DNA of 64,000 nucleotides, taken from Lama glama. Its lineage: Eukaryota. Of the stretch, positions 1-64,000 are shown one piece after another (position 1 is the first letter of the stretch; every line of letters begins with the position of its first letter). The position numbers and the translations under genes are program-made. The stretch covers positions 26,104,001-26,168,000 of the forward strand of contig CM052816.1 in NCBI GenBank assembly GCA_028534125.1, read 5' to 3'. The notes below the pieces were generated by a model. The model had not been told where the DNA came from. It made no database searches and worked only from the letters and a program-made list of their open reading frames with translations.

Positions 1-365
1 TCTTTCTCTTTCTGGCTTTTACTTCACTTAGAATGATGATCTCCAGGTCCATCCATGTTGCTGCAAATGGCATTATTTCCTTCTTTTTTTATGACCGAGT
101 AGTATTCCATTGTATAATTATACCATGTCTTCTTTTATCCAGTCATCTGTTGATGGACATTTCAATTGTTTCCATGTCCTGGCTATTGTAAATAGTGCTG
201 CTGTGAACATTGGTGTACACGAGTCTTTTTGAATTAGTGTTCCTTTTGGATATATGCCTGGGAATGAGATTGCTGGATTACATGTAAGTCTGTTTTTACT
301 TTTTTAAGGACTTTCCCTACTGTATTATATACAGTGCTTCAGTGAACATTAGGGTACATGTGTCT
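1..365 (-). mobile_element. L1 3' end fragment (lineage-specific)
   Basis: Antisense L1 ORF2-end/3'UTR text (ctccaggtccatccatgttgctgcaaatggc...gtagtattccattgt...gatggacattt); closely similar to the copy at 30590-30740. Confidence 0.9.
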
Positions 366-899
366 GGAAAATACAGTTTTTTAAAGGGTATTATTTTCTG
401 CCTATGTGATCTTTCTTGAAGACTCAGAGGGAAATTCAAGAATGTTGTGCGTCAATTAGTATGTCTAAGTACTCCTTCAGAAGAAAGAAAAACTGTTTTG
501 AATGCACATTGAATCAGAGAAAACTGGGGCTCTTAAAATAAGAACTGACATACAGCTTAGGAAGTATGACTGGTCAGTCCGTTGAGATGAGAGCTGTGTC
601 TCTTGTTGCTTTCCTTCTCTTGTCCAGTGTGAGTTCCCCCCCATTATTCACAGGGTTTGCCCTCTGCTCATGTGAAGATAGAAAGCTTATCTTTCCATAG
701 TCCTTACAGGTATGCAGGTTGATATAACCAAATAAAGAAAAAAAGTGATAGTGCCAGAGCTGGTAGTGGAAGGGCAGTAGTTGGGGAAAATCAGGTGAAT
801 TGGATGTAAAAGACTGTGGTGGACACTAGAGAAAGCATGTGTGGAGGCTTGCCTCTAAAGCTGCTGAGGTGAGGCCAGGAGAAAATTCTAGTGAAGAAA

Positions 900-1925
900 T
901 AAACCTATGCTCTTCTCCTCCTCCCATCCCAGGACAAGCTTCAGTGGTTTTTGTGGGGAGACAGGTTAGGACATAGGAGACTTCTTTTATTCTCATGTTT
1001 GTTGGTCTTCTGAGTTGATCAGTATCAAGTCACTTGCAAAGAAGATGGCAGCTCTGCATTCAGATGAGTGCTGCGAGACATTTAGGAAGAAGGGAAGCAG
1101 ATCAGAGCTGCTGTATCTTACTGTACGTTAGATTAAGCAGCCCGGTGTCAGGGCTTCTCATAAAGGTCAAGTAGTTACTAGTCTGGGTGCCATCTATCAG
1201 TGTCTGAGGTTATGTTCTTACTCAAGATTTCCTTTAATCAAAAAATTCAATGGATACAAATTTCAGTTTAGGACGATACCAGGCTTTCCCATAATGCATA
1301 ACCCTCCAGAAGTATTTCAGAGAATGTCACAAATGGTTTGTTTGGGAAACTTCCTCCCCAAATGTCAACTGGATCAGAGTTTGCTGTGAAATCAGAACAT
1401 GTGAGAGTAATCATATCTGCTAAGAAAATGATAGTTTGGAATCCCCACTTTCCAAAACATTTCACAATTTCCATTGTGTTTTCTTTCCCCGCTGAGAACA
1501 CTGTATCCTATGGTATCTCTGTCTAGTTACAAATGGCCTCCAGGCTATATTCTACAGCTCAGTCAGCATGCTGCCCAACAAAAGTTAAATTCATTTATAA
1601 TACATCTCAGGTATTTGGCAGGGACTTATCAATATGCTTTGGTTTATCAAACAGAAAGATTAACATCTAGTTTGTGTGTTTTTTTTTCTCTAACACAGAT
1701 GTATCTTTAAAAACATCTAGACATCTTGTTCAAATATTTTTGCGCAACATTGGATATTGTTCCAGAAAAGGTATGAAAGAGGCTCTGTGAAATATTTTGG
1801 TGTGGTCTAATGAGTCACACAAAGAGCAGCACACAGAAACACCTTGCAATTTTTCAACACATCAAAAACGTGTTCAGATCATTAAAGGAAAAAGAATTGG
1901 AAACATGCCATGCCTATTTTTTGTT
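900..1925 (+). mobile_element. Decayed Ty3/Gypsy (sushi-like) element A, 5' part: gag C-terminus/CCHC, protease, RT palm
   Basis: Manual translation: IQMSAARH plus a degraded LCLYC (~1058-1130, cf. the PEG10/sushi gag end); IV-GIP..HN (~1430-1470); HLRYLAGTY (~1603, cf. KLDLRGAY); NILVWSNESHKEQH (1791, cf. DILIFS..EEH); QHIKNVFRSLKEKELETC (1855, cf. HVR.VL.RL.E..L..K.EKC). Many stops and frameshifts. Confidence 0.55.
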
Positions 1926-2059
1926 TGTTAGCAAATTTTGGCAGTAGTCCCAATTGTTTACACGGGGGAGCATGAGTCAATCTTATTTAACATGATGTCA
2001 ATGTGTTTTGAAAAAAAAATGTGTAGAGTATATCATGAAATCATGCTCTGCCACTAGAA

Positions 2060-2230
2060 TTAGATGGTGTCAGAACTAAAAGAGCTGAGAGGGTATCCAG
2101 CTTAATACTCATTTAAATGATGAGAAAACTGGGGTCCAAACTTGTGAAATGACAAGATCAAATAGCTAGTAATTTGCAGACCTTAAGTGAATCTGATCTT
2201 ATCGTCTTTGTCTACTATTCTTTCTACTTT
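2060..2230. mobile_element. MIR fragment
   Basis: Core-like ctcatttaaatgatgagaaaactggggtcc. Confidence 0.6.
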
Positions 2231-3979
2231 TCCATAAAGACCGTGATATATTCTCTCTGTGGACCTTCTCCTCACATTTAAAAGACCACTTTGGATAATA
2301 CCTCTATTGAGTCAATCAAAGTTTATCAGACTATCCAATAAAAGACTGAAAATTAAAACCAAGGCTAAATTATTACCCAGCCAATAGAACCTCTTCATCT
2401 CTTTCATTAAGCTAAAAAATTAAAACAACTCTTCACGTAAGTAGGAAAAATTTATGTTTTCTCTGAAGTTTACTTCATGATTCTTGACTGAATTTGACCT
2501 GACTTAGAACCCCTTTCTGTGACAGGGAAATAAATTTTAAGGGAAGAGCAATATTGTAGATCAGGGAGAGTATTAAAACCTTCCAAAGGGGAATTTGAAT
2601 GTCTTGAATCAGAATACTTAAAAGGAACCATGTTTGGATCCTGACATACCAAGGGATGGAGAAGAGAGAAATTTCTATATGAGCTTTGGTCATAGTAAGC
2701 AAGATTGCCTTTCTCAAATCTTTAGAGTCAGTAGTGGATGTGAGAAGGACCTGGGTCTAAACCTGAATGTGTCAGACAAGCTGTGCTTTTAAACTTGAGT
2801 GTTAATTTCTTTACCGAAAAAATGTTTAAAACAATTATTGACCTCATGGTGTTGCAGTAAGCTCTTGGCAAATATAAGTTACATTTTTATACACTAACAA
2901 CAAACTATTGGCAAAAGAAATTAAGAATCCCACTTAGATAAGCACCAAAAAGAATAAAATGCTTAGGACTATTGAACCAAGGAGTTGAAAGATCTGTACG
3001 CTGAAAACGAAAAAATATTAATTAAAGAAATTGAAGAAGACACAAATATATGAAAAGATATTCTGTGCTCATGGATTGGCAGAATTAATATTGGAAAAAT
3101 GTCCGTAATAGCCAAAGCAGTCCACTGATGCAGTGCAATCCCTGTCAAAATTTAATGTCATTTTTTTTACAGAAATAAATAAAACAAACCTAAAATTTGT
3201 ATGGAATTACAAAAGAACTTGAATAGCTAAAACAAATTTGAGGAAGAAAAACAAAGCTGTAGGCATTTTACTTCTTGATTTCAAGCTATATTACAAAGCT
3301 ATAGTAATAAAAACCGTATGCTTTTAGCATAAAAACAGACACAGAGATCAACGGAACAGAATAGTGAGCCCAGAAATAAATCCATGCATTTATGGTCAGC
3401 TAATTTTCGACAAAGGAACCAAGGATATACAATGGGAAAAGTAGTCTCTTCAACATATGGTGTTAGGAAAATTGGATATCCATATGCAAAAGAATGAAAC
3501 TGGACCGCTAATTTACACCATACACAAAAGCAATTCAAAATGGATTAAAGACTTGATTATAAGACCTGAAACCACAGAAGTCTAGAGGAAAACATAGAGG
3601 GTAAGCTCCTTGATATTGTTCTTGGCAATAATTTTTTGGACTTGATATCAAAAGTAAAGGTAACAAAAGCAAAAATAAACAGTGGGACTACATTAAACCA
3701 GAAAGCTTCTGCACAGCAAAGGAAACTGTCTGCAAAATAAAAAGACAATCTGAATTGGGAAAATATATTTGCAAACCTCATTTTCAATAAGGGAGTTAAT
3801 ATCCAAAATATACAAGGAACTCATATAATTCAGTAGCAAAAAACTTAAATAAGTCATATAAAAAATGGACAAAACTGAAAAGAAGTTTTCCCAAAGAAGA
3901 CACACAGATGGCCAGTAGGCACATGAAAAGATGCTCAGCATCTCTAATCATCAGGGAAATGCAAATCAAAATCACAGTG

Positions 3980-4078
3980 GTGGTGGGGAGCATATAGCTC
4001 AGTGATAGAGTACATACTTAGTGTTCCTGGGTTCAATCCCCAGTACCTCCATTAAAACAAAACAAAACAAAACAAAAC
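3980..4078 (+). mobile_element. tRNA-derived SINE (camelid vic-1-like)
   Basis: A box tagctcagtgatagag, B box gggttcaatccc, (AAAAC)n tail; TSD aaaatcaca(g/a)tg at 3968-3979 and 4079-4090. Confidence 0.9.
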
Positions 4079-4727
4079 AAAATCACAATGAGATGTTACC
4101 CTACTCTTGTTAGGATGTCTGTTACCAAAATAACAAAAGATAACATACTGGTGAGGATGTGGAAAAAGGATTCACTTGTGCATTACTGGTGGGAATGTAA
4201 ATTGGTGCAGCCAAGATGGAAAACAGTTTGGAGGTTCCTAAAAAAAAAAAAAAAAAAAAAAAAAAAGTAGAACTACCGTATAATCCAGGAATCTTACCTC
4301 TGGGTGTATATCCAGAGTAAACAAAATCCCTGTCGTGATGAGATATCTGTTTTCATTACAGCATTCCTCACTATAGCCAGGATATGGAAACTATCTATAG
4401 ACTGATGAGTGAAGAAATAGACAATGGCATATCCAGGCTTCTGAAAGAAAGCCCTGCCATTTGCAATAACATGGATGAAACAGGAGAACATTATGCTAAG
4501 TGAAATTAGCCAGAAAGAGAAATACAAATACTATATGGTTTCATTTATACATAAAATTTTAAAAAGTTGAACTTGTGGAACCGGAGAGTAGAACCATGAT
4601 GACCAGAGGCCAGAGGGTGGGGAAAACGGGAAGGGTTTGGTCGAAGGGTACAAACTTGCAGTTAGAAGATGAGTAACTTCTGGGGAGGTAACGTACAGCA
4701 CAGTGACTAGAGGTAATACTCTATTGT

Positions 4728-5102
4728 GCCTTCCTAACTGGTCTGCCACCCTTACCACCTACAGTCTGTTCTCAGCAGAGTAGCCAGAGCAATCATTTTA
4801 TAAAAATAACTAATAAACAGAAACCTTAATGGAGTTGGGAGACTAGAAAGGGGAGCTCGTACACCCTACAATGATAGCAGAGACCAGAAGGAAGAAGAAA
4901 TAATCCTTTTCTTGCCAAGAGCTCAGCCAATGAAACGCCACGGACTCTTTGTTTACTGCAGCCCTCCCAGCTTCCTTTTCCCCTCAATAAAAGTACTCTT
5001 TCACTTTCTGTGTGGAAACTTGCATGTTGGCTCACCAGAGTTGCAGACACCAAACTGCAATTCTCTGCTGATCCTGAATAAACCCACCTTAGCTGGAAAA
5101 GA
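4728..5102 (+). pseudogene. Retroposed non-coding RNA 3' end (L2 fragment plus ERV LTR ending at its polyA site)
   Basis: L2-like 4730-4810, LTR-like 4812-5096 with CCAAT and AATAAA (5077-5082), short A-rich tail; flanked by aata(c/t)tctattgt at 4715-4727 and 5103-5115; the host L1 3'UTR resumes after it. Confidence 0.7.
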
Positions 5103-5194
5103 AATATTCTATTGTATTCTTGACATTTGCTAAGAGATTAGATCTTAAGTGTTTTCACCCCCCTCAAAAGTAACTATGAAAAAAACCTTCAAGT

Positions 5195-5920
5195 TGATAA
5201 CACTTCACACACATTATGATGGCCAAGTCAAAAGGACAGATAATAACAAGGGGTGGGGAAATGTGCAAAAATTAGAACCCTCATGTATCACTGATAGGAA
5301 TTTAAATTAGGGTAGCCACTTTGAAAAACAGTTTGGCAGTTTCTTAAAAATTTCAAAATATAGTTACTGTATAATCCAACAATGCCACATTTAGACATAT
5401 ACTCAAGAAAACTGAAATAGGTTCATACAGAATCTTCTACAGGAATATTCAAAGTAGCATTTGTCATAAGAGCCTAAAAAGTGGAAACAACCCTCATGTC
5501 TGTCAACTGACAAATAGATAAATAAATGTGGTCTATCCATACAATGGAATATTATTCAGCAATAAAAAAGAATGAAGGAATAATGTATGCTGCCACATGA
5601 ATGAATCTTAACATTATGCCAAGTAAAAGAAGCCAGACATAAAGGCATGTATTATATGATTCTACTCATATGAAATGTCCAAACAGGCGAATTCATAGAG
5701 ATCGAAAGTACATTAGTAGTCCTAGGGCTGTGAGGGAAATAGGTTGGGAGGTGATGACTAAGGGTGTAGGATTTCTTTTTAGGTGGTAAAAATGTTGGAA
5801 ATGGACTTGTGATGGATGCACAAGTCTGTGAATATGCTAAAAACCATTTAATTGTACATTATACATGAATAAATTGTGTGATAAATGAATTATATTTCAA
5901 TAGAACTATTTAAAAAAAAA
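5195..5920 (+). mobile_element. L1 3' end (L1MB-like)
   Basis: ORF2 end and 3'UTR (ggtctatccatacaatggaatattattcagcaataaaaaagaatgaa...gaattatatttcaat) with polyA. Confidence 0.9.
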
Positions 5921-6265
5921 GGAGAGACGAAGGCATTGGCTCAAGATATTATCATGTCAAAAGCTGATCTAGTACAAATGGTATTAAGATGTTGAGGACA
6001 GAAATTGTCGTAAAGAGAGTAATCTGCCCAGAATGCAGAATATGGGCATTGGAGGTAAAAGCACTGGAGGTTTGTGTTCATTATTAACCAGGAAAGTTGT
6101 GATCTAGGCTCATAAAAATGGCTTATGGTCATTGAGGATGGTCTTAGTTGCTAGGGATGCACCAGGATGATGTTGATTCCGTTTAACACCCATCCCAATG
6201 ATCTGCCTCTTTGCCACTCAAGTTGCTGGGTGCTGTAGAGTGAGGTAGTGCTGGTCAGTGATCTT

Positions 6266-7537
6266 CTGAGGCTTTATCTGATTATTTCTTTTGGAACATA
6301 GTCTGTTTCTTCATTTTGTTTGACTCAGTGTTGGCTCCTATGTGTTAGATAAAACAGCTGCCTCTCCCAGTCTTGAAGGAGTGGCCTTGTATAGGCGACG
6401 AACCTTATCTTTCAAACTTTCTCAGCTCTTGGTTGTTTCTCAAACCTTTGTGATTGTCCAAGCAGCCTATTTCATGTTTAATGTCTCGCAGTAGTTGAAA
6501 GTGTGCCAAGAACTGTCAGTATCTCAACAAGGAGGTCCTCAGTCAGCACTAGATTCAGGCTGATTGAAAGCTAGACCCTTAGGCAGCAGCTTTTAAAGAA
6601 TGCAAATGTATACAGTCCTATAGGACTGCGAGCATCAGCCCCACAGACCACCAGTGCCAGGTGATCTAGAGGGGTCCCTGGTGACAGTCACAAAAACCGG
6701 GGGGCCAGAAACATGGAACAACTCCCCTCTGGGAAATAGTGGTGCCTCGGGCTACAGCTCAGGGAAAGTTGCAAAGATGGAGCCCACTGACTGGAGCGAG
6801 GCAGAGGGAGAATGTAAAGATACTACCTGCTAGAAAAGAAAAAGAAAAAAAAAAAAAAGAAAAGGAAAAAGCCTAGAGTTTTAAAAGCTTAAAAGAAAAG
6901 AAAAAGATAAAAAAGAAAAGAAAAAGAGGGCACCTCCTGGCTGGAACGAGGCAGAGAGAAAGTGCAAAGATGGTGCCTACCTGTCTCCATGCCTAGGGAG
7001 CACCCGATAGGCCCCCAAATGTGTGTCACGTCAGACGACTGCCCATCAGGTCAACATGCCATGATAGCAAATGAGCCTCTCCCACTCCGCATCCAGGCGC
7101 CCCTAGATCAGGTGCTTCCGTGCTGGGCCCCAGGGCGGGGAGGGTCTGTTCAGGGCCATTGAAGAGCTGTTCCTCAGGTGGTTGTAGCCTCGAGAGCCTC
7201 AGGGACTCAAGCTTTGTTGGTTTTCAAAACTAGGTGTTTAGGAGGCTCATCTCTCAGGTGCCCAATGTGGGGTTCAAACCCTACTCTCCTCAGGGAAAAG
7301 ATCCAGGGTTTGAGTTCCATCCCAGCTGGGGGTTGCTGAGCCCAGGGCTGGGGTTTATGGTGGGACTGTGTCCCAGCCTCTCCTGTTCTGTCTGATTTGG
7401 GCCTTACCTTGTCTGCCTGATGTTACTCAGCCAGTTTTGTTGAGAAGAAATTGTCCCATACGTAGCTGTAGGTTCAGTGTGTTTGTAGGATGCTGTGCAC
7501 TCGGAATTGTCTTCCATCGCCATCTTGAATGAGAACC
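6266..7537 (-). mobile_element. L1 5'UTR plus the first codons of ORF1, 3'-truncated
   Basis: YY1-type start caagatggcg on the - strand (~7518-7527); ORF1 start MKKQTMFQKK*SDKASE from the ATG at 6314; TSD ct(g/a)gtcagtg(a/t)tctt at 6251-6265 and 7538-7552. Confidence 0.85.
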
Positions 7538-7585
7538 CTAGTCAGTGTTCTTGACAGCAGATTTCTCACCATTAATTAAGAAATT

Positions 7586-7690
7586 GGGGTGGGGGGAAGG
7601 AATACAGCTCAGTGGCAGAGCACATGCCTGGTCTGCACAGGGTCCTGGGTCCAATCCCCAGTACCTCCAGTGAAAAACAAACTAACAAAT
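7586..7690 (+). mobile_element. tRNA-derived SINE (vic-1-like)
   Basis: cagctcagtggcagag...gtcctgggtccaatccccagtacctcc plus A-rich tail. Confidence 0.85.
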
Positions 7691-7749
7691 CACACACATT
7701 TAGACTCTTTCATGGGTAGTGGGAGGAGGTGGATCAGAGAAAGGGGAGG

Positions 7750-8280
7750 GAGCCAACGTTTACTCAAGATCAGACGCTATACGTGATGTACTCTATTACA
7801 GGCTTTCTGCCTACCTTTTAATTATCGCAATCACACTGTGAGATAAGGATTATTATTTTCAATTTAGAATTGAGTAAATTGAAGCTGAAAAAGAACAGCA
7901 GGTTGGTGGTCACCAAGCCTACAAACAGCAGCAGTAGAACACAGGCCGACCTTAGAAACATCGTGTGTTTGGTTCCAGATTGCCATGATAAGCTGAATAT
8001 CACAGTAAAGCAAATCACACGAATTTTTCAGTTTACCAGTGACTATAAAAGTTATATTTACACTATTGTCTATTAAGTGTGCAGTAAGTCTAAAAAAAGT
8101 CTATTTCTTAACTTTAATATACTCTATTGCTAAAAAAATTGCTAATTAACTGACCACACGCCATTGCCACAAACCTTCAATTTGTAAAAACTGCGATGTC
8201 TGTGAAGTACAACAGGGTAAGCGCAATAAAACGAGGTATGCCTGTGTAAAACCAGGTTTGTTTCTTGTCCAAACCTTTGA
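7750..8280. mobile_element. MIR interrupted by a Tigger1 derivative
   Basis: MIR core-like ctgtgagataaggattattattttcaatttagaattgagtaaattgaagctg. Confidence 0.6.
7942..8244 (-). mobile_element. Tigger1 internal-deletion derivative (MITE)
   Basis: Both Tigger1 termini present: caggccgaccttagaaacatcgtgtgtttggttccaga... and ...gcgcaataaaacgaggtatgcctg. Confidence 0.9.
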
Positions 8281-9459
8281 CTTGTTCACTGAAATGTCCG
8301 TTAATGTGATTCAAAATTCCAAATTTGAACCAGCATAGGAAATCGACAAACTCGAGTATGGGGCCTGCAGAACTGAGGGCCAACAAAATCGCCATACAGA
8401 TACTGACCAAAGTAATGCTGCCCTGATGAGTCAGGTTTGTCTAATCAGATTTACCGCTGATGAAGAGGATGAGGTCATGTGCTGTGGCCTGGAGACGGGG
8501 ACCCAGGGGGATCTTACTGACCGTTAACCTCACCTTCCCTTGCTGAACCCCTCTGATTGTCCTCCCTCGCAGATGGTCAAAGTACCAGCCATAACAGTTA
8601 GACGCCCTGCTTGCTTCCCAGGTCCCCACTGGCACCCAGGGACTGCTTTGTGTGACAGGGATCCAGGCAGCTGCTGTGAGCTTGGAGGTCAGACTGTTAA
8701 GGGCCCAGGACTTGAGGACACCTGCCTCTTGCATGTAAAGACGGAACAAATGACAACATTTGTTGCCTTGGATCTGAGCAGCCCAGGCAGCATGTGTGAG
8801 GGCCTCACAAGCCTGTTTCCTTCATGAGCATGAGTCCCTCTTTTCATATCTGGAGCAGGGAACAGATGTTTCATCAAAAGACACATTTAAAATAAAGATA
8901 ATTATGCAGTGAGAGGCTTAATTACATCAGCCTATTCAGGTCCACTTAATTGCCTGACAGCCCGCGTGCCTCCCACTTACTTGCGACAGAGGCTCTCGTG
9001 CTTTGCTGGTTTATCAGATCCTTTGATGGTTCGAGGAAGATGTTATTGACTTAGCAATTCGGAAAATATCAATTCCTTGTATACAGCTGGTAGAGGAAAA
9101 TGTAAATATTTTTAACAAGCAATAAAGAATCATCACTTTCCTGGAGGTGGCTTATGGTGTCCTATAAATGATTAATAACCAGAATGACTTAGAGAGGTAA
9201 GCCTGAACAAGATATTTCATCTTTAGTTGTCTCTTGGTTGTATTTGAAACCTTCCTGTCAAATTAAAATCCCAGGGAGAAGGTGATTTGCTAATTTAAGG
9301 AGGCCATTTGAGTCATGTGACAATGGCAATTGACCAAAAAAAAAAAAAAAAAAACAGCTTTATGAGGCTATTTCCATCTCTCCTTAACTTTAAAGGATTA
9401 GATTAGCTCTGCTTCAGACTAATGTCCTATCTCTCTTTTATTCCCCCTAGACCACCCGT

Positions 9460-10810
9460 CTTTTTGAAGTCACTGCCTTTATTTTCTTTCACCATTCATT
9501 TCCTCCGCCAGACCTTGCATCCTGACTCCTGCCCACACCAGTCTTGTGAAAACAAATGTCAAAAGCCTGCTTCTTTTTAGTCTTGATCCCATGACGTGGT
9601 CTGGAGCATTCTGTAAAATCCTTCCACCATGGCTTCCAGGATATTACACCCTCCTGGATTTACCCTGGAATCAGCCAGGATCCCAGCAGGAAACAGATGG
9701 CACATTCACACTGAGTGATTGAAGGGAGTGTAACCTAGGGGCCCTGTACAAAGATTGGGGTAGCCAGAGTGGGATGGGACAGCTCTCTGGGACTAGAGAC
9801 AGGGGGAGCTGTGACTACCACTGGAGCGAGAGGCAGGAGCAGTTAGCTAATCCACTGAGCTGTGGATTTCTGAGAGAAATGTAGCTAACCTGAGATGACC
9901 CCCTAGGGAGGGAGTTAGGGAAGTAAATACCCCAACATCATGGTCTTTCCAGTCTCTGATCTCTGCCAGAGCTTCCTATTGGCCAAATCAGACCCACTGC
10001 CAGAGGACAAGGGAACCAGTGGAAACAGCTCACGCAGATCAGCCTCCCTAAGCACAGAGCTGGGTAGAAAGGGGATTTGGAATGGCCAGTGGAAAATACT
10101 CACTACATTCCTATCTCTCTTGTGTTTTCCTTTTAGTCTCACTCTTGGCACTTCTATCATCATTTCTGTAAGTATAGTGCTCCTAGGGCTCTGTGTACCC
10201 CTCTTCTCCTTGCTCTCGACAGTCTTACCTGGTTCTTGTCTTCCAACATCGTTGCTTTGTTGTTGGTTTCCAAGTCCCTATCTCTAGTTGTTTTCTTCCA
10301 AGCTCCATTTGTTGGGTGTGTCTGTATTAAATAACTCGCCACTATGTCCATTTTAACACATTCAAATGGAAGTCATCTGCTCCATTTGGTTCTCTCTGAA
10401 CTCTACCCTGGGTTATTCTTCTTCTCACAGAGACTTAGGCTAGCATCCTCACACTCGTCTTTGTTTCCTCCCTCTTATCCAGCCAATTGGCTACTAAGTT
10501 CTGTAAATTCATCTCCAAATTCTCTCCAATATTCCCTCCCTCCTTTGTCGGCAAGGCCATAAGTCATACTCTCATTTTTTCTTATAGGCACTTTTCTATA
10601 ATAATGTCCTTGCTGCTAGTCTTTAACTTTTACATTGTGTTCGCCACACTGCTTCTGAAGTTGTCTTTTCTAAAGCAGTTCACATTTTCTTAAACTCTTA
10701 AGTAAAAGCCTTCATTGTCTTAATGTTATCTAAAGAATAAGCTCAGTAGTGTAGGAGAAATTTTATAGCCCATTTCATCGTAGACCCAACCTATCTTTCC
10801 ATTCTCAGAG
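9460..10810 (+). mobile_element. L2 fragments interrupted by an LTR
   Basis: Pyrimidine-rich L2 ORF2/3' text (catggcttccaggatattacaccctcctgg; gttctgtaaattcatctcc; ttgtcttttctaaa). Confidence 0.65.
9665..10106 (-). mobile_element. Old ERVL-class solo LTR
   Basis: ggatcccagcaggaaacagatggcacattcac...cctattggccaaatcagacccactgccagaggacaaggga...tcagcctccc; subfamily not assigned. Confidence 0.7.
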
Positions 10811-10899
10811 CTTAGTATACATCCTTTTGAGTAATTCATACTTCATACCTCCCTTCCTCTGTCTTCTCTCTTCCTTTAAACTAAGATATGCAAATGCAA

Positions 10900-12930
10900 G
10901 TGTAAATGAGGGAGTAATCCGTATCACAGGACAAGGAGTGAAGATGATTGTGGTGATGGGAGAGAACATGCCAGTGTAAAGAGAGAGTTTTTATTCAGGG
11001 CTGTGGATTGTTGCCATGTGAGAATGTAGAGCTTTTGTTTTGGGATATTTATTTTTCATCCTATATTTCAACCTATATATTTCAAATTTTGAATTTTTAT
11101 GTGAAGCTCCTATGGATGTATCTGCAAGAATCAGTAATCATACAAGTTTATCATGGGTCCAGGATCTGTTTGTGTTCAAGCCTCTTTGACAGTTTCAGTG
11201 CAGTCCAACTCTTAGGAGGCACATCAGTCATCCCCCAAAGAAAGCAATTTGGACTTTCTGTGTGCTATGTGAGGTACCAGATCCAGCCACTCGTTTTCCA
11301 GTGGGAGTCAATGGCCATATCTCATGCACTGAACTATAAGAATGTAAGAACTATAGTAATGTGGTTAAAAAAAATGGAACGAAGCAAGGATCTGATGATT
11401 CTTGAAGGTTGGAAGCTGACACCTGCTCACAATCCTACCTCCTGAGAGATTTTGGATAAGTTTATCAATTTTCCCAACACATATTAGCAAAACCAGCTAG
11501 CTATCTGTGGAGTGATTAAGGGAGAAGGCAATGAAGTGCTGTTTTTCTGAAGTGGTGGCATTATGGGTGACTTGTGTCTTCTAAGAGAGTGACCCTGGAT
11601 ACAGCATTGACTCTAGAATTCTGACCATGGGATAGCCATATTCGACAGCAATGTCAGCTAGGATGTGGATGGAATGCTTTGGATGAACTCATTAAAGGGT
11701 AGGTTTTGTGGAATTTCATATACCGAATTCTGCATTCTCACCTGGTCATCTTAATAGAATGGGTCAGTACCTTGACTAGAGAATTAAATGAGGTCTTAAG
11801 AAAGTGTATGATGTATTGTTGAGAGCATTAGACCCTCCAGTTTCTTGGAATTGATAGACTTCTGCAGGGCTTGAGTTTCACCAAAACTCCCACCATAGCA
11901 TGTAACCCTGGGGATGTCTGATGTGCCCACACACACAGTGGCTTGCAGGGTCTCTCATGGGTACTTGAAAACAGCATACATTGCTAGGTAGAGGCAACAA
12001 TGACAGTGCTGTAGTAGGGCCAGGTGCCGAGTGCTTGCGTTACCACTCTGAGAGTCAACAAGGCAAGCAGAATGCTAGGAGACTAACTGAGACCACTGGT
12101 TAGGAAAACCTCCTACTCCTAACCAGTGTACCTCTTTGGACAGCCTCATGGTGGACGTTGTTTCAGAGCTCACATCCTCCATCCTCCTGTAGTCATGATG
12201 ATTGACACACTTCCTTAGATGGTGCACTTTATCCCCCAAATATCACCATCCCTCTGTTCTTCCCAGATTCATGATGATTTCTGCAACCCTTGTCATGAAG
12301 GAAGATATTTATGTCATGGAAGTACCGGCCTTTCCAGATAGCAGATACTTGGTCTGAGTTTGTATCTTGGATTTTGAGGGCACTGTTCAGATTCCTTCAT
12401 GTCCACCCACATGTTTGTCATCACCTGCTACAGACTGATGGCATGATGGAACAATTCAACTGCTCCTTCAAGAATGCCCTATTCCTACTTACCCTACACA
12501 AATCGTGACTTCTTTAGACACTGCAGAATCTGCACAGAACCACCCACCTCCTCATCCCCCCACAATAAAACCACTCTAGCAACTAACTCTTTGCTCTTCT
12601 CAGATAGTTAATCAGTGCCTATAGTAGTTACAGTACACTTAGGAGGACTTGCAGGACATACTCTGATTATCCTAGAAACCATGTTAAACATAATTTGTCT
12701 ATCACTAAACCCTAGGAGAGGTCATTTGAATAAGATACAGCATCTGAGTTTGTTCTTAAGAAATATCTGTGCATACTTAGAACTATAGGCTTGGTCCCTG
12801 GGAACTAATGTTGCCTTTGATGACTAGCGTTCGTGAATGGCCTTTGAAGGCCATTCTCAGCTCCAGGAACCTGGGAATTACTTTCTGCTGCATAAATATA
12901 GCCATGTTGCTTTGTACCCCATGATGGGAA
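10900..12930 (+). mobile_element. Decayed Ty3/Gypsy element A, 3' part: RT thumb, RNase H, integrase with GPY/F region
   Basis: ITGQGVKM (10923), WERTCQCKE (10957), KLLWMYLQES (11104), SVIPQR..VCYVRYQIQP..WESMAISHAL (11224-11330), HGYLKT (11956), SLMVDVVSEL (12142), VMMIDTLP*MVHFIP (12191, cf. VVVDRFSKM.HFIP), IADTWSEFVSWILRAL..QTDGMMEQFN (ORF 12311-12508), AESAQN (12523), LGPW (12790), LHKYSHVAL (~12885). Confidence 0.85.
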
Positions 12931-13324
12931 CATGGGAAAGCAAGTGATGGACAACAGCCCTGATCCAGACTTGCTCTCTGCCTTCTCTGTGGAGATGCTC
13001 TCTACCACCCCCAGCTCCACAGAAGTCTCATCAAATGGCCTGACTCAAAACAGCCTTTCCCCAAACAGAAGATCCTGAAATTTAGAAAGCCCCACATCCC
13101 TTCCTTGTCAATCATAATCCTTTCCATCCATCATGGCCCAGTTCAAGGGACTCCTTGTTTGGGGGAAGTGTTTCCTCATCACCCAGCCAGAATGAATGGC
13201 TCCTTCCTCTGAGCTCCCATTGGCATCTCCTGGAGGAGATGTATGGATGTATGTATGGCAAAAGTATGGATGCCAAATTGTATGGAGACTTCACGTGATA
13301 GATCTCGTACAAAGAAGAAATATC

Positions 13325-13505
13325 AAGTTGTTTAACTCACAACCACATTGTGAGATAGTATTTTAGCTCCACTGATAGGTAAGAAAACTAAGGCTCAAAA
13401 AAATATTATAACTTGCTTAAGATCACACTGATAGTAAGTAGTGGAACCAGGATTCATATATGAGTCTCTTTCACATTAAAAGTCTATGTTTCTCTCTACA
13501 GCTCA
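13325..13505. mobile_element. MIR
   Basis: ataggtaagaaaactaaggctc...acttgcttaagatcacactgatagtaagtagtggaaccaggattc. Confidence 0.8.
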
Positions 13506-13679
13506 GCTTTTAAGTTTATTTCATTTATTATGTGATATATTTAGTCTTTTACTTCTGAGTTGCTAAGTCAGTTGCTTCAGGGATCAAGAGGGTAATATAA
13601 TTGTGAGGAGTGGTCAAATGTAATTCAGCAAAGATAGTGCATGCTTAGCTTAAAACATTCAAATCAGACACCCAGCAAA

Positions 13680-13745
13680 ACAAGCCAACAAGCAAGGCTG
13701 GAGGCCAGATTTGCCTACAGGCCATGAGTTTGTAAAGCCTGGTTA
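13680..13745. mobile_element. hAT-Charlie (MER58-like) terminal fragment
   Basis: ggccagatttgcctacaggccatgagtttgtaaagcctgg. Confidence 0.55.
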
Positions 13746-13889
13746 AACACCTGATTCTACAACTAAAGAACTTCATGATGGGGCCTGAAAACAACTCTTG
13801 TTAGCACACCCTCAGTGTCTTGTCCAAGCCCCTTCACAATGTAGATACCCAATAGGTGTCTACTCAATTAAAAGGAAAAATTTTAAATT

Positions 13890-15200
13890 TGCCTTAAATC
13901 TTAAAATTAATAATCATTTTGTTTCTAGAGACTCTATCCATACCAAGATAATTTAAAACTATTAAAATGGTTGGGTTAAAAATCTACCCCTCTCAACCAC
14001 CCATCTAGAATTCTGAGGTGAGAAGTGAGACACCAAGGCCAAAACTTACTGCTTGGTCTGATTCCCTTTTTTTTTTTTTTTTTTTGCCTCAGAAATCATA
14101 AAACAGATGCTTGGTTTCCCAGTGGCCCTGAAGATGTGGCCTGCTGAACAGGACAGAGTGATTTTACCACTGAGATGTGTTTTATTATTCACAAGCTCTG
14201 CTTAAATGAGGGCATTACACAGGGAAGCCTTGAATGAAGTTTAGCAGGCCTTATGCATATGGCGGTGGGAGCAGAGGTTCTGGCCAGTTCTTATCTCTGT
14301 AGGTTATCCTTCCCCACCAGCCAATACATCAGTCTAATTGGCTTCAAGGAGAAACCCTGGTATGTGGTTTTCAGAAATGAAAGAGAATTGCTTCAAGGAA
14401 ACTGAGATCCAAAGAACTCAGTCACTTACTGTTGGTTTTCTGACAAGAAAGATTTATGGATAATCTTTTATAAAAATTATAAAGCCTCTGAGCTAAAAAT
14501 AAGTACCTGACCCAAACTAGAGGATGAAGAGATTATTTTGTCATTCAGGAATGTATGTGCCTTTATGTTCTATTATTGTAGACTTTGTATAAATTTACAC
14601 ATACTAATTTTCTCAGTATGAAGTTCAAGATTGTCCTTAAAATAGAAGGCCCTACTGAAAGCAGAGTTCCCAAATTTATCTTAAAGGAGAGGAGCAGGAT
14701 AATTGTCCTGTAATGATTTTAAACCCTTGCTCATAGTAGAGTCATTTCAAGCAAATACTGATAAATTTTGGAAAACTTTCCAATAAACTTTGAGGTTTCA
14801 ACATCATGTATTATCATTCTGTGGCTACATTAACTACTATTTTGAAGGGTAGCCACAAAGACTGACCATGTGCAACTGGAAATCTTAAAACTCTTTCCTT
14901 ATGTTTATTTAAATGTAATTACCACATGTTTTGAATTAAACTTTGTACTAGTTTGCCCAGATTTCTTCAAATAAACTTATTCTTAGACAGACCTATATAG
15001 TACACTAATAACATGTGCAGGGCAATCTACTCCTCTGACATTAACTGCTTTGTTTTACATCCTCACTGTTTAGTTTGCATCTTGGGACATTCTCAGTAAA
15101 TCTCAGACTTGTCTTAGTTCCTCCCAGCAGTACTTGAGATGTTTTGAATTTTCTGTTGATCTTGGGATTTTGACTTGCCAAATTTCACCCCATTCTCTAG
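13890..15200 (+). mobile_element. Decayed Penelope-like element (RT plus GIY-YIG)
   Basis: FVSRDSIHTKI (13918, cf. VSFDV.SLFT.I), GITQGS..SLAGLMHM (14211), LEDEEIILSFRNV (14517, cf. ME.E...LPFLDV), TLYKFTHTNFL (14582, cf. TLYRKPTHT..YL), RSRII, ENFP, FPYV, then LFYILT..ILSKSQTCL (15049, cf. VVY.I.C..YIG.T.R.L). Confidence 0.65.
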
Positions 15201-15794
15201 TCCAAAAACATGCATCTTTCTGTACTTTCTGTGCTTTTCTCATTGTACTTGCATTACATTTTTTGTTGTTAAATTAATATTCAGTGTTTGGATTATTATG
15301 ACCATGTAAATGTGTAAATAGGTGAATGTGTAAATATGACCATATTCACAATGAATCCTATATTATACTATATTTAATATATATATATGGAGTCCTTTTT
15401 ATTTTCTCTGAAACTCATGATTTCGGTGGTTCAAGATGAGCACGCGCTTTACACCTCATTCTTTGCTGACTTCCATTTGGCCATTTCATCCAATTGTTAC
15501 CCATCTGACCCTGAAGGAATTGTTTTCCCTGATCCTATAATCCATGCTAGTACTTTCTAAAAGAGCTCTAAAACTCTTTTCAGTCTAGGCTAACCCATCA
15601 GGTTGTCTGTCAGTTCCTTTATTTCTCTTAGAAATTCCCTCCTGGACCCCTCCAGCCTCCATCTCTGATGTGTACTGGTTGTTCTTTACACCCACTGCAC
15701 AACTGTTGTCCTGAACTTCTGCTCTAGGATATGGTAGCATACAGAAGTACCCAGTCTCCTTTATCTTTTCAGGAATCCCCACTCTTTACAATGT

Positions 15795-16180
15795 ATCTTG
15801 GCAGCAACTCCCAGCAAGCAGGGACATTTATTTCCCTGCCCTTGAATCTTGGTTGTCTTTGTGACTTACTTTAGCCAATAGAAGTGATGATGTGCCTCTT
15901 CCTCTAGACAGACTTCCTCTTTTGCTCTTGGAACCCTGCTCCTCCATGACAACAATCCCAGTCTGGTTGGAAGATGAGGAACCTTGCAGAGCCAAGATGA
16001 TCCACCCTACTGAGACTGTCCTAGATCAGATAGTCCCAAGTTGATCCAGAATGATTGCAGACATATGAAACCATCTGAGCTTAGCTCAACTTGCCACCCT
16101 GTGGAATCTGAAGCTAAATAAATAACTGCTATTTTTCAGCCACTAACGTTTTAGAGTTGTTATGCAAAATCTAATACAAA
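15795..16180 (+). mobile_element. MLT1 (MaLR) solo LTR
   Basis: tttccctgcccttgaatcttgg...gtgacttactttagccaataga...aataaataactgctatttttcagccactaacgtttt...gttatgcaaaatctaataca. Confidence 0.85.
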
Positions 16181-16329
16181 CAGTTGCAGGAGAACATGCC
16201 AGGTGGATTTATGGGAGGAGTAGAGACTGCATCTTGAGGATGTGGTAATGATATCTGTCCTCACTAGGCCTTGGGAGCAGGGGATTTTGATGTATCAGCA
16301 GCAGCTTTGGTTCAAGAATATACTGAATG

Positions 16330-16742
16330 TACTTTAAAAGAAGTTCGGAGATAATTCACATACCATAAAATGCACACCTTAAAAGTATAGCATCTAGTGG
16401 ATTTTAGTATATTCACAAGGTTGTGCAACTGTCACCACTATCTAATTCCCGAGCATTCTTATCACCCCTAAAAGAGACACTACACCCATTAGCAGTCCTT
16501 TCCACTCCCCTCTCCCTCAACCCCTGGCAACCACTAATCTACTTCTGTCTCTCTGAACCTGCCTCTTTGGGACATTTCATATAAATGGACGTAAAATATG
16601 TGGCTTTCTGTGCTTGGTTTCTTTCAATTAGTGTAAAATTTTAAGTCTTATGTTTAGATCTTTGATCCATTTTGAGTTAACTGCTGTATATAGTGTGAGG
16701 TAGGGAGTCCAACATCATTCTTTGCAAGTGAATATCCAGCGA
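16330..16742 (-). mobile_element. L1 3' end (L1MB-like)
   Basis: gagataattcacataccataaaat...cccctggcaaccactaatctacttctgtctct. Confidence 0.9.
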
Positions 16743-17435
16743 GTGCTTTTCTAGCTGAATGTATTCAGTGTGGGGGTGAAATTCTAATACAAGAGGCAAG
16801 CGTAACAGCACAAGCTCAGAAGTACTTTCTCATAAGGTAATGTGAGATCTGTGTTACAAAACAGACCTCATCCTCAGGCAGCACCAAAATTCTAGGAATG
16901 CAGAAGGCAAAAAAGGCACATGTAACTAAAGTAACATTGGATGGAAAAGATAGGCACCGCAGATACTTCCCGGTGATTGGGTTCCCACCATTTCAAATGT
17001 CTCAACTTTGTAAGTAGGCAGCAATATCACAAATGCGCTCTGAGAAATGAGATAGCAAGTATTTGCCACAGAAATGGCGAATGCAGAATGCCAGCATTAA
17101 CATTTTGCTGGGAGATTTCAGCCAATTGCTTATAAGTTTATAGTTTGTGGATTCTGGATAACAGATGTCAACTTGATTGCATGTGGAGGTGCTGAACCAA
17201 AAGATTTTCCATCTACTTTATTTCCCTCAGTTATCTTTGAATCTTTACGGTATCATTGAATGTTTGCTCTATGTCCTTTAGCAACTCTTAGAATGGGTTC
17301 TCAGAGTACACTTTTGCCTGCGGTAACAGTTGATAGAGACTGGGAGTCCTTGTTTCCTTAATTTGGTGGTTTTGGAGCCAGAGCTATACTAATCTTGTGT
17401 GTCACATGAAATCTCTAGGATCATAGAAAAGGAAC

Positions 17436-18223
17436 TATAATATTGTGATTGACAATGAGAAATACGTATTTGGTCTTTGTCCTGTTTTAGCACAGAGCTC
17501 TTAAAACCCTTGGACTTCCCTAAGAGATGAGACTGGTAAAGATGTTTTTGTTATGTTAAGTGAAAAGGAAAGCACCTAAGCATAGAGGCTAGTTGCCAGT
17601 GGGGTTAATCATGTGATTAGAGAATTGGAACTTTCAATCCCCCTACCCCACCCCTGAAATCTGGGGAGGAGAGAGGGACTGGAGATGGAGCTCAACCATA
17701 ACAGCCAGTGATTTAATCAATCATGTCTGTAATGAAGCCTTCATAAAAACCCAGAAGGATGGGGTTCAGAGAGCTTCTGGACTGGTGAACACATAGCGAT
17801 TCGGGGAGAATGGTTTCCCAGTAGGGCATGGGAACTCCTAGTCCTTTCCTTATAGCTTGCCCTATGCATCTCTCCCATCTGGCTGTTCCTGAGTTATATA
17901 TATCCTTTAATATTCTTTGTAATAAACTGGTAATCTAGTGAGTAAACAGGTTTCCTGAGCTTTGCGAGCTGCTCTAGCAAATTAATTGAATCCAAGAAGA
18001 GGGTGATGGGAACCTCTGATGTATGTATAGCCAGTCGGTCAGAGGCACAGGTAACAACCTGGGCTTGCTATAGGCATCTGAAGTGGAGGACAGTCTTGTG
18101 GGACTGTGTCCTTTGTTGTGGAGTCTATTATCTCCTGGTAAGTGTCAGAACTGATTTGAATTGTAGGACACCCAGCTGGTGTCTGACAGTTGTGTGATGG
18201 TATGGAAAAATGCACACACATCA
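17436..18223 (+). mobile_element. MER21-family LTR
   Basis: tattgtgattgacaatgagaaatacgtatttggtctttgtcc...cacagagctcttaaaacccttgg...aataaactggtaatctagtgagtaaa. Confidence 0.9.
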
Positions 18224-19169
18224 GAACTGGGTCTGGCATCTGATGGATGCATACAGAGAACTGGCACTGAACTAAATACTGGTTTTAATGTCAAGAATGA
18301 ACTACATCCATCCCAAGGGGAGATAACTCAGGATGCAGCTGCTGAAAGAACAATTACTTAACTGAGGCATCAGGAACTCCTTTACCTGAGAGATGAATGA
18401 ATACTAAATTAGGGAGGGTGTATTTTGAACTTTAAGAATTTCAGACTTAGGACCACTAAGTCACTCAGTCAAGAAGAACTGATTCTTAAATTTAATGCCT
18501 TTGGATTTTAACTTGCAAAAACTTACTCACAAGGGCAAGATAATTTGATTTGGACTTTAATATAAAATGTGATACTTTTGAATTTTAATATGATAATGGA
18601 GGGTATTTATGTTAAAATCTGAGTCATCTCTACATTGTTGACATTTTATTACTGGAGTATCTCTTTTCATTTTTTATTGAATATTTTCATGTTGTCACTT
18701 AATCTCATTACTGACTCTCTGTAATGTGCCAGGACATCATTTAAGGCAAAAAATAAAACAGTGACTGGGTTTTCAGCCTTACATACAGAAGGGCTTTGAA
18801 GTTAATTTACTTAACGCATCATTTAAACTCATTTTAGGACATTGTTGGTGGGAAAATCAATATTGAATCCCCAGTGGTCTCAGGAGGATACCCAAAAGTG
18901 AATGATATTATGGAAATGACTTCATGAAGGGCTGTTCTGATACACACCTACTTTCACCCCATTGTGAGCCACCTACTCCTTCCCTCATCCTCAGCTGACC
19001 ATATACTTCATGGTTAAGCCCAGTGTGTTAAGAGAAAAAAACCCAAAGTTAGGGAATTTTTTGGTGAAATTCTTTTATTCTATTCCAGATGTTTATGTCC
19101 ATATAGGGGGGATCTCATACAGTGTAATTTCTGTCCCCTTTATCCCCTTTCCAAAGGGGAGGACCCAGG

Positions 19170-19449
19170 CTTCTCACTGTAAGACGCTTGATTTTTTAAA
19201 GGCAATATCCAAAAAGTAAGCATTCTAAGTACCTCAGGCAGAAGCTGCAAGGTTTATAGGTTTATGATAAAGTAGCCTCTATGGTCCCAGAATGTCATGT
19301 CTGTTATATTCTGTTCATTAAACAAGTCACTAAAGCCAGCTTGGTTTCAGGGGAGGGAAATTAGATTGTACTTTGTGATGTGAGGAGCAGCAGGCTGGTC
19401 CATGCCAGGTAGGATTAATGGTGGCCTTCTCTGGAGACGATCTACCACA
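19170..19449 (-). mobile_element. MLT1 LTR fragment
   Basis: ttctgttcattaaacaagtcactaaagccagc...ggggagggaaattaga...ggagacgatctaccaca. Confidence 0.75.
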
Positions 19450-20590
19450 CGTATTAATGCCTTCCTCATCCTTATACTTTCAACCAGTCTCTGCTTCATA
19501 ATTAAAATATGTTTCTTAGAAACAGCATAAAGTTGGGTCTTAATTTTTTTTAATCCAATCTAATAATTTCTGCCATTTAATAAATATGTTTAGTTCATTT
19601 ACACTTAATATAATTATTGGTATAGTTGCTAAATAGCATATGTTATTCTTTGTTTTATGTTTAATCCACTTCTTCTTTGTTCCCTTTTTTCTCCTTTCCT
19701 GTTTTCTCTTGAGTGAATTTCATTTGTCTCAATGTTCCATTTTCTTTTATGCATTGTCTTCGTAATTCTTTGTGTTCAATTTGTTTTTAGTAATTGCTTT
19801 AGAGTGTACAATATAAATTATTAAATTGTCATCTACTTTAATGAATAGCATAAGTGCCTTAAAAAAATAATTCCTTCTGTCTTCTTCCACACTTTGTGTT
19901 CTTATCATTTTATATTTTACTGCTGTGTATGTTATAAATACCATAGTAAATGTTTGTGTTTTTGGTTTAGTCAAAAAATTTTGAAGAATAATATATTTAT
20001 ATGTAAATGTAATATAATCTATAATATATAATATAAAGAAATCATATTGTATATACTGCATATTATATTATGTAAAACATATGTTGTGTATATGTACAAA
20101 CCTATGATAGATAGATGGACAGATAGATGGATAGATACATACACCATCTCAGGGGGCATCTCTCACATCTCCTCTCCCTCTCCTCTTTAGGTCTCCTGCT
20201 CCCAAGCACTCAGTGAAGACCCATGGAAAAGACATGGTGAGTGATTAGAGACTCGCTTTGTTGTTGGCTGAGGCTTCTTTGAATTGTAATCCATCATGCT
20301 TCCCACACTACGGTACTAAAAGGTCGTTAGAATTTTGGCCACTAAGTCTATGATGGATTCCTCCTGCTGCTGCCCATCTGCCAGATATGAAACCAGTGCT
20401 AAGTCTTTTTTCTCCTGTAAAGAGTTCCTCACTCTCTGGAGTGTAGTTCATTTTAGTTTCTTTGGGTCCTCTTCTTATGGGTTTGTAAAAGCTGATTGTG
20501 TAGCTTTTCCAGCCTTCTGTTGTTGTTAGGTTTGTTCCTTTCTATGTGTGAATTAGAGCAGAATTTTCCAAATTCTTCAAAACTGAGAGA
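19450..20590 (-). mobile_element. Old L1 fragments with AT-rich and (TAGA)n simple repeats at ~19990-20140
   Basis: aaacagcataaagttgggtctt...atccaatctaataatttctgcc...ttagttcatttacacttaat, followed by an old L1 5'-like segment. Confidence 0.7.
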
Positions 20591-23500
20591 ATTGATATTT
20601 AAGGTTCCTTCATCCTCAAAGGCTTTTTTTCTCTTGAATTTGTCTAACTCATGTTTATCCACCAAGTTCCAGCTTAAACATCATTTCCTTGTGAGAGACT
20701 TCTAAGGATCCTTTTATTTCTCTTCTCGTTGTAAATCATTTTCTTTGTGAAATTCTAGTAGTTGTCATAGTGATGGGGCTGACCCTCTGTGCTTAATACG
20801 GCTATTGCAACAGAAAATGGGAACAGAGAGGGAGAGAGAGGATTTTCTGCATAATAGTTGTGTTTTTGTCTGCCTTGCGTTACTTCTGTTGTCTTTTATC
20901 AGTGGCCCCCTTTCGTTTGGACAAATGCGTCTCCCGTGTTCTCCACAGACTTGAAGGACTGTTACTGCACAGTGCCTCCCAGTACCTCCTCTGTTCTAGG
21001 TGGGCAAGTGATCTAGGCTGAGCCAACCATAGTACCTACTAGGACCAACATTGGGATTATTCAGTACTCCTTGACTGCAAGGCACAGTCTCCCACCTTAA
21101 AGAAGCTTAGTTAATATAGGCAACTCATTTGTAAATGTAACTGAAAAGTACAAGGAGTTTGTTTCAAAAACTGAATCCCAAGAATTTATTTTCAACATTT
21201 GGGTTTCACTTAACAATGAAAATAATGAGTGTTAACTTTCTATTCTTGTGTTATTTTAGATATTTCATTACTCAGTAGGCTCCTTATAGGAATAATAGGT
21301 CAGTGGATCTGGTTTCATTACTAATTCCTTAACAATTAGTCAATTTCCTGCAGTTAAACTGTTGCGTAACTTCTTTTGGGGCAGAGTACCCTATGTTGCT
21401 AAATGGAAAATGCCAGAACCATTGCAGCTCATTAACAAAAATCAGATTATTATGAAGAATACCTATCTGTGGCAATAATAATTTCTTCCATTAATTTCAA
21501 ATGGTCTAGTTTTAAGGACCCAGTGTCAACATAATGCAGACTATATAGTAGGATTTATTTACTACTTATTTACTTGACTTTCTCTTTTTCTCACTTACCT
21601 CTTCTTGAGCTCTCCTCTGTTTTCTCTCCCATATTTCTCTCTCTCCTTTGCTTTCTTCTCATCCATGTTGTTCCTCATTTCCACTCCTATTTATTACGTA
21701 TATCCCGTTTCTATTTTATTAGAATGCATATAAAGGAGACAATAAAACTTCATAAAATGGCAATTTACTGTGGCAGGATAGAGCAATGAAGAATCCCTGA
21801 AATGTTATAGCCTCCTCTGAGGGTGGATCAGTTTCCATTAAAGTCATTTAGTGGAAGAGAAGTTCCTGGGATGAGAATCTGGCAAAGCCTGATAGGCTCT
21901 GAGGCAGGGTTACTGTCTCTCCAGGGCTCTCCAGTTGGTGGGTTGTGATGATAAAACCAGCTAGCTCTGAGTCCAGGAGATTTTCATTTGATGAGTGGTC
22001 TGAACATCTACTTAGTGGTTATAAAATACTTGCTGCTGAAAGCCACAGAGCATTGATAAACAGATCCCGGACAGCTGAGTTACTGCAATCTACTTAACAT
22101 GAGGAGAACAAATTATGAGTCAAATGTTCCTGTTTAATAACCTCACTCAGGGCAGGGGGCCGCTCAAGGCTGGCATTAACCCTGTGTGCACTGTGCCTGG
22201 CCAGGATCTTGGCAAGGGCTGTGGGCATGGAAGCGAGACAGGTGAGCTTGCCGTTAGGTGCGGAGGTATGCAAAGAGGAAACTCTGAAAGGTCCATCTGG
22301 TAAAGGAAATAAGCAATTTGTAAGAGTGCCATATGGTATGAAATACACTACCTAGAACCTGTCTGTGGTTTACATTTCGTCTTTCTTATATTACACGTGT
22401 TTAGGTTTATTAAATCTTGTCTTCAGCATCATACTGTATGCTTGTATGGTATTAGGGGAAAGAAACGAATGTTTGTCTGTTCTCTATTAGTCATTTGAAC
22501 CTAGGTCAGTCATCTTGGCCCACATACTATAAATACTCTGGTTGAAATCTGACTCCTTTTCTGTTCTTCCAAGATTATGTTTTTCTTTAACGTACAGAAA
22601 GTGATAGCTTCACCTCACCCATGGGAAGCAGACTAGGAATACCTCTCCTGTGAGCGTAGTTCTAAAAAGTAAATGAATTGAAAGTAGTGTTCGTTTCTTA
22701 ACTGCCTCCCAGGCTTGCATTCAGGGGTACAAATGGAAGGTACACGTATACTAAGGGTGAGTGAACGTGCTTTTAGTGGGCAGTAGTGGGAGTTGCTGTT
22801 CATGACCTGAATGTTGTGAGAGTTTTGCTTAATCAGGGCTGCAGGTTGGTATGTGAGCCCAGCAAAGCATCTCTGTCCCACATCTCCACATCATTCACTA
22901 GCACCCTGCCTACTCACCTCCACCTCGTCTAGCAACAAGCACATGTGTACACACATGCATGCATATACCTGCAGTCCAGACCTGGACTCTGACTGCTCTG
23001 AAGCTTTTACTCCTACAAGACATTTTCATTCTCTTCTTGGCCTTCAAGGCTGGAATTGCCCCTGGAAAGCTACCTGCAGAATCCGGACACTCTACAGACA
23101 TAGAATTGGAAATAAAGGTATGCAAAGTAAATGTTTCACAAAATACACAAAACCAGATTAAGCCACACAGTATTTTTCTCTCTGTTGGCATACTCCCGAT
23201 AGTTCCAAATTGGTTTTCCTGAACCAGAATTTCCTTAAATGAAAATGCTCTGTACTAGGAAGGCTTTTAAAGACCTCTTCACCTTAAAGTGCAAACTTAG
23301 AAAGCAAAGTCTAGGTTTGGCATGCCACTTAAACCATGATTAGGAGAGCGTATCGGCGTGCTAGAAATAACTGATTTGTGAACCTCTTATTCTCAAGTTC
23401 TTGATTGCCAGCCAAGCTCCAAATCAATCCCAAAGAATGAAAAAATTCAGTAATAATGAGAAAATGGACTTTTCAAGCCAAAACCCAGGAAAGCATCTTA

Positions 23501-23689
23501 TTCTCCACATGCTGACTTCAGGCCACATAAAATGAAGAGCAGTGACTCTGTCCTGTCCTGAGGACAGTTGGCTATGTTGCCATACACCTACCCTCTCTTT
23601 TTTTAGGTCTCCGTTTCCTTATTAGCAAACTGGAGACCAATTTTGCTAGCTTTCTCTTTGGAATAGAATGCATTCCTGATAGCTGAAAA

Positions 23690-24830
23690 CCTCATGCTTC
23701 CCTTCAGCTGGGATATTTTGAAAGGGAAGATTTTTCAGAAGTGCCAGATATTAAGCTTAATTCCTGTTCTACATTAATGTAAGGCAGAGTGGATTTTTTT
23801 TTTCTTTCTTCCCATTGAAATATGTCCTGTGCCTTGCTTGACAAGCTGTTGTAAAATGTTTAGAGACATTTCTTGTCTGGAGGCTGAATGTCCTTCGGTT
23901 TGAGTCTGAGCTGGTAAACAGACCCACTTTTAACTTCTCCTCCCTACATAGCTGGGTGGGCATTTACTGCCGCTGTTTGTTTTGGAAAATCAGCCATAAA
24001 TCAGTGCTCATTTTCCATTTTTTTCTTACTGATGGAATTGCTGTAGGAAAGCAACGTGTCTCTCAAACTCTTAGAGCCTGCAGGATGAAAGCTGCATACC
24101 ATAAAAGTTGTTTTGACAGAAAACTGACCAAACATGACAATGGACAGAGGGGGGGATGACGAAAGGGAGGGGCAGAGAGAGTACGAGCTTGTCTGTTTTG
24201 AACTGAGGCATGCTCTCTCTCTTTTTCTTTGTTAAATTACTTTTTCATATGAAGGACACAGAGAGAATGGCCCCTACTGGCAGCCAGAAGGCAGAAAACA
24301 AACCCTTTGAAATTTCTAATTTGTTTATAGATGGTCCTCCAGGAGCCAGCTGGAAAATAATTTTGTCTGCCAGAGACAGTGAACAGCTACCCGAGGGTGT
24401 TGTGGTGAAAAAAATGACTCTCTAGTTTTGGTCCTTGAATGTCTTATTGTTCTGCGCTCAGCAGTTGTTCTGAAATTACTCATCTGGCAGAGAAAGAAAA
24501 TAAAAGACAAATCCCTCCTCTACACTCTGGCCTGAGTTTCTAGGAAAGTTACTTAAAAAAATTTTTTTTAATCTGACTTTAAACTGTGTGTCAGTTAATT
24601 TTAGAGTTACAGAAAGGTTTGTTAATCTTGTCTGCTGATAACATCTTTTCCTCTCAGAGGAAGGTTATTTTTGTGGCTACGTCCCAGATCAGTCACTTTA
24701 CCCTGTTCAGGAGGTAGAGTTTTCTCTCTGCGGTGTGCTAATAACAGTTGCATTGCTTTTTGAGATAATACCACAGATCCTATAGGCCTCTCACTGGCAA
24801 GCCTAATCAGAGGGGGTTTCTGCATGTGGG
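23690..24830 (+). mobile_element. Decayed non-LTR RT (I/Jockey-like)
   Basis: LIPVLH (23757), CPVPCLTSCCKMF (23824, cf. RPIALTS..CK), LETFLVWRL, FDRKL..NG (24112), MLSLFFF (24210), ISNLFIDG (24312), DFKL (24575), VEFLSAVC (24714). Confidence 0.55.
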
Positions 24831-25039
24831 TAAGACATGGATTTGGAGATAGTCAGGGCATCTCTGTTCTCCAACATAAGAGGGTTTCTGGAAGTTTCCC
24901 CTTCAGTTTTGTTGTTTATGAAGTGGGGAATAGGATCACCTTTTCTGCATTTATGGTGAGGTTGTAGAGATACCCTCACACCTCGTTTAGATGAGAAGCA
25001 ATGTCTTCACGGAAATTTACATCACTGACTTGGAAGAGA

Positions 25040-25180
25040 ATGCCTCAAGCAGTCTTTTGTTTTACAGATTAGGAAATTGAGACCCTGTGACCTGGTGAGG
25101 GAGGCATAGCTGTTTCAAGCAGAGTTAAGTTTAGAACTCAGGTCTCAACTGTTAGCCCACTGCTGCTTCCACTATTTCTT
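25040..25180. mobile_element. MIR
   Basis: ttttacagattaggaaattgagaccc...agaactcaggtctc. Confidence 0.75.
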
Positions 25181-25399
25181 TCATTCTCATGGCATTGGCC
25201 GTGGAAATAATTTTAGGTTGTATGTCCATTTTACATGAATTTCTCTAAATCCATAGGTTTGACCCCTCCCTGTAATCTCAAGAGAGGGCTAACTATTTAC
25301 TGTCTGAAGCAGAAAGAGTCATCCTTGTGGGGCTATCCAATCACCTGCCTCTTTGTGCCTTTGTTTGAGGTGGCGAAAATTTCTAAAATAACACGACCG

Positions 25400-26320
25400 G
25401 GAAGACTGGTACAATCACAGCTTAGGATCTCCATCTTCTCCTGGACTCTCAGTGTTTCCTGATTACCCTTTGTTTGCCTAACATGCTCTTTTTTTCTGAA
25501 GCCTCCATTCTCCTTCAACTTCCTGTCCATCCTTGCAATTTCCTGCTAATTCTCATTCGGTGACCCCACTCTGTATTTTACAGAGAAGGTGGAAGCTATT
25601 AATGAATGTTTCCCTCAAACTCCTCAAACCCACACACTTACACCTCTTCTCATCTTCTTCGCCTTCATATTGCTGTGAAATAGGCATCCCTTCTCCCAAA
25701 TCAACGTTCCCTCTCTGCTGGCTTCTTTGTTCTTGTTCTCTGTGCTGTTTCAGCGATCTCAGTCTATTACTCATTGTGCCCTTTCTTTCTTGTATCTTTA
25801 ACTTTACTCTATTTGGTGGTTCTTTCCAGTCTATGCTTAAGCCACTTCCACTGACCTCCCCCCCATAAATTTATTTTATTACCTCCAATATGCCTTGCTT
25901 TTTCTATCTCTTTCAGTCAGCAAAGATTTACTGAACCTTTACTATGTGCTAGTGCAAGATACTCACTTGTAAGTCTCTCTCTGTGCTGTTGCCTGTATGT
26001 TTCCTTTGCCTTCACTCTTTCTTTGCTTCTCCCTCCTTTTAATGTAGCTAAATCTCATTCCTTATCTTGGACTTTGACTGGAAAGTCTTCCCTGATACCC
26101 TTTATGTTAAGAATTCCTGCTCTGTGCTTCCAGGGTACCTGGAGTGTCTTCTGTGGCAGTGCTCACTGCTTTCTTTTGTAATAGCTTGTTTAATTATTCA
26201 CTTCCACACTGATTGTTCGGGTAGAAGGGCACAGACTGTTACCTGCATTGTTCACTATGTCTGTGTTGTCTCAGACAGAGGAGAGGCTTAGTAAATATTT
26301 ATTGAATTAATAGACAAGTG
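25400..26320 (+). mobile_element. L2 fragments
   Basis: Pyrimidine-rich L2 text ending gcttagtaaatatttattgaattaat. Confidence 0.7.
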
Positions 26321-26379
26321 AGTATTTTCAAAGTTTGAAGAGAGAATGTACATTAGATTATCAATAGTAATTGATATCA

Positions 26380-27150
26380 TTGCACTGATGATAATAAGGT
26401 AACATGCTTCTTACTCAAGGATTTAAGGAAAGCTATGTTTAAATTTTGCCCTTTCATTCTGGGGATCTTTAGAACATCCCCAGAAAGACCTGGCACAAGG
26501 GAAGGGTGAGAAGAGATCATTTGTTGACCTGGCACATTTATAAATGTCTGCAGATGGCCCCAAACGAGCCCCACACTGACATAGTCCAGGGAGAGCCATG
26601 GTGGGTGGTGTCCTTCTTTTCTTTAGTACCAGGAGCTAAAGACTCACAGAACACTTCTGTGGGCATGAGGTCCATGTCTCACCTCTGCCTCAGGTACCTG
26701 GGGGGAACAGAGAGAACGGGAAAGGAAAAGAGAAAAGTAGAAAGGGAGCGCAGATATGGACTGATTGTAGAAGTTTTGCAAACTATATGTTTTCATTCTT
26801 TATAGCTTAATTTCATAGCCTAATGGGCAGTAGCATGTCCAACCTGGGACAAAAGGTAAAGCAACATTCATGGCAAGGTTGCTAAATGCAAGTTCTTATT
26901 AGTATAGAATCATGTAAAGGAGCAAGAATAAGAAGCGACAGAGAATAACTTTATAACAGCACAAAGTTAATGAGCACAGGAATAAAAGGCTCAAGGCTAA
27001 AAGGCAAAACTTAATATTTGTGTAAGGGATAGCATGGTGATCATTAATAAGACTGATAATACATCATTAATGGGATCAGAGCTAGCAAAGTAGCAAGGAT
27101 TCCAACATGATTATTCTATTAGGTTATTTATAATCTGTGGCTATTGTAAA
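26380..27150 (+). mobile_element. Decayed non-LTR RT fragment
   Basis: DLRKA (26421), IVQGEP (26581), LNFIA*WA..AKCKFL (26806-26897), E*KAQG (cf. EYKYLG), IPT*LFY..LW (27099). Confidence 0.45.
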
Positions 27151-27209
27151 AAAAAAAAGAGTCCCCCGGAAATATTCACATATCAAATCTGATGGCAGAT
27201 CAGATTTAA

Positions 27210-27410
27210 TCAAAGCCATCCTGTTTGTTGAGTTTCATCATATGTCGTAAACTGTGCTAAAACCTTATAAACATTATTGGATTTAGTCTTCACATCAATC
27301 TGAAAGTAGATACTCTTATTCCCATTTCACATACTGACTAGTCAGTGTGTAGGTGGAAATTATGACTCCACAGCCTGTCTCCTGAAGGGCTGTGCTATCC
27401 AGGCACCCTC
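27210..27410. mobile_element. MIR
   Basis: cttcacatcaatctgaaagtagatactcttattcccatttcaca. Confidence 0.7.
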
Positions 27411-28844
27411 CTAATTGACATACATTTAATTCTCTTACTAAGGATCTCAGAGCACATTTCAAACTGTAGGATTCAAACCTCACTGAAATAAAACCATCTA
27501 GATTGTAGAAAAGTCTTTTTCTCAACATGACACATGTTGGGTGGGCTTGATGGGGTGTATATGAGGATAAGGAAAGAGACCAAAAGTAAACTCTTTCCTT
27601 CTCACCCTAAGTCCATGGGTCCCCAGTGGAATGATTTGGTGTGCTTTGATGAACCACTTTTCCTAATGTGTCACCTGCAATTTATAGCATCACTTAAAAA
27701 AATAGGGCAATATTACTAGAAGGTCTTGAATGGATAATAACTTTAAGCTAGCAATTAAAAAACACTTTGAGAGAGGTCTCTGTGTCTCATTTTCAAATAG
27801 ACATTGGGCCATCATTTAAAGAATGAGATGGAAATGTCAATTCTGGCAAGACATATTAACATATATGCTAGACAAATAAACAGCAAAATAAAATGCAAAG
27901 AAATAAGTACCATGCTTGATATTGTAGCGGGGGTTGATTAAGCTGGCCCTTCTACCATCCCTTCCCCTTTCGCTGGTGATACAGTTTCTCTTTCTTGTAG
28001 GGAATCCATTTTGTCCATGACTCTGAGTTTATCAACCTCAACTGTAAGTCCAAGACTGAGACTTAGCCATTTGGAGAGAAAGTACTTCATCCTCACATCT
28101 CTCATCTCATCCTGGATTCACTCAGGAATGGGCATGGGACTCAAGCGAAACCAATCCCATTCTCTTTCTTGTGAATTTGAGTCTTGAGGGAATTGGCACA
28201 GGTTGGAGGCATTGTTTCTTTCTGACAGCAATGCTCTTGAGAGATGCCCCATTACTCCCTACCATCAGTATTCATATACCTACTCTGTTTTTCTCCTTCC
28301 GGATCCCTGATGGTCCATTTCCTCCTGAGAGGCTGTGAGTGACTTTGAGTTCATTGCTTAATTTATCTTGTGTAATTGTATCTTCCTTTTACCCCTTTAT
28401 TGTTGTGAACTAGAGATGTTTTTGTTGTTTATAACCAGAAGACCCTGACTGATGTACAAATTGGTATGAGGAGTGGGGTGTAGCAGATAGCAAAAGCTAC
28501 AAGATAAGATTGGCTGAATAATGGTGGGTTGGGACCAGGGAGGACTCTCCCAGTTCTGACTGAGAGGTTGGCGATACTCCTTACGTGGCAGCAAAACAAA
28601 TTCTTACAATGTTGTTGTTCCTTGATACAGGATAAACCTACTAAAACTGTAATTTTGGAAGGATTTGTGGGAAAATGTGAGACTCTTGGAATTTGTTGAT
28701 TACTTTTTTAAATGAATGAACTTAATTCATTTAATTCTTAGAGCAATTTTAGGTCCACAGCACTAGTGAGCAGAAGGTATAGAGCGTTCCCCCTGTACCC
28801 CAAAATATATAATATCCTGCTCTGGACTACTTTTTAAGATTTTT

Positions 28845-28992
28845 TTTTAGACTTTTTTTTTTAAAGTATAGTAGGTTAATGTGTCAATTTCTGGTGTACA
28901 GCATAATGTTTCTGTCATACATATACATACATATATTCATTTTCATATTTTTTTTCATTATTGGTTACTACAAGATACTGAATATAGTATTC
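28845..28992 (-). mobile_element. Short lineage-specific L1 3' end
   Basis: polyT plus gtgtcaatttctggtgtacagcataatg...ttactacaagatactgaatatagt. Confidence 0.85.
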
Positions 28993-29246
28993 TAAGAAAG
29001 GTACCAGCGAGGGTCTAAGATAAAGCATCTGAAAGCGACAGGAGAGGAGACAGCACTGCTGTAAGAACACTTTCAGTTGAGAGCTATGAGGATGGACTGT
29101 CATGGAGGCCCCTCACTAAGAGACAGAAGTAGAAAGTGTAACCCTAACCTGATTCAGAGATCAGGCCTGGACAACTTCTCTGACTTCAATTGTCAGTCTG
29201 TAGATTCTTCCACAAAGTTAATTGTGCAGTGGCCAAGTGAAGTTTT

Positions 29247-29401
29247 GTTGTTATTGAAGAATAGTCGATTTATAGTGTCCTGTTAGTTTCTGCTATACAG
29301 CATAGTGATTCAGTAATATATACATAATATTCTTTTTCATTATAGGTTATTACAAGGTACTGAATATAGTCCCCTGTGCTCTCCAGGAGAACCTTGTTTT
29401 C

Positions 29402-29437
<36 letters not shown>

Positions 29438-29647
29438 ATTTTTTATATATAGTAGTGGGTATCTGCAAATCCTGACTCCTAATTTATCCCTCCTACCTCC
29501 TTTCCCCTTCGGTAACCATAAGTTTGTTTTTGATGTCTGTGAGTCTGTTTCTGTTTTGTAAATAAGTTCATTTGTGTCAATTTTTTTAGATTCCACATAT
29601 AAGTGATAGTATATGGTATTTGTGTTCCTCTGTCTGGACTTAAACTT
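29247..29647 (-). mobile_element. Lineage-specific L1 3' end with (TG)n
   Basis: ggtaaccataagtttgttttt...aaataagttcatttgtgtc; TSD caagtgaagtttt at 29234-29246 and 29648-29660. Confidence 0.9.
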
Positions 29648-30204
29648 CAAGTGAAGTTTTAAGGTGTTTATTTTGCAAGGTCTGGGCCTGCAATTTTCCG
29701 CTGACCCAAATTTAGTAAATAAGAATTGGGCTGCTATGGCAGTGAAGCCCCCAGGTAAAGAATGTTCTTCAGGACTTCTCTCATATTCTCATGATTATGA
29801 GGAGCAGTGGGCATGGATGATATTCCCAGAGGATGGAATTGGAGTAGTTAGATTAACTGACCAAGGAGGCCACTTTACTGCCTGGGTAGAGATCTTTGCC
29901 TTCCCTGTCTGGCAGGATATCATATAAGTTTGGGGGCAGTAACCATAGTAGGTAGTTTCTAAGTAGTAGTTTTTGGTATATTTATCTTGTTTTACCTTCA
30001 TCACTATGTATGGAGTGCATTGCGGGGTTAATTGCACTGAAGGCTATAGCATTAAGGACCTCACTTGCTTTGACTGAGACCAGAAGTCCTGAATGTGGAG
30101 CTAGACATAGAAATTGGGCAAATTCTTGGATTGTCTCTTTTGAATACTGTGCTTTTGGTTGTTAGTAGAAGGGTTGATAGTGAAATTGTTTCAGAAAGTG
30201 GGTT

Positions 30205-30743
30205 TTTTTCCCCCATTTAAAAAAATTGAAGTATAGTCAGTTTACAATGTTGTGTCAATTTCTGGCGCATAGCATAATGTTTCAGTCATACATATACATA
30301 TATTCCTTTTCATATTCTTTTTATTGCAAGTTACTACAAGGAATTGAATATAGTTCCTTATGCTATACAGTAGAAACTTGTTTATTTGTTTTATATGTAT
30401 TAGTTAGTATCTGCAAATCTCGAACTCCCAATTTATCCTTTCCTAACCCCTCCCCCAACTGGTTACCATAAGTTTGTTTTCTATGTCTGTATGTCTGTTT
30501 CTGTTCTGTAAATAAGTTCATTTGTGTGTTTTTTTTAGATGCCACATATAAGTGACATCCTGTGTTTTTTTTTCTTTCTCTTTCTGGCTTGTTTCACTTA
30601 GGATGACAATCTCCAGGTCCATCCATGTTGCTGCAAGTGGCAATATTTCATTCTTTCTTATGGCTGAGTAGTATTCCATTGTATGAATATACCACAACTT
30701 CTTTATCCAGTCATATGTTGATGGACATTTAGGTTGTTTCCAT
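30205..30743 (-). mobile_element. Lineage-specific L1 3' end
   Basis: ttgaagtatagtcagtttacaatgttgtgtcaatttctgg...ctccaggtccatccatgttgctgc. Confidence 0.92.
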
Positions 30744-31679
30744 GGAAGGTGTTTTTTTTTATCACGGTATGTGTGAGAAAAAGAGTGGTATAAATATTAG
30801 CCAGACTAGGGGTAGAATAACCATGGAAATCTGTGACCTTCCCTGCACTCCTTACTTCCTCTTTAAAGAATCTGATTTTCTATGGGGTAACCACTTTGTT
30901 TCATGCAGACTGACCATTGCCTCCTCTCCCAGAACCTTCTCCACAAATAGGCATGTATTACAGGGTGTTCAGTACTAAATGTCTCCTTTTCCCTAGTCAT
31001 AGTCACATGTGATGGAAGGCTGGCTAATTCGAACCCTCTGAGTGATGTTTCTGTTAGCACTATTGAAGAAAATGCTTTCTTTTTCACTAGAATTGCCAAA
31101 CCAGTAGGCTGTGAGTCTTCAGCTGCCCACAGCCACAGCCTGGCATGTGGAGAGAGCCTCTTGGAGGATTGGGGAGAAAGAGAGTGAGTGATTAAGCTGA
31201 AACCCTGCTTACCTAATTTTGAACCTGGGATAAAGTCATCTTCTTTTCCTAAGCTCGTTTGCATAGCATGCTGTCACACACATTACAAAGTATGAAGGAG
31301 CAGAGAAGTGTCAATACCTAGTCACCTCCCTGGGAGGTGGGGTGGGGGAGGGGATGCAAAGAAAATAAGACTTTGGAGATGAGTTTTGCAGGATGAGCAA
31401 GGGTTTTCCAGTCAGAGCATGAATGAAAAGGCACTCATGCAGAGGTCACAGCATGATGGAGGGCGGACTTCCAAGAATATGCACTGTACTGAGGGAATGG
31501 GCCTTCCAAACATCAGCACCTGGGCTGGAGAAACGGAGGGTAATTCTTGAAAGGTAACATGAGGGCTGCATTATGAAGGGTCTGTTTGCTATCTCAGTGG
31601 TTCCAGCTTCATCACATCGTCTTTGAGGGTATTTAGTAGAGCAACATGTTCCCACCAGAGGGGAGAGGCAGGCATGCTA

Positions 31680-31890
31680 GGAGGGTGGAAATCGTGGCTC
31701 TGTCACTTACTGTTCATGTGACTTTGGATGAATTCTTTAAAGTCTTAGTGCTTCCATTCCTTTATTTGTAAAATGGGGCTGATATTAATAGCATTAATAG
31801 CATTTATAGGTTTGTTATAAAGATTAAGTCAGTGTAAACACCTGTGTGGATGCTTGACATGCTAATTGTTTAATAGGGGTATTGTTATCT
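31680..31890. mobile_element. MIR
   Basis: ggctctgtcacttactgttcatgtgactttggatga...tgtaaaatggggctgata. Confidence 0.85.
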
Positions 31891-32619
31891 GTGATTTAGA
31901 AATAGAAGTCTGGGGAGAGAATTGCAGATTTGGGTAGGAGGGGAGGTGGGAGGGAAAATACTGATTATTTGTGTCATCCCTTTAACGTGGGTTAGTTCTC
32001 AGCCTTGATAACTGTCCCCTAGCAGACAGGTCCCAGGAGAATAGGATGTAGGACTAGCTTGTTTGGGTAGGAAATTGGGAACAGGATAAAAAATCAGGTT
32101 TAGGGCATGTGATGTGACCTGGAAATTAGATGTGGGTGCACTTCTCAGGTTGAGGGGCTTGAGTGGCCAGGGAATGGCCTGAGATCACTGATGAATTAGG
32201 GGAAATGACCGTGGTTAGGGGGAGAGACTCAGAGTCTAGCAACCCTGGGGAAAGCTTTGCGTACAGATTGTCTTGACTGTGGCCTATCACTGGGAGAGTC
32301 TTTGAAGATGTGAAGGAGAACTCTTCAATTGAAACTGCAGGCAAGGGTCTGCAGGAGGCCAGAGCAATAGCTTAGAGGGCAAGGGGCCAGACTGTTCAGT
32401 TAGCACCATAGGGGGAAGTTCCGTAGGATCCTTAATAATCACAACTAGTCAGGGATTCCATTTGATGCCCTATCACCCAGAACACAGGTTTAGCAAACAC
32501 GTTCGCCCTAGATGTCAGCAGCAGGACAGGCAAAGCCCCTGAGTACCACTACCAGGCTTAAAGCTAAGGCAGAGAATAATGTAAAGGCCCAGAAATATAA
32601 GGAGAAAGGAAAGAAGGAA

Positions 32620-33100
32620 GGGGCTGTGTAAGAGCATAGAAACCTGACCTCAGATCCAAGCTCTGACAATTCCTAGCTGTTTGATCCTAAATAAGCTGCT
32701 TATTTAACTGCATCTTAGGAAGAACTAGTCTGTCTGGGTCATTATTACATTCTCAGTGTCTGGAACAGAACTGCTCTATACCAAGCATGTGATAATTATC
32801 TGTTGAATCAATATTACCGTAAAATGAGATCTTATAAAATTAAGTGAGCAAATAGTAATAGTTAATGTTTTTGGAATGCTTACTGGGCATCAGGCAGTAT
32901 TTTGAGTGCTCTGCATTTGCTAATTCATTGAATTCTCAGGAAATCCTGTGAAGTAGGTAAGATAATCATCTTCCTAGATGGGTAAATTGGGGCAAAGAGA
33001 GAAGGAAGACATTGCACAGAATCACAAAGCTAGAAACGAACAGAACCAACTTTTTTTCCTAGATAGTTTGGCTCTAGAACCTAAGCTCTTAACCACGATA
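32620..33100. mobile_element. MIR/L2 fragment cluster
   Basis: MIR cores in both orientations plus an L2 tail (ctgttgaatcaat). Confidence 0.7.
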
Positions 33101-33599
33101 GTTTATGGACTCTCAATGCAAATATTTTAATTGCCTACCTAATGTCCCATTCTCCTATCTTTTGATAACTACCCAAAGTTTTATTCAGCTATTTAAAACC
33201 TCCCTCATGTAAAGTCCTTGTGCTTTGGTAAAAGTAGCAAGTGTGTCAAGTCTAAAGTAGTAAACATAGTCCCCTTCCCTGCACATGATGAATAGCTGAG
33301 AGTCAGCACATGACTCAGTTTAGGCCAGTGATACTGGAGAAGATACTGGATATCTTCTTGGGGTTTCCAGGAAAGGGCCTTCCTGACTTTCTGATTTCAT
33401 TTTAGAGCTTCTGGAAGCAAGTCCTCCCCGCCTGCCCTTCTCTCTCTGTGCAGCTGTTTTGTGGCCGTGAAAGGGAGTTGGGCTTAGACTGAGGCTGACA
33501 CACTAGAAGGCAGAGGAGTCAGAGAATTTTTAATGATGTCACTGAGCCACCCAACCAAACCCTAACTTGTTTTTGCCAAATACAGTACAAAACCTTTTT

Positions 33600-34050
33600 T
33601 ATTCCTCAACCATTTGTAAGTTGCCCACGTGATGTCAAATGAATACGTTAGAATTTATTTTTGTGCAAACCAGGATATTCTCCTGAATAACCAAAGTAGA
33701 ACTATCAGAATTAGTATAGTAACCTTCATTGAATATTTTCATCTTATCCTCAAACTCCAGTAGTTTTGTTAATTGTCCCAATAATGGTGTTCATAGCAAA
33801 ATAATCCAGTCCAGAATTTTGCACTGCATTTAGTTTTCATGTCTCTCTGCCTCTTTCAGTCTAGAGCCATTCCTCAGTCCTTTACTTTCATGCTCTTGAC
33901 ACTTGAGAAGATTACTTGCCAGTGATTTTGTAGACTGTCCCTCAATCTGGGTTGTCTAGTGTCTGCTCGTGATTAGACTTAGGTTATGCATCTTTGGCAA
34001 GAATATCCCAGAAGTGAGGCCGTGTTCTTATTGCACCCATTTAGGGGTGC
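33600..34050 (-). mobile_element. Old L1 3'UTR (L1MC-like)
   Basis: attttgtagactgtccctcaatctgggttgtct...gtgattagacttaggttatgcatctttggcaagaat. Confidence 0.85.
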
Positions 34051-34674
34051 ATAATGTCCACATAGATGCTGTCCTCACCTCAATCAGATTCCACACCCCA
34101 CAGCAGGTCATTCCACTACCGACTGTGAACTCCCTTGTTACCTTGCTCAGGCATCAACACTCTCTGGGCTGCCTCAGCTCCCATGTCCCCTCCCTACACA
34201 TTACACCTACTTTGCTCAAGTCCTGCCTGTTGGCTTTTGGACTAGATTGTTTAGGAACAAAAAGGAAGGGAAAGAAGGGTTAAGAAGAGGGAAGAAATAA
34301 AAGATGGTGAAGAAGAGGAAGAGTCACTTTGAAGCCCACCCCGTACCTCTTGATTTTCAATTATAGTACAACTGATGGTCTTTAGAGTGTAAGCCAGTAC
34401 AAGTATGTTTTGTTTGTTCCTTTCTTTTATTCCTTGCAAACTAGTGACCAATATAGAAAGCTGATGATGAATAGTAGGCAAACAATAGATGGAAGCTATT
34501 GATGTGGTAGTGATTCAGTTGCAGAAAGGCATTAAACTTGGAACCATGAGGCTGGAGTTTAACCCATGAAATAGCTGTGCCACATTGGAGAAGACATCTA
34601 CATTATTAAAGCCCAGGCTTCTAATATATAACTTTGGATAATAATTCCTATTTTATGAATTGCTTCTTAAGCTG

Positions 34675-35120
34675 CTATTAGGGGTTGAAATGTCACCTTC
34701 CCCCCCAAATATATTGAAGTCCATCCTCCATACCTCAGAATGCAGAATGTGACTTCGTTGGAGTCCAGAGTCATTGCAGATATAATCAGTTAAGATGAGG
34801 TCATACTGGACTAGGGTGAGTCCCTGATCTAATAAGACTGATGTTCTAAGAAGATGGCCATGTGACCACAGAAATACAGGGAGAATGCATGTGAATGTGG
34901 AGGCAATTTGGAGTGATGCACCTACCAGCTGAGGAATGCCAGGTATTGTTGATCATCACCTGAAGATGGGAGAGAACGGTGGAACACATTCTCCTCAGAT
35001 CTCTTAGAAAGAACCAGCTCTGCCAACACCTTGATCTTGGACTTCCAGACACCAGAACTGCAAGAGAAAAAAATTCTGTTGTTTTCAGCCACCTACTCTG
35101 TGATGCTTTGTTACAGCCAC
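34675..35120 (+). mobile_element. MLT1 (B/C/D-like) solo LTR
   Basis: ttaagatgaggtcatactggactagggtgagtccct...gccaacaccttgatcttggacttccag...tttgttacagcc. Confidence 0.9.
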
Positions 35121-35779
35121 GTCTGCCCATCAGAGTTTATGGTTGGGAGATTTGTTCCTGCTGCATTTAATAAACTGAATGTTGTTAAGAAACTTTGTTT
35201 TTCCTGAGCATCTCACCTGTGTTTGGTTTTTGTTCATTGAACTACAAGGTTTACTTCTGTCACGTTGATCCTTGGTGAGATTTACCATAGAAGACAATCC
35301 ATCTCAAGCAGTCAACTTCCATTTCTCTACCGAGAAAGTAAAGCTTGAGATCCATCGGCTTACTGAGATCTTGGCAGGGATGGACCTTCCGTGTCTGCCA
35401 CAGTCATCTTGTAACCTGTTCTGTTGCTTCTACACTTCACCTTCCGGCAATCTCTCCATTCATGCTGCACATTCAAGGGTACAGAGCATTTCATGAATAT
35501 AGGCTTCAGTCTCCTGTCATGTCTCTTGGGTTTGTTTAAGCCCCAATTGGCACTGTTTCTTCATCATTATTTTTCATGGGTAATTTGTCTTTAAGGTACA
35601 TATATTTGGTTACCCAACTTTACATGAGCATTTCCCTCACACAGGTCATACAGTGCCTCTAACATGAGTGCTCTAAAATTTACCTTGAATTTTTGTCAGA
35701 GGCAAATTACACTCTAAACAGTTTCTCCTCAACTTCCTCCTTAGTACCCTCTCTGGTGAAATAAAGTCCTTTTTATTAC

Positions 35780-36960
35780 TGCTTGAATGTATTCACAATA
35801 CTTATGTTTCTTTACTTCAGGACTGAACTACTCCAGCCACCCAATTTTTCTTTCTGAGTTGCTTCTGATGATTTCCTCGATCATTCTCTTACTCTGCTGC
35901 CCCACAAAAATCTGCCCTTTTGCCATGCAAAGCTTAGTCTTTCAGCTTATTAGTTCTGGTAGCTAAAAAATAAAAGCCTATTTCTCTTGTCTGCCAGTTA
36001 GAGGGAGATATTTGTCCTCTGATGACAACTTGCAAAGTTCCTTTCCTCAGTGGTACATTGATTTAACATGCATACAGGGTTTTAAGTATAGACTTAGTAG
36101 TGCCTGTACATTTGGTTTCTGATAGCAGTATCTTACAACTCACCTGGTTTGGAAAAGTCTTCAACTGCAGGAATTAAAATGACTATGTTTTTTACAGCAG
36201 AAAATACATCTAATAAAAATCAGCTGGTTCCCCTACTTTGTCAAGCAGAGAATAATACTGCTATAAATCAAAATAATCATATAATTGATTTTTCCCTACT
36301 AATATTAAAATCAATTATCTGTTTTAGTCATGGCTTTTTATCCAATTTGGAATAGTCATTGATACTTACTAGGTACTTGCCATGTATTAGGTATTTGTCT
36401 AGTTGTTTTACCTGTGCTAATTTACTTTGTATAATCCTAGGAGGTAGGAGAGGTGATCAGCCCCCTTCTACCATGCTGATCTGAGGCTAATAGAGGTTGA
36501 ATCAGTTATCCAGGTTCTTGGAGTGGGTGACAGAGACAGGATTGGAACCCAGGCACTCTGGCTTCAAGCCATTGCTTTAAGCTTTGTCGTGCACACTCAA
36601 CTGTTTGACTGCTCTCAAAAGCTATGGATTGATTCTTAGGCGTTGCATCTGATTCTTTTCCCTGTCCAAGCTTAGTTACTGTCTGAAGGCACATTTTGCT
36701 TAGCACTGATTTCACAGGCATTACATCTAGCTCCATGAAACTTTTCAGTTGAGCTGATTTAGGGTTAAGTAGTGCACTTTTCAGAAAAGTTTAGACAATG
36801 AACTTTATTTGGGCATGTTGCTCATCATTTAGTTTAAGTTTCAGCAATAGAGTTGCATCTCAACTTCACTAAAGATAAATTATTTTTTTGATCCAAAAGT
36901 TGTCTCTGTTGCTTGATAGATGTGTATGGGCTGATCCACATATTTTATCTGTCTTCACTC
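35780..36960 (+). mobile_element. Decayed RTE-X-like RT, split by a MIR at ~36350-36580
   Basis: K*KPISL (35968), IQGFK (36072), FFTAENTSNK (36188, cf. FLDA.KAFDK), SQALHLAP*NFSV (36712), VAHHLV*VS (36817, cf. YADDLVLLS), LSLLLDRCVWADPH (36900). Confidence 0.5.
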
Positions 36961-37892
36961 TGTCGTTAAGTCCAGTAGTATACAAAGGTGCACTGATTTT
37001 CTTGAAGACTGAAAGAGATGGGACAGGATTCAAGAAGCCCACCCATGGCCAAAACAAATTCTACACTAGCAAGATATTAAATCTCAACAAGGCTATGGTG
37101 CTTAATGTATCTACAAAGGAAAATTTATTGCCTAAAGCTGTGAACTGTTTTTAGCCTTTTTCAGCGCTAAAAATAGTATGTTACCAATGCAGAAAGACTT
37201 CAGCATATTTTCTTTTTTCTGTTTCTCCAATGATTCAAGTTCAAAGAACACCCAGCTTTAAGTGATAAGATTAAGATGAGAAATAAAGGGCAAATAACAA
37301 GAAAAAGAAGTATGAATCTGTATACTCTTAGGGCTATGTTTGACTAGTGACTCCTTACCAAAAATACATAATTAGGAAAACAACTGATGAAAAACTCTTG
37401 GGTTTGAAGGAATTCTTAGAGGGGAAAAAAAGGCATTTAACTAAAGAATAGTGATCCGGTGTCTTGCAGAACCACCATTCTCCTTTTCCATTGTCTTTTG
37501 CATTGTCCTGTCTGGAGCTGGGTGTGAAGAGAACTCAGTGCCATTAGATCCAAAGGAAAGTCATACGTAAATGGTGGTGTATCCTTGGAGACCAAGTAAA
37601 CTCCTGCCCTTCCAAGACCTGTCTGGAGGTCATGATTAGACCATTGAGAAGTCAGGTGCATAGGCCAAAATCATATTCTGCTTTCATTGCCTGTAGCTGA
37701 CCAAAAGAACTAAAACTTTGATCACATTCTCCGATTTTACCTTAAATCCTCAACATATTTCTCCAATTCTTACAAAGGAGTTCACAGTGCTGGACCATGT
37801 GTGTAATAATAGCTAGAAAGCAGCAAATGCATTTCAGTACTTACTTCAGCAGTACTTGTTAAAATGATTTTTCCATCTGCCCTCCATCTTTT

Positions 37893-38080
37893 TTTTTAAA
37901 TTATCAGAATAACTTTTTTTTTGTTATAGTCAGTTTACAATGTGTCAATTTCTGGTGTACAGCACAATTTTTCAGTCATACATGAATATACATACATTCA
38001 CTTCCATATTCTTTTTCACTGTGAGCTGTTACAAGATCTCGTATGTATTTCCCTGTGCTATACAGTATATATAGACTTGT
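37893..38080 (-). mobile_element. Short lineage-specific L1 3' end
   Basis: tatagtcagtttacaatgtgtcaatttctggtgtacagc; imperfect TSD tgccctcc(ttc)atctttt. Confidence 0.85.
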
Positions 38081-38450
38081 TGCCCTCCTTCATCTTTTAA
38101 CATCTACCTACATGTACATACACACTGTTGAGTCAAAAACAAACACTTATTATCAACTTATGATCAAACACTTATTAAGCAACTCCTACAGAAAAGGAGA
38201 ATAATGAAGATTTTCAATTCAAGCCAACATGGCTGTATGCATGCACAAACACATATGTTTGTGTGGTGGTGGAGCTGGCAAGAAAGAAACTAAATTTTCT
38301 ATAAAATCAGTGAGAAAACTAGTGTTTTAAAAAATATGATAGCAACAAGAATGTGGCTTCTCAAAAATTCCTGCTGCCTTGCTGAACCCCAGTGGCAAGT
38401 CACTTCAGAGGGCGGGGGGGCAAATCACATCCGTGGATCACAATGAAGCA

Positions 38451-38493
38451 CAGAGGCAGATTGAAGCAGCAGAGGCAGATTGAAGCAGCAGAG
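38451..38493. repeat. 19-bp tandem duplication
   Basis: cagaggcagattgaagcag x2. Confidence 0.9.
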
Positions 38494-38949
38494 CTCAGTG
38501 CTAATCTCCATACCAAACTGGAGGCTTCAGAGGTTTTCTGATAGGGACAGAGAGGAGGAGAGTGAAAGCTGAAGTTAACGATTAAAGCAAAATGAACTCC
38601 ACAGGTTAAATTATTTCAAGAGCAACATGTCTCATAGCCAAAGTTTTGATGATTTAAGAAAATGAGTAGAACAGATCAGAAATTCCCAGGCTGCCTGAGT
38701 TCTGAGTGGTAGCGTCAATAAATGCAGAGCAGGGTTGCCTGCTGCCTGGGGGCCAGGCCAGAACCCACCAACCAGAGATGCAAGGGGAAGGGGGGGCGTA
38801 TGGTCACTGGAAAGGAAATGGTTCTTTTTTACCCCTTAAAATTGGAAAAAGTAGCAATGTATGCATCTTTTTTCCCTATCCTATTCATTTTTTTTTAATT
38901 TAAGAAAGACTTCAAAGAACATGTTACCTTTTTAAAAATTATTAAAGGG

Positions 38950-39382
38950 GAAAAAAATGAAATAATGTCATTTGCAAAATATGAATAGACCTAGAGATTA
39001 TCATACCGAGTGAAGTAAATCATAAAGATAAATATCATGTGATACCACTTATATGTGGAATCTTAAACAAATGATACAAATGAACTTGTTTACAAAACAG
39101 AAACCTGCTCATAGACATAGAAAACAAACTTACGGTTACTAAAGGGGAAGAAGGGAGAGATAAATTAGGAGTTGGAAATTAACAGATACACACTAGTACA
39201 TATAAAATAGATAAACAACAGGGTCCTACTGTATAGCACAGGGAACTATATTCAATATCTTGTAATAACCTGTAATGAAAATGAATATGAAAAAGAATAT
39301 ATGTATAACTACATCACTGTGCTATGTACCTGAAATTAACACAACATTGTAAATCAAATATACTTTAAAAAAAAAGAAAAAT
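38950..39382 (+). mobile_element. Lineage-specific L1 3' end
   Basis: gacctagagattatcataccgagtgaagtaa...gtatagcacagggaactatattcaatatcttgtaataacc plus polyA. Confidence 0.92.
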
Positions 39383-39484
39383 TTATGGGAGGGTATTTTT
39401 AAAAAGAAGGTTAAAGACATATAAGTCCTATATACAAAAAGTCCCACCAGCCAATCACCATAATACATCAAATAGGACTTTTAG

Positions 39485-39925
39485 TTCTATTCATTTTTTC
39501 TTAAATATAAAAGTTTTGCATGTCCATTGTAGAAAAAAATTGAAAAATACAGAAAAACATGGAGGATAAGAAACAACCACTGATAATTCTACTACCAGTG
39601 ATAACTATTACTCATATTTCAGTGTAGTTTATTTCCAATGTTTTGCTACTCTGATTTCTTCCACAGTTAAAGCTATAATATACATATAGTTTTACATCCT
39701 GACTTATTTAACTTAACAATATGCATTTTTTCCATTAAAATGTATTACAAACAGTTTTAGTGGATGGCGCCATTGTATTTCACCTACTTACAGACTATAA
39801 TGAGTTTACCCATTCCCGTGTTGTTGGACATTTCCTCTTCCTTTTTTCTTATTGATCTGTGATAAAGATCTTGGAACTGGAGTCATTGTTCACATTTCTG
39901 GCTATTTTTAAATGATTGATCCTAA
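39485..39925 (-). mobile_element. Old L1 3'UTR (L1ME-like)
   Basis: catgtccattgtagaaaaaaattgaaaaatacagaaaa...gttgttggacattt. Confidence 0.75.
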
Positions 39926-41049
39926 AGATTTTTTTACACTTAAACTCCTACTTGGGGGGTAATAGGGCCTCAAATAAGTATGTACAATATATTCCAGAGA
40001 TGGAGCCCTCTATGGGAAAATTCTTGACTTTATTTCTCCCTATTACTGTATGATTCGCCTTTGAATGTATCAAACATATAATTCACAAAAATCACTCTTG
40101 CTCCAACTTCATCTGCCACACATGTGGCACAGAGCCGATCCGATGGTCCATGTAAAGCCTTGTGGAGTTGTGGTTACTGTGATTGGAGATTCATTGCTTT
40201 TAGGCATTGTAGAAATGAGACCCTTAAAGGCTGAGTAACTCCTTCCATAGGCACTACTACAGCTAGATAAATGACACCTCGGGAAAGTTATAAATTTCTA
40301 TCACTTGATTTCAACTGGAGAATGTAATACCACAATGCTGACTCCTCCGTCCTCATCAGATCACAAACAATGATAGAGTTTCCATCTGATTTGACATGGC
40401 AGCTGAATCTACTGTATCCATTTCTGAGTCCACAAGACTGTCAATCTCACCACCGAATAATATAAAACCTGCGTTTGCCAAGTCTCTTGTTTACATGCCA
40501 GATGGAGGAAACCTGTCACCATATCTAATTTCTAAGCTTGAGTATCTGATCAGAGGGAAAAAAAATCATCATGCTTGTGACCAAGAATGGAAAGAACCAT
40601 ATCATCATCCATGAAGGATGAATTTACAGAGGAAGGAAAAAAGAAGAATGTATCCGCTGATGCTACCACAATCCACCTATTGCTAGACAAAGCTAATGCT
40701 TTTTCATGTAAACATGTAACAGTTATATTTTAGCAAAACTGGGAGTGCTCTTGAAAGTACTTCTTTTCAACTTTGCAAAATTGCTGTAGCTCTAAAACCT
40801 TTTGATAAATGAGATTATTAAGGATATACTGAAATAGCAGGTTAGAGAAACATAAAATCTATCAGTGAGGGATTTCACCTAATCAGTATAAATCTGCACA
40901 GGGTAAAACTATGCTCATTTCTATTTCTCTGTTTAGATCAGGCATAGATTTATACATATTTAGGCACTGCTTTTACTGAGCGATGGTAATCTGATTGGGG
41001 TAACAATAATACATTTTGAATTTTTATAGTACCTTATAGCCAGCACAGT

Positions 41050-41639
41050 TGAAAGGTAGCAGAATGTGCCAACCCCCAAGTAGGCCACTTTGGCATAAGC
41101 ATTATTTTGAGCTGAAGGCTATTGAGAAGAAGCAGATACAAGAAAAGCATTCTGTCCTCCCTCCCTCTATTTGCCTAAAAGGAGGATGTAAGTTTGTAAA
41201 GTGCCCCCCACTCCCTTCTACCAGAAGGAGCAGAAATTAATCACCAGAGACAACTCTAGATCCTTGCCAGCCCAGAGACGGCACCAGAGGACCCTATATA
41301 ACAAACCTTGCTGAAACCAGCCCTCATCTACCATCAGTTTCCTGATATAGTTGCCTTCCCACAGTTTGCTGCCCCTAGAAGCTCAAAGTCTTTTTCCTTT
41401 GTCTTGTCCCTTCTTTAAAAGGTTACTGTTCTTTTGTTAAAATGCTACGTAAGTCCACGTTTTAGCTACCACTTTGAGTTACTTATCCCTGGGTGCTCCC
41501 AAGTGCGTGCATGGTACACATGTTAATGATTTCTGTTTGTTCTTCTCTTGTTAATCTGTGTTTTGTCACCTAATTTACAAGGCCCCTGCCAGATAACCCA
41601 AGATGGGTAGAGGAATAAGATGTTTTATCCTCCTTTACA
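41050..41639 (+). mobile_element. MER34-family ERV1 solo LTR
   Basis: tgaaaggtagcagaatgtgcc...ccactttggcataagcattattttgagctgaagg...tcctcctttaca. Confidence 0.9.
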
Positions 41640-42164
41640 AAGTGCTCACGTCCTTTATTTTATTTTGATACACACATACTGGATATGATAGAAATGATAA
41701 AAGTCAACGGGAGGATAGACATGATATTTATATATGAGGAAACTGAGACCCAGATAAAATTCATATACAGTATTGCACCGTGACTGAGGAATGCATCTAG
41801 AACTGATACCAAAGTTTTCTCGTTTCATGTGTTTCTCCCATACTTTTGTATACAAGACAGCATCTTAAACTTAGCATTAAGGAGCTAGATGGGGACTGTC
41901 AGACAAGGGTCCTGAGGGTGGAGCTTCCTTGCCTGTGGCTTAAAGACGTGGGTGGCAGAAATGTGCCATTCAACCATAGATGGTTTAAATGAGCCTTTCA
42001 GTGGTTAATCATCAGGAGAATAAACAATTCTAAAATGGTTCCAAGAGGAACTTTGGGGCTTGGATTCTTTAGTATTTCCTGTTCTAACATTCCTTTCATT
42101 ATACCTTGAACTTTTACCTTCTACTTTAGTTTGCTTTTCCATTAGGGCTGCAGTGAGTCAAAGT

Positions 42165-42230
42165 GTCACCTAATATCAGAGCAGACATTGGAGTAGGGTC
42201 ACCTAATATCAGAGCAGACACTGGAGCAGG
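42165..42230. repeat. 33-bp tandem duplication
   Basis: gtcacctaatatcagagcagaca(t/c)tggag(t/c)agg x2. Confidence 0.95.
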
Positions 42231-42599
42231 AAAGCAAAGTGGACTTTGGGGGTGTAGGCACTGTATGTGGGTTTTCAGTAATCTGGGGTCCATCAGTCAA
42301 GAGGGAAATTGGTAAAGATTAATGCAATAATGTATATGAAAGTGCTGAAATTAGAGTAGAGAGGGCATAAATTTTTGTTAGGACTAGAATACTATTTTTA
42401 AGTGATAGTCTGTGTAGGTGTATTTGTGTCTGTGTTTATGAATAAAATGCCTGTGTGTGTGTGTGTTTGATGTGTATCCATGCACATGTGTGTATAGTGC
42501 ATGTGTGTCTGTGGATATTTTATATTGCACAGTAAAATGTTTGGGCACTCGGTTAGAGCCATGAGCTGATGTGCTAAACGGTTCTCCTGGTTTTTATTT

Positions 42600-45110
42600 T
42601 CTGTACCTGTAACCTCTATATAATATTGGACTCTGTGAGTAGAATTAGTATTTGCACATGATCTGAAAATAAATTGTTAATAACTTCCTGAGACTTTTTA
42701 TCTGCTTTGAAGCCTTTGCCAAAAATAAGAGGGAGAGTCTTAGGTAACTTGGATTTGAGGATATTCTCCATCTGGCTTAGTCACTGGCTGGCTGATTGCA
42801 GTTCTGCAGAGCTTGGGTGAAGGCGTTGTCCTGTGTCCTTACTTCTCCTGAGTTGCTATATGGCTACCCCTTGAATCTGAGTCTCTGGATTTTGTTTTTG
42901 TTTCTGTCCCCCCCCCCCCACCGTCTTCACCTCTTCTTAATAGACTAGCAGGGAGATTGAGTTCGCTGTAGATTTCCGTACCTTCCTTGATTTTCACAGT
43001 TTGTATAGGAAAGATTGCTGTCTCCCCTCCAATATGACATTTTGTGTCTGACACTCAGGGTACTCTCCAGATACCCTTTTCCTGTTCCTTGCCACAATGA
43101 GTGTCACTCTTTGTTGTCATGTTTCACTACTAGACTCCGGTACCACAAGAGCCAAGGCTGTCGTATTTGTGCCTGCTGCATGGTACCTGACCACCGACTA
43201 AATACTGGCCTGAAGGCACAAATGAATCAATAGCAGGTAACTGGAGAAAGCACCCAGAATCTAATGCAAATGCTGAGTATAAAGAATTAGTCCTGGACGT
43301 GGCATCCTTCTCCTCTGCTGACGAGGCAAACAAAGCCAATTTTTTGAATAACTACATTGTAAATAACATTTGTGGCAGTTTTTAGTGGAGCGATGAGACA
43401 GCCCGTGTAAAAAAGAACCTCTTTTTTCTGTGTGAAGTTTCAGCTTATTTTGCTGAGTACAAAATTCTTTTCTATACTTATACAAGAAGAAAGGAGGCAT
43501 GCTTTATTATATAGGCATAAATGCAGGATGGGGAACTTTGAAAAAGAAAAGCAATTGAAATTCTGTACGGAAAATGTTTTAAAAGGCTAATGTACGCTCA
43601 CTGTTGTATATTCAGGAGTAAAGTGACCATGAAAAGGAAAGAAAAGAGGCAGAAAAACTCCTTCTTATTTGTACCAATAAATTGTAAATGCTTGCTCATT
43701 CCCTATGAACATCATCTTCATATTGGATTTGGAGAGCACTGTTTTCCAGAATTTAAAATGCAGCAGTCCATAGAGAGAAACTGTTCCTCTGACAACCAAA
43801 CCTTGAATAAGAAAATTGGGATTAAAAGCAAATACATAGAAACAGAAAAATTCTTTCTCAGCTCACATACTGGGCATCCAACCAATTTTATTTCAAATTA
43901 TGAGCAAGAAATGCCCTGTCTATTTACCACCTGCATTTTCCCAATAATTTATAATTAGAACCCAGCAGTAAGTATTGATTTCCAATTGATGGATATCATC
44001 TGTGCCCTAATAAACTGACAGACCTTCAGAAATCTATCCATGGAGACCTTTGGAATACATGACATGAGTTAAACATATTTTATTTAACACCAGAGGAAAT
44101 TTGCATTTCATCTCTCAGGCTTTTATGAAGCTGCTGTCAATGATTTAGCTTAGCTTTTAGATTTCAGAGCCATTTCATTTCAATTTGGGTGCACTCTTGT
44201 ATAATTCTTAGCCTTTGTTCCACCAAATGTAGACGACCAACATTTAGCATGTGGAATAACATGTCAAAAATATGGGATGCTTAAATTCACGGTTTGTGGA
44301 CTTAGTAAAGATGTGAAATAAAGCCTTTGATGCGTGTAAAAATCACAGTAAAATGTGAGTGAAACCTAATCGTAAAATGTAAATGAGGTATAATTGTTTA
44401 CCATGCTCTTGTAACTGGAATCCTGCTGGGTAATATGCCACAGCATCCCCCAGGAAGTGGTGGTATCCCGTTCATTGAGGTCTAGGGAGGTTTAGCTCCT
44501 ACAAATGCTGTCCTTGTTTATAAGACATGGGTGGGGCATTTCTTCCAGGATTAAGATCTTCTGTTTTATGTGGTTAGCAGGCTATTCAAGGCATGACCAG
44601 GAGGACAGGATATTCATACAGAAAAGGCAAAGAATCAGTATCCTTAAAAAATTACCCTGAACAAACTGAGGACCCTAGGCTAATGGGTTTCTATTTTATT
44701 TTGTATTTTTCTACTCTGAGGAAAAAATAAGGTTGGGAAGGTCTCATCATTAAATACTTTGCATTACTAATATGTCAATTTACCATAACTTCCATTTAGA
44801 TTTTTGTAGCATAACCAAAAAACAATTTTTTTTTTTGGTCTTGTTCAGTTTTTGAGGAAGACAGCAACATGCAGGTTTAATATGAAGTGGGGCCCTGGAG
44901 CATTTCTACGCGGAGTTTGTTTGTTTTCTGGAAAAAAAAAGATCCTATTAGCAGGTTCATTTGTATAATAATCATTCATTAAAATAGACTCCATGGCACT
45001 GAAATACTGTACTTGAATTCCAGCACAAAGCCTTTAAAAAGCTAAAATGTCAAAACAATAAAACTAATTAAGGCAACAAAATAGCTTTTTCCAGCTTAAT
45101 GACAAGCTGG
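42600..45110 (+). mobile_element. Decayed CR1-group LINE (EN plus RT)
   Basis: IIGL (42620), VLGNLDL..W (42737), SLDFVF (42882), CFPEFK (43739), LLDF (44155), SIPQEVVV (44442, cf. GVPQGSVL), HFFQD*DLLFY (44537, cf. LFADD..LF), LG*WV..KNKV (44676-44733), LY..LKYC (44960-45010). Confidence 0.6.
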
Positions 45111-45444
45111 TCCAAAAGCACACTTCAATGATTTTTCTTTCCTCCAGAGACACTTTAAGTAAAGCAAGGGTAGAATTTTCTGCAGTCATTATCTAGACCA
45201 GAGTCATCTCAGAACCTAGCCCAACCCAACTGTCTGGTAGAGGAGGTAACACGTCTACTTTTGGCTAGATTCCCTCCCCACCTCCCTTCCTCTCCCGCAC
45301 AACATTTATGAGGATTTGCTATGATGCAGTGCTATCCCTCTGGTGAGGGATAGCAAAACCAGTCAGCTGTGGATCCTGAAATGATGAGCTAGAAAGGAAG
45401 ACAACAGGTAAATAACTCTAATCCAGGGGAGAAAAGTAATGCCT

Positions 45445-46690
45445 TTCAAAATGACAGAAGAGTTGCAAGGATAATGAACAGAACTCCTGCACAGCCTGTG
45501 CCCAGACTGGATTCAAGTTTTGCCACTTGTTCCAGCCATGTCCATAGTAACAAAGTATCCAGTCCAGGGTCACCGGTTGCTCCTGGTTATCACCACTCCC
45601 TGGTCACTTTGATCTAGAATAGTTCTTAAGTATTTGATTTTCATGATCTCACCAATTTTGAAGATTATAGGTCATTCATTTTATAGAATGTCTCTTGATT
45701 TGAGGTTGTCTGATGTTTCCTTATAATTAGATCCTGGTAATATGTTCTTGGCTGGAATATTACAGATACTATGCTCTTTTTATTTTGTCCTATTGCGTGG
45801 CTCATGATGCCCATTTTCCCCACTGGTGGTAGGTGGTGCTTACATCTATCATTCGGTTTATATCACGTCTGCCAGGTTTTTCTGCTGCAATTTACTTTTT
45901 AAAAATAGGGAGTAATAAATACTTTGTGGACATATACTTCAAGACCATGTAAAATTCTGTTCCTCACCCCATGTTTATTCACTAGTTTTAATGTTCTTTG
46001 CTGTTTCCTGCCTGAATTAACTGTTACTATAATGATTGCCCAAAAATGGTTTTCTAATACCATTATTCCCTTTATATTCAGTATGTATTTTTATTAGGTG
46101 ACTTTCCGTTATAAGGAATAGCTTTCTCTTCCTATTTATGTGGCTTTTAATTTATTTGTATTAGTGTTGATAAGTAGGTTCTTTCCTAAGTACTTTTATT
46201 ATTCAGTGGGTTATAATTCATTCCTATAATCACTTATTTTGTTGCTCAGTTTCCGCAGATTGGACCAGTGGGAGCTCCTTCAAGTTCGCTTTTATGTCTT
46301 TTTCATATGACCCCACTATTATTTGACCGTTTCCTTACTTCCTGGTACCACAGGATATTTCAGTTTCCTCTTGTGCCATGACTATCCGTACTATAACCAT
46401 CATCCTTGTTTTCAAGGAGCTCTGGCATGTTTAGAGTGGTCTTTGGAAACCAAGCTTTGGGCTACTAGAGTGTCATTGCTTCTTCGTCCTTTCAATGGAA
46501 ACAGTTGGGTATCAATATATATGCACATTTACAAGTATATTTATATCAGATTTATTGAAAACCTTGAATTTACACTGATGCCTCCAATTCTAAGCCAATA
46601 CTGCAGGTTCATTCTAGCCTTTTCCTTTCCATGTTTGCCTCACTTTTCCAATTGGAGAAACCTGGCTTCCATTAGATATGCCCTTGTCTG
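45445..46690 (-). mobile_element. Old L1 3'UTR (L1MC-like)
   Basis: cattttatagaatgtctcttgatttgaggttgtctgatgtttcc...ggaccagtgggagctccttcaagtt. Confidence 0.85.
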
Positions 46691-46798
46691 ATGTCAGTCT
46701 CTGCCCTTCCCCTCTCCCACCCCCCTTGCTGTCCCCAGATCTGGTTCAGGCCTGCTTACTCTGGAGACTTCCTTGTTCAGACCTGACTGTGCCTTTTT

Positions 46799-46940
46799 TT
46801 TTTTCTTTTTTTCTTTGAGCGGGGTGTAATTCGGTTTATTTATGTATTTATTTTAGTTTAATTTTTTAAAAATGGAGGTCCGAGGAATTAAACCCAGGAC
46901 CCCAAGCAGGCACTACCACTGAGCTATACCTGCACCCCAC
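46799..46940 (-). mobile_element. tRNA-derived SINE (vic-1-like)
   Basis: Antisense aatggaggtccgaggaattaaacccaggacc...taccactgagctatacc; TSD ct(g/a)tgccttttt at 46787-46798 and 46941-46952. Confidence 0.9.
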
Positions 46941-47079
46941 CTATGCCTTTTTGATGAAGGGAGATGGAAAGGAAGGGAAGGGAAGAAGGAAAAGGAGAAA
47001 GGAACTATCTTTAAAGCAGGAAAAAGGATGGGAAGATGAATGGTGGGTGTTTGTGGTTGACCCCTGAGACTTGCTGTGT

Positions 47080-47295
47080 AAACATGCTTTCATCTTAAAT
47101 GCAGTTGATTTTGATTTGCTGGCAGTTCTGGTTGTTGTTCATGGAAGTTCAGTATTGGTTTACACAGCACTTGCTTAACTCCACTTGCGTAATTCTCTCC
47201 AGACATTCTCATGGTGGCCATCAGGCACTCAGCCAGGAATGGAATACCTAGACCTTTCTGATTGTTCTCTTCATGTCCAGTCTAGAATATCAGTA
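47080..47295 (-). mobile_element. Possible RTE-type endonuclease fragment
   Basis: Minus-strand IF*TGHEENNQKGLGI..ERITQVEL (cf. IYYSG.E...GVG..ERI..V.L). Confidence 0.4.
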
Positions 47296-47524
47296 GTATT
47301 CATTAGATAGTGAAAAGTTTAATTTTGTTTTCCTATTATTTCCTAATATGAGTAATATTACTCTTGAAAACAATACTTAAATTTGAAGTAAAAGCTACAG
47401 TCATTATAAGAAAAATCCTGTGAATCCATGGTGTGTGTCATATTCGGTGTCTCATAGGGATTTGAAGGAAGACTCCATTAATGAAGCATTTGAGCTGGGT
47501 CTTGAGGAGTAGCTAGGACTTAGA

Positions 47525-47730
47525 GCATTATTTCTTCAAGTATATTTCTTGGAGTATTAGTCCTGTGATATGTACTTAGAAAACGTGTTCCATAGTCTAA
47601 TAAATTTGGTAAATATATTACACCATTTTCTTACCTTAAAAAAAATCACAAAAGGCTCTGAGAAGTCCTTGAGTAAAGAAAGTTGTCAAACTTTATTTTA
47701 CTCAGCTTTTCCTATTCTTGTTTAATAATA
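47525..47730. mobile_element. hAT-Charlie-type MITE
   Basis: gtgttccatagtctaataaatttgg...aaaggctctgagaagtccttgagtaaagaaa. Confidence 0.6.
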
Positions 47731-48279
47731 ATTTTTTGCGTGTGATAATCAACCAGCAAAAAAAAAAAAAAAGTTTAAACACATGGGGAACAGATAATTT
47801 AAAATGAAAGATAGGAAAGTGGTGGGAACTTGAGTACTCCAGGCTGGAAGGAAAATGGGACATGTGCTAGTGGTACACGAGGTCAAAAGTCTTGAAAACA
47901 GCTCAAAATTTGAACTTTGTTCAAATCAGTGTATAATAATAGGCAATTATGGTCTTTCCTGCACTTACTGTTTACAGATTTGAGGAGAAGAAATGACATT
48001 TGATAAGTATCCTCCATCACAGCCACCCCCACCAAAGACTTAAACTATCTAACCCCTTAGGTTTACTCTCTACATTAATAGGACTTAACCTTTCTACTGT
48101 CTTAAATGACAGAAATTTATTATTCCAGCAGAATTCTGCACAGGCAGATAACTTGATTGGTCATTTTAAGAACTTTCCAAAAAGACATTAATTCTTCAGT
48201 TCAAAGTATCAGCAGTTTACGAAGTCCCAAGATTCTTTGAATTCCTTCTCTCAAAGATCCTTACCTTGCTGTTTCCACT

Positions 48280-48760
48280 TAAGGGAGATCAGTATATGTT
48301 ACCCAACATGTGTTACTTTGGCATAATGATTATTTCGAGCTGAAGATAATCGAGACTCCACAGAGGCAGAGAGAAACCATCTCAGAGCTTCCCTTATCTA
48401 ACTAAGAGCAACAATTTTTGGAATATAAGGCAGCCGTAAATTCTTTCCTTTGGGCAGATTTACTCACGGAAAGGACAATGTGAATAAAACCTACCCCAGA
48501 TCCCTTGTCCATGGGAACTTTATGGCCCGGAAAGACCCGTCATCCTGTGTAAATAAACATTATCATAAAATTTCTTATCTCCTGATTGTTCTCCTAAAAA
48601 CCAATGCGGCTTTCCTAAAGAACATATTCATTCTTCCCATAAGAAGCCTTTTCTCCCCTCTCCCTTTCGTCTACTGAGTCAGGTACATAAACTTCTACTT
48701 TCATCATTTAGTGAGGCAGCTACCCTTAATTTTTGTGTGCCTTTCCTTGTACCTTCAATG
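48280..48760 (+). mobile_element. MER34-like ERV1 LTR
   Basis: ttactttggcataatgattatttcgagctgaag. Confidence 0.7.
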
Positions 48761-49499
48761 AGATGTTTGCAAATGCATTTTTGTCTTTAGGCAGTGTATA
48801 TAAGATGAAGACTTTACCACCCTGTGTTTGGTTCTTCATAAACATGTTCAGTACCTTTCTAATTTTATCACTTCTAATTCTTGATTTTTGCCTTCTGGGT
48901 GCCATGAAGTAAACCCAATTCAGAAAGATTTGAAAATTTAAAAGGCTTTTGGTAACTGTTATTTATCATTCCTAATACCAAGTAGGCATTTCTCCATCCA
49001 GCCATTCCCCTGCCATCACTGTCCCTTTCCCCCAAGTTCATGAGTTTTACCCTTCTCCTACCAGGCATGTAATTCTGAGATCTGCATTCATTTTCCTTGA
49101 CTTGGTCTCTGTCTCTTTGGGGTGAAAACTTCAACCTTCGATTCCTTATTTTGCTAAATATTTGAAAAAAAGATTCCTTGGTTAATGTTCACATGGAACA
49201 AAGTTTTGAGGTTGTTAAAAACATTTGAGAAGTGCATAGGCTCATATTGTGGACTTGCAAATTTGGAGGGTGATTATTTTAGCAAGAACATTGCCCTGAT
49301 CATAGACAAAGATAGGATCCCTTGCCTTTTAATATGTTGTCTAATCTTTCCTTGAAAGAAAACAAATCAGTCCTTCCAGATTTGTTAGATGAAAATACTA
49401 CTTTATTAATTTAAATTGTATTTCTTCAAAAAAGATTCTCTGACAAAATAGAATTACTACCAACTTTAAACTATTTTTTTAACATTTATTAACTTTTTA

Positions 49500-49800
49500 T
49501 ATTTCTTCTACAATGTGTAGTTTGTTCACATCCTTTTCCCATTTTTCTCTTAGGTTGTTTATATTTTCCTTACTCATTTATAAGAATACTTTATGTTGTA
49601 AGAATAGTATCCCTTTATATCTCGTGCACATACAAATATTTTTGCCAGTTTATTATTGGCATTTTTTATTTTCTGATATGCAGAATGTTTAGAATTTTTT
49701 GTATTCAAATCTACAAACATGTAGATTAGATTCTTTTTATGCTTTGTTTGTTTAGAGTAACTTCTATAGCCTTAAATTAGAGGGTCATCTACAATTTGTT
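49500..49800 (-). mobile_element. Old L1 ORF2 fragment
   Basis: ttgttcacatccttttcccatttttct...caaatatttttgccagttt. Confidence 0.7.
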
Positions 49801-50019
49801 TTCTTTTCTTTTGGTGTTAGTTGTGTTGAAACTAAAGTTTCAGTACAAATTAGAAAGATACTTTAGATAAAAGAGATTTTTATAGCAGAATAAAATTACT
49901 GCAAAGAATAAGAATTATACAATTTTAGAGTTAGAAACTTAGTGCTCATTCAGTTCAATTTCACCAACGTTAATTTAGTGCCAGCTACACAAAAGTTGTT
50001 TTGATGGATATTTTAAGCT

Positions 50020-50185
50020 AGTGGTTCTCAGCCTTGGCTGGAAATTAGAATTCCCCAGGGGAGTAGTCATTTATTCTGTTGTCTGGGCTTCCCCTCCAAG
50101 GATCTTGATTTCATTGGTCTAGATGTGACGTAAGCATTGGCATTAAAAAAGAAAATCTCCTGAGATCCTGGTTGAGAACCAGTGT
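50020..50185. mobile_element. MER5 (hAT-Charlie)
   Basis: agtggttctcagccttggctg...ggttgagaaccagtg termini. Confidence 0.85.
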
Positions 50186-50449
50186 AGCCCAGTTTTCTTC
50201 ATTTCTAGAAACTGAAGCTAAGATGGTGAGGACTCAGCATATTAGAGTTTAGATAAATGCTCAGGTGTCCTGATTGGCTGGTTCAGAGCCCTTCCCACTA
50301 CATCTCAGTTTTTCTTGTAGTTGTACAGTCATGGACAGGAAAACCTGAGAATAATTTTCTCTAGCTTTTTCCTTTGTATTGATGGGTTGTTGGTTTCATG
50401 ATTACATTTATTCTTTTCCTACTTTCTTTTCCTGCTATGACAACTGTTG

Positions 50450-51960
50450 AATCAATCCTTTGATTTAATACTCCCCTTTTCATCTCCTCCCAACCCCCAG
50501 AAATACGCAGATAGACTTAAAAAATCAATTATTTGTTGGGCATTTTCAGTGATACCTGCCTTACCATTCATACTCAGAAACTGGCAGTGGATTGAAAGAG
50601 ACCTGGGATGGAAACAGAAGGATGAGTGGGCAAGAGATGAGACAAGACCTGGGGGCAAGGCAGCAGCAGAGCTGGAACATAGAACAGGAAGATCTAGTTC
50701 CTTCTGCCTTAGAATTTTTTGTTCACCACCAATGTAGTAAGACCCTCTTAAGCCCCAGAGATGTGGGAGGAGGGAAATATTTGCTACAAGCAGAGCAGGG
50801 CAGTAGAAATAATCTGCAAAGCTCAGGTGCCTGATACAGTTAATAATGGTGTCAACACAACTCTCATTTCTTGAGGCACTGAGACAACTAGTGCCAGGTC
50901 TTGAGTCATCGAAGGTCTCTGCTTCAGAAATAAAGGTGGCCCTGAAAAACATGTCACCTGGCTACTTTCATTTCCAAATGAGATGAAAGTTCACATCAGA
51001 GCAAATTCCCGTGGGAATCAGGCAGACAACTCAAATGCGTGGATCAGGTTGAGTGGAGGACCAATGGGAAGCAGGGTGCTGTGGCAAACTGGGCATCTAA
51101 AGGCTTCTTTATTTGTTTCTCTTTTTTAAATTAAAATGCTCTGTTTGTCAGGCAAAACTTTAAAGACCAAATCTGGCACGGGGCTGCCAGTTTGTGATCT
51201 CTGTTCCTAGTCACTGTAGTATTTTCATAACTTCCTTGCATTTGGATTATGGTGAAGCCCAGCCCCTCTGAGTACTCTTCCCTCATGATGTTACAAGGAT
51301 TTCCACAGATTGCTTAGATCGTAGAGTCCAGTGTTTCAAAACTGAATGAGGTCTGAGAGAGAGGGGTACCACCATTTCATTTTTATCGATGAGGAAGATG
51401 TTGCCCAGAGAGGTTAAGTGAAGTCTGCAAGGTTAAATAACCTGGTAAAAGAGAAGCCGTCTCAGATCCAGGGACCCAGAATCCCAGTCCGGCGTTACTG
51501 TTCCTGCACCACGCTGACGAGGCACTTTATGGAAAAAAAGCTTTATTGCATTAATTCTCCAAATGATCATTGCTTACCTGGAACCTTGCCTGCTTTTATT
51601 TTAATTGAGATTTTATTTTCACCTGCCTGGAGTAAGGAGAGCATTATGGTATTTTAAATGAGAACGAAGGAATTACCTGCGCTTCCAATATTAGCAGTTA
51701 TGTTCTGCTACAGATGCATGTGGACTATCTATTAGAAACATGTCGTGGGTGAACCAGAAACATTCCATACTAATTGTTATAAGCGTATTATCTATCAAAA
51801 TGTAAATTTCCCAAAGTGGGCTTTATGTGGATCATAATTTCTTTTATTACAAAATGGACTTGAAAACTCTGGCTGGCTCCTTGTCCTTATGTAAAACCTT
51901 CATTTCCTGTGGTGCCTCCAATTTATTTTTCCCAGCTCTAACAGCTTTCACACTGTGATT
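50450..51960 (-). mobile_element. Decayed non-LTR RT, minus strand (clade uncertain)
   Basis: AP.GNEGFT (~51890-51917), LIHAFELSA*FPREF (~51000-51047), SRPG..LS..CVDTII..IRHLSFAD (ORF 50452-50952). Confidence 0.4.
51310..51510. mobile_element. MIR
   Basis: tttcatttttatcgatgaggaagatgttgcccagagaggttaagtga. Confidence 0.8.
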
Positions 51961-52539
51961 TTCTATATCTGTTGCAAGTGCTCAACAATTTACAGAGAAA
52001 ATGTTAGTCCATGGCTTTCTGCTTTTAGCTTTTCATGTAGAAAGATTAAAGAATGAATGTGCAATCAGTAGATATATAGAAAACATCTCCTACTAGAATA
52101 AAATAGATGGTTCAACTTCTGAAACCCCAATGGAATTTATAATATCTACCTACAGCACTTCCTCTCTTTTATATTGTGCCTTCTGATAAATAGGCTCCCA
52201 GAAGAGACAATTTGGGAAGCTGGAAAGTACTTTATTTTTCTTTATAGCATGACATAGCATTGTCCGGGCCTTGCAGGTGGGAGAAACATGGGAAGCAGAA
52301 AGGCAGGAGGAGACCTCGGGCTGATAGTGACTGACAAATGAAAAGAAACTTTATACCACCTAATGTGAACCTTAAAGGCTAATGCACTTTTGGAAAATAG
52401 CAGAGAATTTGAGATTACACCTAGAATATTGATTATCAGCTGTTACTGCCTCGGGACTTAAAATCATGGTAATGCAGTCAGGCCCATGCTGATCCGTTTA
52501 GTTAGAGGCAAGGGCTGGTTCCTGATTTTGTATATGGTT

Positions 52540-52541
<2 letters not shown>

Positions 52542-52597
<56 letters not shown>

Positions 52598-52614
52598 CAG
52601 AGAGAGAGAGAGAG
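52542..52614. repeat. Compound (GT)n(GA)n microsatellite
   Basis: Directly visible. Confidence 0.98.
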
Positions 52615-53063
52615 ATTTTTGCATTTCTTTAGTAAGAACCCTTGCATGTGTGAATGTGGTTTTCTTTGAGGTTGGATCTGTAAAAGCACAGCAAAAACAA
52701 AGGGAAGTATTCAGCCTATCTATAGGGGGAATACTTCGCAGGCTCCAGGGATGCTATTGATGTTATTAGATCTCCAATCCAATCTGTCTGCATCAGATCT
52801 ACCTGACCTACACCTCTCCTTCAGAAACAAGAGCTACTAGTTCAGAAATGCATGACTGTAAAAGCTTTTTATTTACATCTTTATTTTGTACCTTTTTGAT
52901 TAGGGGATATCTGATGGGAATATGTGAAATGATCTGCAGGTTCTAACCTATCTGCCCTAAAGCAGGGTGTGAAAGCACATTTGAAAGCACATTCTCACTG
53001 CCAGGTTATGAAGGTGATTGGAGAAGCACCGTGATTGGATGCGGAACAGGTGAGGACTGAAAC

Positions 53064-53448
53064 AGTGGTTTGGGGGGCTGAATTATGTCCCTTCAAAATT
53101 TGTATGTTGAAGTCCTAACCCCCAGTACCACCAACTGTGACTGCATTTGGAGATGGCGCTTTTAAAGAAGGAAGTAATATAAAATGAGGTCATGTGGATG
53201 AGCCTGAATCCAATATGAGTGGTATCCTTAGAAGAAGAGGAAATCAGGGCACAGGCAGATGCAGAGAAAGGACCACTGGGTGAAGACAGCCATTTACAAG
53301 CCAAAGAAATTAGTCTTAGTAGAAACCAACTCTGCTCACACCTTGATCTCCAACTTCTAGCTTCCAGAACTGTGGGGAAATAAGTTTCTCTTGTTTAATC
53401 CACCCAGCCTGTGGGAATCTGTGATGGCGATCCTAGCAGACTGATACT
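53064..53448 (+). mobile_element. MLT1 (A/B-like) solo LTR
   Basis: gggctgaattatgtcccttcaaaatttgtatgttgaagtcctaacccccagtacc...cctagcagactgatact. Confidence 0.92.
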
Positions 53449-53984
53449 ATGAGCTTTAAGACTGTATCAGCTTAATTTTAAATGATCTGTTTTATGTGGT
53501 GGTTGACTTTCTCCTATGAGTCTCATATCCAGCCCCTTCTTTATGTCTGTCACGACTGCTATTACACTTTTAAAGGCCATCTTCATTTTTTGCCTGGACG
53601 ACAATTGGGCAATAAGGAGAATGTACTGGTCCAGGGATGGGCAGGAGCCTTAGCAGCCATGCAGTGGAAGTGATGGGTAAGGAAGGTAGAGAAGGGTTTG
53701 GGAGAAAATTCTCACTGTCTCACGAGCCACATCTCCCTCTACCCCTCCCATCTCCTGCCTGGTGGTTATGAGTACAGATTAGGCAAGACATTAAAATAGA
53801 GGACTGTTGGTATTATAAATATATCATAATAGATAGTAATACACATTTGAAATGAGAATGCATCTTCACTTTTGTTAATCCAGTAAGCGGAGGGAGAGAT
53901 CATATTGGCTAAAACTTTTGTGAAATTCAGATTTAAGCTGAATGTTGAGGCAGTGCCCAGGGGATAGGGATGTACACCCTTGCT

Positions 53985-54140
53985 GCTCATATTACAGTTC
54001 ACAGATCAGTAGCATCAACATCCCTTTGAAATTTGTTTGAAATGCAGAATTTGGGGCCCTACCCCAGAGTTACTGAACCAGAATTTGTATTTTAACTGGA
54101 TCTGCAATCATGCAAATTAAAATTTGAGAGGTACTAATGT
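53985..54140. mobile_element. MER5A-like
   Basis: gaaatgcagaatttggggccctaccccagagttactgaaccagaa. Confidence 0.8.
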
Positions 54141-55923
54141 ATAGTCTCAAGTAAGAAACATCCATCAAGGAAGGGATCCTAACTTAAGGAGAAGATGAGT
54201 AGGATCGTCTCACAGGGCAGTTGGTGGAGTTAATGTCTCCCTAAGGTAGAAGGTTCTAGAGCCGGAACCCATAGTTTAAGCTTCTGGCTCTCACGACCAG
54301 CGTTCTCCAAGATGGAACAGGCAACAGATGCGTTCTTCTAGGAGTTCCTTGAGTGGTGTCACAGTTACCCATCCATCTTCCCATGAGCTCCGAGCCACAG
54401 GAACTTAAATCTGCCAGTTCCCAGCTCCCCTTATACATGTGCCTCCTCACCCCAGCTCTACTCTGTGCATCTCACATAGGGAGGAGAGGAGAGGAAGAAT
54501 GACTGGGAGAAGCTAAGAGAGTCACAGGAGGACTTTTCTTACATTATTTTATTCCTAACTGACTCCAGAGTAAAAAAGTCCTAGGAGGACAACATAGACC
54601 ACTTGACTAATGAGTTGAGGTTCTTTTCAAAACTCAAAATACTGAGACCTGGAACACATGATGGCAGGCACCATACTTTGTTACCATTATGGCCATTTTC
54701 ACTCTCTTTAAATAAGAGTTTCTTCGGTGTCCTTCTACTAAGGAAAATGAAATCTATAAAATATGTAAAAAAAAAATCTCTTCGGTGTCCACTGCTTGGC
54801 CTATATGATCTTTGTTCTTAAATCAGTCCTACAGGAAGATGTTGTCATTTTCGTATGTCTGAAGTGACAAGCGAGGTTCAAGCATTGCACATTTGTGCCA
54901 AAGTTGAGATTCCACTGGAGGGTCAACTCCAAAGCCTGTAGTGTGTGTCCTAAGCTGTGTCTCTACTCATCCACCATTCTTCCTCCCTCCTCTGCCTTCC
55001 CTCCTTTTATAATGCCCTGCTGAGCATTCACAAAAAGGACCACTTCTTCTGGGACCTCAGCATTCTCACCTCAACATGTTGGAACAGATGCTTTTTGAGA
55101 TACCATCAAGCTCCCTGTTTCTATAATTTACTAAAAAGCCAACTCTGCACAAGCAGCTTACTCAGCCATTTAACTCTTAAAGTTTGTTGAAGTATTGCAT
55201 CTTTAAATGTGAAAAAGCAGAAATCGGCAGTGGCGGGCATCCAGGTATACACAGAACAAAAACCGATGTGATCTGTACATGCTGCATCTCCCTATTCCTT
55301 TCATCCTTTGCCTCTGGTGGATGGATGAAGCCTTGAAAGATATCAGGGGAAGGGCTTTGGTTCACAGTGCAGAATTGGGCAGAGAGGAGGTGGAAAGGAG
55401 AAGGAGCTTTGGAGAGGAAGGTTCAGAGCAAACATAGGCAGATGATGTACTAAGGTGGCCACCTGTCTATTGCTCTAGCAACGTAAAAAGTTGAAAATCA
55501 GATTATAGAAAAACTTACTGATGTGATAATTTCTGGAAATGGAAGAAAGACAAACAGTTGGTGAGAGCAGGGTGTTGGAGGTGGAGATGTGCCAAAGTGG
55601 ACGTTTCCTACTCCACAGTTTTGCTTTCCAATGAAAAAACAGTGCCATCCTCCTCCTTTCACACGGCTTCAAAACGTCAAGACCACTCACAAATGTTGCT
55701 GACTGCATCTTTTGCAGAGCAAAGACTGTTAACAGTCATGTTAATGAAAGAGTATACAAAAAAATCAAGCAACATTTTAAGATGTTGACTTAATTTATCT
55801 TAAAATTGAAAGGGTAGAATTGAGAAAGTAAAGGTTGGTGTTTTCAAAAACATAAGGCTGAATTTGGATACTGTTGGAAAAAGCAAGAGACCAACAATGC
55901 CAGTAATAAATAATAGTGTATAT

Positions 55924-56390
55924 TGTGAAATAAACTTCATATTTTATGACAAGACAAGAAAAGTTTAAACATAAAAGATTCTTCTCTGCCCCTTGGCCTC
56001 CTCACCCCTCACTGTGCATTGTGTGTCTGCGTAAAGCATCCACCAAACCTCCCCCAAGGGCAGGAACACCTGCTCAACCATCAAGAGCACCATTCTCCTA
56101 CCATCAACAAGTCAGCTCCTTAAAAGATAACATTCCTTCTTGATCTTGTAAGGGGTCACGAGACCCACCAGGATGCCTCTTAGGTCTGGGTTGTGTAAAC
56201 TGTCAATAATACCTCATTTGATGGACAGCCCTCTGTCTCAAAAAACCGACAGATTTGTGCCTTGATTTCTAACCAGTGGAAGAGCTCTTGGAGCTTTCTC
56301 AGATGTTCTTCCTGGGTTATAATCCTCAAATTTGGCTCAAATAAAAATTTCCATTTCTTTCTTAGATCAATGGATAATTTTTTGTTGACA
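55924..56390 (+). mobile_element. ERV1-type solo LTR
   Basis: TG...CA termini (tgtgaaat...ttgttgaca), aataaa near the 3' end, typical tcctgggttataatcctcaaatttggctcaaataaaa. Confidence 0.8.
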
Positions 56391-57504
56391 GTGTCAATGC
56401 CTTCTTACAATTTACTGTCCTATGGAGCCCTTGGTCCTCTAAGCAAACATTAGGAATACTTGAGTCCAATCTATCACGTTAGTAGAAATGCAAAATAAAG
56501 CCTAGATTGGATCAAATAGGAGGTGTTGCCTTCCTTTCCAATGAGAAGCCAGAGTACAATTAATGAAAGCTATGTAAATGTGCTCCAGGCTGTTCACATT
56601 ACAAAGAGAGTTCAGGAAGGGGATAAAAAATCAGGAGAATAGGATCCACAATCAATTATGGAGAGGGTCCTCCTATCTCGGACAGGCACACACATTTTGA
56701 TATCTCATCAGGGAACCAATTGCATCCAGGCGTCTTTTGGAAGAAACATGTAGGAACATGCTCTGTCCTATTTGGGGAATGATACAAGGGGGCTATTTTT
56801 GAATGATTAATTAAAGGGAATCAATCTTCATTGCTCAGCTCCTGACGTGAAAAGCGCCAGGCCTGGGCAATAATCACGTGCAATTATTCAACTACTCCTT
56901 TGGCAAGGACAACGTAATTAGTCCTGGTGGTGTCGAGAGATTCTCTTTATTCCCAACAAATTGGCAGTTTTAATCAAGTGTTGCTGGAAATTTATCATAA
57001 CACAGGGAAAACAATAGGTGAAGGTACAGGGCCCCAAGCTGTGTGACTCCGATCTACAATGGTACAAATTTACAATGCTAACAACATGATAAATACCACC
57101 AATCCGTGAAGGCGTTGATTATAATTTCATATCAGCACCAAGCCTTGGCAGTGCTTATTTGTTTAGAGACCGGGCTGTAACCCTTTGTGTGCTGACTCAC
57201 GTTTGTTTGAAGAAGCTGAGGTGAGCCCTGGGCACTGAGGGGCTGGATCTTAGAAGGTCTAAAAGCTTGGGGCACAGGGGAAGAATCCAGAGATGTCACC
57301 TCCTCCAGTTTGAGTCTGGGAGCGGCTGTTTGCAGCAGAGAGAAGGCAAAAAGCACGCTTATCAAGGTTCATGCTTGTGCTGTTTCACTCGGAGGAGTCT
57401 TCCGCAGTGATGATTTTCCGGATGTCCCAGGATAGACCTTTTTTCCACTCTCTCTCCCTGCTTTTTTCATGTATCTGTGTGCCTCCTCCAATCTGCTTCA
57501 ACAT

Positions 57505-57730
57505 AATAGCTAATATTTATTAAGCAGTTATAACATGCCAGGTGTTAAACCTATGTTGTCTAGTTTTATCTCCTCTAATACCTTAGGCTAGAAAACTACT
57601 ATTATTTTTTTCAGCCCTGATTTTACAGATGAGGAGATTGAGGCTTGGGAAACATAGGGTAGCAGAGCAAGGATCACAAGCGCAGGTGGCTGCATGCCAG
57701 GTTTGTGAGCTGTCCCACCATCCTGTACCA
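57505..57730. mobile_element. MIR
   Basis: attttacagatgaggagattgaggctt. Confidence 0.85.
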
Positions 57731-57984
57731 CCTCCTGCTCTTTCACAGGCTGGTGCTCCTTATACTTAGAGGCGGGTCAATAAACAGGTAGACTGACTTT
57801 ATATGCTTTTTGACCTGAGCTAGATTGCCACTGCCTGTGTTATTCTTATTCCAGGAAGAAATCATCTCTGTTACATTCAGGGCATTGTATGTTTCAAGAT
57901 GTACTTTTTAAACTAGCATACATCTATGTGCCTTTGTGTGAGATGGGGGGAGAGTGTGTGTGGAGAGGTGGGGTATGCAGAAAG

Positions 57985-58425
57985 CCAGAATTTCTCAACC
58001 TTACCCCATTGATAAGAATTACCAGGAATCCGTGTTAAAATTCAGGTTCCCAGGCCCCACTCCACCTCTACCACATCAGATCCACAGAGAGGGGCCTGGG
58101 AATCTGCTGAGAATGTGCTCCAGGAATATCCCATGTTCATGCTCTAAGGCAGAATATTTCATAGTGTGTTCCCCCAAGAGTCGTTTCCATAGGATAGTGA
58201 TTATTCTTTGGAGCACATTTCCCCAGTCAGATAATTTAGGCATATATGGACTCAATGATATTTAACACTTTTCTTCTAAGAGACTACATTTTATGCACAG
58301 TGAGATGATCAGGAAGTAATTGTGGTACTCAGATGTTTCCCTAAGTCCTTTGGCTATGATGTTCTTTCTTCAAGGAGCATCTCCTGGGACTGGGGATTTG
58401 CACAGTATACCCTGGGAGATCCAGT
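57985..58425. mobile_element. hAT-Charlie MITEs (MER5-like plus a second element)
   Basis: caggttcccaggccccactcc...ggggcctgggaatctg; caaggagcatctcctgggactg. Confidence 0.65.
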
Positions 58426-61400
58426 TCCACAGAAGGCTTAATGAAATATGAGCATCACTGTTAGCTTGAACAGTTATGGAATGATTTGGGGACATAATCA
58501 CTGGTATCTCTTCTCTGAAGGTATTGACAGCAATTTCTGGAAAACATTTATAAGGAAATAGTGTTAAATTTACCCAGAAATTAGAAAGTGTGCTGGATTT
58601 GCTTATTTCAGGTGAGCTTTGGAAATGTGTTAAGTATCTATCTGATGTGAGATTTTAACAGCCTGTCCTTATAGTTGTGTTGGAATAGTCCTTAGGAATT
58701 AAACCATTATCCAATTTTTCTTTTTCTCTTTCTGCTGTCATAGTAGCAGTACAGTTTGGGGGAAAAAAAAGTGGTTATTTAAAGGCTGTTTTGGCATTCA
58801 GAAGGAGTCTGGGATCCTAGGCTGAAAAGGGTTGGAAACATATCTCATAAATCAAAGGATGTTAGCCCAAATCCCATTGCTTCAAGGTGAGCCCTCTTCC
58901 AAACAAGATCTCAAAACCCCGAGGAGTCATGATCAGTACGGTTAACACCAAAGCAGCTGATTTCTGGCCTTTGTAAAATGCAGCGTCCTTAAAGCAGGCT
59001 TCAGGAAGGAACACCTCAAGAACTAACTCCCCAACCCAGCAGATCTCATTTGTGGATGAGGCCTTGTCAGTTGCAGCCCTGATCTCACTTTCACTCCTTT
59101 GTTCTACTTGTTGCAAGAAGGAACATCTGGCACAGGGCCTGGAAAGCAGACTCCATCCTCCCATCGCACCTGCCCCAGGAGGAGAAGGAGGAATGCTTTA
59201 CTGACAAAAGGTAGGATTTTCAGAACAGCATTCCCACCCATTAAAGCAGCTTGTTTGATCCCTTCAAAGCTCAAGATCAAAGGGAGGCTTTTCCGGAGCT
59301 GCCAACTCATAAAGCTCCAGGCAGAGAGAAGGACCTCTGTTTTCACACTGCCAGGTGGACTCACCCTTCCAATTCTCAGCCAGGGGAGGGGCCTTGGGCG
59401 GGAGGGCTTTCTCACATCTGGCTGGTGCCATTTGGATCCTGGACCTTCTCAGAAAAGCAGGAGATCTCCAGGAAGATCTTGGCAAGTCAGAACCACAATT
59501 TGGCAAAGAACCCCTCAAATCTTCTCTCTCTCCTCACCTGGAGAACCGGTTGCCAGTGTTCATTTTATTTCCTAATCCCAGAGGCATGACCCACGTTTCT
59601 GTGCACAGGAAAAGCTACCAGCTCCTTTCCTCCCCCATAATTTACAAATTCAGTCATGAGAAAACAATCCTGTAGTCTTAAGAGTATTTAAAAATCTCCA
59701 CTTTATGAGATACTTGCTGGCTTTGACTATAACGGAATGTACGGAGCAGGGAAGGGAATTTGGACGAGCTTTCCTGAGAAAGTGTGATGAGCGAATTCTG
59801 AGCCCCCTCAGCCTGACGCCACGTCCCTGCCAGTAGCAGAGCCCTCTTGGTCCCAGGCCAGTGCCACATGCTGACTCTGGCCACAGTGCAAGGAGTAGTG
59901 GGGTAGCTTTTTTTGGTAGAGAGGCAGCCAGGGTGTGACTTCCTCTGGCAAGGGCTATGCAGTGCTAGAGAAGATTTTTTTTATTTAAAAATAATAGCCA
60001 CCTCCTCCCACACACAAACATTCATAAATACATCCAGAAAAAAAACAATAAAAATTAAAAACTGCCCAGCTGCTGGAAGTAATACAGGATTGTATAAAGT
60101 CACCTTGGATTTGCATCAGACAGTCCACACATCTTAAGCACAGAATCTAGTAAGAGGATACAGGTGGGGAAGTTCAAAGTAAGTATATATTTGTAGGGGA
60201 AAGGAGAGAGGAGAAGAAATACTCCCTGGACACCTGAAAATAAGAACAGAAACCAGACAAGACAAAGGCCAAGGGAATGGAGTGCAGAAAACCAATTTCT
60301 GGAGGTCTGGAGTGGTGCGGGGCTGGGGTGCAGCAGCACTAAGCCTGCTATGGGTCTGGGGACTCAGTGTGTCCTGGGACAAATTTTTCCCATAGTAAAA
60401 ATCTTCTTGGAAACAAAATAGGTGGCGTCACAGGATTCTATAAACAGAAACTTAATGAAGCTTAAAAAAAAATTTTTTTTTTTTAGCATTATCTCTTTTC
60501 CAGGCTTTGTGTATGAGGCCACTTGGAGAGAGGGATAAGTAGAGAAAAACTACACTCATTCAGGGGCTTGGCTGTGGTTAGAGGTGTGGAGAGGTGGAAT
60601 CATCCATCAACCTAGAGGGAAAGGTAGGGACCTTAGTGACAGGCAGGGTCACACTGCGAGAAGTGAAGCAGTGAGGAGAGTGAACAGCGGGGAACAAAGC
60701 AGGGAGCAGGCGAGCATTCGGTCCTTGTGCATCTCCTTGGGCAGAGCTCCAGCTGGTGGGAGGAAGTCACTGAGTCATTGTCTTCCTGGGCTCCTCCTGG
60801 GTGGTAGCTCTGCTCCTGTTTCCGTAGCTGGACTTCAGCCACGGTGCAAAAGAGAATGTGATGGTTAGAACTCACCTATCTATCACCCACAGTCTGCGTA
60901 GGTTTCTGCCTTGAGGCAACAAAGGGAAAGAAGGAGCGATGGTAAATAGTGAGACCATGAGATATAAACAAAGCCCTTTGGCAGCTAGGACACAGAGTGG
61001 CCAAGTTCAGGTTGGGGCTCTGCACCCGGCTCTTGAAATCTCTGCTGGGGGACAACAGAGCCAAGCCTTCTGCTTCACTGCCGTCCTTTGCACCCTAAGA
61101 AGGCAGCCAGGGTTTTCCGCCAAAGTAAAACTCTCTTGGGTCTCATTTTTTCTGTACGTTGGAGGTAGCATTTTAGCAGGTTATTGGCTGCAGTTCAGAG
61201 TCTATGACAGATGTGTCGGCAAACATGTGCTTTCAAGGAGGGAGCACAAATGTAGGGGAGGTTCCTCATAGTCCCTAATTCCAACATTTCCAATTTTGGG
61301 TGAGATTATATTCCCTTAAAAAATGGAGTCCTTTCTCAAAGAAGATAATGAACAAGAGAGCCCTCCCCCATTCAGTTTTAGATGCACCAACTTGTAAAGT

Positions 61401-61629
61401 ATTGAAGCTAAAAAAGCATCTTAGTTTGGTTGTTTGTTTTCTCAGTTTCCTATAAGAAATTGAGGCCCAAGAAAAACAGTTGACCTGCTCAGGCCTGGAG
61501 TGATGGGTGATCAATATGACTTGTGGCTACAGGACACATTGAAGTAGATGAGGTCATTTTGATCGGTTGTGGTCCCTTGTCGAATTGGGAGGTGATTACT
61601 CAACAACGATTAGAACCATGTCTGTCCAA

Positions 61630-62460
61630 AGCATCATTGAATTCACATTGCTTAACCAGGTCCTGGCACATGGTAGAGACTGTAAAACATTGTCTCTCAC
61701 AATTTATGTTTAATCCTTCAGCAAGTCCTTATGGCTTCTCTTTCAAAATATATCCTCAACCCAGAAACTTCTTACCTCCTCCACTGGTACCACCTGGGAC
61801 TCTACCGATGTCATCTCTCACTTGGATTATTGCAGCCATGGCTATATGCGACTTGCTGTCTGTCATTACCACCACCTCCTCCATATAATCTGTTCTTCCC
61901 GCAGCAGCCAGAATAGTCTGTTTAAAGGGTAAAACAAGTGATGTCAAAACCCTTGTGCTCAAAGCCGTCCAATGGCTTCCTTATCCCCAGCACACATGTC
62001 ATCAACTAACTCCATCTCCTCCCAGACTTGCCCTCTGCTCCAGCCACATGGAACCCCTTGCTGTTCCTCCAGTAAGCAAGGCCTTCTACCATGTCACGGC
62101 TCTAACAATTACTGTTTTATCTGCCTGGAGTCTCTTCCCCCAGCTATCTGCTGGGCTCTGTTTTACCTTTCACAGACCTTTGCTCGCCGTCATCTCAGCA
62201 ATGCCTTTCCTGACCATCCTGTTTAAACTATACGCACTCACTCTATGGCTTTCATCTCCCTTCCCTGCCTCATTAGCCTCCAGAACACTTGTCATCTGAT
62301 ATTCTATGTAATTTACTTGATTACTCTTCCTCTCCCACTGGAATGTAAAGAACATGAGGTCAGGGATTTTTGTTTGATTTGGTATATCCCCAGTGATTAA
62401 AAAATAGCTGATACCTAGTAGGCATTGGATTAATATTTGTTCAGTAAAGAAATGGAAGAA
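61630..62460 (+). mobile_element. L2 3' region
   Basis: catctctcacttggattattgcagcc...gcagcagccagaatagtctgtttaaa...ctcccactggaatgtaa...aatatttgttcagtaaa. Confidence 0.9.
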
Positions 62461-62589
62461 CAGATAAAACAGATCTTTGATGCAAAAGATTAGTTTATGG
62501 CAAATTCATGCTTTTTTCTACTTAAATAATTAAATTATTATGCATTTGCCTGTCTTAAAATTATTTTTCATAGAAAACCCATGGTGACA

Positions 62590-62800
62590 AAAATATAAGT
62601 GTTAGAAGCCTCACTTCTAATCCTGGCTCTAGTGTATTAGTTGTGTGACCTCACTGAGTCTCAGTTTTCATAAAAGTGAAATGAAAAATGATAATATCTA
62701 ACCTGCCTAACTCGAAGAGTTGCTATGAGGATAAAACATTTTATATGTAAAAGCACCGTGAAAACTATAAAGCTTTTATATATAAGTTATTGTTATTTCC
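62590..62800. mobile_element. MIR
   Basis: tgtgtgacctcactgagtctcagttttcat...gttgctatgaggataaaa. Confidence 0.85.
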
Positions 62801-63249
62801 TGTGAAATCTTCCCTAAGGAAGTTGCTTTGCACTTCAGGTAAAGTAATGAAGCGTTACTCAAGCAAGACAAGTCATCTTAACAAATTGGATGCCTTGTTA
62901 ACTTTATATGTCAGAAATAAGGGAGGTGATGGGGTCCTTTGAACACTGCTTCACTGTGAATGCTAAGCAGCAATTATCAGTGCCTACAAGTTGTCTTGAT
63001 CTACCTGACTTGGTGAAAACCCTGGTAATATATTTGGTGGAAATGAGTAGAAATTGTCAGTGAGGTTTACTTAATGGTCCTCAAGCCACAAATATTTATC
63101 GAATATCTACTAGCTCTTTGTTAGGTGCTGAGAGGTGAAGCGGGTTGCCTAAGATGGTACACCCTCTGGCCACAAGTGTAGTCTAATAAAACAGAGAACC
63201 TTAGCACGTATAAGGAAACATGCTTTATATATCTGAGTAGCTGTGATTG

Positions 63250-63855
63250 TAATGTTAACATTTCTAGCACCTGCCCACTTCCCCGGTCTCAAATACTGCT
63301 TGTCCTGTCTCCTATTTTATGCTCTAGCAACTCTCGAACCCCTTATGGCTTCCCCCAAACACCACGGGTATCCCATGTCTTTATTCATGGGATTTCCTCT
63401 ACCTCAATTTCGTTCTCTCTTTCTATTTTCCTTTTGCTTTCCAACTTTTTCCCCTACTCTCTTTTCTCCTGCTAAAACATGTTAATCCTTTAAGACTCAG
63501 CTTTGCCATCAATTTTTGCAGTTCATTCCAGTCTCCTCACCCCCATCAATCTTGTCAAATTAGGTGCTCTTTGTCTCCAATTCTCTAGCGGCACGTGGGA
63601 TAAAATCTAAGTTGTGCTCAGAATGAAATCAGAAGTCTTTGCCTGACTACATGCTCTGATCCTGGCCTCCTGCTGTGCCTCATCTCCCACTTTGCTTCCC
63701 TACAAATACTGGCTTGCTCTATGTTCTCCAGACTCTTCTGCCATGCCAGCCTTCAGTCTTAGGGTCTTTGCATTAGTCCTTTTTTTGCCTAGATACAGTA
63801 TTTGTCTGTCAGTTCAGGTGTTATCTCTTCAAATATTTGTGAAATGATTGATTGC
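63250..63855 (+). mobile_element. L2 fragments
   Basis: atcctttaagactcagcttt; ggataaaatctaag; aaatatttgtgaaatgattgattg. Confidence 0.65.
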
Positions 63856-64000
63856 ATGCCCATGTCCCCCAGGAGCTGACAAGGCTAAAAACAGTTTGTT
63901 GAGATGACCTGAAAAGATGTTAGTCTCTGAAAGTCAGAAGAGAAACTGTAGCCTTCCTTCAGGTGACTATCATCCTGCACAGCTGCATCTTCTCCACAAT

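Follow-up and report, generated by a model that had tools for sequence, protein, structure and literature searches.

The window analysed here, a 64,000-nucleotide stretch of the Lama glama genome, carries on its + strand broken pieces of sushi-type Ty3/Gypsy sequence. These are a Gag capsid (CA) remnant at 8245-8540, a likely but weak remnant of zinc knuckle and protease at 8600-9330, and an integrase remnant at 11940-12900 in which the zinc finger, the catalytic core and a C-terminal part can be aligned. The interval from 10880 to 11940 probably represents the heavily decayed RT thumb, RNase H and linker of the element to which this integrase belongs. Between the two groups lies an interruption without Gypsy signal (9400-10880), a block of younger interspersed repeats (2817-8245) occupies most of the stretch between 1920 and 10923, and 900-1920 is single-copy sequence. 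A first-pass annotation had read 900-12930 as two full protease-RT-RNase H-integrase elements, one inside the other. Element A was said to stop within RT near 1920 and to resume at 10923, and the 9.0 kb in between to hold element B.

Pfam was blind to both the capsid and the integrase remnants, finding a retroelement family in none of the 10 open frames and none of the eight frames read through stops. Similarly, RTL1 and 25 intact Gypsy polyproteins used as tblastn queries gave nothing in 900-12930 below E 0.3, and NYNRIN tblastn, a PDB search and single-sequence frameshift alignment yielded no match in the region. Rfam placed no family within the 64-kb window. The remnants were scored with a home-made profile scorer, which tolerates frameshifts and evaluates codons by a neutral-decay model that includes CpG loss, using a broad chromovirus set and a vertebrate sushi set that includes Gag (155 aligned rows on the reference P0275). 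RTL1 and PEG10 served as positive controls and reached 283 and 350 bits, respectively. Because the settings of this home-made scorer for gaps and decay were altered from one run to the next during tuning, we relied on empirical nulls, namely 500 GC-matched genomic stretches for end-to-end tests as well as Markov-simulated or real-genome nulls with CpG-aware scoring. A first profile scan was dropped because its shuffled sequences had regained CpG, which inflated the nulls. The background comprised 570 kb from 57 stretches, scanned on both strands, where the top peak was 11.9 bits and two peaks reached 10. Finally, 21 overlapping profile segments were scanned domain by domain over 1-14500 on both strands, with 18 nulls each.

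The top peak of all 64 kb, both strands included, is the integrase at 12,189-12,807, with Viterbi scores of 40-50 bits, where the nulls peak at 22-27. In forward mode it reached 28-31 bits, compared to 5-9 for the nulls and 11.9 for the maximum of the 570-kb background. The local alignment (12189-12807) crosses 14 stops and five frameshifts. The catalytic core, scored over 12100-12620, stands at Z 17-20 with 0/500 nulls as high; the zinc finger was equalled by none of 500 GC-matched nulls and the C-terminal part by two of 500. All clear integrase peaks of the 1-14500 scan fall at 12236-12807, and a single minus-strand integrase peak at 3977, within a SINE, scored 9.0 vs. a null maximum of 8.8. 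Among clade profiles, which are unequal in size (4 to 25 sequences), amphibian sushi elements scored 28.0 bits on the integrase, followed by reptile elements (23.0), unnamed chromoviruses (21.5) and fish (12.4); the remaining profiles gave 12.9 for other Gypsy, 12.3 for plant, 8.0 for ERV-L, 3.7-10.1 for ERV1-type and 0.8 for NYNRIN. This DDE integrase with its N-terminal zinc finger is nearer to Gypsy than to retroviral integrases. Scores far above all nulls thus confirm what had been proposed for the QTDG/HFIP region, i.e., the integrase of a decayed sushi-type Ty3/Gypsy element. The letters quoted in that annotation do exist: KEKELETCHAYF is read at 1885-1920, ITGQGVKM at 10923-10946, and, inside the catalytic core, HFIP at 12225-12236 and QTDG at 12431-12442. 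However, the integrase is the only one of these motif sites to exceed chance.

A Gag capsid remnant, which had gone unreported, precedes pol on the same strand, with a modest score. Stops and frameshifts break its frame, and a multi-copy repeat (7923-8245) adjoins its 5' side. It forms the second peak of the unconstrained whole-window scan (11.6-12.9 bits, + strand, ending at 8,488), its 12.9 bits topping every peak in the 570 kb of background (11.9). Scored in a 550-base tile, it reached 14.7 bits, a value attained by none of 300 simulated and none of 436 real tiles, and one of 500 GC-matched nulls was as high as the capsid. In the 1-14500 scan its margin was narrower, since one of the 18 nulls hit 11.3 against 12.2. 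The same tile remained at background level for integrase, RT and RNase H, and 8245-8540 failed when read as integrase. By clade, the capsid scored 14.5 bits with the amphibian profile and 7.8 with the fish one; PEG10 (2.7) and RTL1 (1.3) fell well below and give no support to the special link to these two genes that had been suggested. The amphibian sushi profile therefore ranks first for integrase and capsid alike, and this ranking suggests that both are closest to the chromovirus/sushi clade, the order among chromoviruses being soft because profile sizes differ.

The neighbouring 8600-9330 is less clear. Zinc knuckle and protease together were matched by 1/200 and 3/500 GC-matched nulls, but by 11 of 150 simulated ones, and the protease by itself is at background level (35/200 nulls as high). 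An integrase profile applied to 8236-9330 beat all 200 real nulls, yet 24 of 150 simulated nulls matched it, and a local scan of this interval gave no integrase peak.

Immediately upstream of the integrase, the RNase H signal is suggestive only, with 51/500 nulls as high for the whole domain and 10/200 GC-matched nulls for each half. Followed upstream from the integrase, the sequence remains colinear as far as about 11,480, within the range of simulated nulls. The RT thumb at 10880-11260, where element A was thought to resume, was equalled by 237/500 nulls, no RT or RNase H segment rose above its 18 nulls in the segment scan, and profiles of other Gypsy, ERV-L, ERV1, RTL1 and PEG10 did not rescue 10880-11900. 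Along the PR-RT-RNase H-IN order, NC-PR and RNase H are thus weakly positive and no RT was detected. Beyond the integrase, the chromodomain (12900-13250; 341/500 nulls as high) has a background score that fits absence and erosion alike. Searches for an LTR pair and for local duplications found none; an LTR pair is not expected, given the age of the element and its overwritten 5' flank.

Common multi-copy repeats occupy at least 4.6 of the 9.0 kb between 1920 and 10923, as summed from blastn and nhmmer matches to the background set (a maximum of 41 hits at any one base). They lie at 2036-2214, 2817-4760, 5198-5922, 6270-6744, 7256-7529, 7546-7700, 7814-8245 and 9661-10082. We take 2817-4760 and 5198-5922 to be L1 3' ends and 6270-7529 to be L1 5'-type sequence; at 2900-4270, words of the L1 ORF2 C-terminus can be read. 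Presumably, tRNA-type SINEs stand at about 3965-4080 and 7546-7700 and a DNA transposon at 7923-8245, and we assume the names L1, MIR, SINE, Tigger/MER28, MLT and L2 for repeats of the window. From its motifs, 9400-10880 presumably resembles an L2-like LINE. It holds the multi-copy LTR-like repeat 9661-10082, which matches two background loci (E 2e-6 and 6e-6). The best of 618 protein-by-strand scans of this interruption reached 8.1 bits, away from any pol domain, and none of its six frames contained a Pfam family.

Neither strand of this gap scores for RT, RNase H or a second integrase. Targeted tests of 2190-2740, 5900-6270 and 8236-9330, both strands considered, gave no RT or RNase H, and no DNA similarity was found between the gap, as the claimed element B, and 10880-13000, as the claimed continuation of A. 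An element B on the minus strand, with RT placed by eye at 8230-9400 and integrase at 5900-6300 and 1930-2900, was also tried and failed or was marginal against nulls; the best minus-strand candidate of the gap, at 24 bits, was matched by three of 12 gap-sized nulls. Two full elements, one inside the other, are consequently an extremely improbable reading, even though the quoted motifs exist and the gap does contain Gypsy sequence, since about half of that gap is common repeats and its Gypsy signal is gag. No domain scores twice in 1-14500, contrary to the duplicated RT, RNase H and integrase that had been described, and the domain scans do not recover an outer pol set running colinear across an inner element. 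A single set of domains scores, which is the very outcome that the first-pass annotation had named as incompatible with its model. What stands of the proposed Gypsy internal region is a real sushi-type Ty3/Gypsy fossil; the second element and the nesting are unsupported.

The protease and RT attributed to element A on the + strand at 900-1920 are at background level, with 206/500 and 294/500 nulls as high, respectively, and profiles of RTL1, PEG10, five other-Gypsy anchors, ERV-L and ERV1 did no better over 900-1960. This interval matched no repeat across about 660 kb and has a single hit in the genome, and both ends of the join drawn from 1920 to 10923 are at background level. A reduced form of nesting would see in 900-1920 a very eroded protease-RT, originally joined to the sequence from 10923 onward, with a second, gag-protease-only fragment in the gap. 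Its attraction is that an RT core is exactly what the 8245-12900 element is missing and that, by eye, frame 2 of 1500-1900 offers a correctly ordered series of RT-like words (FGLSN, L*NILVWS, HIKNVF..L.E). However, RT profiles leave 1400-1960 at background although the information expected from RT at 0.8 substitutions per site is 63-90 bits, above the 51-61 bits of the integrase core (six held-out relatives), and minus-strand "motifs" that were equally persuasive by eye (8230-9400 and 5900-6300) were rejected or left borderline by the same tests. Even allowing that RNase H and thumb barely score beside a proven integrase, so that the method can overlook real but eroded parts, RT included, we hold this reduced nesting to be very unlikely.

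We consider that 8,245-12,900 is probably one dead sushi-type (chromovirus-clade) Ty3/Gypsy LTR retrotransposon on the + strand, interrupted later. Gag capsid and integrase share one strand and the canonical order, and both bear many stops and frameshifts. The distance between their anchors is 3,748 bases, compared to 2,733 expected. Removing 9400-10880 reduces this spacing to 2,268 and removing the multi-copy repeat alone to 3,325, and the fact that the expected span falls between these values supports a single element. Similarly, the gag of the gap, with its weak NC-PR, completes the downstream integrase and does not duplicate it. Nothing significant ties the two pieces, neither RT signal nor LTR pair nor chromodomain, and 9330-11940 lacks a significant bridge, as would be the case for two unrelated scraps, i.e., separate integrase and gag insertions or a chance gag match beside a lone integrase fragment. 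Background peaks of up to 11.9 bits also come near the gag score. Such an origin is unlikely, though not negligible, in view of the common strand, the right order, the near-expected span and the same best clade; by a rough estimate, a capsid-specific peak this high would arise by chance on that strand, in the 5 kb upstream, with odds below 1 in 1,000.

A single element of this kind would have integrated once by the ordinary Gypsy route, through reverse transcription in a Gag particle and insertion by integrase. This may have taken place in an early mammalian ancestor and would have been followed by neutral decay. Later, an L2-like LINE and an LTR element would have inserted into the interval separating protease from RNase H, and RT may in part have been lost or worn away. 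The 5' end of the element would have been overwritten by a DNA transposon, by SINEs and by L1 copies. It is plausible, from the presumed name of the repeat, that the element is older than L2. It makes no protein and cannot move. That it represents an unusually complete capsid-to-integrase copy of the extinct tetrapod-type sushi lineage, from a family whose internal region is absent from Repbase and Dfam, and a pre-radiation Gypsy-in-Gypsy if 900-1920 were its RT, is doubtful at best.

The longest stop-free frame in 8200-13000 counts 162 codons, with stops and frameshifts throughout; the locus thus lacks the open frame that a domesticated SIRH/RTL gene would keep under selection. The same genome carries RTL1, NYNRIN and PEG10. 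DNA searches of the genome with the locus returned the locus alone, such searches being insensitive to old copies. Better-kept sister copies were also sought in this genome, where the searches gave endogenous retroviruses and domesticated genes only, the extra candidates reaching at most 6.4 bits. As regards sequencing data, words were sampled from 7900-13100, and 14 of 24 runs, filed under five organism labels, contain at least 96% of them. In four RNA runs, which come from two studies, word counts give 32-47%; this RNA signal may be intronic, exonic or DNA carry-over.

According to the passages cited, Gypsy elements make up a small fraction of mammalian genomes, and their human traces are recorded in Repbase as MamGyp-int, with MamGypLTR1/2, and as internal portions X1_LR-X4_LR (PMC5753468). 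Gypsy relics of such kind are thus already catalogued in mammals, and the Lama element most likely belongs with them, where we set it by description. As far as the cited description goes, both are old Gypsy internal sequence without coding capacity, from a placental mammal, whereas the Lama copy retains gag and integrase remnants and has no detectable LTR. Searches of open-access literature gave no description of nested Gypsy fossils in a mammal, which is weak evidence. PEG10 and RTL1 are described, in the passages cited, as sushi-ichi-related genes without integrase (PMC10570562). Their copies in this genome (L067 and L014) share with the locus a broad sushi-ichi-related stock and the gag-protease layout but, on that description, retain open frames and lack integrase, whereas the Lama copy is broken and has one. 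Their capsid and pol profiles were at or near background on the locus and thus give no sign of direct ancestry.

Outside mammals, Gypsy elements are reported to be abundant in non-bird reptiles (PMC4350176) and metaviruses to be perhaps active even now in reptiles, frogs and fish (PMC11011659), as stated in the passages cited. Intact sushi chromoviruses of amphibians and reptiles, e.g., those of Bombina (P0121), Leptobrachium (P0274-P0286), Sphenodon (P0299) and Anolis (P0352), provide the best-scoring profiles for integrase and capsid and have the same domain order. Compared to them, the Lama copy has about 19-24% identity to the reference, many stops and frameshifts, and no RT or chromodomain signal. 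The locus neither shows a new mechanism nor gives any hint of function, and its importance is modest. It is usable as an anchor for repeat curation, and the presence of capsid and integrase in one copy would link these two parts of the extinct lineage to living amphibian and reptile elements.

The copy of RTL1 that the Lama glama genome itself carries (L014, positions 1326-5588) is 1,420 residues long, which exceeds the length of most relatives among the matches listed (about 1,330-1,390), and its C-terminal end consists of a long acidic tandem repeat. In the scan of background stretches with the Gypsy profile, the top peaks (L089, L076 and L083) were grouped close to the window, no farther than 100 kb away. 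L089 presents plus-strand peaks at 7757 and 8966, in the zinc-knuckle (7.5 bits) and RNase H (9.1 bits) columns, which follow in order on one strand; L076 harbors an RT (10.4) and an RNase H (11.9) peak on opposite strands, at 1737 on the plus strand and on the minus strand. The peaks in these three stretches may be scraps of old ERVs, scraps of Gypsy elements, or chance matches.

Within the window, three diverged L1-type 3' ends (1-330, inverted relative to the other two, 4126-4590 and 5229-5920) exhibit a mutual likeness of 58-66%, and the L1 block also includes a tRNA-type SINE and a stretch at 4790-5100 that is presumably LTR-like.

No host gene was identified within the 64-kb window; four RNA runs, which come from two studies of the reproductive tract, contain 32-47% of the words sampled from 7900-13100, and this span may lie within a transcribed unit. 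The stretch at 8245-9330 shows the highest CpG retention of the seven stretches measured (0.29, against 0.09-0.19 in the others) and contains TGAGTCA twice, at 8427 and 9309, words that we take to be AP-1-like. These two features could hint at a putative regulatory reuse.
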